From Podarcis gaigeae (lineage: Eukaryota), in NCBI GenBank assembly GCA_964106915.2, contig OZ066914.1: a DNA stretch of 64,000 bases. One strand, written 5' to 3'. The position numbers and the translations under genes were made by a program. The notes under the pieces are model-generated. The model was not told the origin of the DNA. It saw only the letters and a list, made by a program, of their open reading frames with translations, and searched no databases. Positions 1-64,000 of this stretch are shown piece after piece. Each line of letters begins with the position of its first letter. Within the stretch, counting starts at the first letter, position 1.

Positions 1-1479
1 TACCAACAAGTATAACCTTGTCCAGTGGTAAGGTTTGTTGTCACTGTACACATATATAGTTCTTGCAGCTCAGGTATACCTACTGACAGGGAATTGCTCC
101 ATAAGTGTCTAAGTCACAACAGCTTAAACAAAACCCTTACATTGTATGGCTTATAGCTTTGGTCTAAGATGTGATGCTGTCTTTGCACTGGTATGCAGGT
201 AAAATGGAACTCTTAGCTGCCTAACTCCTCCACACAGCCTATTATCATCTCAGTTCCCTTACAGATTTTCCATTATTGATGAAGGGGAAACAAGACAACC
301 AACTCTTCAGCTCTCAAAGATGGTTTCAGGTGGCACCTGCTCAGAAAGCAGAGCTCAAAGCCTATAAAGAGACAGTGTGACATGTCCCTTTCTCCAAACA
401 CAAAGGATGAAAACATAAGACTAAAGCTGAATCCACATCATATATTTAAAGAACATTTATCTCAAAGATTTCTGAGAACTGTAACTTGTTGAGGTGCTAG
501 GAACTGTAGCTGTGTGAAAGGTAAACTACAGTGCCCAGGATTTTTTGTGTTGAAATGTGTGTTAAATATACAGTGTGCATGCAGCCTACCTTCCATCACT
601 CTTGCCACTGGAAAGTATTACTTCTTGGGACCTCTCTTGCCCTGCAGGCTCTCCTTCCAGCCAGAGAATCTCCACAAGCTCATCAAGTATTTATCATTAT
701 TATGATTGTTTATTGTATTTATATACCACCCTATACCCAGAGGTCTCAGGGCAATTCACAAGAGTGGCTGGGAAAACTCAGCCAGATGGGCAGGGTATGA
801 ATAATACATAATTATTATAAAATCAAAATATAAAATCACAAAATACATAATGAAAAATAAAAACAACAACCCAATAACGAGGTTCTCAAAAGAGTTATGC
901 ATTTGGCAAGCACTGAAAGATATAAGGTGGTACAACACTGCACAATCAATAACAGAAAATTAACTGCAGACTTCTCAGTTCTGAGCAATACTTAATTCTC
1001 CCTCAATCAAAGGCACCACAAGAACACAATCAGCTGTAAGCCAGCTTCTCACTAGAAGCCCAATCTAATCTCCCCAATTTCCCACCATTAGGGTCAATGC
1101 CACCAGCTGTTTAAAAAACAATCATTACCCTCCTACAACACATGCTGCTAAGTCGTTCTTCCCACCTTCCTTTCACCGCACATACTAGTCAGACGCGCTC
1201 CCCTTGCTGCATTTCTCTGAACCCATCGCCACTCAACGGCTAATTCTAGTATTTTTTACAGCACTGTTCAAAACACTTCACTTGCATTCTCAATATCTTT
1301 TCCCCCTCTTCCACAGCTGCCCTTTGAGGCGAGACCCAGCACTGCCCTTTTCCCTACATTCACACAAGCGAGAACGGCTCCCATACACACAGGAAAATAG
1401 TTCTGCGCGCTTCCTTCCTTCACCCGCTTTCCTTTTCACAACCCGAACCAGGAGAAAGAAAGAAAGAAAGAATCCTTTT

Positions 1480-2640
1480 TTCACCTTGCCCGCCCCCCCC
1501 CGGGAACGATTGTATTCAGCTGCTGGGTGAGTTGTGCCCGCACTTTGATCCCACCTAAGGGAAAGGTGACCATAACAGATGCTCAGCCCTGCGCCTCCAA
1601 AGCGCTGCCTCAGGTCCTTCGGGGCTCCACCTTTGCCCCCTCCCCAACTCCTCGCTTTCTTGACCTCGGGCGCCACCAGGAAGGCAGAAGCGGCGCCTCA
1701 CACCCCGAAACCCGTCCGCCCGCCGTCGGCCTCCCTCGGCTACGCGACTAGCAGCAGCTCCGCACGGACTGGGGAGAAGCCGGAGCCCGAGCCTGCCTTT
1801 TCTCCCTCACCTTGGTGGTTGAACAGCCTCCATATCCGAGCGAAGAGGATTCCCATGCTCAGGCGGCGGGAGCTTCGGCCGCCCCCCGGGGCAGCTCCGC
1901 ACCGGCTCACCACTTCTTCCCCGCTCGGCCTCCCCCCGCGCTCAGTCCCTGGCCACAGCCCAGCTGCGGGGAGTGAGGAGGAGCGGAGCGGCAGCTGGAA
2001 GGTGGTAGTAGTAGTGGCAACGGTGGCGGTGCAGGCCCCGCGCCTCGGAGACGGTCGCCCGCAGCAACGCCGCCGCCGCGCGCCCCTCGCCGCTCCTCGC
2101 GGACATTGCCGCCGGCCTCGCCGCAACTACTTCTCTCCTCTCCGCCCCTCCTTCTCGAGCTTCGCTTTTTTTTCCCCCTAGGCCTCGCCGCTCTGAGGGG
2201 AACGGATGGTGTTTGGGCACCGCCGGACACCGTCCGAGGGAAACTGAGAGAGCGCTCCCGTCCGTCATCCAGCGTCCGTGCGTGCGCGCTCCCGCTCCTA
2301 CCGCAAAGCGCCGCTTTTCCAGCCGAGCAGGCAGGATCATGCGACGACGCCAGGGGGCGGGGCGTATCATAGAGTGAGCGGGGTTTGCAGAGTGAGGGCG
2401 GGGTCGACCCAAGTGGGCGGGGAACGCTCGTCACCCTCCAAGGGCTTCGCCGAATGGTGGGAGTTCAAAGACTGCATGCTCCGCTCCGCCCCCGCTTTGT
2501 GATTGGCTGAGAAGGGGTTCCACTCGTGCGAGGCTCCGGGCTACGCTGCTGCTCTTTGGCTTGGAGGCAGTTGGGGAGATGGCGGGCGTAGGCACTAACG
2601 CGTTGCTTTCTTTTCGTCCTCTGGAAGGGAAGGGTGGCTC
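1480..2640. promoter_or_regulatory. CpG island / ARL5A promoter and 5' UTR, with GC boxes, CCAAT, ZNF143-like and YY1-like motifs
   Basis: Very GC/CpG-rich against an AT-rich background. GGGCGGGG boxes at ~2354, 2396, 2415 and CCGCCCC at 2487; ATTGG at 2502; CTCCCACCATTC on minus at ~2452-2463; AGATGGCGG at ~2577-2585. Confidence 0.85.
1811..1856 (-). CDS. ARL5A: ADP-ribosylation factor-like 5A, coding exon 1 (rest of gene lies left of the window)
   Basis: Minus strand ATG at 1856 reads MGILFARIWRLFNHQ(G), matching the ARL5A N-terminus (human MGILFTRIWRLFNHQE). The 46-nt coding part ends at a G|GTGAGG donor. It lies in a CpG island and is syntenic with CACNB4. Confidence 0.95.
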
Positions 2641-3785
2641 GCTGGCTCTTCGGCTCCTTTAATGTTTCGAAACTTCAGTCAAAATGGCTCGAATAAATAA
2701 ATAATAGGAATTGTATGGTGTTTCGGGATCTTTTTCTTCCGTTACTTTAGGGTTTGGCAAATTGCCCTCCTTATAAAGGCACCTCGTGGGCTAAAAGAAT
2801 CGGCAGAGCTCGAAGGAGTTTGGGGTTTCTTGGAATATGGAGGCACAGCATGTGTCTCCAGTGTCCCTGCATAGATAGGCACATGCCTGGCTCGCTTAAG
2901 ACACTGCATAGAGTCTCTATTCTCAACAACGGTGGCTCTCGCGGGTAGAGAATTATTTTTGCATATTTGTAAATGGAATCTCTGCTATTCTGTTGTTCTG
3001 CTCCTTTGGGCCTTTTGTCCTTCCCGGCTGTGATGCTTTGTGGTTTATATTTCTTATGCGTCGTCGTTTTACTTTTGGTCATGTCCGCACCTCTTAACAA
3101 AATCTGATCTGAAATGGTGGGAGTCGGAATCAATGAAAGTTTCTCAGGGAATCAAGCCGGTAGCATCAGGTTTTGCTACTTTTCAAGACGGCTGCTCATC
3201 CAGGGGGTGGGTGACTTTGTGTGGGTTTTTTAATTTTGATTTTTAGTTGTTTCGTTTTTTATTAAGTGGTTTTTTAGTTTTTTATACTGTAAGCCACTTT
3301 GTGATCATCGGGTGAAGGGCGGCATGTAAATTTAATAGGACAATAAATAAATTCCATAGATTAATAATAAGTAATACTGTACCAACAGCCATGGCTCTAA
3401 CATCAAGATACATGTAGCACCCAATGTGTGGAATGCACTTAATTGTGATAAAATGTTTTAAATGCGTTTTTGTTTGAATGGTTTACTACTTTGCTACTGT
3501 CCGCTCTGGGTTCCTCTGGGAGGAGGGAACAGAATAGATATGTAATAAATAAATAATAAGCAAACAAAAACCTCCAGCCTTTTCCCCACCCGTTTTGTAT
3601 TAACATCCAGTCTGTTGAACAGTTCTGACTACTTCAAAGCTTACTGACAAAAGTTGGTCGTAACAATGCTACAGACCATACTGTGTGTGGCTTTTTGGTG
3701 GTTTTTCCTCTCTAATGGATCAACACAGCTACCTACAATTGTTGTTTCTCTGCAATGTCCACAATAGCTGGGTTAGCACCTTTCA

Positions 3786-4012
3786 TATTTATTTATTTAT
3801 TTATTTATTACAATTATATCTCACCTTTCTTCCAGAGAGCTCAAGATGACATTCATGCTTCTCCCTTTTTTCCAATTTTATCCTCACAGCAAGACTGAGA
3901 CTGAGAGACAGGGACCCAGGGCAAGGTCGCACCCAGTGAGCTTTGTGACTGAGTGGGGATTTGAACCCTGGTCTTCCAAGTCCTCTTCCAGCACTACACC
4001 ACACTGGTACCA
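3786..4012 (-). mobile_element. tRNA-derived SINE (Squam3/MIR-like), degraded
   Basis: Minus strand has an A box (TGGTGTAGTG), a B box (GGTTCAAATCC), a core GCTCACTGGGTG..ACCTTG and an (AATA)n tail. Confidence 0.7.
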
Positions 4013-4889
4013 CCAGGCATACATAGCCTCCGGAGATATATTCCATGTTTCTTCGCTGACTGTTCTGTTTTCTTTCTTTCTTTCAGTAGCATACAAGTCA
4101 AAATGTACATATCTTAGTCTATATACTTGCTTGATAAAATAAATGAATGTGCTCCTGCTTTCCTGCATCATGGCCCATGAGTACAAAAGCACTAGGATAA
4201 TCTTAAAATTAATGTTAATATTTACAGTTAACCTGTATTCTAACACATCTCATGGGTAGTAAGTCTTTTACTGTAACTGTAATCCGTTATTCTTCCAGCT
4301 TAAATGTGATGTAGATGTGAAGTTCTGGAGCTCAACAGTAGAGCACATATTTTAAGAAGTTAAATAATTTCACATAGCTTACCCACAATTCAAAACAATT
4401 TTCCATTACAAAAATACACTAAAACAGCCATAAAAGCCCAAACAGCAGAGAGAGAGAGAGAGAGAGAGAGGAGAAGAAGTACAAACAGCTATCAAGAACA
4501 ATTTAATGGTAGCAATTAGAATCATGTCAAAAAGGAAGCAACCACTTAGGGATCAAAAGTGTTCCTAAAAAAAAGGAAGATTGTGACCATCCTACGGAAG
4601 ACCATTATAATTTTTTTTATTGCATTTTTATCCCACTCTTTAACCAAAAATAGGCTCCCAGAGCAATTTACAAGTGACAATGATAAGACAGCCCCTGCCT
4701 TTAGGCTTACAATCTAAAGAAACAGAAACTGCATTTCAATTTTTGCAATGTAAAAGAAATAGACATAATGAAGGGGAGGATGAACCACCTTTGAAAAGCA
4801 GTTCCAGGTCTCTTGTCCCAGCTAAGCATATTTGGGGGGAAGTGGGGCACACAGGAGACAGTAAGCAGGCAGTTTCCTAAAGGACTTTA

Positions 4890-5065
4890 AAGCTCAAACA
4901 TTGAATTTGGCCTGGCAACAAAATAGAAGCCAGCACAGTCGTTTCAAGTAAAGAGTCATGTGCATCTTATATGCAGCCCCCATTAGCCTGGCTTCAGTAT
5001 TCTGGACCAGTTAAAGTACCCTTCAAAGGCAGCCCTATGTAGAGCACTCCACAGTGATCTAAGCA
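4890..5065 (-). mobile_element. LINE2 ORF2 fragment
   Basis: Minus strand encodes LDHCGVLYIGLPLK..LVQNTEARL, resembling the L2 RT C-terminal 'LDYCNALYxGLPLK..LQLVQNAAARL'. Confidence 0.65.
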
Positions 5066-5302
5066 TCATATCACTATAGACCAATGATCTGTATAATTGA
5101 CAGAGAGCCCAACTATGCTATCACCTGGGCTGCAGTCCTATACAAATGTATTTAGGCATAAGTCCCACTGCATTTAATGGGACTTACTTTAGCCTCAATA
5201 GGATTAGACTCTTAAGTTTCATAAACAGTGGAGAATTTTCAGGAAGGTCACAAACCTGGAGTTAGAAGGGGAGTCAGACATGCTGGTGCTCAAAATCCAA
5301 TA

Positions 5303-5549
5303 CAGTGGTACCTTGGTTGTCGAACGGCTTGGCTCCCAAACAAATCGGCTCCCGAACGCCACAAACTTGGAAGTGTTCCAATTTGCAAACGTTTTTTGGA
5401 AGCTGAACTACTGACGTGGCTTCTGCGGCTTCTGATTGAGTGCAGGAGGCTCCTGCAGGCAATCGGAAGCTGCGCCTTGATTTTCGAACAGTTTCGGGAA
5501 TCGAACGCACTCCCGGAATGGATAAAGTTCGACAACCAAGGTACCGCTG
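5303..5549. mobile_element. Tc1/mariner (Tigger-like) MITE, copy 1
   Basis: TIRs CAGTGGTACCTTGGTTGTCGAAC / GTTCGACAACCAAGGTACCGCTG with flanking TA dinucleotides (5301-5302, 5550-5551). Confidence 0.9.
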
Positions 5550-6316
5550 TAGTGGCTACAGAACCACTGTCTGCAAAGTGCTCATGCTCTTTTCTCCCAG
5601 GACCTTGAGCTGGAACTATGCAAGCAACAGGTGGACAATGGTGCAGCTTCCAGGCAGTCTCTAGAAACTGCAAGAATCCATGCAGACTGTTCATCCTACC
5701 TGCCTGGGCAGAGCAGCTATCCAGCATTGAGAGTAATGAGAAGGGATGGGTTTGAATTGAAGCAAGATTTCAGTTTAGGATGGAAGTAGTGAAGGGAAGG
5801 CACTCCTGTCAAGATGCTGTTTAATATCCCCTTAATCTTGGTCCACAGATTTTTCTGTGGCTTTGGAATGCACACAACTTAGATGAGGATCACCTGGTAC
5901 TCACTTGTCAAAAAAAGGTACTTTCTTAAAAACACACACCACGCACTGGCCTCTTTGAAAGTAATGTAAGTGCAACAAAGACCTGTAACACACCCAAGAT
6001 AAGTTATCTGACATCTCTCATTTGAATACTATTTTGAATACCATTTGTTTTCTCATTAAAATGCTGGAGAATGGTGGGGTGGAATTCATCATGGCACTAA
6101 AAGGGTGTTTTAAAAGATGTAGCACTAGTATGCTCACTCTGTGAAGTCAGTCAAGCTGGACTCTGAAGCACAATGCACAGTGCTCCCCCAGATCAGAACC
6201 CCCCTTTTCTGAAATAAATTTTATTTTTGCATTTTCTATTTTACATAAACAAATTCCTTTCCACAACCCTCCTTGACCACTTTTACCTGCTTGACATACG
6301 ACTTTGAACTGTGATT

Positions 6317-9055
6317 ATGGTTCTTGTTTGCCTGCATAGAGGATGGTGGTATGTGTAGATCAGTAGCTTTTGCATGCCTGCAATATAGCCTACTGTACAA
6401 AGGTCGGGGTCACATACATTGTTCCACCCATTTTGCCTCTGGAATGTGTAAGGTTGTCTGCAAGGGAGTGCAACCCGCGACTTAAGAAAAGGTTCCCAGC
6501 TTTAGAGCAGCGTGTAATTATGTATGATGATAAAGGAAATGCTCAAGCTCCACCTTTTAAAAATGTTTTCTGCTTGTTAGGTCTAACCGCTCAGAGATAA
6601 GACATGTAGGCATAGAGTCTAGACGTTTTTGTTTGATTTATTGTAGAAAAAATGTTGTTAATGCAGTTTAATACATCTAAATTCCATAAAACAAATCCAT
6701 AGAAATCAGGGTACTGTAAGCATGCAGTCTGCATTTTCTTCTGTTAGATGTTTTGGGCTCACAAAAATAACAACACTTTTTGTTTTCCTTGAAAGCCACT
6801 AAAAGCAGAGAGAGAGCAAAACATGCGACACTGTACACATTTGCATAGTATATTTTTACCCAGCATGCCTGTAGAATGCTACACATACGGTATCTATAGA
6901 GTAAAAAGAAGAAGGGGCAAATCTGCAAAAAGGAAAACAACTAAATAGAAAATGTCTGTTATTTTGGTTTTGCAAAGGCATTTAATTCCAATATCCACAA
7001 TGCACCCAAAATGTCTCCCACATGTGGGATAGCCATAATGTCCAGAGAACTCAATGGAAAACAAGTTTGGGTCAGCGCTGAGATATTTTGTACAGATTAG
7101 TGTACTTTCCTCAAGGTCTCAGGCTGAGATACTAGATTATTCACATCACACTATTATGCAACAACAAATTCCCGTTTCGGATTCTTTGTGTACACGAGAA
7201 GGAGCTCAGGCACAATTTCAGAGGTGATACAAATTTAATTCTAGATGATACATTCCTTGCGGAGGCAGTTACAGACTACCTTCCACTCCCAACTCATTAT
7301 GGACTCCCAAAAGGAGCATAATGACTTAAATCCTTAGTTTATACTTGGGAGTTTGTTTGTGCAAGTTCGAGTCTTTAAGCAATTGTTACATTTCAAAGGC
7401 AAAACTGTTATTACAAGTTGTGTGATATTTCACTGGGATATTTTACTCAATAGGCCAGGCCTGGGGATATAGATGTATTGTGGGATATATTTTTCAGTCT
7501 TCCTTTGCAAAAGAGAAAGCGTGAAATTCAAGTGAACACAAAATTGGAGCTCACTTATAAATTGAAATTCTAGAACATGGGGGAAAGAAGTAAGGTCGGA
7601 GAACGAAGAAAAACCCAGGCCTGTTGATTCTGAAAAGCTAATTCACACTGAGTTTATTGGATACACTTTCGTGGCAAATAAGGAAATTGCTTGGCTCTGA
7701 AATGAACTGGTGAAGAAGTCTAATGCAGTAAATCGAAGTGCTGGAAAATGCAGATCAATTTCTTAATCTGGAACCAATGATTTACCCAACTCCCTCCCCC
7801 CCCAAAAAACACACCCAAACCCCTACAATGGCAGATCCAGCAATGTAAATGTAATTTTGTGCTATTTCAAATGTGCTTTTTTCTAGCTCCTTCATATTTT
7901 TGGCAAAATATATTTTTCTGTAATTTTATAATGTACAATATAATGTCTTGAGACTTCGTTTGATTTTTCTACTGCTAATACGAAATTACAATAAATAATA
8001 GAGCTATTTTTTTAAAAAAAGTGTTAATAAGACATATGATGAATACTTGCGAGATCTCTGGGGATAGATCCTGAGATTACTTAGCACTGGGCATAATGTT
8101 TAGTCATAGAACTAAAACATTTAAAGGAGCCATTTTCAGCAGTGAGACTTTAGTAGGTGATAGAAGCTGGAGAATCCAATCCCCGAAATTGCAATGCGCA
8201 GGCCATTGATTGGAAATTCTAGTGATTCTTGTGCTCAAAAAGGCAAATCTATTCAGTAATACTAATGAGATGCAAATGTTTTCCACAGTAGCTATCTTCT
8301 TTTCCACTACAGTTTAAAATACAATAGCTACTAAAAAAGAATTATAAATTATGTTTAAAATTGTTTTCCCCCTGTCACCTTGAAAATGCTTCCTTTAGAT
8401 CAAAGGAATTGATGTAAAGAGGAAGTTTTTCTATGCTAGTTATCTGAAAAAATATTCCACAAATTTCAGGAAAAAAATAGTGTCTTCATTATTTATAACT
8501 AAATAAATTTCATCCTAGTTTGAGTCTAGAGCCCTTTGTCCAAATCCATTCCTTTAGGTATTTTCTACTCTTTTTCGACATTGTATGTTTTGGATCTGAA
8601 AGAATACGTAATACCAAGTCAGTTAGTTTGTTTAACTTGTCGTTCTTAAAATGTGGGCCTTCTTTGTGGTAACAAAAGGGAACAGTGTTGCTTTTGCCAA
8701 ATTTGATACTGGCTAGGCTAATATTGTTGTAATCCATCTAGCCACTAAAATCTGGAGTGGATCATAGAATAAGTGTTTTGATGATTGTATGTCTATTGGT
8801 TTTTTTAAATAAAAAATTAAGGTAATGATGAATCATGGGGGAGGAGGTGGAATCAATTGTAGTAGCACTCCTTTTAACCAAGCAATCATGCAAATTAAAT
8901 TAAATACAAATCTGCATGAATTACATCATTTCCGTTTCAAATAAATTTCCAACTTTTCAATTCAGTGGCCAATGTATGAAATATATTGTGGATATAATTT
9001 AATAAAAAGGGCTTTGCCTTATGTTTTATTAATTTTGGACTTCTAAAGAATCGTG
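6317..9055 (+). pseudogene. Decayed gamma-type retroviral envelope (env) remnant; boundaries approximate
   Basis: C-GNKREQ-CC-F (CX6CC) at 8665-8694, preceded by LKEYV-IPSQ (each IPSQ codon is one base from LQNR) and FNLSFLKCG (cf. LDLLFLKEG), followed by AKFDTG (cf. YADHTG). KRKR/E at 7511-7525 is in frame with TWEFVC at 7343. LPYVLLILDF/LKNR at 9014-9054. Several frameshifts and stops must be assumed. Confidence 0.6.
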
Positions 9056-9589
9056 AGCATCATGGAGGCCAAATAGAAACCACTGCAAAACTATAGCACA
9101 ACAAAACAATGGAAACTTACGGGCCTTGAATACCCCAATCAAAAACAAACTTTTAAAGAAAGAGTACTTAGATTTAAACAAGCTTTGGAACTACACATCT
9201 TAATCCTAATTCAATGAGATTACAAGGATTCTAAAACAAAGCAGAAGACTCCTGTTGGCAGCTCTAGAGATAGAAATCATGTACTCAACAGCAGAAAATC
9301 CCTGGTTTCAAGTACTGTACTCTGGCGTTAAATAATGTAAGATGAAGCAGCAGGATTGTGGCAGAGAGACTCACAGCTTTCATATTCATTTCCTATACGG
9401 AAGGTACTTTCTGTGCAGAAAAAGTATTCTGTTTAAAGTAGCTTCTCTGTCCTCAAACTGAATTTGAAGTGCAGTTGTGGGTCTGTGTAACTACCATTAT
9501 ATGACAAACAATCTGTATTGTTCAAAATACAGCTACTAGGCTATTGACTAGGACTGGTGGCTGGAACAGTATTTCAGCAATCATTAAAG

Positions 9590-9720
9590 TCCTTAACTAG
9601 CAACCGTTGTCAGGCACAATTCAAAGTCCTGGTGCTTAGCCATAAAGCCCATATATGGCTTGGGACAAGGTACTGAAAGAACGCCTGCTCCCTGGTCAGC
9701 CTGTCTGAGCAAATATACTT
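9590..9720 (+). mobile_element. LINE2 ORF2 3' fragment (its probable tail resumes at ~10385-10500)
   Basis: AQFKVLVLSHKA..YGLG motif typical of the L2 C-terminus; an L2-type tail (TGTAAACTGCCCAG..) follows the BovB insert. Confidence 0.55.
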
Positions 9721-9897
9721 TTTGAAGACTCTCCCAGCCAAAAACAATAGCTCTCCTTTCCCTTTTCTAATGAGAGACAAGCTATCTGAGGTAAGGTGCA
9801 GTGGCCAGAGGAAAATCTTGGTAACTTTTGTTAGTGAAATTTCCTCCCCAGGGTGGTTCCGCTGTCACCAACACACTTACCCTTATTTGGCACAAGG

Positions 9898-10334
9898 CAG
9901 TATTGATGTATGGAAGTGAGAGCTGGACCATAAAGAAGGCTGATCGCCGAAGAATTGATGCTTCTGAATTACGGTGCTGGAGGAGACTCTTGAGAGTCCC
10001 ATGGACTGCAAGAAGATCAAACCTAGCCATTCTTAAGGAAATCAGCCCTGAGTGCTCACTGGAAGGACAGATCCTGAAGCTGAGACTCCAATACTTTGGC
10101 CACCTCATGAGAAGAGAAGACTCCCTGGAAAAGACCCTGATGTTGGGAAAGATGGAGGGCACAAGGAGAAGGGGACGACAGAGGAGGAGATGGTTGGATA
10201 GTGTTCTCGAAGCTACCAGCATGAGTTTGACCAAATTGCGGGAGGCAGTGGAAGACAGGAGTGCCTGGCGTGCTCTGGTCCATGGGGTCACGAAGAGTTG
10301 GACATGACTAAACGACTAAACAACAACAACAACA
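9898..10334 (+). mobile_element. BovB (RTE-clade LINE), 5'-truncated 3' end
   Basis: Encodes MYGSESWTIKKADRRRIDA..LRLQYFGHLMRR..WRALVHGVTKS, followed by a GACTAAAC repeat and (CAA)n tail; nearly identical to 63570-64000. Confidence 0.95.
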
Positions 10335-10593
10335 TAAATATAATAATTGTCCCAGCTTTTACATTTTTAAATTGAACTCTTTTTAGCTGTGGTGTTTATT
10401 GTATGTTTGGATTTTTTTTTCTTTTACTATGCATTTTTATTTTGGTGTAAACTGCCCAGGGACCATAGCTGAAGAGCACTGTACAGATTTATTTAAATTA
10501 CATATCTCAAACCCCATGGAGAGAAAAGCTCTTGGCTAATGAGAAACCTGTCAATACTAGGGCTGCAACCTTTAATTGTTTAGTTAAATAAAG

Positions 10594-10716
10594 CAATGCT
10601 GGGGGAACCTGTGGCCCCCCTCCAACTCTCATTGCTCAGTCAGCATGGGCTATGGTCAGGGATTATGGGAGTTGTAGTCGAACATCATCTCAAGGGCCAC
10701 AGATTCCCCAGCCTTG
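10594..10716. mobile_element. Short palindromic hAT-like MITE (other copies ~16730-16868, 24001-24116, 32104-32203, 39259-39383, 42570-42706)
   Basis: Self-complementary ends GGGGAACCTGTGGCCC / GGGCCACAGATTCCCC and internal CAACTC(C/T)CAT / TGGGAGTTGTAG; the family recurs six times in the window. Confidence 0.75.
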
Positions 10717-13299
10717 ATCTAGAATAAGAAGTATGATTTTCTTCTTCTTCAAAACTATTGTTTCATAGTCATTCACAAAATTATGCTAGTTTTATTAGCT
10801 TGATGGTGGAGATTTAAACTAATGTTGATGTCTAAAAATATTGTAATGATTACAAACATTTGTTTAACTGGATGGCAGCAGCATACAAAATTTACTTAAT
10901 ATAGTACTGCTGTAAACGCTTTCTTCTTACTCATTTTTTTTTGAGGGGGGAGAGGATCCATTGCAATAGCCCTTCTTTTCCAAGTAAGGGCACCCAGACC
11001 GAGGGAACATCCCATGGCCAGTTCTAAATGGTATTTTAAAAACAGGGAGGGACGGGAAAATAAGGGCAAGATGACATGCAGCAAAGGTAACTCTGTAAAT
11101 TCTTAAAATGGTTTATTGGAAAATGCCCTGATTCAATACACTTCATGTTTGTACTTGCACAAAAACCTCTGGTTTGAAGGAGTTTCGTTAGTGTAGATGT
11201 AGCTCCTTTAAATCAGAAATTGAGGGTGAGAAGCAGTCAAGAGGTAGGTAGCAGAAATAGCAAGAGACAATATTCTTGTTAGGAAACTTAAAGTGGGTGA
11301 ACTGAGTGCAAGATGAAGCAATTCAAAGTGAAACTCCCTGACCTGGACATTTTTTTTAGACCCAAGTGTCGTATTTTATTTTGGATTTTAAAGCAGATAC
11401 ACTTTAAACTCAAAGTGGAGCTTTACTGATCCAGTTATTCTTATGAGGTTTTTGCTGCAGGGTTGACTTTCATAAACTGTATGGCTACAAAACATTATCC
11501 ATTTTTGAATGTACATGCCATGAGAAAACTGTTTTAACTACACAAGTTGCAAAAGAACCCAACAATCAGATCTTTAAAATACAGTTTGGCAAAGCAATCA
11601 AGGCAGAGGGAAACAACCCATGTAACAAGGTAACTTTGATATACTCGATTCAATTGTTGGTGCAGCACCCCAATTGGCACAAATGCCCTGCCAGCACCAA
11701 GAGTGCAACCAATGCATTTGTCTGCTTTTAAAATCTGTACGCAGATGTATGCTAAGGCCATCATATCAAGACAGTCCCACCCCCAGAAAAACAAAGCCAA
11801 CCCTCAAATGCTTTAAAATGGAAACAATTCTTAAAACACTCTGAAATACCTGTATATAGACCGATTGGTATAAGAAGCAGCGTAACAGGATCGTAATAAG
11901 GTCTTATATTAAAAGCAGGAAATTATTCATGCACCTCAATCCTTTGCATATTCCTATGGGCGTAATTCATACAATTCAGTGCAGCTTACTCCCAAAGTCA
12001 AATGTGCACAGAATTGTAGCCATAGCCTTATTTATTTGGGTCTCCATTAATTTTTTACAGAAAACCAATGCAGGGCGGAGGAGGAGATAACGTAGGCTTT
12101 TAATGTTCACGTAGGTAATAACCAGTGTTTTTCTTTTTTCTTTTAAACAGTGCATTTAAAGAAACACCATTTTTAAAAAGGCATTCACCCAAACTGAAAA
12201 TGTGATACAATATGGGCTCAATTCAGTCCACTATGGGAACAGTGTTCGCATGTGGAGAGATCACCACCTCAGAACGTAACAGTGCTGTTCCCTCTGAACA
12301 TTTGGAGGCAACACTTAGGGTCATTACAAGGGATGGACACCTCTGTGCTATACCTCTGGCCAGCCTTCCCACCTCTGCTTGCCCAAAGAACGCATTCTCA
12401 GATCTTGCATTTTTTGGCCAGGTGGGAAATGTGAGATCTGCACTCGTAATAAACTAGGTGAAGCCCAACGTAAACTGTTCCTTTTTGGTGCTTCTCTTTG
12501 CTATGAGTACAAATTAAGAAAACCACTGATAAAATCCACCATAGTTATTTCTTGTGTAGGCATTATCTGAGTGTGAACCAGTTGCAGGCACCAGCAAGTA
12601 AAACTTAAGGAAGTTGGCACCATTCAGATAGCATTTTTACTAGACAGCATAACAAAAAAGACTCTCTATCAAACGGACTAGTAGACAAAAGTATTTTTGC
12701 AGCCTGAGAAGATAATGAAGGTTTAGGATTCTTTCCACTGTGTGGATCTTTACTTTTTACTAGATTGTCAAAGAGGACTTAGGGGGAGGCGGGAAGTTCC
12801 CAAAGGCTTTAAAACTAATTTATTTTCTTTCTGAAATGCTAAAAGCATAATCTCATTTACTAGGGAAAATACATTTGAGTGCCATTGCAGCGATCCACCA
12901 TAAAATGCAAATATCTTCAAGCAGTTAAATGGTCTGGTCAATAATGTTACTAGAGAATAAAGAGCATTCTAGTCTAGATCTACATATTTCAGTGCATTCA
13001 TGGCAATTAATACTTTAATGAGGACATAAAAGGAACTTGTAAAACTTTTAAGAAATGTTTTTTTCCTAATGCCTTCTCTTTCATGCAGATGAATATGCAG
13101 TACATGTAATCAAGACATAAAAAGTACTGTAAAAGGCTCCATTGGGCTATAGCATAAAATGTGGCAGATCATGCTGCCAGTTCGGTGCCCAGTACTGAAG
13201 CAATCACTCAGGCCGAACTCAATGAAACTGCAATGATATCCACACTTGCTTGGTGTGTCCTCTTTACAATACATAACTAGAGCAGAAATCACTACCAAA

Positions 13300-13560
13300 G
13301 GATTTGGGGGTGGCTGCCTCTGGGATGAATTTCAAAAAAAGAGAGAACTAGGCAGCTTCATAGAGAAGTCTATGAACGGCTACCAGCCAGGGTAGCAAAA
13401 TGGAAGATTCATGTTCAGAGGCAGTGTACCTCTGAAAATCACATGTTGTAGGGAAGCCCATCACCTTCATGTCCTATCTGGCTTGCAAGAACAACTAAAC
13501 ATTGTAGGAAACTGAATGCAGGACTCGACGCACTCAGTAAGGAAATTCTTATGTTCTTAA
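13300..13560 (+). mobile_element. CR1 LINE 3' end fragment
   Basis: Ends in the TTCTTATGTTCTTA tail; related 3' ends at 34828-34902 (+), 39712-39890 (-) and 42092-42322 (-). Confidence 0.65.
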
Positions 13561-14830
13561 TGCCCTTGGACTTAACTTCTGGGTTAATTGCACAGGGCTG
13601 CACTCAGCATAATTCCCCTTGCAGGGAAGCAGTTTCTGCAGTTTCCTCCTTTCGTGCTCCTTCAAAGTCCATTCTGGAAGGGCAGAGGACTCTCCAGAAC
13701 AGAATGAGAAGACACATGGCGGGCTACAAGCGAAAGGGGCAATTGGCTAATTTGCCTTCTCCACTCCTTCCTCCAGGCAGGGAGCTTCTGATGGATCTGG
13801 GTGCCTTCCATGAATGGAATCCCTTCCATTCATGGAGGGGACTCTCTGGATTTACTCCATAGCACTGAGGGCTAAGGCTGAGTTGATCAAAGACTACAAA
13901 TATGTCCCTCACCTTATGTTCTCTTGCCCTGTTCCTTGTTTTAGCTATTCAGACATCTATTATCTGCCTGTTTCCAAATAGTGAAGTATTAACTCCACTT
14001 GTAGCCTTAGAAGAATCTTCCTCAGCAACTCTACTTTGGGCTGTACGTTACGCTTTAAAATCATTCATATTATGAATATTGGATGAACTTGGTTTTCAGA
14101 CCCTCACACCAAGAGTTACTCAAGGGGGATAAATAAAAGAAGCATTTTAGTCAATTTGCCCCAAGCAGACTGCAAGCCAAACATTTCGGGGCAAATTGCT
14201 TTTGAAACCTATTTTAACGGTGACTCTTGTAAAGAAAACATAAGGGGAAAACTAAGACTTACATTTTCAACAGTTAATTTTGATGTTAAAAAGTAGGAGT
14301 GCCATCTTCTAAAGAGTGATCCTACTCTGTTTTCCTTCTAAAAACATAACTTGTAAATCTTTGAGTTGCAATTACAGGTTAGATTTATTTGAATATTTCT
14401 AAAAATATAATCTCTGGTTGTAATGCATAATCCACATAGACTTTCTCCCTCGTTTATCAGGTTGTTGCTTTCACTTGTGAGAAACAGACACAATTTGTGG
14501 CAAATGTTTCCATGTTGCTTGGTGAAGTGCAGGTTTTTATAACACGGAAAGCATAGTTTATAGTATTTGTTATGTGGCTGGATATGCCCCATGCAAGGGC
14601 GAAGGGACACAATGGAGTGGTAATTGGAGCATTTGTGTGCTTTTTGGCACAGCACTGAAGGGGAAAGCTCAGAGCCAAGAGGAACTGTAGAAGAAAATGA
14701 TGCTTTCAATTTGTCCTCCATACTTAAAATGCACAAATATTACACAATGCAACCATGCACTAGTTTCTATCCAAGTTGGTACTAATATAATTCCACTAAT
14801 ATTTTACTCTGGCTTGAGATTCTTCCAGTG

Positions 14831-14903
14831 GTTTAAAAGCTGATGAGCATAGTTGAAATTTATAAGTTTAAAAGCTGATGAGCATAGTTGAAATTTATAA
14901 GTT
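14831..14903. repeat. Perfect 35-bp tandem duplication
   Basis: GTTTAAAAGCTGATGAGCATAGTTGAAATTTATAA occurs twice, followed by GTT. Confidence 0.95.
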
Positions 14904-15060
14904 GGACAGTTTTACGGTTCTGATCAGCAGGATAATTGTGACCAGAAGGTGACAGAATGACAATAAATTGGCGTGATTCAGGTTATTAGAGCTGAGAGAT
15001 GTACAAGGCTCTTGCCCTTTTCTCTGTCCTTTGCAGCAATTAGACATGGATGTGTCCAAC

Positions 15061-15220
15061 TAATCACAGTTTCCTGTTTTGTCTGACCCAGGAAAACCTG
15101 GTTAGGAGGTTTGGAATAAGCCAGGAAACACAGGGTTTGGAAGTGTCTTAAGATCCTGGCTTGTTCATAACCTGGTAACCACAGTTTCTGCAGTTCAGAT
15201 GAAATGGAAAACTGTGATTA
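15061..15220. repeat. Fold-back (palindromic MITE-like) element
   Basis: Nested inverted arms TAATCACAGTTT/AAACTGTGATTA and AAGCCAGGA/TCCTGGCTT. Confidence 0.7.
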
Positions 15221-18200
15221 ATTGGAGGGTTTCAGGTTTAAATTGCTATAAAGGGATGAGTGAAGGATACATATGCACAGAGAAAATTATTATGCACATC
15301 TCAGCATTTTGGTATGTGGCCATTTTTAAGTGTTGTTTTTCTAGGTTTGAGAACAGTGAAAGTACTAATGCAAGGAGTCCTGTTTTTAAAATCCCAGAAT
15401 GAAAAATGATAAATCTTTATAACAAAATTAATTTACTTATACTGGGTAAAAGGCATGCGTGCCATTGTAAGACATAGGTCTGACAGCAAGAAAAGTGCCA
15501 TTTTAAAAAGCAAATAAAGCAGAAAATGAAAACAAGTGTTCATTTGACACAAGGCAGCAAAATATCTGAAGTATTGAAATCACCAGTTATATAATTTTAT
15601 AGTGAAAAGTATAGGCACAATTCCTAGGTTTGTAGCAAGACTGCTGAAAAAGGTCATTTTGATGAGGAAAACTTTCAAGTTTGCCTACAGTCCAGACCTA
15701 TAAAAATCCATGTTTCCCTCCAGCCAGTTAGAAATAATCACACTATCAATAAACATATATTTCCCAAAGGGCATTTCCAGACAATACTCTTTTGTGCAGC
15801 CACTGCACAGCTACTCATTTCCTTCAGGGTATCCTGATATTTTTTCTTAACAAAACCACTTCAGCTGTTGGCATATCTCATTTTCCCTGCACTCAAAGCA
15901 CAGTGTTTTGTTGCAGGCAAAAACAAGATTCTTCCCCCAGCTAGCCTATCAATTACAATACCAAGTGCGGTATAGAATTTGGCAGAACAAATTTCAGTGG
16001 CACAAACAGAGGGACAGAGCCTTTAATAGGAGTAGTGATAAATAACAACTTCTCCATCTTCCAGATTTCCATCATTTCGTGGATTTTTTAGAAAGTTTAA
16101 ATTTTCTAAGTTACTCTCTTTTATGGAGGCCCTGAGCTTCCTCTTTAACAGCTCAATCAAAACAACATGTATACTCAGAAGTAAGTCCCACTGTGTTGGG
16201 TAGGGCTTTTGTCCTAGTGTGTTCAGGACTGCAGCCTAAAGTGCCCTTAAAAAAGTATGTTTGCGCAAAGCTTCCCTCAAGGAAGAGCAATGAATTAAAA
16301 CCAAGGGAGGTTTAACTTCAAGCTTCCAGGACTAAGCCAGAAAAATTCACGGTACATTCTAAGTCTAGGTGATTCCTTTCAGAACTAACGTTTCTTATAC
16401 AGTACGTGCCTTATCTGTGTTCAACAGTGAACTCTGTCACAGTTAGTAGTTCCAATAATCATATGGCTCTTTGAGACTGATTTTATAAATTCTATATATA
16501 TAATTTAGTAACACACACACACACACACTATTCACATTTCAGTCTAGGAATCAGACATGTACATTATTTTATATTTAGTTACTCCTGAAGAACTATCCCT
16601 AGTGAGTAAGAAGCTCTTGGAAATTATTTCAGCTTAGACCTAGAAACTCAACTTTGCACAGACATAGAAACCACCTGATTCTTCCCTGGAGCATCTTGAT
16701 ATAGGTATTTTGTACCATTTCCACTACATCAGTGGTGACTAACCAGGGCCACTCCAGATGTTGCTGAATTGCAATGCAAATCCCATCAGCCCCAGCCAGC
16801 ATGGTCAATGGCCAAGGATGATGGGAGTTGTAGTTCAACATTATGGAGGGCTATGGTTAGCCACCCTATCCTACAGCAAATTCTCACTATTTCTTGTACC
16901 TTTAGCACCCCTCTTTTCTTTTAAAGTTTGTGTGTGCTTCCTGTCTCTAGCACTGCAGCGCACCTCTCTTAAAAAGGGAGGTAAACAGCTACCCCTCAGC
17001 AGCTTTCCTTGTATGGAGCTGAGATTAGAAGAACCACAAGTATTACACTCAGAATACCGTCCCCCTTTTAGAATTGTCTGGAAAAGACCTAAAATTTTGG
17101 TTTTTAATGTATTCCACACTGCCGCATTCCAATGGTTACTTTAACATTGTTAAAAGATTTGGAGAAAATAAACATTTCCATTGCCCTATTATAAATATCC
17201 AAAGTTGTAGAGCACATGCTATTGTTAGGCAGAGTGAGGCAGCTGCATCAGGCATCAGATACTGTGGGATGGAGGTGCCCTTGAATATTCTTCCTCAGTT
17301 CCCTGGCCATTCCCCTCTGCTGGGGATCAGAATTATGTGTGCCAAATTACCAGTCATGCACCCCCTAAACTAGCAGTAGAGGATACTGTCACGTTGCCAG
17401 TGCCCAGTCAGCTGGGAGGAACCATCTTGTTCTTTGCCTCAGCAAAATGTCTTTGGCCAACCTTCTGCGTGGATGCTATGATATTCGGTCATTCATAGAG
17501 TGATTCATCTATAGAGCTTCTACATGTATGGGTGTCCCCACTCATTTCAATGAAGAACCAGCCTTGTACACACAAAGAACATGTGTGTGTGTGCAGACCT
17601 TCCTTTTACACTTAAATGCATGAGGAGAACCAAACCCAAGCAGGAACTCTGCATATGTACTGCAGCACAAATGGAATCTGGATCAAGATGGAAGACTGTA
17701 AGGCATGACTTTATATAGGGTTTTTGATGAAGTATTTTTTGCTGTATGTGAGAGGTGATGCATTCAGACCAGGAAAAAATAGCTTCAAACGTCATACTTT
17801 ATAACACAATATAGAAAATGGTTTGTCATTCTCCAGAAAGCGCCTGAGAACAAGTCCTCAAATTTTAGGGGCATCCTCACTAAAGCACTGCTCCTGAAGT
17901 GCTTCAGTTGGAATTATCTTTGTTCATTTTTTGTGCAAAACCGTCATGCCACTATGGTCTGTTGACAAATCACTGAGCAATGTGCTCTTAAATCTTTGGT
18001 AGGAAAAATGATGATACCATAGTTCTTCTGGATATATTAATACACACGTTGAAGCCCTAGTATGAATGCATCTTCTTTTTCCTCCCTGTGAGTGCAAGGC
18101 CAATTTGTTGTTGACCCAAGTAGAACATTAAGATGGTTATGAGCTTTGTGCCTGATACAGATTATTAGTAGTGCTTAAGCATTGTTAGCCAACGAAATAA

Positions 18201-19321
18201 ACAATAACCAAATTCCCAAAGTGTCCACATCTTCCAACGAGTGAACAAGCCCTGCTCACACCTTCACAAGACCTGGGTGCAGGGAGAGGGGATCAGGGCT
18301 CTACACATGTAGAACTGTACATGCAATTAGGGACTTGGATTGCGCCAGAAGAGCCTTCAGCAAAACAGCCACACCTTATGCTTAGCATGTGATAGCCGAG
18401 GCAGGGCCAGCTAGCAAAATCCCACGCATCCACTTCACACACTTCAGAGGTGTGACTGGGATTAAAGGAGCATGTTTCCAGGACAGTGAATGTGTGCCCA
18501 CATCCTCCACCACTACCACATTAAAAATGGTTAGGCTTCTTCACTCCTAGTTTATTTAAAGTTCCTGAAATAGTTCTATATTGTCATTAGCAAAATGCAA
18601 AAAAACTATCGACATCATACAGTTTGCTGCAATGCATATGCTGGGTGGAGAGAGAAAAAACTCATCCCATACAGATCGCTCATCGTTTTTGGCACTATTG
18701 ACTGCTTACATTTGGTTAATCTGAAATAAATACATTAAAATTGTTTTATTTTTATCCGTATTTATCTATCTATATAAATTCACCTTCTGATAAACAAGTT
18801 CTATAGCTTTTATTTATTTTGCTTATAATGGTTTCATTATTCTTCATTATTTTATTTTATTTTATTTTTAAACTGACCGCAACATGCTCAGGTTGACTTT
18901 CCAGTCAATTTCGCCCAAATTCCAACAGGAATTGGTTTATAAATTGGTTCCAACTGGAACTGGTCATTTGGAATTTCCAGTGCAGGAAATCATTTTATAT
19001 GCGCTTCAACAGGTAATCCTAAATTACAAATTGATGTGTCTAATAGTGTCTAATGAAGAGAAAAGGTACTGATTCTAAAATTAAATCTCTACACTGGAAA
19101 TAAAACACATCTAAAGTGACTGGGCAAACTATCTTCTTCCTAAACATATGAAGGGCATGATCTGTATGTTTCACCCCTTTTTATATAGCATTAAACGGTG
19201 GCAGCCTGTAAGCATAGTAAAAACCATGCCGCAGCTGCCGAATCAAGTTGATTCGTTTGGCCTAGCTATGTTATGGCAAGTTGGCAACGGACGAGTACCA
19301 TTTCCCCCCAGGTTCTTGTAT

Positions 19322-19582
<261 letters not shown>

Positions 19583-22500
19583 CTATAAATAGTAAAGAAT
19601 TCAAGGTTTTTTTAAAAAAAACAACAACAACAACAACGGGGTGTGAGGGGAGTTGGGAGAAACAATTTCATTTCGCTCCTTCTGAATTAGTTGCATTCTT
19701 GTTCTGAGAGGGCCTTCAGAATCCATATGCTCCCATCATTCATTTAAGAGACATTTGGCTGCTATTTTGTATACTTGGGAATACAGTCTGGTTTCAAAGC
19801 TGATGTGAGAAAACAGTGGAGCGTGATGTCTTCTATACGACATTATTTTAAAACATTTGGCAGGGAGAAGGGATTCTCAACAGGAGGCTCAGGATTCAGG
19901 TTCAGGATACATTGCCTGATGAGGAATTTTAAGACTTGTATTTTTAGTCTGTGATCTTTTGGAAATTCAAAATAAGACCTCCTCCAAAATGCAGCTCTTA
20001 ACACACTTTCTTGTTCAGCATATACTAATAGAGCTTACCCTTCCTTCAATTGCAATTCTCATCCTATTCTTCATAGGCTTCATCAATATTTTTATTATTA
20101 TTTCTGAACTACTTTACCCAAATGAAATTTAAGACCATCGGATATATGGAATGTTTCACTGGTGCTGTTTTCCCTCTGTTTAACTCTCCACACTGGATTG
20201 AAGTGGGTAAAATAGCTAAGCTGTTATTTTTGTAGTCAATTCAATGGTCAGTAGCAGCTAGTAGGCATACTGCAGGCATTTTTTTTTCAAGGTAGTCAGA
20301 GTACTTTCTTTGCAGAGATCATTAGCTTCCTTGGAAAACTATAATGAGTTCCCAAGGTCCTATGGCAGGAAGCAACACTAGTCATACTGGCTTGAAACTT
20401 GTTTAAATACGTAGAACACCCACACTCTTATTGTGTTCTGCCTAGAATTGAACCTCAGCCTCATGCAATCATACCCACTGTAGCAACGTCTTCTGTTAAT
20501 TACTCAGAAGACCTTGAAATGTGGCTCCTGCAGTGTCCCAGCCCATTGTTAGCATGGATGAAGTTGACTCAGTATTTAAACAAAGTGGGCCCTTATCTAG
20601 ACTCCCTTACACCTAACAGAATCCTATTTAGACTGCGTCACCAGTCACTGCAACATATCTCAGATCGATACATACTAGCTTAAGTTTATATATATATGCC
20701 TAAATGGTATGTGCCTAAATAATTTGCTTTGTCCACATCCTTTTGGATTTGCATAGCATCAAAGTTCAAGAGAAGGGGCTAACCAACACAAAGACACTGG
20801 AAAATGAAACATTTTCACATAAAAAAACAAGCGTGTGTGCACAAAACTCAAACTGTTGCTTACGCAGTCAACCAGTCACTAAGCAGAAACAACACCATGT
20901 GACAAAGCTGGCCTTACAAAATCAAACATAAATTTGAAATTTAGATACTTCGGCATACATGCATTGGGGGTGGGGACGACAGCACTTCAACAGTGATACG
21001 AGTGTATCTTATGTTGTGAACCGCCTTTGCTCTTCAGATGAAGGGCGACATACAAATTTAATTAATAATAATAATAATAATAATATTAAGGAAAAAAGTG
21101 ATTGTTGATCTAATTTTCCGGAATGTTGCTCTTGCTAAGCTCTTCAGCTGACATACAGTGGAAAGTGTACACATATCAAAAGCCACACAAATGTGCCAAG
21201 CTCTTTAGTGAAATTGATCTCTGTGCACATCTTGGTCTTGCATTTACAAACATACAGAACTCGTACTGAAAAGACATATTTTTCTCCAAATTTAGTAAAG
21301 CACGTACTTCTCATTAAGGACTATTTACATGCCACGTTTGAAGTTTCAAAGGCCAGCCGTTTTTGAGCTATCCCTGTGGAAAAAAATGGTCAGAATCTTT
21401 TTATAATGGGAATAATATTTTATCCATCATTAAAAAAAAAATCAAACAGATGAATGAATTTTGCTAAGGTGTTGCCTCTGGGGAGAAACAAGGCAAATGG
21501 GAGAGAATTTCCGTCTTATAACTTTTGTGAACTGGTCAACATATGAAAAATGAATGAAAACTATTCAGCAAGCTTAACTATAGCAGCAGTTAGTGGCGTA
21601 TATTTATATAACTCACTTATCTTCTAAGAACATTCTGTGCAGCTTTTTCATGCTAAAAATGCAAAGGTAATTATGTCCATTGCTCTTGATGTCTGCACAG
21701 TAGCATTAGCATCATAGATATTCTGTTGCATTCAAACAGAACTACCCAATGTGAAGTCTACTTAATTAACTGGAATTTCTTATTTTCTTGACTATGGCCA
21801 AATACATTACTCATTGGCTGTAGCATGGTGACGACTTGTCTTTGGGAATGAGCCATCTCAGACTGATCAGCTAGCTAGACAGAATTTCCGTATCACTTGA
21901 ACGCACGACACTAGGACTGGACTGCAAGGAATGCATTTATGGATCAGCCCCAGTTGGTTCTGTTTTGCTAATGTTTGCCAGTGAAGCATTTGCCACTGAA
22001 AACACACAATGAGAACATCCCCAAGCCCTGGGTGGAGGACTCAAATTTGAATGTGGAGAGGTGTGCACACATATCCAATATGAGATAATACTGTGCACAA
22101 AGTAATGGAAATACCCTCATTTGTAGGTATGGGGCAGCTGTTGTGCATACATTTATTTTATTTTTATTTACACAGGGTCCAATGTGTATGTGTGTGATAT
22201 ATAGATAGATTCCATTCCACCCTTGCTGCAGATATGTGGGATTGTTACATGCCACATGTCTGTTTACATTCCAGCACAGATTACTGGAGTCCCGTGAGTG
22301 GAACATCCGCTCTGTATTGCTTTTGTTTCCTCTCTCTCCGAGAGGAACAACAGGGGGAGAGGCCATGTTTTTATTTGTCCTGATTTATGTATAATAAATG
22401 CGTAGTTTAGTATACTGTTGTGTGTTTACTCTGTTGAGTAATGTGTGCTCTTGCATGCACAGCAGCATGAGTCGCAGACGCATGTCGGAGGAGGATGACT

Positions 22501-22652
22501 GACAGATCTCTGCAGCGGCAAGGCTGAGAAGGGAGACATTCCGGCTGGGGCCAAGCCAGTTGGCTTTCCATCCCACGGTTTGATATGGACGAACCACTTT
22601 ATACATCATCATGAAGCTGATCTGCACTGCTGGCAAAAGCATGGATTCATAC

Positions 22653-22838
22653 CTGTAATCCAGAGATTGCAGTAGGGTAAGGGGATAGTGCAGTGGAGCC
22701 TAAGTTTCTTCCAAGCAAAGGTGTCATGGGGGTGCTACTTGTGGTGTGTGTGGCACGCCAGTAGGCCTCAAGATATTCTGCCAAGTGTTCACAAGCATCT
22801 TCAAGCTGATTTTCATCCAGAATGACATCAAACATTTC
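22653..22838 (-). CDS. CACNB4: CACNB4 exon 13 (186 nt)
   Basis: [37 protein letters not shown]; AG/GT boundaries. Confidence 0.97.
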
Positions 22839-23658
22839 CTGTTCAGAAGAAAGCATGGCATCAAACTTTTCAGCTCTGAACAGCTAGACAATGGAGGGTG
22901 ATAGCCAACATAGTCGGCCCACTGATTTCAATAGGTCCAACTCTGGAGTATATGACTTAGTTGAATATCACCCAGAAGTCTTTGCAAACACTGTCAACTT
23001 TAACAGTTTTCATTTGTTCCTCTCACCCGTTTTGGCCTCCTCCACCACTAAAAAGCATCTCCCACCTTTTCATAGCCTCAGAGTCCATCACAAACCAGAG
23101 TGGGAAAAGACTGTCTGGACACAAGTTTGTAAATGAAAATTATTCATTTATAAGAAAACGGGGGTGGGGGAGATGCCATTATTCAATTCAAATGTTTTGA
23201 TTGCAAATGGATTGTTGCTATACTGCACAACATAATGAGCAAGTATATGGCACACAATTAATGCTTGCTTTTGACCTTAATTTATTTCAGCAGCAGGCAT
23301 GGGTTTTCCCTTCCCTTCAGCTCAACAAGCACAAATCACTGGAAAATGATTCAGTGACAGAAAGGCAATACACTGGACCTCGTAATGTAAACCTGAGAGG
23401 GCTTTATTCTAGTGGTGCCAATTTCTCCAGTACTGGGTGGGAAAGAAGTGGGTTGTTACTGTAACCCTAGATGCCTTAGCACATCACTAAGCATGATGAA
23501 CAATGGGAGGAGGTGGAAAGATGAGTGCTTCTCTTCGTGAGACTTGTGACCTCTCTTCTAACACATTCAGGGTCTGATCACTTGCTATTTATAGCCCGTT
23601 CAGTAAGGATGGGTACCGTTGTTAAAACAATGTTACAGCAATACAACAGCTTTTGCTA

Positions 23659-23853
<195 letters not shown>

Positions 23854-25054
23854 TCAGACTGCATAGCAAGGAGGTAAATTTTGGAGGCGTATCAGCTTCC
23901 ACATATTAAACTACTGGTTTGTGATGGTCACTGTGTGAGTGGCTATTGTATATATCGTGGCACGGACAGCTGAGGTTGTGTACCTGTCAGCCATTATCTA
24001 TAGGGACTCTGTGGTTCTCCAGGTGCTGCTGTTCGACTCCAGTTCCCATCAGTCCCAGCCCGCATGGCCATTGGTAAGGGATGATGGGAGTTGCAGTCCA
24101 ACAACATCTGGAGGGTGTTTTTGCTAGCAAACGAAAAGATACATTCTAATGTTAGTGGGGAACATGTCGAGTACATAGGTATAAAGTAATGCTTCATCAT
24201 GGCAACAATTCCTTATAGGTTTAAAATGATTGTAAGTTACTTAACTATTTTGGATCAGCCCAATTGCATGGATACCCACCATGCTAGCAAACCCTAAGGA
24301 CGGGCTACATTGGTAAGCAGCTTACAAACATAATTCCAGTGTAGAATCAGAAGTATTTTTCATTAGCCTCCTGGTTGGGTACTATAATGTTTGAATAGGC
24401 CACAGCTCTTGTCCTAGAAAAGGCAAAATTAAGACAGAAAAAAAAGTGGGGTAAAGACATATGGACCTGAAAAAAAGGAACTGAAATGGCTGTCCCAAGC
24501 ATCTTTCGCAGCAAAAATTCTGTTTCTCTGGCCTGATTAGGAGCTCACGTCTCCACAGTTATCTGGGAAGCCCACTTCACACAGTGATCATCAGGCCCTG
24601 CCAAGCACAAGCAGAATGCAAGGTAAACAGAGGCATTTTTGTGGGACCAGAAGGGAGGTGAACATCCTATGATACTCAGTTGCTGCACACGATCAGCAAG
24701 ATTCTGGCGACAGACAAAGGCTTAGGTCAAGATTCAATGAAGTTGATGCATATGCAGAAACACAGAAATGGGACTTCACTCCCTCCCCCTAACCCCTGAA
24801 ACACCCTAAGTCCACTTTGGAGAGGTGGGGGAACCCCCTGAATATGTTTATAGCGTGTGCAGGGGGTATGCGGGGAGAAAGGTGTGCAAACATCCTGTTG
24901 TGCAAGTGGACTTCATTCCCTGAACGCACACCCTAGTTAGTGCTACATTAACTTCCTCAATGTGTTTTAAAGAAAATTAGCATAAAAAGGAGGAGCGTTC
25001 TTTTCGGAAGAATATGAAGTGTATTCAAGATGAAATATTTTAAAGACAAAGCTA

Positions 25055-25318
<264 letters not shown>

Positions 25319-25352
25319 TCAAAACCTGCGGTCCCTTGTCATTTTTATTTAT

Positions 25353-25740
25353 TTATTTTAAATTGTTTTTTACTGAATATTTTATTGTGTTACAAAACAA
25401 ACAAACAAGGAAAAGCAACTAGAAATGTACCGGTAACTAGACCCTGGAAAAGCCCATCAGGAGCGAACATAGACCACTGGTACCAAAATATATGGGAAAC
25501 TGCCCTACTAGAAAAGTTAACCAACAAACTTAAACTGGCATGGGGCCAAGCAAAGGAGGATGCCTTCACCCCCGCGTGGCTCCCCTTTATCTACAGCCCT
25601 ACAAGACAATGATCTATCCCCCACAACAGCATACAAATCAATAGGGCTAATCTGACCCCACAATCCCTCCCTGTCTCACACATACAATCAAACCACACTG
25701 CAACCAACCAAGCTCTGGACCCTCCAATCTCTCGCAATGC
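25353..25740. mobile_element. L1-clade LINE fragment with 5' inversion and 13-bp TSD
   Basis: Plus strand encodes L1 ORF2 C-terminus-like RPWK..WYQNIWETALLEKLT..FTPAWLPFIY; an A-rich tail with AATAAA is on the minus strand at 25353-25414; CATTTTTATTTAT flanks both sides (25340-25352, 25741-25753). Confidence 0.7.
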
Positions 25741-26244
25741 CATTTTTATTTATCAGTTCTAGTGCCGGTGTGCTTGAAGTTAGGAATACCTTTGACACGT
25801 TCTTCATAAAATTGGCATATATTTTATTATTATTTATTTTATTCATTAAGTTCCTATACCATCTTTCATTCAAAGATCACAAGGCGGTTTACAATATAAA
25901 GGTTCATAAATTTTACAACGTTGTGAACAAACGCACCATAACATTTCACCTTTCTTGCAACTTCTTAAACTGATGCTAAGCATACACTTACATAGCAAAC
26001 ATGAAACTTATTCACTAGTACTTGAGAGGTGACAATATGGTCTTAATCCCCTATACAGAGCTTTAGAAAACCTTTTTTTAAAAAACAGTAGCCAGCCTGT
26101 GGCAGAGGCAAGCAGGTTTTGTGCATTCTCCCTCCGAAGGGCAAGAAAGTAAGTAGGACAACAACTGGACACCCGTAAAAACAAACAAACAAAAACCTCC
26201 ATACACAAGTGTCACTATGTACAGTACTTCTACTAAGGTCTTAC

Positions 26245-26354
26245 CTAAACTGGACCTGGTGTTTGACCGCTCAATTATTGCCCTCTTGCTTGGATTATTT
26301 AGAACAGACCTCTTAGCAAGAGAAATGTCAGCTGTCACTCTAGTTATTGATATC
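26245..26354 (-). CDS. CACNB4: CACNB4 exon 10 (110 nt)
   Basis: [36 protein letters not shown]; AG / GTAAGA. Confidence 0.97.
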
Positions 26355-27394
26355 CTACAAAGGAAAACAGAGTATAAAATAACTTCGGTCAAGGTTTCAG
26401 AATAAAAATTGTGGTGCATTGCCATTTACATTGTAAACTTTACGTTATGTACTAGAAAAACCAGGCATGCCAGCTGCTGCTTATCCACAAATTAAAGTGT
26501 TGGTGAGGCAGACAAGTCAAAATTCTAAAAGATGACTTCTATTACAGTAGATCTTTATGTACGGAAGACCATGCAAAACAACAACAACAACAATTTATTA
26601 TTTATACCCCACCCACAAAAACAAAACAAACAAACAAACATACCCCAAGACTTAATAACAACAACAACAACCTGGGACACAGATGGACAAGATTTACAGA
26701 ACACCAACAAACATTATTGTTCACTCATTTCTATTCCACAATGCTTCTATTTTACCCTAAATACATCACTTGGATGCATATTCTATTAAAATAGATGGGA
26801 TTAAGCTACATCTTTAATGTCTAAACTTGGAGATGCCAGTCTGTAAATATCTCCGTTCCATCAGTTTAAACTGTGAGGATGCAATCAGATCAGCAGTTTT
26901 GAGTGCGATGTGTTATGGCTGTTCAATCAAAAGCTTGTGACGCGGCCTCTGACCTGGCATTGTTGAACAATTCTTGGCGCCTCCTTCCCATCATGCAAAA
27001 GCATGTACCTCTTTAAGGAACTACAAGCCTTCCCTATGATTGGTATGGGCAGTAACTGTGTCTAGTATCTTCTGGTCATTTTCCTTCCTCACCTCACCCC
27101 TTTCCTCCTTTAAAAAATCCTATTTGCCATTGTCACTGTGTGTCAGATTAAACCTTTTTCATAAAAAAAGAAAAGAAAAATGTATCACTGCTGCATCCTT
27201 ACCCTTTTCTGACAAATCAAGTTGATGCTTCTTGTGTTGACTGAGCCACTAAATTTGTATTTTCTCCCCTACAGATGGGAACATGTGATAAGGGATTTGT
27301 CGCCATGTTCCAAGATGCAGATATTATTATTATTATTTTATTATTTACCTTCACCATTCTTCAAACAAATGAATATTCAGATAAAGATATGAGG

Positions 27395-27500
27395 TGGTAT
27401 TCAACTAAGTTTTACTCAAAGAAGACCCACTGAAATTAATTAGAATGACTATGTTAGATCCATTAATTTCAATGGGCAAAACTAAAGTTGAATCCCACCC
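27395..27500. repeat. Palindromic non-autonomous element (related copies ~22896-22972, 50853-51060, 24730-24940)
   Basis: Inverted ends ATTCAACT/AGTTGAAT with inner arms CCCACTGAAATTAAT/ATTAATTTCAATGGG. Confidence 0.65.
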
Positions 27501-28140
27501 ACACAGCTTGAGGGCCCTCAGTATGAAAGAAATGCTACTCTGTAGAGTAGAAAGGAGAAATCAGACCCTCTTAGGATGATCTTTCATTTCTTCTTTTGTG
27601 CCAAACAGATATAGCTGATACTTGTTGGTAATGATGCTCTTCAGTATCTTCCACGTATGATACAAAAATATGCTCCACAAAGGGTTTATTCATAGCAACC
27701 CTTGACTTGCCATTGACAGTTGCCATGGTTTCCTATAGGAAAACAATGACGTCCAGTTACCATAGTCATATGCTGTACTGAAAGACATCTGACAGCAGCA
27801 GTGACAGAACACCTGCTCTGTGTTCCACACTTAATATAAATGCCTGTTTCCAAAGCCATGCAACAAGCTGCAGAGATATAAAATTATTTCAGAACTTCGG
27901 GAGAGGGGAGTGCGAGGGTGCCAACGAGAGCCAACACCTCAACTGTGAGAGAATTCAAAGAGATGACGCATTTAGCTGCAGAAATGTTTCATCTGACAAG
28001 TGCCTACATAACAATGATCACCTCTGAAGGGCGGGTTCATGCCACCTTAGCTGTGCAAAGAGAAAAACTGGAAAACTTGTATGCAAGAGTATTCCATATT
28101 TGTGTGTGTGTGCGCGTGTGTGCAAGAATATTCTGCTATA

Positions 28141-28382
28141 CAGTGGAACCTTGGTTCTCGAACTTAATCTGTTACGGAAGTCCATTCAACTCCTGAAACT
28201 GTTCAAAAACCAAGGCAAGACTTCTGATTGGCTGTAGGAGCTTCCTGCACTCAAGCAGAAGCCGCATCGGACGTTCGGCTTCCAAAATATGTTCGAAAAC
28301 CATAACACTGACTTCTGGGTTTGTGGCGTTCGGGAGCCAATTTGTTCAACAACTAAGCCGTTCAAGAACCAAGGTACGACTG
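28141..28382. mobile_element. Tc1/mariner MITE, copy 2 (inverted relative to copy 1)
   Basis: TIRs CAGTGGAACCTTGGTTCTCGAAC / GTTCAAGAACCAAGGTACGACTG with TA flanks; the interior is reverse-complementary to 5303-5549. Confidence 0.9.
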
Positions 28383-29345
28383 TACTTATACATTTCTGAT
28401 CTATGGCAGAGCAAGGAGGAGCAACAGTTTCTCTGGACATAAGCTTTTCTCAATAGTCCCTCAACTCCTGGTGTCACAAACACATTTGGGAGTCAGATTA
28501 GACTAAACTTCATTCCCATTCAGGGGCCCTTGCTCCCCTGTTCATCAGCGTAGGAGCAAGGATGTGCCAAGTAGTCCATCACCTTTTGTGCAAAGAGAAC
28601 AGCCACCTGCAATGAACCAGCCTTTGGGTATACAACTGCATGCACAGAAGATTCTGCTTGACCCAAAATCCTGCACTATCAGCGTTCTAGGTTGAAAGGA
28701 ACCTCCTTCATGCACAGTGCTCTGTCACTGCAGTCGCTCTTCACATGAAGACCAGTGGAGCTGGGCTAATTGGCAGGTCCTTGCTCCTATGTTGGGAAAC
28801 ATGGGAGCCAGAACAACCACACACAACTTTAGTTGCATCTGACGTTTTGGCCCAAAGAAGGTAACTCAAGGAGTCTGTTGCACCAACAAAGAGATCCACG
28901 TAGCTAACATGGGAAGGGTGAAATCAGTTGACCCCTTGAACAAGGAATGCATGATTTCTAAGAAAACAAACAACCAGAACAGGACCCACCAATGGTAAGA
29001 AGGAAGCTTGGGGATGTGTCACCAGCTTCAGACTTTGTTTAAGTCCATTCATAAGCCACCCATCAGTAAAAGGGCAGCACTCAGTTTAAAACAGATGCAA
29101 TAAAACCACAAGAGCAAAGACAAAAACGACTGCCCCTAAAGAACTTACAGTGATGCATTTCTATTTTTAAAAGTCTAAAAGGAAGCTTTCAAGTCCAATC
29201 AAAGATCCGCAATAAAATAGCAAAGGAGTTAACAATAGGAATTTATGAATCAAAAGTAGTTTTGTGCCTGGAAACAAACTGAGAATTGTGCCTGGAAACA
29301 AAGTGGGATCCAATAAAGATCTGAAAATATAAGATCATTTATAAG

Positions 29346-29826
29346 TAGGGGGTGGGCAAATCTGCCAACTTCAGTTTCTCAATTTTTGAGAAGTTCTGAA
29401 TCACAGAATCGTGGAGCTGAAAGGGCCCCCATGGATATTCATACACATTTTGATCCACGTTCCCCCCAAAATATGCATTTTTAAAAGTACTTTTTTCTAA
29501 TACAATACATTTTTGTATGCTCTTTTCATCAATATACATTCTGCATGTGTACTTTTTGAATTGTTTTTAATATTTGTTTTTAACGGGGTTCTTTGGATAA
29601 TTTTCTTGTGTTATTCTTTTCGTAAAGTACTTGGGGGTTTCATTACAATCAAATGATATCTTGTGAAATAAATAAAAAAAATCATTTTTATACGTTTTAT
29701 TTGGTTGCAAAATTGCATCACAAAATTTAGATAATGGTGAATGTCGAGGAAATACTGTGTTACAGTTCATGTACTGGTTCTGGAAGGTTTGGCAAATGGA
29801 CTGAATGAATTTCTCCCCCATACCTA
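29346..29826. mobile_element. Probable non-autonomous DNA transposon with a short CR1-tail insert at ~29400-29430
   Basis: Imperfect inverted ends TAGGGGGTGGGCAAAT / ATTTCTCCCCCATACCTA; AATCACAGAATCGTGGAGCTGAAAGGG resembles a minus-strand CR1 tail. Confidence 0.45.
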
Positions 29827-30213
29827 CTTTTAAGACCAGTTCAGATTCCGACTCCCATGTTTTGAACCAGCTGATGTTTCCAGGCACCATTTTCACAGCA
29901 GCCTCACGTATAATGCACAACATTTATCAAGTCTACTAGATGCTACCAGGGTGTGTGACAACTGTAACCAGATCACCTCATTCCTGTAAGGGACACAGCT
30001 GGTGTGTCAAGCAAAGTTGGTAAAAGCCAGTCTGGATTCAGCTTTGTTCAGACCTTAAACCTGATTGGGGTCTCCTCAGAGGGGGATCAGAGCAATTTTG
30101 CCAACTTTGGTTGCCACATCAGGGCACAACCCTCCAATAGTCGCACACTACCAGTGACCCTGAAGAGCTAATGGATACAGAACTACCCCAGGATATAGCT
30201 GTCCACAACAGCA

Positions 30214-30287
30214 GGGATTCGAACCGCCGACCTTCTGATCGGCAAGTCCTAGGCTCTTGATTTAACCCACAGCGCCACCCGCGTCCC
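30214..30287 (-). mobile_element. Sauria SINE 5' head only
   Basis: Minus strand GGGACGCGGGTGGCGCTGTGGGTTAAA..GGCGGTTCGAATCCC with A and B boxes; matches the heads of the copies at 54.5 and 55.6 kb. Confidence 0.85.
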
Positions 30288-33200
30288 ATAAATGCCCCTT
30301 ATGGAACAGCAATTTTAAAAACCATGGATTCTCCACCTACAGCCAAATACAGCCAAATAGTGAGAAGTGGCAGGGTTCCAAAATTGTGCCAGGCTCAGAG
30401 AAAGGTTGGCAGGATCTCCATTTAATGAAGATAACCAGCACATCTTGTTTACATTTCTAGTCCAACTTTCCTGTTCAAGCTGTTTCGTGAAGCCACAGAC
30501 CACATCAATATTCCAGTTGTGTGTGTATACCTCCCCATACACACACAAAGGACACAGCACGGCCCTCACCAGTACCAATATTTGACCCAAAGGCTTGGAA
30601 ATATCCCAAGGCTCTGTTATTGAAATAAATGATTTGCAATGATAATCCAGAAACAGCAGCATTGTTTTCCGGGGCGGGGGGGAGTCTGAGCTTCCTGAAA
30701 TGCAATAATTCACAGTATGAAGCTACTACTGATGGTTATGAAGGGCTTTGATACTCACACAGCTGGGTGCATGTTGTGCGTGTGGTGTTAACATTTTGCA
30801 TTAGGAACATTTTGCATTAGGAAACATATTCAGAGTAAGAACTGTTGGACTCGGGTATTCCCTCAGGAACTCAGTTCAAAAACTTTCCAGCTTGTCATGG
30901 AATATATCATTCCTCCTTCATATGTTTAGGGACAGAATGACAGGGTAAAAATATGTGGATAAATTCTGTTTTCAAAAAAGTGTTTCATAAGGCTCTGTAA
31001 GATCTTGGCATGGTTTTAAGACCTAGTGGGTTGGCTGCTGGTCTAAGCGCATCAGAGGAAGGCGTACAAACAAAACTAGCCTGACATACGTGAGAGAGGA
31101 TTGTGGAACCAAGACGTTACTTTTTAGGGGTTTTCAGAACTTCATTCAAAGATAAGGAGCACAAGTTTAGCTAGTGTCCTCCTCACACATAATATATTAA
31201 TTACCTCAGCTGGGAAGATGAGGAGAAAGATGAAAGGGGAAAGATGAAATCCCAAGGGTGAACAAAATAAACAAATAATCAGCCCAGTGCATTTCAAATT
31301 TGGGTCATAAAACACACTACAGAACACAGTGTTGTGCTTCTTAACTGGAAGAGTCCCACAAACATCCCAAAATGGTTCGGTGAAATTTGAAAATCTCCCA
31401 CCTTAGGAACTTCATTTCCCTACTCTTGTCTTGGCCAATAACCCGTCCCTCCAACCATGGGAGTGTCCATGAGTAACAACATAGTGTGATCTAGTCTCCT
31501 GCCACATCTTGCAGCCTTAAGTGCTCAATAGTCAAAAAATTGTGTTGTGTGACAAAGCAGGCAGGGTATATGTCACAACTGATTTAGATGACTTATTCTG
31601 TGTGAGGGAGGGAGACAGCCTTGGAGGTCTGACAGGACATCGTGACATGTTGTAGGGGGTTCCTTAACCAAAATAGGGTTGAAAACCACTGGTGTGGGGT
31701 CATTTCTAGTTCTGCCTGGAGATGCCAGGGAGTGAACCTGGGGCCTTCTGCCAACAAAGCTGATGCTCCACAACAGCACTATTCTTATTGGATTATCCAG
31801 TGCTATTTTCTAGAAAATGAGGTGCCAGTTCTCACCATGAACACCTCCCTTGTTCTCTTATAATGGGAATGGCGTCCATCCGCGAGTTCCAGTGAGTTTC
31901 AGCTTTTTTAAAAAAGCCCTGGTTATCACTGGAAATGCTGTGCAAACCAAGTATTTTATTCATAGAAGACAGGTAAGGTTTCACTTGATTGAACAACAAA
32001 GTCTATGCTGGGATGGGAGGAGATAACATTTAACACAAATCCCACAATCCTCATTTCCCTCATATTACACACTAGTGCTTATAGGCCTTCACTTACATTA
32101 TCTCATGGCGAACCTGTGGCCCTCCAGATGTTGCTGGACTGCATCATTCATCACCATTGGCAAAGATGACTGGGGCTGATGGGAGTTACAGTGCAGAAAC
32201 AACTGCACTGTTACACAGTGGAGTGGTCGAGTCCGGGATTCTAGCTGCTCCTCCATTTTATTCCTCCTACCTGCCTCCAGTCTTCCATTTTTCTTTCTCT
32301 CAGCCATCAGTAAGAATTCAAGGACCCCTAAGCTGTTCTTGTGTTTACAACCCCCTCCTTTAACTGCTTTCTCTCCCCCTCCCTCCCTCTCTCTCCCTCT
32401 TCCTCCCTCCCCCCCCTCTCTCTCACACACACACACTTATGCAAACCTTGGGCATTTTCTGAGCCTGCTGGTATTTTCTCCTCATGCATTGGTGGTGCTT
32501 TTTTTGACTACATAAGGCTACATTCAGATAATCTTTGATGTTAGTATATAGACAAAGATGTACCATCCTAAAATTGTTTCAAACCAAGCCCATATCAATT
32601 AAAATGCATTTCAGCTTCAGTGGAAAATGGCTGTTTTCTGTTTGCTTGGATGGTTTTCTGTTCGGTGCTTTGAAGCAAACAGAGGACACACTCTTTTTCT
32701 GGGCACTGCCATCTCCAAGCAGCAGTTTTATTTCTCACTTCTGAGCAAATATTGGCTGCCCTCAGCACTTTGTTCTGTACACTGTTTAAATTTTCTCAAC
32801 TTCCGATAGGTAGTCATGCGCCAGGTTGCAATTAGAGTTATTTTGAGTTTCACAATCAGTTTTTTAAGTGTGTTAAACATATAACAGGAAAGCTTTGGCT
32901 GAAATAAATCCAACAAAATGGCAGCTTAGAAATTACTTTATGAATGCTTTAGATAGGTTCTTATTGTTTTTGCAGATAATGTTGTTCAATTCTTTATTAC
33001 AATCAAGCAGTATATAAGCCTTGTGAAACAAACAAACAAGATGGCATTACCATTTAAAGGCCTCTAGTTTCCAAAGTCTGGTTTTTTAAAAAAAATAGCT
33101 GACACAATAATTAATATTGCTAGCTCTTGTATAGATAACAAAACAAATGAACACCGCTGCATCTATAGCTGTTGCTCCCAGTTTTGAATGCATTCAGGAA

Positions 33201-35711
33201 CTTACACCAACAATGTTCTCCAATTTCCATTGGAATCATTGTACATGTGATGTATGATCAGCTGATCTTGGCTGCATCCTGATGCAGAAAATATTGAATG
33301 CTGAGGGACAATGGCATACATCTATGTTTACCAGAAAATCGCCCATGAGTACTGTGGCCACCAGAATTTTTAACTAGAGGGTTCTGTATGGTGAACTCAT
33401 GGATTAACAGGGTATCACAGACATCTGAGACCCCAAATTCTGCCATCACTCAGGCTTTCCCACAGGCTTGCCCTGCCCTACTTTATGCTCAGCACTAACC
33501 ACACAGCTCTCCCTTGTTTGGTGGTAGCAGTAGCAACAAGAGACCACAGTGTTACGTCTGTTAGACCCCAGGTGCAGACCTTTAACACTGGTGCACAAAT
33601 GCAGCAGCATCTAGGACCACCAGAAAACACGGGGAATGCATTTCAAACCATGGTTACTGATGCCTTTATATAGTTCCTATGTTTCCTGCCACCTCCAGAT
33701 GCTGGTTAGCAGTAACCATGTCAACCAGGAACCTTGACGCTGGCCTGGAAGCTGTTGTTATTTGCTGCCCACCACAGTTACCATGCAAGCATGTGTCTAG
33801 GAGTTAACAGGATCCCCACTTTGAGCCTCAGCTGCCACTGCTACCCCCAGATAACTGTAAAGGAAGGAGGAGATCAAGCAGCAGCAGAGGGGCTCCAAGA
33901 TGACATACTGAGACTGGATTACAACTGAATGCCATTGAATCCTGATAAGGTCATGGGGAATTACAGTGGGCCCAAACTTTAGAATGGGTGCATCTTCCAA
34001 AATGATTTATTTTAATGTGTGCGCACCCGCGCTGCTCAAGTTCAAACCATTCAGAACTGCTCACCCATTATTTCCTTGGAGATTAATAAGGCCTTGCCAA
34101 ATAATGTTTTTACCACCAATATGTCACTCTGATGAGAAGAAAGTTGTAAAGTAATATAAAATCAGCATCTATGATTGTGACTATTCCCTGCACATCTTTC
34201 TTCCAGAAGGCAACACTTTCCTGCTGTTTGCCAAGAAGCGTGCTTGTGAAATTACTATGGAGTCGACCAAGAATCATTCAGATAGCAAAAGCAGTGAGCA
34301 AATTAATCTTTTGGAGAAAGTAAAAGCTTGATTGAAGCAGCGAAAAGCAGGAAATGTGGCTGATAAGAGTGCACATTTTGAAAAGCAGTCATTTGAACGA
34401 TAGGCTAAAGTCCAGCCTAGCCATTAAGCATGTAGCAATTAGGCATGAAAAAAACCTCCCTTTACAAAAATAGAGGCATCTGGAACCAGACACCCAGTTC
34501 CACTCATCTACATCACTGTATTGTAAATTTTGTGCAAGAATCAAAACACTGATAGGTAAGCATAACAAGCTCCAAAGAAGCCCACTATTCTGTCAAAAAG
34601 TAGTTTATTTTCACCTATTTGGACCTTAGTTTGAAAGGTATTAGGTATATTTGTGGCCTCTTTCTTGCTCACTTTTTAGTGGAGTGGGTTGTGTGCCTAT
34701 TTACAGGATGTGTTTTCCTTGTTTCGGGTTTTTTATACTTCATTTTTAATGTATGTATTACCTTGCCAGTTGCTTTGGGTCATTTTTCATGCAAAAGGCA
34801 ACCAAAAATGATTTTTTTAAAAAATCTAGTTGGCCACTGTGAAAACGGGAGGTTGGACTTGACAGTCCTGTGGCTTAATCCAGCATGGCTCTTATGTTCT
34901 TACTCATCCATTATTGCTTTACGAGGGGGCAAAAGTCTCCCTCTTACACTCATCTGCCTACAAATAAGAAATCTTAGTAATGTAATCTCTGTTTTGAACC
35001 CTTACCCTGGACAATTTGAAATGCCATGAAACAATAGCAGAGAACAGCTGGCAGCTCCAAATTAGCAGCTCTTTGGGACAGGCCAGCTATTTTGGGGTCA
35101 ACCATTATTCTCATCAAGTACGGTATAATACTGTTTTACTGGATTTTATGTTGCACCTTGTTTTTAATGATACTCCTTTTATGTTGCATTTTTGTATATT
35201 GATTTTTAAATGTTAAAGATAAATCAATCAAATTGAAATAAATCAAATTGAATTTTTTTACACCAGCTTTTTAAAAATATTGTGGTTCTGCAGAGGTTTG
35301 GTCAACTCAGGTCGTTAACATGCACAGAAAATTAATGTGCTGTAGAAAAAGTCACTTTTTAGATCCTTGATTATGCATTGCACGGCAACAATAATTTCTC
35401 TAAGTTGGGCACTGCATTTTTCTTGAGAAGAAAGACAACTACATTCCATCTATTTCAACTTTTAGCATTAATTCATCCAGGTTCAAGATTTGATTCTGTT
35501 GTTAGATCTATGCAGTTATGCAGCCGAACACAGTAATGCAACATAATTAATGCAAATAATTAAGAAGGCTGCGTTCCAAGGTTAAGTGAAAGAATATAAG
35601 CAAGAGCTAGGGAACTATGTTGACACATACAATGGAAGCAATCAAGATGGAAGTTCCAGATGGAATCATTCATACAGGGTAGGAAACATGAAAGAGAGCT
35701 TTATTCCTCAC

Positions 35712-35770
35712 CTCCCATCAAACCTGTGCTTCAGGAAGTCAAACAGGGCTTTCTGCATCATGTCTGTCAC
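35712..35770 (-). CDS. CACNB4: CACNB4 exon 9 (59 nt)
   Basis: VTDMMQKALFDFLKHRFDG(R); AG / GTGAGG. Confidence 0.97.
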
Positions 35771-36621
35771 CTTTCAGGGATGAGGAATATTGAGGAAGGA
35801 TTGAGAACAGAGATAAAGAAGCCCGAGGTAAGAAAAGAGTTGGAAAGTAAAGACATTTGTGAACAGCCAATGCCCATTACATTGGCGTGAACATTTCAAC
35901 TATGGGATACCCTCATTGGTCAGATCTCCTTCAACTGACAAATCCACTTTCTAACTATAAAGAAGGAATTAAATACATTGACTCTTCCCAACTTTTGCAA
36001 ATGAGATACCCCAAAGCGAAAGCTCTGCTTCCCTCATAAATAAAAAGGATATTCACAACATTCCCCAAACTATGTTGGCAATATGCAGAAGTGAGAAGGT
36101 TTCTACCCTTTAACCCCACAGTGCAAGATTCAATCTGAACAGGTTTTAAACTGCCCTGGGAGGGAGATCAAGATAAGAACATTAGTTTTATTATTTTAAT
36201 TTTTAAAAACCATGTTCTCCAAGTTGTATTACTCATCGGCTTAAAGCAAGTGTTTCACTTTGCATGTATTATTCTGTCCAAAGTAAAAGGCGGCATTTCT
36301 CCCCAATAGAGCAGGAAGAATGATCAGATCAGGAAATAAAGCTGTGGGAACTGGTGGTCCACTTCTGGCAGTCCAGATGTGAGCAATCGCCCCACTTTAG
36401 ATTTTATAGATCTATGGTCCTACCAGGAATGTAGATGGAAATCCATAGGCCAGAACAGTGTGTTTTGGGTAATTAACCATGTGCAGGTGGTTAATTGCTT
36501 ATAGGGAACTGAGCCTGGTTCTCATTCAAAAGCAGCAGCAGCACTCACCCATATTTGAATGGTTCGGGGGGGGGGGGAGCAGCAAAGAGGGTTGTGAAAG
36601 GCGGACCAAGCAAAGAGTTTA

Positions 36622-36726
<105 letters not shown>

Positions 36727-36821
36727 CTAAAACAAGAATGGCATGTCCAATAAATGTATTGTCTTGAATGGATATTGTACGCTATTTCTACAGGGCACAA
36801 GGTGGGAGTTTGTATACTTAC

Positions 36822-36841
36822 CACTTTCTGTTTCTGTTTTG
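36822..36841 (-). CDS. CACNB4: CACNB4 exon 7, 20-nt HOOK microexon
   Basis: (A)KQKQKV; TTTCAG / GTAAGT; 95-nt intron to exon 8. Confidence 0.95.
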
Positions 36842-36994
36842 CTGAAAGATCAATAAATAAATAAATATTACTTCGCTTAACCATGTAAAAAGTCACGCAG
36901 CATGCAAACTATGCCTTGCACAGCAATTCCATCTGATGGTAGCCGAAACAATTAGAAAAGCTAACAGTAATGAATTTGCACATCTCTTGACTTC

Positions 36995-37129
36995 CTTCTG
37001 AAGAAGCAGCATTGTTTAGTTTGATGAGTGCATTTCAGTTGCTCGTTCCATTCATGTTCACCCCAGGATCCCCAGTTCAGGATCCCACCCTCCACCACAA
37101 TTCATCTAGAACCAAAGGGTTTCCTTCGC
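36995..37129 (-). pseudogene. Vestigial long alternative HOOK exon (paralogous to the CACNB1/CACNB2 'PFFKK' exon)
   Basis: AG acceptor at 37131-37130, entry frame GEGNPLVLDEL, end THQTKQCCFFR (TTCTTCAGAAG) and broken donor G-AAGT; 135 nt; two stops and frameshifts. Confidence 0.6.
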
Positions 37130-37890
37130 CTACCAAGAGTAGTAGTACTCTTCAAATCTCCTCTTAGTCACATGCAGTGATTTCCAGTGAGGCGGGCATC
37201 TAAATGACCCAAGCCTAGGCTGTGGTGTGTGTGTGCGCGCGCACGCGCACATGCACAATCACATTTGTCTCCCGCCCCCCAACAGCATGTCAGTAGCAAA
37301 GACTCATGCAGTTGGCTGAACCCACAAAGCAGAGGCATTTAGATGCAGCCCACAGCCAGGTGACGATCTGCTCAGATACAAGCAGCCCCCACATTGCAAG
37401 GGCACTAGCACATACCATATAGTATAAAGCAAAATTCAGCTGCAAGCCTACTTCTCTAGGGCCTGCTTAGAAGTCAGTAAAAACATTTTGATTGGTCACA
37501 AACCAACAAGGACCATTTTTACAACCAAAGTTTATTTTCACAGGCATTATTCAAAAGCAGCAACAGATCAAAAACAGCTATAAGATGTATCCTATGCAGA
37601 AAGCAAAACAGCTACAGTAACTGGGGTTTTTTTCTTTACATATCCATTTTGATATACCTATTTCTCAAGTTAAAATTTATTATATTTACTCCTTATATAC
37701 CGTAAGCTCGGCTCAAAAATCCTTCAAAGCTGCAATTAATTCAATATATGCAGCTGCTTTCTTCCATCACCCACAGTAACCCTATTAGCATGAATGCAGG
37801 TTTGAACTAGGATTGCACAATAGATAGTATCCTGCCTCCACAATCAAAGTCACCTTTAAAATTTAAGTGACTTCATTTTAACAGATATTA

Positions 37891-38013
<123 letters not shown>

Positions 38014-38519
38014 TCAGAGGATGATACTCAACAGGGTTTCGATTTTATTAAAGAACACACAGACCTATCTGTCCATTCTTTCTCCCATAAGGGAAAAAGA
38101 GACACTGAATAAATACGCATAAGGATAAGCGAAGAAGTTGATAAAATGAAGATTCCACATACAAACTATAATAAAATAACTACAAGGCAGAGAAATGCAA
38201 TTATGCCCCCTTTAATCTCATCGTTTCCATACTCTCTGGTCAGTAAGTTACGTTTGTGGACAGATCATCTTTCGATATTCTTCTAATTATTCAGTCACAC
38301 ACAATTCTCTACAAAGACTACCAAATCAGCCAATTTTCTTAGGCCTGAATTGTGTGGCAAAAGAACTGCACTGACTCTGAGAATTTCCCTCACTGCTCTG
38401 GAATTCTCTTTATGAATTCGTCATGACTTGCCTACACAAAGGTTATGCAGAGGTTAGGCTACATCAGGTCTTTCATGAGCATTCCTTCTGATTTGTTTGT
38501 GGGGTGATAAGATAATAAG

Positions 38520-38740
38520 AAGAGAAAAAGAGTTTGGATTTGATATCCTGCTTTATCACTACCCTAAGGAGTCTCAAAGCAGCTAACATTCTCCTTTCCC
38601 TTCCTCCCCCACAACACTTTGTGAGGTGAAGCCGAGAGACTTCAAGCTCACCCAGCAGCTGCATGTGGAGGAGCAGAGACGCGAACCCAGTTCACCAGAT
38701 TACAAGACTACCACTCTTAACCACTGTACCATGCTGGCTC
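38520..38740 (-). mobile_element. Squam3-type tRNA SINE
   Basis: Minus strand GAGCCAGCATGGTACAGTGGTTAAGAGTGG..GGGTTCGCGTCTC..CAGCTGCTGGGTGA..GATATCAAATCCAAACTC plus a TTC-rich tail. Confidence 0.8.
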
Positions 38741-38988
38741 CCTCGTAATAAACCCTCATGATGATTTGCTTGAACGGTGTTTATACATCTTGCCTGGCAT
38801 TCAGACTCTCGTTAACCCCCACATTTTCAGTGAACTTTCCTGCCACTTTCCAAACCGCAAAATGTCCATTCCTCACATTGAGTAAACAAAGGCCACCCTG
38901 AGTAACTTACTGAAAAGGCGAAACCAGCTAATAACGCAAAGACTGCAATCAGATATGTCTATGAGTAAAAGAAGTGTTTTTATCTTAC

Positions 38989-39119
38989 CCTCCATGAAAA
39001 CGCCCTCTCTTCTGCTCCTGCTGGATCCTGATGTTTTCCAGCCTAAGTGGGCTTGGAATGAAGCCAATCTCGCAGCCTTCTTTAACTAATCTTCCTATCC
39101 ACCAGTCATTGTTATATTT
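38989..39119 (-). CDS. CACNB4: CACNB4 exon 5 (131 nt, SH3)
   Basis: [43 protein letters not shown]; AG / GTAAGA. Confidence 0.97.
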
Positions 39120-42100
39120 CTGTAACAAACGAGCACTTGATTTGAATCTTCCCATTTAATTGTGAACACAGCTTATTTTGCGAGCTTCTTCCACTACCAG
39201 CATCCACTCACCATTCCGCAAAAGCACCTTGTGTACTCCTTGTAGTAGCTACTATAGTCAGGAATGGGGAATCTGTGGCCGTTCAGATGCCCCACCATCC
39301 CTGCTGACCTCTGCCCATGCTGACCGGGACTGATGAGAGGTAGAGTCCAAGAACGTATGGAGGCCACAGATTCCCTGTCTCTGTTCTAAATGGACTACCC
39401 AACAAGCATGATACGTATTAAGAAGAGAACAGGTAGCAAAATGTGGGCACTTTTCTAAAAAGGCAGATAGGGAGACCTGCTTGAAATGTGATAGGGTGCC
39501 TCTGTTTTTTCTCTTCTTCCCTGCTAGTCCTACAACCCTAATCCAAAGATTCACGGACGCATTAGATTTCCCTGTGCAGTGAGATTTTGACATGAGGAAG
39601 ATAGACAGACAGAAATTATTCACTTCCATCTGGAGGAGGTACCATCCTATTACGACAGTAGCTCCATCAGGATGGTACTATTCACTCTTCCCGATCCCTT
39701 GAATAAACTCTTAAGAACTTAAGGTGCTGGACCAGCATCCTGGTCTCACAATGGCCAACCATAGACAAGGGAGACCTGAGTGCCCCACTTGTACTTCCCA
39801 GCACCTGGTACTCAAAAACATACTGCCTCTGACAGTGGAGGCAGAACATAGCCAAGTTAACATTGACAGTCTTATCCTCCATGAATTTTAATACAGGTTG
39901 ACCAAGTGCAAATAAGGAAGTGTACACATATCTGTAAATTTTAGCAGTGAATCTGTTGTGGAATCAAACTCACAGCATTTTGGTACATGGATCATCTTTC
40001 CCCCCCAAGATTAAACTTAGGTGAAGCCTTTTGATTTTCACAAGAAATTAAACCTCACCCTTGTATAAATAATAAAGCTACCTGCTTTTTAAGAACAGTT
40101 TTTAAAAGTACAGTAAATAGCACCCAACAGGCATTTGAACAAACGCTCAAACTCCTTGAAAACCAAAGTTGGCAGCTCACCTGAAGCATTAATGGGGAGA
40201 CTCCTGGATCCAGGTGTGTGTGTGTTGTTTGGGGCGGGGACAGAAGAGCAGAGCTCATCCTGCCATGGGGGTGGGGGTATCACTTGCTGTGTGAAGGTAC
40301 TCCTGTACGAAGCATAAGCATACACCTGCTTTTCTTTGTTACCCATTTTCCATGCATAACTTCCAGTTTGCTGTCCAAGTCAGAGGGCAAAATGGCACCT
40401 CTTCCTGAACCATGTGCAAAAGCCAACTGGAATGGAAGCTGAATCTTACTTCAATGTTACTATAAGCAGCCTCTGTTACACCTCAGGGCAGGAAGCTGCC
40501 TTAGGGCAAGCTGCATGGCACATACAGCTCTGTCTGCCAACCCTTCCCTGCTACTCTCCATCCCTCAGCACCGGCCACCTGACGAGGCTGCCTCACTCTG
40601 CCTAATGGTAGGACTGGCCCTGACATTTTGCCTCCACATTCATCATTTTAACTGTGCTGCATGCAGATGTCAAGATATGCATCTGAGCTGTGTTTCAAGG
40701 GCGCACAATGTGCATGCTCAAAATACGTGAGCTTATAAACCCAAGAGGGATCAAATTATGTGTCTGCCCTAGCATTTTGATTCCTAGTCCAGGCCTAGCC
40801 ACCTCCACCCCTGCAACCTGCCCACGTGTTCACCTGACACTATTATCCTCTCTTTGCCCCCACTTTCTTGCAACAGGGAAAAAAATGAATTCACGATGAG
40901 CAATGCAGAATGCAAATAATATAACTGCAGTGGAACAGGTTTGGAAAGCATATGTCGCTCGCTACTTATACTCACACAACAAAAGTGTGTGTTGGGGGGG
41001 ATATTGGAAAAGACCGTGCAAATTAAAGAAGTAACAAAGGAAGGGTGAAAGGAAATGTCAGCAAGGAGGAAGAGCAGTGACCTAAGAGGCATTTGCGAGG
41101 CTCAGTACATAGGCAAGTCCTGGGATTGGATCGGAGATGCATTTAGCAGTACAATACACACATTCATCAGTTGATAGGGTGGGTGTTTATGAGGGTGTTT
41201 CATGACATCTGGGAAGTGGGCTAGTAGATTATTGGTAAGCCTGTAAAAATGCTTATCCCGTGCCCAAAGTTGAGCTACAAAGATGCTTCGTGCTTAGCAA
41301 GGTTACTCCCATTACGAAGCACCTTCCTTATGTTCTTCAAGGCATATCTGAATCTTCAGCGTAGGGGTAAGAAGTACATTTCCCTCCTGTTGGTTGCTGA
41401 GCCTGGAATGTTTATGCATTGCCAATAATTGTTGTCACTTAATCTGTTTTGAAAGTGCATAATGTATGGTCCAACGGGTGACAGATGAGACATCTTGAAT
41501 ACAGAGAGCCATCCATTCTTGCTGACATTTCAAGCTTGTTGCCAAAGTGACCTTCCCAGAGGCCGAAGTTAGACATGAAACACAGTTGAGTGCGTATTTT
41601 CCCCTAAGACTTTCTTTTTTAAAAACAAAAAAAAAACAAAAACAAAAACCCAGAAGTAGCTGTGAGTTTAATCAATGGAAAAGGTGGGAAGGGGCTGTTC
41701 ACTCAACCATTTTTCCATCTCCCCAATTGTGTCCCTGGTTTCTTTTCCACCTTGAGGGAGATATATGGGTGAATATTGCTCGAACGCATAAAATAATTTC
41801 CAGCTCAATGTCATGTCCAGCTCTAACAGAACTTATATCCTATTAAAAACAATCATGCAGATAAAGTCTCTACTGTAGAGCACTGAGCTGAACACCTTTA
41901 AGATGAGACTAGTCATTTAATGAAGAGTTACAGCTGTCCTTAGTGGTGTCATAGGCAGCATGGCAATGGGTGCATAATTGTGCAGTAACTTCTCCCCTAC
42001 TCACATCCCATTCCCAATAAGAACAGGCACTTTCCCCATATAATTATAGCGGCCTCGTAAACTGAAAATTCACACAAGGTTGAAATCCCAAGATAAGAAG

Positions 42101-43473
42101 AGCATTGCTGGATCAGACCAAAAGCCTATCTAATCCAGTCTTTGATTCTCACAGGGGCCAGCATGTGCCCACTGGAAGCCCACAAGAACGATGGGAGCAC
42201 AATGGCACTGTCCCTACTCATGTACTTCAGCAAGTGATATTCAGAAGCATACCACAATTCATAGGAAGAATTGGACACAACCATCACAATTACTAGCCAC
42301 TGATAAGCCTTACCATCCATAAATAACACTAAGCATGCTAACGTGAAAGTTAACTCCATCAAAACAAGACACATTTCAAAGAGGACATAAGATGGGTATG
42401 TTGATGTGAAACATACCATTATCTGTCTTTCAGAGATCTAACTTGTGGAACAAAGTTTGTCCCCCTGCCAAAGTAGACTTTACCATCTCCATGCTCCCAC
42501 CAAGTAGTTAAGGCAGAGATTTGCTGTAGGAAATTCCACATAAACACACATAGGATCATGGTTTAAGTCTAGGAATGGGGTACCTATGCCCCTCCATACA
42601 TTGTTGGACTACAACTCTCATCCTCTCTTCCCACTGCTGATGTTGGTTGAGGCTGATGGAAGTTGTTGGTGTCAAACAACTGGAGGGGCACAGGTTCTCT
42701 GCCTCGGGTATAAGTGATATAAATTTGTACGTTGGAATACAAGTATATATAAAAATTGGGAAATCACTGGGAAGCTGTAGGAAGAGATGGAGTCAGAATT
42801 CCTATTAAAGAAAGCCTTGGGCTGTCCCCCAGTAGCAGGAGAGATGGGTCTTCTATAACACAAATATTCTAGCACTGTTATAGCAAATGTTACACTGTAT
42901 GAGTGATAATTAAAATGGAAGCATATATATATATATACGTGTGTGTCTGTGTGTATGTCTGTGTGTTCATGAAATACATTGGCTGAACAGTGTTGTGTAT
43001 GGGGCATAGCACAGCTGAGATTCAGCTTGCAGTTTGATAACTCACTAGCATGCAGATCGCAAGAAGCAGACAACCCACCACCTCAGAAGGAAATTGTCTG
43101 GTATCACTTAGACACCCAGAAGGACATGACACCAAAGCCCAATTCATTCATTAACCTTTGTGGCCCGATAGCTGCCAAAAAGTGAAAAAGTCCCACAGTA
43201 TATTCCTTTAACTCCTATTTAAGGTTTGCTAAACACACCTCTGCTTTTAAACAAGCATGAATTAACATAAGCCTCCCTGGGTCTCGGTGTTGGTTCACTG
43301 GTCTAGAATTCAAGTTGTCCCAACAGGCACCCTTGGTGCTGTTTAAAATTTTGATTAGGGTGAATTATCCTGGGTGTCACACTCTCTAACAACTATATGC
43401 TCCGTGCGATGCTGGCTGCTTTTCAGCATCAGTTTTGTATCTTGCATGGCTCAAAGCTAACTGTTCAGGCTCA

Positions 43474-43638
<165 letters not shown>

Positions 43639-45368
43639 CTAGGAAGAGAAACACAGTTCTGTAAAACAGGGGCAGGAATGAGAAAGTGACCAGTCATGCA
43701 AAGCCGATGGAACAAGGGAAAGGGGACTCCCTGAGTACCAGGAGACTCGTGTTCTGTAAAGCAGAGGCAAAAGCTCAGATAACAAAGTTCCAAAGTGTTC
43801 TCCAACCAATGCTGGTTTGAGATATACACAGACAGCCAAAAATCCTCACACTGAGGCTGAATTTGTAGTGTGAGTATTGTACCGAATGAGACCATGTTTT
43901 ACCCAAACAACGAAAAACTGAGCTTGCTTTCTGTTGCACAAGATTACTTGCATTTCAAAAAGAAACTGGCAAGCTAGCACATGGCTAGTTTAGTAGCTAT
44001 TAGATAGTTTTGAAGGCTCATGCTCCTTCCACACTTTCAACTCTTCTTCTAGGTAATCCAATAATATCTGGCACCCGAATGGCCATATATTTTTCTTGGT
44101 CCAGAATTCAGTTGCTTTAATTGTATGGCATCCCAGCCTGACGGACCAAGGAACAGGAAGCTGTCTGGAATGTACAATGAGTTAATTTGCCCCCACATAA
44201 ACTGAACCTATTTTATCTGGTGATTCCCCTCCTAGGTTTGCTGTATTTGCTTTCATCCCTAAACAAACTAGCTTTTAACTAGATATTAAATCACTCAGAA
44301 ATTAAGTTTTCCATCTCTAGGGCTGCCAAGGCAACAGCATACTGGATCAGGATGGTGCTCTTTTTTTAGTTTAATTTCAAATACATAAAGTGGGGGGAGG
44401 CAAAGCCTATAGGTGCAAGAAGTATCTTTTGACAAACTGGTTTTCACATGCCTTAACATATTTTGGCATCTGTGATCCTCCTCAGGGGAAGAGCACAGAT
44501 GTTTGAAATTTGAATTAGAAAAACAGCTTGTCAAAAACAAAAAGCTCTTCTTGCCTCCTCGCCTATTCTTCATTTTTATGCTATGCGGTGTAGCCCTCCG
44601 TCTGGTTGCAGTTAATTTAAAATAGACCCTATAGCTGCAAAACTGCAAGAAAACTGCAAAAATATATTTCAGTAATTTGCACATTAATGCAGTTCCCCCT
44701 ATATTTCCAACGGGGGTAAATACCAGGAATAGGGGGCTATTACCAGTTAAACGTTCACAGTGGGCTGGTACAAAAATAGCATTTCCCACCCTGCATGACT
44801 GTGAAGAGAAGTTTGGAATCTTCCATGGCTGCTTTACAGCCCCTCCAGAAGACCTGCTAATTGAGCATTCATCCTGATCTGCATGCACAAAGCTGAAGTG
44901 GAAGTTAAATTATATCCTGTCTTTATTCAGCATTCGTCTTAATTTGGTTGCAGCAAAGTTATACTACAATAAACATTCTAGCTGCATTCACCCTGATTTG
45001 CTTGCAGGGGTGTTTATTCGTCTTTCCATTAAGTCATTCATTCACCCCACACTTTTCACTGCATCCCCCCCCCCCCAGCTTCTTCTTTTAAGCATATTTG
45101 TTGTGCTATATAGAAAGAGACCTTTAATCCCCTTTAACTGCACAAACCAGAATCAACTGCAATTAGTTTTAACTATGATCTGTTGAATCATAGTTAAGAT
45201 CAACTATAGTTTAGGACTGGGATGCAATGCTAAACTAGGGTCAATCTAAAACGGACATGGGAATTTCTGATCTCGTCACAGTTGTGCCAAATAAGGGGTG
45301 AAGGAGAAAATGAGTCAGAGGCTCACTGCAGCTTGCCCTTGTAACATTAAACAATTAGCATTATGTGT

Positions 45369-45974
<606 letters not shown>

Positions 45975-47136
45975 CTAAAAAGAAAAGGACACTATTAACA
46001 AAAATGATGGATGGAGTTCCGAAAGATGCCAAATATGCAGGGGGGGGGGGAATCACCCAAGGTCATAGATTTATTTTTAAACACATTTGAGCTTTATGTT
46101 TTATTTACTATTTTGACCAAAACAAAAAAAAACAAAAAACTTTGCAGATTTTTATTGCAACAGAGTGGCTTTTTTACTGTTGTTTTCTTTCTCTTTTCAG
46201 GCAACAAATTCAAACACAGGAAATATATGTTTAAGAAATGGTGGGTCTTTGTTTTTGCTTTTTTGTGATTTTTCATATAAGCATCATAAATCAGGTAGCA
46301 CTGCACACATCACAGCAACTTATTACAAGAGTGAAACCTTGTTAGGTAGTTTAGAATGGAAATCACCCTTCTCTTGAAAATGTCGTGTCAAATTTAATCA
46401 GAGCATAGCAGGAACCAATAAAATTCACTTCTCTGAGTAAATTGTATTATTTGTGTATTTCACATGCAGTGTAATCCAGTGCATGTTAGCTCAGTGAGGC
46501 TTATATCCTGTGAAGTGTGTTTAAGCACTGCAGTCAGACAGTAAGGGGACTCAGAAATTTCCCTTTCTTCACTTGTGGCACCAAAATGTTTAGTCAAGTT
46601 GCTAACAATTTTGCAACCCACACTAACCAAAAACAACAAAAACCCTCCACCATTTGTAACAGCAGGTCACACTAAACCATGGTTTACCCCAACAGGAAAG
46701 AATCTAGGCAACAGCTTCAGCTTGCATGATCCTCCTTCCTCCTCTAGCATAGCCACAAGAAGTTTGGAAGCTTTCACTTCTGGTTCAGACATGAAAACCA
46801 TCTATCAGAATTAGTCCATTTTAAGTATGATGCAAATAGCATGACTAGAATTCTCACAACATTGTTTCCCATCAGTTCTTTAAAATGTAATTGCTGAAGC
46901 CCTAAAATATGGTGCTTCTCGAGCTTATGTCGAATGTCTTACGTTTTTATGATGTTAATGCTTTATTGCAAGTTTTTTTAAATATTTATTGTATTTGAAG
47001 GGTGAGGTATAAATACTCAGAATATTTTGATCCATAGCCACAATGGGTTCCTTTCACCTTGCTTAGTTCTTTTACTTTCAATGTATACAGCAAATTCCTT
47101 ACACATATAGAATGGTAGCATTATTTCTACCTACTT

Positions 47137-47137
<1 letters not shown>

Positions 47138-47168
<31 letters not shown>

Positions 47169-47182
47169 TATTATTATTATTA
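47138..47182. repeat. (ATC)n(ATT)n compound microsatellite
   Basis: Read directly from the sequence. Confidence 0.9.
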
Positions 47183-50100
47183 GTGCTGCTGCTGTACATC
47201 AAGAGTTACAATCCTGTTACCCAAAAACTGGCAATTCCAAAGAGGCATTGCATTTTTACAGCAAATTTCAAATCGAACATGACAGAAAAGAACGAAGTGG
47301 AAAATACACATTCTAAAAAAAGAAGATAATGACTCAACAGAGTTCATTTTAAAGAAGTCCATTTAAAACCACTCTTCTCACTGCTGTGATAAGCAGTGTT
47401 ATATGTTTATTCCACAGCGAAGTAATCAAAATCCTTTTTTTAAAGCATGACGCTGACTAACTGGCATCCCTGAAGCTATGCAAAAGGAGAGTATATATAT
47501 ATATATATATATATATTTAAAATGAGTCAGCAGCAGCAAACAGAACGTCCCGCAGCCAAATCACCCCTTGAAGCCTATTCAAGCAGGGGGTGTAAAAATA
47601 ACCTCCAAGTAACTTTATGGGCCCCTCTAAGTAGGAATGCAGAAATCATGGACTCTTATATGCTTGTCCCTTGCACTGGCAGCCAGGGACTGGCAGCAAC
47701 TCCAGAGCATGGCATGGCCAACACTACATCACCCCACATTTTAGTTCATTTTTTCTTAACTGCCTTGTTACACTGAACTGATTGTTGTGATGGGTTAAGA
47801 ATAGGACACATCAATGCCAGTTTCCAAAGCAAAACGTTTTTAGCAGGGAGTGTGGAATAGCTGTGGAGTGTGGAATAGCTGGCACTGAGTTCAGTAGCTT
47901 GTGCAGTCCCATGGACTCAGGACTGCTAGGTTGCAGAAAGTCCTCTGCTAAGAATGATCCTATATATATATATATATTTCCATACTGCCATTCATCCTAG
48001 GATCACAGGGCCATTCACAATAAATGATGCACGTTCTTGAATCAGTCAGATTTAAAAGGTACATTAGGAGGTTGTAGCACAAACAGATTTAAATAATTAC
48101 TCAGATCAGAGAAGATGTTACATCAACGTTGGTTGGACGGCAAAACAGCTTCAAAGAATCCATCATGAAACCACACATAAAATAGGTTTAGTTCTGTCAC
48201 CTTTACATAAACTGGGATTGCAGTTTCTATATCCTACAATGGGTATTAATTAACTCAGTGATGATAGGGTGCTTATTTTATCCTCAATTACAGCTGTTCT
48301 GAATGGCTACGGGGCTTTTTTTTTTGTATATGTTTAAGTTTTAGTGAAATTTACACAGACTCCTTTATGTGTTTCACACCTATCTGCTCATATAACAATT
48401 CATACATTTGATGAAGCTGACCCTAATCCACGCAAGATTATGCCATAATGAATTTGATAGTCTTTACAGTGTCACAGGACTCTTCGTCATTTTTGCTGTT
48501 ACAGATGAACATGACAACCCCTCTGAAAATTTGCAGAATTGTTAGCTTGCTCCATAGAACAACAACAACAACAAAAAGCAAATACCTACACCTATTTTTC
48601 TCTGGAACTCGCTGTCTGTGGGCAATGATCCTGTGACCCCCCCCCCAAAAAGCCGAAATACCTCCTATTTTGCACATGCAATAGGTGCATTCACGTGTAT
48701 TTTAAAGAGAACTAACAGCGCAATCATAACCATAGAACTTTATGCTTCAACACTCCATTATGTTTGAAAAAGGCTCACAACTTTAATAGCCCTGATTGTA
48801 TGGACAATGTTCACAACAGCACCGATGGCTAAAAATGCTAGTGTGGATACTCTTTGGGCCTATCCAAGCATCCTTTTAAAAAAAATATTGCAAATCCATG
48901 ATGGTTTGTGATCTTGATCGTATTGGCATCTCACAAGTACTCCCAGTATGAACGCCATTTGTGCTGTAACAGGTTTTAGGGTGGTCACACTGCTTCACTT
49001 TCTATCAGTGCATATCCCATAACATCCTGATGAAATCTAGTAACTTTTTACATTACATATGGTCAGGCTTATTTTTGTGCTACTCTTGCTGCGCTATAGC
49101 CCATCTGGACAGCAATAATGTGGTAGCATTGGGGAAGCATCGCAGAACAAACTGCAGCAGAATAAATCCATCACTAATGCCCGATTGTTGCAGAATACAC
49201 CCACAATGCTCTGGAGGAGCATCCATCCATATAGTGAGCCATCCTCAAACCTTGTGGTTCCCCTATGGAATGTAGCCACATCAAAGCAGTTTTCAGCAAG
49301 TAGAGCTGTAAGGTCTGAACTGGGCCTCAGACACAGGAGGAGCATGTAACACAATACACATCCAGTGAGTATACACTGCTTGTTGCCATAAGGTAATGTT
49401 TGATTGAACAAGATGTCACTGTGCATACCCTCAAAATAAGCATATGGTTTTTTAAAAGCCAATTCCTTCTCTCTCTCTCTCTCTCTATTAAGTATATCAT
49501 ACTCATTGTCTGAAGAAGTAAGAATAATAAAAAAGCATCATGCTGTAAAATAATTAGGCTTCCAAATACAGAATAGACATTTATGTATACGTAACAGAGC
49601 TCTGGAACTGTGAATATAGGGACCGAATGGGTTCCAAAGATAACAGCTGATTAATTAATGTCCATAAAGCACTTTGAAGATGTAGAGGCCTATAAAAATG
49701 CCAGAGATTACTGCTACTATTTTATAAGCTACCTACACTCAACAGCAGCCAAATGAAAAATTATGGCCTGCGGACAATAAATCAAAGAGCATAATAAACA
49801 CATACTATATATATATTGTGCAGGAACGGTGGCTTTCTTCTTGGCTACTGCTACACTATTTATATAATACTGCATTAGGAGCATATTGGAAGATTTCCCA
49901 AGTCAACCGTGGCCTCTGAATTCTACCCCCACTCTCTGCCCCATGCCTAATGCCTAATGCAGAGATTCTAAGTCACCAGAGAAAGGAACAGAGCTGTGTG
50001 CCTAGTTATAGGTCAAGTAATTGTGTCTCTCCGGTTCAGGCTTTTACTTGGAGCAAGAGAACTTACTAGACAACAGAGCAGCATTATCTTGTTCTGTATC

Positions 50101-50284
50101 CTTATTCTCGGAAAACTGCTAAAGGCACTTTCTTCTCTTTCCAAGAATAGGCAGGCCTCCCCAATCACAGTGTGTAATAAAGTCTGCAAGCTGCTGAAAG
50201 GTAAATCTGAGGCTTTAAAAATAATAATCAGTCCAAGTAGTGAAAGCAACTGCTTTCTGAGATAACTTGCCAGTATGAGATTTG

Positions 50285-50285
<1 letters not shown>

Positions 50286-50329
<44 letters not shown>
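50286..50329. repeat. (AAT)n microsatellite
   Basis: Read directly from the sequence; source of the poly-Ile ORF artefact. Confidence 0.95.
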
Positions 50330-50330
<1 letters not shown>

Positions 50331-52609
50331 GACAATGGAAGAGTTCCACCTTTGAAAAGCCACAATACTCTGCCATGCCCACATTAACTCAAAGGTAGGA
50401 TTTATACATTAAGGTCCAGCAGCTCCCTTTGTGACACATACTCTGTTTTTCTAAAGCTTTGCCACCTGACTCTCAGTAGCAAATTAATGCATATAATTAT
50501 TGGGAGTCTTAAGCCTGATCAGATACAAGATGCAAAAGAATAAAAATAAAAATCTGGGACCCTTCTGGAGGCGCCCATTTCTCCCAGTCCATTGCCACTG
50601 CGAGTATTCATTTTGTCAAACAGACATTTCACACCTCTTCCCATAATATCGCCAACTCTCCAAACAGACAATCTGGCTTTCTCTTGCTGTGTTTAATCTC
50701 ACCATCTGCGGAGAACACATTTGAAAGAGTGGCAACTTCTTAAACAAAACGTGCAGAAGAACACTGCGTCAACGACATGTAAGGACAAGGAAGTACCTCC
50801 ATAAACTGGAGAAAAGAAAGATGCTTTTCCTACATTCCCGATGGACTAAGGGAAGAATTCAACATTGTGCTGTAACACACATTTCATCTGTTCAAGCATT
50901 TGTGCTTGCCCAGTGGAACCATCTCCCCTTTCCTCCCCCAATCCACTCCACAAAGAGCCAAGTTTCAGGTGGGGAATGGGGGAAGGATGGGGGAAGCCCC
51001 ATTACGCTCATGGAAGTTCTTGCACAGGTCTCCATTAATTGGACCAGCTAGTTGAATCTGGCTCATAGTTATATTTGTATACCTGAGACAGTATAGCAGC
51101 TCCATCCTTAATACCAGCTATATCCTGTGCTAATAATGCACTTGTTTTAATTTGTTTGTTCATTGGTTTTTCTCAGAATTTCTGCTTTCGGAATTCTTAC
51201 TTCCTCTCCTCCCCAAAAAGGAAACTTCAAAAAGTTAGAATGTTTCACATCTCTTCCTAATAAGTTAACTAGACAAAATCACACAACAAAATGCTACACA
51301 TTGCTGTGAAAAGGCAACGTCTTCTTTTTGCAAAAATCAGCTACTTGGTGTAGTCTCAAGAAGCACAGCATTTCTGAGATGCTGTGTCAGATACTAATCA
51401 AGAATACTGTGTCAGCTACATTACAGACCCCTGGGATGGGTGGAAATCAAAGACTTCTACCTCAATCAACCTGAAATGCAATAGTTTTGATTTCCACATT
51501 TTTGTGCAACCTTGCTTATTCTTCCAAATTTAACTGGTTGGAACTCCATGAAGTATGCATTTTAGGAAGACTCAAACTTGAGGCATCAAACTAAGCAACA
51601 CCCCCTCCCCATATATATTTGCAACTTGGCCTTCCCTTTTTTCATAAATGTTCATCACGAATGACCACCTAAGCGGAATGACTTGCTGCCATCGTTATGA
51701 ATTTGCAAACAGTGTTAGTGACAGCAAAACAGCATCCCTTCCTTTCTTGCAATCTGGCTCAAAGGGAAAACACAAGAGCAATCAACTTATTCCAAATGCT
51801 TTCTGTGATGACAATTTAATTCCAAACTTGATGCAACTGCTGTCTCATTTACAAAATCTACCGAACAGTTTTTTGTCCAAATCCAGTTATTAGCTAGATA
51901 CAGAAAATTATGATGCAAACCAAGATGGGGGTGCGGAGTAGAGGTAGGTAGGAAGGGACGAAGGAAGGAAGGTTGGTTGGTTCAGTGCAAAAAAGAAAGC
52001 AAATATAGAAATGGTTGTTGTCATCTTTACCTATAAATTCAAAACCATTTTGCGTAGACTGCTGCAGAGTAATAATCAGATATTAGAGCGGGCAAGCCTA
52101 TTTCTGTGAACATAAAATTGTGCAACCTTTTGCAGAATCTCCTGTGGATTAAAATGCTTTCCATTGGGAGGGAAGCAACACTGTGGCAGCAAACTCCACT
52201 CCTGGCTTACACACATTAATTAAAACATCAGGACAGAGCATTTTCATGCATGCAGCTAAACACAATCATGCAGTTCAGAACACTGTGATGAAGGCTCTCT
52301 TCAAGGGTGCCAGCTCCTGGGGGCAGAGGCACTTCTCCTCCCCAGAAGTTTTTAAGGAGGGGGCTGAGTCCCCTTGAAATTCAGTGGTAACGTCAGCCCC
52401 TTCAAGCTGGTGCCAATGGCTTTCATCATATGTTCTAACAAAAGTGTGTAGATTGGAGGATTGGCAACAAGGTTTTACCGCCTACCCTGTCCCTCAGCTG
52501 CAAGCTTTCCTTCTTCCCCAACTTTCAATGTCCAAAAAGGGTTTGTTAGCATTTGAACCCTGATAATAAGTCTGCTTTCTTGTAGGAGAGACGCTACAGA
52601 TCCAAAAGT

Positions 52610-53056
52610 GGAGCCTTGTTGGCATCTGTCTGTCTCGAGAGACAGTGGAGTGTGTCTCTGGGGGTGAAGTCAAACCATTATGTTAGCAGCACCAAAGCGA
52701 CCTCCCCAGGGCACAAGCCTGGGCAGTGTGTACTGAGGTTCTGGGTTGCCCAAACAAGGCCCCACTCTCAACCTTGCTGATGTGGTCCAAAGGAAAGTAG
52801 AGAAATGTATCTGGCATCAGCTTGGCTGCAGGAGTTGCTGGAAGGAGGCCTCTCTGATTCAGTTGTGGAACAAAAACAAACTTCAATGGATTTTGAGGCA
52901 GAGCTGGATGCTGTTATGAAGTTTAACATTTGTATATGGACAACTAAAACGTTAGTTGAGCCTGCATTGGGCTGGCTGAATAGCACTGCAATATCTTAGG
53001 GGCAAGCGTACCTTACAACTACCTCTGCTGAGGTCTGAAGCCATCTGAGTTGACTT
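52610..53056 (+). mobile_element. Probable RTE-derived non-autonomous element
   Basis: GGGGTGAAGTCAAACC..CAAGCCTGGGCAGTGTGT..GTGGTCCAAAGGAAAG..GGCTGCAGGAGTTGC resembles an RTE 5' UTR, ending GAAGCCATCTGAGTTGACTT; family assignment from recall only. Confidence 0.5.
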
Positions 53057-54220
53057 TGGGGCATTCAAAACTACAATAAAAAAGCAAGATAGGGGAACTG
53101 TGTCCCAATAGCAATTCCATTGGTACAATACTGGGAATGTTTTCTTGCTTAAGTGTTTTCTTTCTCTGTTGATTTGTACCATGTTTTAAAATAATTTCTA
53201 TGACCTTTCCTAGCTGGGATCTTTCCTTCCCATCAAATTTTCATGTGGAAACTTTATCTAGTGAGTTCATCCTGACTGAGTTATTACCTGAATGAAGGTA
53301 CATTGGGTTCCTGAAGTACGCCTCAAACAAATAGTTCTCTCAGTGCAACAAGCCCTTGTATATCTTAGTCCTTATACATATTTCTCTTCTGAAACCAAAG
53401 TTTTCTTAGTGGATTTCCTATATGATCGCCCACCTCTTACATTAGAGATCTGCTTGATGCTCACTAGCCGACCACTGGTTCTAGCCCCAGCAACAACAGG
53501 CCCAGTACCAGCACAGATGGTTCAGTGGTTACTAGTCATAAAAGACACCAAAGAGTATCCAAAATCACTTTTCTTTGGTGAGTCTAAAAGTGGTTTCATA
53601 GACATTTCTAGACGAAGCATGAAAAGAGCTCATGAGCCTACTAAAACAGCCAACAACAGCCAACATTCACATTAACACAAGAGTTTAAAAAGCCGATTTT
53701 TAGAATAGTACACAACCATAAAAAGAAATGTATCTATTATTAGCATTCGGTGTCAACTACCCGAGTGGATTTATTCCATAGGAACTTCTGACGGGTGGAA
53801 AATCATTGCTGGGGTGAGGGGGTGGGGGTGGAATCTTCCTATTGAAATGTGTTCATTCGTGATTAAAATCGGGCACTTAAATGCATTCATTTCATGTACA
53901 TCTGGATAATTCCTCCAGCTGTCAGCAGACAAGATGAGAATGTTAAATTGCTATCAAGGAAAGGGGCTGAGGAAGGAAAGACTGTCTTTTAAGAATCCAC
54001 GGGGACTCCATTATCACGGCCGGCCCTGCCCTTCAACAGGGCAAAACCATCTGACTTAGGCAGCATCATGTAGGAAGGAAGACCAGTGTCTGAATAAGGC
54101 TTAAGAGTGTGGGGTCCGGCTGGGTGGTGAGACATTTGGAATTAAAATGTATTGGACTGACACTTATCATCTACAGCCATACAAGCTGTATTCACAGATG
54201 CTGACCAGCCTTGGCTAAAC

Positions 54221-54546
54221 GGTAAAGGTAAAGGGACCCCTGACTGTTAGGTCCAGTCACGGCCGACTCTGGGGCTGCGGCGCTCATCTTGCTTTATTGG
54301 CCGAGAGAGACGGCGTGCAGCTTCTGGGTCATGTGGCCAGCATGACTAAGCCGCTTCTGGCGAACCAGAGCAGCGCACAGAAAAGCCGTTTACCTTCCCG
54401 CCGGAGCGGTACCTATTTATCTACTTGCACTTTGACGTGCTTTCGAACTGCTAGGTGGGCAGGAGCAGGGACCGAGCAACGGGAGCTCAACCCGTCGCGG
54501 GGATTCGAATCGCTGACCTTCTGGTCGGCAAGTCCTAGGCTCTGTG
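54221..54546 (-). mobile_element. Sauria SINE (near full length)
   Basis: (ACCTTT)n tail, BovB-like 3' stem AGAGTCGGCCGTGACTGGAC, B box GTTCGAATCC-like. Confidence 0.92.
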
Positions 54547-55341
54547 CTAGTCAGCCCAATATTTGGAGTTGCCAGGCTCCCCAACTCTCCCCAGCAGTCA
54601 TATATGACACGTGCAGAAGCTAAGCTGGGCAATGCTCAGGAGATACCAGCTATCCTGCTCTTATCCTTCCCATCTTTCAGTCCTCTGGAAACAAAGTTAC
54701 TCCCTCACCTCATGCTGTGTTGAGACACACTTAGGTGCCTCTTGTCACCTCTGAGTGCCTGCCCCTCTAAGGGGAACAACCATGGGACTCAGGAAGGAAA
54801 CTGCCATTCTCTCACCCCATGGCTTGGAGGCATTCAGCATCTCTCTTGGTACTTTCCGGTCCACAGCCTTTACATCACTGTTAAGAGGCCATCGAAAAAC
54901 ATGAAGGTAATATTCAGCATTACCTTTTTATTCCAGTTATAGCCGTTTCTGCAGTTCCTTCGCTTCACGCTGGAAAATATCACCAAACACAGTCAAGCTG
55001 TGCTGTTCAAGTACATACACACACTGCTATCCTTTTTATCTCTCAGTCTTTTCACCGTCACATGGTTATGATTACACAGACCATGTTACAGCCGTTTCAG
55101 ATAACGGCATTCTCTTCTGGGCCAGCACTGCTTCAAAGCACTTATTCTTTCACCTTTGCTGTTTCAGCCATCTGAACTTTTATTTCTATGAGCAACATGA
55201 AAGAACTTCAAAAATAGCAACTTCGATAAGGCAGTACCTAAGATGACCTGTGCTAAATGTGCTGGAAAATTTCCCCTCTCTATCCTGTCTCCTATAGGTA
55301 CCAATGCAAGCTTTCATCAAAAATGATGCCTTCTATAATGC

Positions 55342-55668
55342 TAAAGGTAAAAGTAAAGGGACCCCTGAGCGTTAGGTCCAGTCGTGGCCGACTCTGGGGT
55401 TACGGTTGCTTTATTGGCCGAGGGAGCCGGCGTACAGCTTCTGGGTCATGTGGCCAGCATGACTAAGCCGCTTCTGAAACACTGTTTACCTTCCCGCCGG
55501 AGTGGTACCTATTTATCTACTTGCACTTTGACGTGCTTTCAAACTGCTAGCTTGGTAGGAGCAGGGACCAAGCAACGGAAACTCACCCCACTGCGAGGAT
55601 TCAAACCGCCGGCCTTCTGATCGGCAAGCCCTAGGCTCAGTGGTTTAGACCACAGTGCCACCTGCGTC
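55342..55668 (-). mobile_element. Sauria SINE with internal deletions
   Basis: Aligns end-to-end with 54221-54546 and retains the 5' head GACGCAGGTGGCACTGTGG. Confidence 0.92.
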
Positions 55669-58227
55669 AATATCACTAATGCTACAATATCACTAAATAG
55701 TACAGTAAATACTCTTGACACTGGCGACGTCGCAGCAGAGGTGTGGCGCACAAATGTAAGGTTTTATTTCAGAGAGCAGTCGTGCTCCAAAAGGTCATTG
55801 AGATTCTTATCAATCAAACAGCACCACTGCTCAGCCAAATAAGCTGACTAAACTGCTAGGATTCCTGTAACTTTCAGGAAATAGACTGTTCCAGAAAGCT
55901 GCCTATTGCTCAGTCCCATGGAATGTTCCCTTCCACTTCTTATCTACAAGTGGGGTAATATCCTTTCAGAGGTGCCCTAACGGTGGAAAATCAAGGTATA
56001 CATAATATGTTTAATCTTCATAAAGTAGCTTTCAGTCTGTGAAATGTATTTTTAATAATTGCATATCCTCACCACCACCCCACAAAAAAAAACCTTCCAC
56101 ATCCTTCTCGAAAATCCATAAGGGGCATCAAATGTTTCCAAAAATTTTACATCCCTAGTGTCTTCAGAACATTAAAAAACACATTGCAACAAGGACAACC
56201 CTTTGACCCTTCCAGGTAAGTGTGCATAGAGCAGAAGTCTCTGACTACAAACCTATGTACACTTACCTGGAAGGAAGTTCCACAGAGCACAAAAGAACTT
56301 ACGGTACTTACTTTTAAAAAAAATTAAATCTCAGGCTTTGGACTATTGCCTGACTATATGCATTTGCTTTTGAGACTAAATTATTTTTGTTCAGTGACGC
56401 CTGTAATTCAAAGTTCAGGGCTGTTGTTTTGCAACAAGAGACTATGCACAGGTTTTTGCTCTGGCTCAGATACAGTAAGCAGTTTGTTCAGTTCCAGTGT
56501 CCATTGCTGCGGAATGCACAAATAGCGGGGAACATAATGTTGACTTCTGGATTTCAAGTTGAGTTTCTCTGTTACAAGAAATGTCTTTAAAATTGACTGC
56601 ATTTAATAGGGAAATCGCGGAGAAACAATAAACATGGGGCCATCTTTATAGAGCCACTCTTCAGACAGAATGGCACTTTAACGAGTCGCTAAATTTCTGG
56701 AAAAAAGATATATACATAATTAAACAGATATATTTAGAAAGAACTTTGCATTTTCCCCATTAAAAGAAACTACTTTCCAGGCCATTTTCTGTCAAAATTA
56801 AAACAGACGGAGCACTAACAATTTGGAGCCAAATGCTGCGAAAACCTAAAAGCCTAAAGCCATTTCTTATTGCCTTTCAGTCAAAGTCAAAGGCCTTTTG
56901 CATTTATTATGGGATCAGTCTCTTGCCAGTCACAGCCTCTTTGCAGGTATGCTTAGCCTCCAAGGCGCCAAGTATAAAGTGATTTGTGCCTGTTATGCTA
57001 ATTGCCTACAATTGACCAATGAATGGGTTTGATTCTTGCCAGTAGGCAGCTAAAGGAAAGCAAGTGCAGAGCGGCTTAGGGGGGAACAGCCAGCTGTCTC
57101 GCCTCTTGCTTTGGCAGGCAATTGGATCCTCTGATATGGCTGATTGTATGCACCAGACGTTGCCAACCTTTATTTGTCCATGGCCACATTTGCAAACCAG
57201 AGAGAGCGTTGTGGGCAACCAGGCACACATCAAAAACATGCGTACATGCATGGGGGGAACTCACAGCTGGGGATGGAATAGTCAACTCTTACCACCCCAG
57301 TGGGACCCCCATAATCACTTCTCCCCTGTTGCTACAAGACATCGCATACCCTATAGGCTACACTAGATGGCACCTGGCATCTTCTAAACCTTTTTTGGGG
57401 GGGTGAGGGGGCGGCATGCAAGCACCAGGGAAGTGGGCACATATCTGCCCACAAGTGCCATGCGGTGACCTAAGTTGTGAACAAACTCTGCTGGGAAAAT
57501 TATTCTACTAATTTATTTCATATAGCACCATAGGAGCCAACTCCTAAGGGCTGAGGTCCCTTCAGTTCCCGCCCCCCTCAATAAAATATTTGGCTGCCAC
57601 TGCTGGCTGTCCTGCTGATGGCGGCTGGATGCACCCTCCATCCCCATCCCATCCCACTCAAACCAAGCGGTGGAGGTGACTCCACTTTCTAACCTTCCCC
57701 CTTCTCAAATGCCTGATCTCCACCCACCCCACCCACCAGATCTACGTGACTGCTCCTTCCCTCATCCCAACACCTGATCTCAATTTTCAGACATTGTGAT
57801 ATAACGGAATATCATGATGTCTAGCTGCTGATATATCACAATGTTGAAAACCAGATATCGCTCAGCCCTAGTCTGGTTTTTTTTTAGTATACCTAAAATC
57901 CTTTACTTATTAGGGGCTACCCCACATTTTGTTCAAAAAAATTTTCAAAACTAGGGGGTCCATGGCTAACTGGGAACCACTGGTCTAGATTATCCGTGTC
58001 ATCCAAGAATGCCTGCAGATGCCCGGCCAAACTTAGGACAGAAGTGATGTTACTGGGAGGAGGTGAGGAGTCCAGCCACCACCAGTCTGAAGTTGTCTAC
58101 AAATTACTTTCAGGAGCAACAACAGCCACTTCTGTCTTAGTTCTAAGACAGCACAATCCTGCAGGCATAGCATTCAGATAATGGAAAGACTTACTGAAGC
58201 TGCGGCGAGAGGGGATGGGGGCAAATA

Positions 58228-58466
58228 CAATGGTACCTTGGTTTACAAACTTAATCCGTTACGGAAGTCCATTCTGAAACCAAAACCATTCTTAAACTGA
58301 GGCGCATTCACTAACGAGGCCTCCCACCGCTGGTGTCCTTCCACCATTCGGATTCCGTTCTTAGACTGAGGTAAAGTTCTCAAACCGGGACACTATTTCT
58401 GGTTTTGCAGAGTTTGTAACCCAAATTGTTCTTAAACCGGACTGTTCTTAAACCGAGGTACCACTG
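58228..58466. mobile_element. Tc1/mariner MITE, related subfamily
   Basis: TIRs CAATGGTACCTTGGTTTACAAAC / GTTCTTAAACCGAGGTACCACTG with TA flanks. Confidence 0.88.
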
Positions 58467-60312
58467 TACACTCCAAATGCCAGGAGCTAGTATTTTCAGT
58501 TACTGATACACACAATGCTCTAGAGACATAAAAAAAATTGCAGCCAGTTAAAGAAAGAATAGGGCAAAACAAAGCTGCTTCGGAACGCAACAACCCAGCA
58601 GGATTCACATGCGCACACACTAATGATTTTAATACTTACGATTAGTGTGTACATTTGTGAATGTTTTCTCCCTTCCAGAAATGTCACAGCAGACCCCTCA
58701 AAGCCAGACTGGCTTCTCTACCAAGTTTGGTTCTCAGACTGAACAACCTAAATATTCTGTCACACACGGACATGTCCTGTGCACAAAGCCAGCTGCATAA
58801 CCGTTTTGTATTGCACTGCGATTTCAAAATTAAATGCTTGCTAATTAGTTCCTTTCTATACATTTGGTAATCTTATTAAGGCAGTTCATTAGGTGTCTCA
58901 GCAATTTGAAAATTACTAGGTGACAGAGCATGTTTTCCTTTTGTGAATACTAATTATTAGAAAATAGGGCAGTTATTCAAGGATTTCTTTTCATCGTCCC
59001 ATCCCATCCCCCCTGGCTTTAGTTGTAGCTGCATCTTCTTGTTTGAAGAGCTGTTCATTTAGACACTCTTTCTTAACATCTTCAAAAATAAATTGCTAAA
59101 AATATCATGAAAAAAATCACAACTGCTACCTGTTATAATACTGGCTTTAATTATTACACTATCCTTTCTGGTGGGTTTTATTAAGCAGGTGAGGGAATAT
59201 AATTAACTATATTTTATCCCCCTACAGACCCATGTGTGTGGGTTAACAGACAAAAGGATCAGCTTACCGCATATGTTTAAAAGTGTGGGGTTCAGCAGAG
59301 TTCAAATCCCATCTTATGCAGTATAATTGAAAATATAGGAATTAGCCATTAGGCTGATGTCACCTTTTGTTATTTCATTCTCCCCCCCCAAAAAAAAAAA
59401 CCCCAACAACAAAAAACTACCAAAGCTACAAACTGAAAAGTAAACCTCAGACCCAGGGGTCTAATCCAGTCTTCCTGGGCTCTTCCTCCATCCCTCAGGA
59501 CTTTGCACAGGCCATGTCCTCTTAGGCCACACCCCTCACTGGTCTTGTCTGCCTGGTTGGGGTGTGGCATGTGTTTGGCCATGCCCACTTATGCACCACT
59601 GAAATGTGCCTCCCCTGGAAACCTGCCCAAGATGAAATATGACCCACAGTCTAGAAAGTTCCCGCACTTTGATTTATATGGAAATACCAGGATCATGTAA
59701 CCTTATGCATGCACACCTGAGCTATGCCCCTCTTCGATATAAAAGCACATTTGCCATCTCTCTTTAAAAGAAAAAGAAAAGAAAAAATAGGTGTGAAACA
59801 AAACTATTGTGTTCAGTCCCAGCCAAAATGCTAGGAAGAAAGGCATGGTCCTCATATAATGCAAGATTCCTGGAAGAGCTCAGGCAGCAAAGCAAGACCA
59901 TCATTTAGGTTAACAGGTGCTGATTTTATTAGCTAATGAATTACAATCTATCATCATGAAAATCTGATGCAAGCAGTATCCCCGGGGAGTTGGAAAAGAA
60001 AGTTAACACCACGCTTTAAAGAAGCAAAGCAACTTAAAAGTACTGTATCAGGCAGTTCTTTGGCATTCACAGGTTGGCTCTGGAACCCCCAATCACATTG
60101 CTTAGAAGTGGATTCCAACAGATTTCAAATGAAATTTACTTACAAGTGAGCTACCTTCAACCTGCCTTGGTTCTCCGTATTTGCACAATATAAATTAAGG
60201 CAGATGTACTTTCTATAGATAGACAAGGCTGTTGTGATGCTGGGTATCTGAGGGCTGTCTATAGCTTTCAGCTCAAAAACTGACTGAAAAAAAGTACTTC
60301 AGCTAGGACCTA

Positions 60313-60417
60313 TAGCATGGGTAGGCAAACTAAGGCCGGGGGCTGGATCTGGCCCAATCATCTTCTAAATCCGACCCGCAGACGGTCCGGGAATCAGCAT
60401 GTTTTTACATGAGTAGA
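60313..60417. mobile_element. hAT/Charlie-like terminal fragment
   Basis: GGGTAGGCAAACTAAGGCC..GGGGCTGGATCTGGCCC is a typical Charlie-type end. Confidence 0.55.
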
Positions 60418-62467
60418 TCCCAATACACCTGGGGATCTATTTACAGCACAAGGACCCAAGCTTCTACCTCATGGTATTATGATAGAGAATTTTAAAGCTT
60501 CCAGGCAACTTAGTGGGATTTCCAGACAGATCAGAGTCCTGATAAGTAGCCCTTGAATGTGAGGCTGCAGCACAGCAAAGCTAACACTGTTATGTACAAG
60601 TACTTTTTTCCACTACAGCTGCATCCCATTGGCTGTTCTAGAATAATCAATAGATACACACACAGAGTGAGGGAAGCTAATTGATCTAAACCTTAATTGA
60701 AAAGCTAAACTAAATTAACAGCCAAGTAAGTTTGCTACAGAAGACACCACTCAGACTTCTGAGTTTCCTGGCAAAGTACAGCCCTTGCATTAGGTTTTAA
60801 CATTTATATCCTGCCTGTTTTACTCTGGGCATACACAGGAAGCCCATGCAAGGAATCAAGTAGGATCCTCATTTAATCAAAGTAGTGTGAGAGGTTAATA
60901 AGTTTGGCAACAGAATACTGCATAGGCATATGGAGACCAAGAGGCCAGATATCATTTGTAGCAGACTAAAGCTGCATTCACATGGCAGTTTACTCCACCT
61001 TCCTAATGTTTCCATACCTGTTAATTTCTTCATTTTATCTGATCTTTCACATGACGGGAAAGCATGTAAGTTGTATGCATATGAGAGTATGCTAATCACT
61101 CAGGAGATTATTTCTTTCACAGACTTAATGGAGATACTAAGACTCATATTCTGGAAGTCTAGCAGAATATAGTAGAAGTTTAGCACTCATTTCCATGGTA
61201 TTTCCCTCCGGAAAACATCTGTTTTCAGACCCCCCTAACCTGGAAAATCACATGAGTTTTGTGCTGTAATTTCCCACCACCATCATGGCTCACATGATGT
61301 GATGAAACTGGGGGACTGCTCCAGCATATAGTCCTTTCCTGACGTTTTCATGGGTGAATCATGGGGGAATGGAAGAATGAGGGTGTAGAAAGGGTCCCCA
61401 CAGCATGTCTGTGGGCACCTGCTGTTCTGTCACACACCATGTGAATGAAATTTAGCACGACATGGCGGTATACTGGTTTTTTTTTTTAAAAGTTTCATGA
61501 CGCAACAGGTACTGCAGTGTGAAAAGAATGTTAGGAAATGGGTCAGGAATGCTAGAATTATAATCAAGAAAACTACCTATGAGGACAGAAAACCTCAGAA
61601 AACTGAAGCAGAGAAGCAGCTCTAAACAATGGTTTGCCAATGTAAATAGGAGGTTAAAACCATAGATTGGATTCTAAACTACAGCTAGCTCAAACCGCGG
61701 TTTAGTGTGTTGCCTGAAGTGAGCCTTCCTAATGTTCACCTGCCCCAACAGATTTTAAGGAACGTGCTGATGCTTTGTCGAAGCTTTGAAATGAACTCTG
61801 AACGCTGCTTGGCGGCGGCTCCTTCCTCTTAACCGCCCCGCCCCAAGCCAGCTTAGAACATGACGAGAACTTCTTAACAGCTTGGCATACCTCTAATTTA
61901 ACAACAGTCTCCAACTGTGTTCAAATAAACTGAGTGGCTTGAAGAACTATCCAATCATTAGCAAAATATTATCCCAGTCTTCCCCATGCCATTTTGAAGC
62001 AGGAATACAAACAGTACCTAGAATCTTGGAACATGAATAGATATTGCAGCTCTGAAGCAGGCCGCCCACTTTCACAGTAGGAATGGTTTGAATAGCACAC
62101 ACTTTGTAATCCTTTACTAAAGGAACCTGGTGGGCAGCCAAGTCCTGTTTGTTACACAGAGGACTTCAGCAGTGAAGGGTTATATTTAGGCAGGAATGAC
62201 TTGAGTGTGATTTTTTATTTTGGTCTGTACTGCGGTTGCCCATCTATCACAGGGTCTTGCTGAAGTCCTCACCAAAGTGCGGTAGCCAAAAAAGCAGCTA
62301 CAGACGTATTCCTTCACTCAGGTTATGTCTTCATAGTAACTTTAGGAAAATAGGGCTCAGTTACAGCTTATGATGCTCTGACGTCATAGCCACAATGGAC
62401 AGGGATCAAGACAAATGTTGTCTACTTATGCTTTTGGAATGTCTAAATGTCTTGTATATCTTACAAG

Positions 62468-62647
62468 GCGCCAGGCGAAAACATTCCTCTTTAACCAGGC
62501 CTTTGGCTGATTGACATCTAATGCACTTTAAAAATGCGTTGTGAAATGGGGGGTTATTGGGTTGTCTTTGTTTTTATTTTTTATTGTAATTTTATGTTGT
62601 AAACCTCCCTGAGATATACAGTATACAAATTAACTAAAATAATAAAA
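62468..62647 (+). mobile_element. LINE2 3' end
   Basis: RRQAKTFLFNQAFG* followed by a T-rich UTR, TGTAAACC and an AATAA tail. Confidence 0.75.
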
Positions 62648-64000
62648 TACACTCAATATGCCAGCAAGTCTGGAAAACTCAGCAGTGGCCAGAGGATTGG
62701 AGAATATCAGTCTACATCCCAATCCCAAAGAAGGGCAGTGCCAAAGAATGCTCCAACTACCACACAATTGCACTCATTTCACACACTAGCAAGGTTATGC
62801 TTAAAATTCTACAAGGAAGGCTCAAGCAGTATGTGGACCGAACTCCCAGAAGTGCAAGCTGGATTTCGAAGGGGCAGAGGAACCAGAGACCAAATTGCAA
62901 ACATGCGCTGGATTATGGAGAAAGCTAGAGAGTTCCAGAAAGACATCTACTTCTGCTTCATTGACCATGCAAAAGCCTTTGACTGTGTCGATCACAGCAA
63001 ACTATGGCAAGTTCTTGAAGAAATGGGAGTGCCTGATCACCTCATCTGTCTCCTGAGAAATATCTATGTGGGACAATAAGCTACAGTTAGAACTGGATAT
63101 GGAACAACTGATTGGTTCAAAATTGGGAAAGGAGTACAACAAGGCTGTATATTGTCTCCCTGCTTATTTAACTTATATGCAGAATTCATCATGCGAAAGG
63201 CTGGGCTGCATGAATCCCAAGCCGGAATTAAGATTGCCAGAAGAAATATCAACAACCTCAGATATGCAGATGACACAACCTTGATGGCAGAAAGTGAGGA
63301 GGAATTAAAGAACCTTTTAATGAGGGTGAAAGAGGAGAGCGCAAAATATGGTCTGAAGCTCAACATCAAAAAAACGAAGATCATGGCCGAAATGGAGGCA
63401 GTGAGAGATTTTACTTTCTTGGGCTCCATAATCACTGCAGATGGTGACAGCAGCCATGAAATTAAAAGACTTCTTGGAAGAAAAGCAATGACAAACATAG
63501 ACAGCATCTTAAAAAGTAGAGACATCACCTTGCCAACAAAGGTACATATAGTAAAAGCTATGGCTTTCCCAGTAGTGATGTATGGAAGTGAAAGCTGGAC
63601 CATAAAGAAGGCTGATCGCCGAAGAATTGATGCTTTTGAATTCTGGTGCTGGAGGAGACTCTTGAGAGTCCCATGGACTGCAAGAATATCAGACCTATCC
63701 ATTCTTAAGGAAATCAGCCCTGAGTGCTCACTGGAAGGACAGATCCTGAAGCTGAGGCTCCAATACTTTGGCCACCTCATGAGAAGAGAAGACTCCCTGG
63801 AAAAGACCCTGATGTTGGGAAAGATGGAGGGCACAGGGAGAAGGGGACGACAGAGGATGAGATGGTTGAATAGTGTTCTCGAAGCTACCAGCATGAGTTT
63901 GACCAAACTGCGGGAGGCAGTAGAAGACAGAAGAGCCTGGCGTGCTCTGGTCCATGGGGTCACGAAGAGTCGGACACGACTAAACGACTAAACAACAAAA
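62648..64000 (+). mobile_element. BovB (RTE) LINE, 5'-truncated and inactivated
   Basis: RT motifs QAGFRRGRGTRDQI, FIDHAKAFDCVDH, QGCILSP, LRYADD; premature TAA at 63077-63079, frameshift ~62840, in-frame deletion at ~63388; GACTAAAC/CAA tail at the window end. Confidence 0.97.

Follow-up and report, generated by a model that had tools for sequence, protein, structure and literature searches.

Gene structure of CACNB4 around intron 6

The window, that is, the whole stretch of 64,000 nucleotides from Podarcis gaigeae that was analysed, contains exons 3 to 14 of CACNB4 on its minus strand. Intron 6 and its neighbouring exons are arranged as follows:

37899..37975, minus strand: exon 6, 77 nt, ending in phase 1 (one base of a codon, at 37899)
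36822..36841, minus strand: exon 7B, the working HOOK exon, 20 nt
36646..36726, minus strand: exon 8, 81 nt, entered in phase 0

In the mature mRNA, exon 6 would be joined to 7B (20 nt) and on to exon 8, unless 7B were skipped to give a frameshifted short form. Such a frameshifted form lacking 7B is present in the proteins P0006, P0014, P0050 and P0436, and section 9 of PMC3972191 describes skipping of exon 7 (exon 6 to exon 8) as a frameshift leading to truncated Cav-beta forms. In an RNA contig of run X15, exon 5 is spliced to exon 6 and the contig stops at 37899; the contigs of this run, which cover neither exon 7B nor exon 8, display no joint into the stretch of intron 6 considered below, and RNA run X23 yielded 0 placed reads.

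Several other features of the locus were recorded. In CACNB4 proteins of human, bat and two unnamed sources (P0429, P0438, P0459, P0462), exon 6 continues into a 13-residue piece that ends in a stop, and the end of lizard intron 7 (36763-36727, minus strand) encodes a similar D-M..F-stop tail in one frame, hinting at a possible upstream alternative acceptor in intron 7; the alignment of intron 7 between lizard and bird (locus L001) was not significant. About 100 nt of intron 8 (35881-35785, minus strand), located just 5' of the 59-nt exon 9, are clearly conserved in lizard and bird, with 0 of 200 shuffles reaching the same score, and represent the strongest intronic conservation seen in this comparison. 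Skipping of exon 9 is presumably the source of the truncated beta4c form. Most bird CACNB4 models labelled as partial (P0002-P0120) show translated intron from directly 5' of exon 7B (a read-through) in place of exon 6, which is a systematic annotation artefact. LINE retrotransposon pieces, which we take to be of the Bov-B/RTE type, lie on the plus strand at 62603-63988 and 9825-10304, and RVT_1 was detected in the first two frames tested and was absent from the third. A short frame at about 1870-1800 (minus strand), which we assume to be the first exon of ARL5A, lies within a GC-rich, CpG-island-like region at 1-4 kb, downstream of CACNB4; its identity as ARL5A was not confirmed by BLASTP, and the hamster model P0278 is a CACNB4 fused to an Arf domain.

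A stretch of intron 6 resembling the long HOOK exon

CACNB1 and CACNB2 possess a long HOOK exon (7A) upstream of 7B, and a preliminary description of this DNA had proposed that intron 6 of CACNB4 carries a decayed relic of such an exon. The relevant features are:

36995..37129, minus strand: candidate 7A-like stretch, 135 nt (3n, in contrast to the 3n+2 of a working 7A), not coding in its present form
37163..37170, minus strand: branch-like 8-mer
37130..37136, minus strand: proposed acceptor, with its AG at 37131-37130
37077..37079, minus strand: first in-frame TGA
37035..37037, minus strand: second TGA
37024..37037, minus strand: 14 letters missing in the bird alignment, starting with the second TGA
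36990..37017, minus strand: 3' end bearing the likeness to 7A
36991-36990, minus strand: weak GT
37089..37129, minus strand: only sub-option that is free of stops and keeps the frame, 41 nt (3n+2), which would need a weak GT at 37088-37087

All letters on which the relic had been based, namely the branch-like 8-mer, the acceptor AG, the phase-1 entry, the peptide pieces, the two TGAs, the length of 135 nt and the GT at 36991, are present. The candidate does not lie directly upstream of the 20-nt exon, as had been stated, since 153 nt separate its end from exon 7B (36841-36822). Its position and length agree with those of 7A, as a fish CACNB2 locus (L006) contains an intact 7A of 134 nt located 202 nt before 7B.

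When splice sites were scored with a matrix built from the gene's own 11 exons, the proposed acceptor reached 6.0 bits, within the range of the real acceptors (3.4-14.1), and ranked third among the 59 AGs of intron 6. Four other AGs (at 37162, 37159, 37151 and 37149) separate it from the branch-like 8-mer, so that these two motifs are unlikely to form a working pair. The acceptor pyrimidines sit in a small hairpin (37135-37152), and in the X15 contig they are altered while the AG is retained (depth 6, at the contig end). A second small hairpin at 37085-37064 (minus strand) is made up of a palindromic 8-mer that occurs twice. At the other end of the candidate, the donor position after 36995 reads GA, no GT directly following the FF codons, and all candidate donors rank below the 12 best of the 60 GTs in the intron; the GT at 37088-37087 has about 2.6 bits, compared with about 3-9 for real donors. 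Thus the candidate lies between exon 6 and exon 7B like a working 7A, and it lacks the open 3n+2 frame and the GT donor of one.

Of the three peptide pieces named in the preliminary description, the first two share a frame and the last is in another, the frame changing before the last ten codons. The 14-letter segment 37037-37024 could be the cause of this frameshift; a 14-nt tandem duplication near 37085-37058 was considered as the cause and set aside, as the bird alignment points rather to 37037-37024. An origin of the candidate from a repeat was rejected because no copy occurs elsewhere in the window, and a non-coding RNA was rejected as well (one repeat-driven Rfam match with 22 bits against a cut-off of 85 and an E value of 0.76; folding z -0.94). 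The read-through peptide gave only chance PDB matches, no Pfam family and no BLASTP alignment, and it matched none of 25 database candidates, which is weak evidence.

Similarity to exon 7A of CACNB1 and CACNB2

To score the likeness, 30 distinct long exons were taken from fetched proteins (24 from CACNB2, 5 from CACNB1 and 1 from a tunicate; one mis-annotated row was removed and one bird row added) and codon profiles were aligned to the DNA with frameshifts, stops and neutral drift allowed. When splice sites were left out of the model, each of the 6 settings placed the end of the best full alignment at 36995, but an equally high score was reached by 21-189 of 400 shuffles and by 33-90 of 119 chunks of the window; local alignments landed elsewhere than on the candidate. 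With splice sites, the outcome depended on the profile. The score was equalled by 50 and 16 of 1000 shuffles and by 25 and 15 of 112 real window chunks (P of 0.13-0.22 for the chunks) when the all-paralogue profile was used. For the CACNB2-only profile, the corresponding values were 185 and 90 of 1000 shuffles and 35-44 of 112 chunks, and for the CACNB1-only profile the best match lay elsewhere and 46-71 of the 112 chunks were as high. The best full-exon alignment in intron 6 ended at 36995-36989 with the all-paralogue profile and in most CACNB2 settings. When ends were restricted to 60-300 nt before 7B, 13 and 4 of 1000 shuffles and 26 and 20 of 336 real windows scored as high; this range, chosen at the outset, agrees with the fish CACNB2 locus L006 but not with a fish CACNB1 locus (L008), in which 7A lies 484 nt before 7B.

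The resemblance is confined to the 3' end. When the acceptor and the first 14 codons were used, the candidate was never chosen (9 of 9 settings). In contrast, 19 of the last 28 letters of fish CACNB2 7A plus donor are matched at the candidate 3' end, and this match is the sole one of its kind on the minus strand of the window and one of 4 in 128 kb, corresponding to a P of about 0.03 for a 1-kb intron. The letters read as FF-R double as a run of pyrimidines followed by an AG that is the fourth best of the 59 in the intron. In absolute terms the candidate reaches 2-11 bits, compared with 64-112 bits for real fish 7A. The signal of 7A is therefore borderline, with a P of 0.02-0.05 at best, in the 3' end only and as the best of several tests. 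The claimed resemblance to the long exons of CACNB1 and CACNB2 holds marginally above shuffles for the all-paralogue profile and fails for the other two; a similarity not above shuffled controls had been named as counting against the relic, which is the case for two of the three profiles and narrowly not so for the third.

The comparison loci came from a metagenome search, in which 4 of 10 loci (L001, L006, L007, L008) were Cav-beta genes by tblastn and 6 had no match, and a scan of viral contigs returned 0 loci. Locus L007 comprises only 41 nt before 7B. The order of exons is 7A then 7B in L006 and L008, and 7A, 7B, 7C in the protein P0348.

CACNB4 proteins of other vertebrates

Of 486 fetched proteins, 235 carried the CACNB4 signature, and 91 remained after 144 without an exon 6 or exon 8 anchor had been dropped. 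None of these 91 contained an FFKK-type exon, 64 having the plain short exon and 27 something else. Among proteins of at least 537 aa, a limit meant to favour long-exon forms, 0 of the 36 listed CACNB4 entries had such an exon. The listing ran on to CACNB2 and CACNB1 and holds one or the other from sharks, rays, bichirs, gar, lungfish, coelacanth, frogs, turtles, lizards and snakes; it holds no CACNB4 of sharks, gar, bichirs, lungfish, coelacanth or reptiles. A long-exon form of CACNB4 with a short N-terminus would presumably be shorter than 537 aa and fall outside this listing. The intact FFKK-type exon envisaged for some vertebrate CACNB4 is thus absent from the annotated proteins, the level to which this survey applies, where unannotated exons are invisible and cluster members may hide behind their representative. 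A Takifugu model (P0365) with a 45-residue insert that appeared similar by eye gave no alignment in BLASTP, and both this model and the raccoon-dog model P0280 look like splice-site read-throughs. In the openly accessible literature searched, no report of a 7A relic or a poison exon in CACNB4 was found.

Comparison with a bird locus and with close relatives

Locus L001, a metagenome contig, contains a bird-like CACNB4 whose intron 6 is 377 nt long and at its end resembles the bird models. The part of the lizard intron that it matches best locally is the 3' half of the candidate. Alone this match is not significant (352 of 1000), whereas an alignment anchored at 7B, though weak, is (2-17 of 500 shuffles and 0-2 of 326 chunks as high). 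In this alignment, the proposed lizard acceptor faces an AG in the bird, and the last five letters of the exon are identical in the two but precede GG in the bird instead of a GT donor; the aligned bird stretch lacks the FF letters and the 14 letters of 37037-37024 and carries stops. Five nt beyond the exon end in this alignment, the bird has a consensus-like GT close to the weak lizard GT at 36991, with less than 3 bits in the lizard-derived matrix. Lizard and bird are identical at 67 of 113 positions of the candidate (59%) and at 32 of 55 (58%) and 51 of 89 (57%) positions of its flanks, and therefore the candidate is not a separately conserved element. The bird intron gave no 7A signal in any of 18 settings, 91-487 of 500 shuffles reaching its score, and its best match to the fish 7A end lies in another register. 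In a joint lizard-bird test 26-195 of 300 were as high, a weaker result than the 4-5 of 300 obtained for the lizard by itself with the all-paralogue profile. One bird was compared, and the power of this test for a very old loss is limited.

In contigs of two close relatives, F (X10) and G (X11), no change is listed between 36934 and 37180. All four substitutions of the covering contig of relative F fall outside the candidate; for relative G, one substitution and one gap letter were unplaced, and the comparison passed over a repeat at 37218-37266. Differences merged by hand gave 24 events for the two relatives in the 1008 nt of intron 6, none of which falls in the 135-nt candidate (P 0.032). 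As judged from these contigs, the lesions of the candidate are real. An X15 RNA contig (37139-37397) differs at about seven places from the DNA run X10, which bears the same species label, suggesting that it represents a divergent lineage under that label.

Four TGCATG motifs are located in the same region:

36901, 37171, 37250 and 37305 (region 36901..37310), sense strand, minus: TGCATG motifs

This density corresponds to a Poisson P of 0.0045 in comparison with the rest of 19.3-64 kb. We take these motifs to be RBFOX sites, which could tune inclusion of 7B. A fish CACNB2 has one TGCATG about 50 nt before 7B, and none was found in the bird intron 6. If functional, this part of intron 6 might serve as a slowly changing context that sets the inclusion of exon 7B through the motifs around the candidate.

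Age of a possible loss

The long exon occurs in CACNB1, CACNB2, a tunicate and invertebrates, as stated in section 9 of PMC3972191 and seen in the fetched proteins, and by parsimony from these genes the ancestor of CACNB4 had it, in agreement with what had been proposed. In order to ask when it could have been lost, decay of held-out paralogue exons was simulated on a lizard-bird tree with branch lengths of 0.35 estimated from lizard-bird identity, assuming that a CACNB4 7A would be no more diverged than a paralogue. Simulated exons that had died recently had medians of 30-61 bits at 0-0.2 substitutions per site, compared with 2.8 observed, whereas those dead for 0.55-0.75 substitutions per site had medians of 5-8 bits, compared with 8.0 and 4.4 observed. 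Likelihood ratios against chance were 0.09 with the CACNB2 profile and 0.00 with the CACNB1 profile for late loss in lizards, 0.25 and 0.01 for loss midway in the lizard line, 0.88 and 0.03 for loss at the lizard-bird split, and 3.0-3.5 and 0.3-0.6 for older loss. Under this model late decay is rejected, and a very old ghost and chance are inseparable by simulation (likelihood ratio 0.3-3.5). The contention that the exon decayed late is thus contradicted by ratios of 0.00-0.25 for any loss inside the lizard line and by the broken state of the bird stretch.

Discussion

With a probability of about 0.5, we regard the candidate as ordinary intron that is spliced out and whose likeness to 7A arose by chance. 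It would be the best-looking spot of a 1-kb intron, where a pyrimidine run and an AG happen to read as FF-R and a passable AG lies 135 nt upstream. This accords with the real-chunk controls, the unmatched 5' half, the failure to match any database entry, the silence of the bird intron and the count of 0 among 91 proteins; on the other side stand the end-restricted scores, the 19 of 28 letters, the length of 135 against 134 nt, the absence of any of the 24 events and a ratio of about 3:1 in favour of very old loss with the CACNB2 profile. It is possible, though in our opinion doubtful, that the stretch is CACNB4's own 7A, which would have been lost before the lizard and bird lineages parted, probably close to the origin of the jawed vertebrates, and have drifted since as slowly evolving intron, its 3' end being kept by luck in the lizard and lost in the bird. 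Place, orientation and length would be right for such an ancient ghost, the match of the 3' end would be explained, the bird alignment gives an AG at the acceptor and the same exon-end letters before a non-GT, and simulated old exons score like the observed stretch. However, the CACNB1 profile reverses the likelihood ratio, the bird contributes no added signal, the candidate is conserved no better than its flanks and its 5' half is unmatched. That CACNB4 kept an intact 7A as far as the reptile line and lost it by recent decay, as first proposed, is barely credible: on paper two stops, a 14-nt indel and the donor would suffice as lesions, but at most 1 of 100 simulated recent relics scored as low, the bird stretch is broken too, and the 36 long CACNB4 entries include no long-exon form although the listing holds CACNB2 of many lineages.

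It is also unlikely that the acceptor at 37129 is used at a low level as part of a live cryptic exon in this lizard group. The GT at 37088 would yield a 41-nt exon in frame, that is, a third HOOK form of 14 residues, and a later GT a stop-bearing poison exon leading to mRNA decay under control of the flanking TGCATG motifs. The rank of the acceptor, the lack of events in the candidate and the four sense-strand motifs are consistent with such an exon, and a precedent is found in zebrafish beta2.1, for which PMC2365960 describes a lineage-specific HOOK exon bearing a stop. Against it argue the poor donors, the four AGs that follow the branch-like motif, the altered acceptor pyrimidines in the X15 contig, the absence of TGCATG from the bird intron and the absence of the corresponding peptide from the 486 fetched proteins and the 25 database candidates. 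Quite improbable is a combination in which the stretch is a ghost of 7A whose old acceptor still serves this lizard group, either for the 41-nt third HOOK exon (37129-37089) or for a regulated poison exon; it would explain both the lack of change across close relatives and the four flanking motifs.

According to section 12 of PMC3972191, channels inactivate more slowly with the long HOOK exon and its basic 3' end, and the lack of this exon in beta3 and beta4 is interpreted there as a vertebrate shift to faster inactivation. If the candidate were a true fossil, CACNB4 would have lost the exon by decay in place and not by deletion, and the loss would become datable; this would be a modest addition, because parsimony already implies the loss. 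If a ghost exon were in use again, it would offer an elegant example of exon recycling. Under the chance origin that we prefer, the present evidence mainly illustrates how readily an intronic pyrimidine run followed by an AG mimics the FFKK end.

In comparison with exon 7A of CACNB1 and CACNB2, the candidate shares the place between exon 6 and 7B, the phase-1 entry and a length of about 134 nt, and its 3' end resembles the basic-FF-basic motif; it differs by its two stops, frameshift, 3n length and lack of a GT donor, and its 5' two thirds are unrecognisable. Skipping of exon 7 to give truncated Cav-beta forms is a known fate of the same region that requires no extra exon and in which the candidate plays no part. 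Further parallels are exon 7C of CACNB2 and exon 7 of zebrafish beta2.1, described in PMC8373072 and PMC2365960 as lineage-specific extra HOOK exons that arose in this intron region, one of them with a premature stop. Exon 7C is located after 7B (P0348), unlike the candidate, which precedes it, and both exons are supported by cDNA, whereas the candidate is predicted from the sequence and has weak donors.
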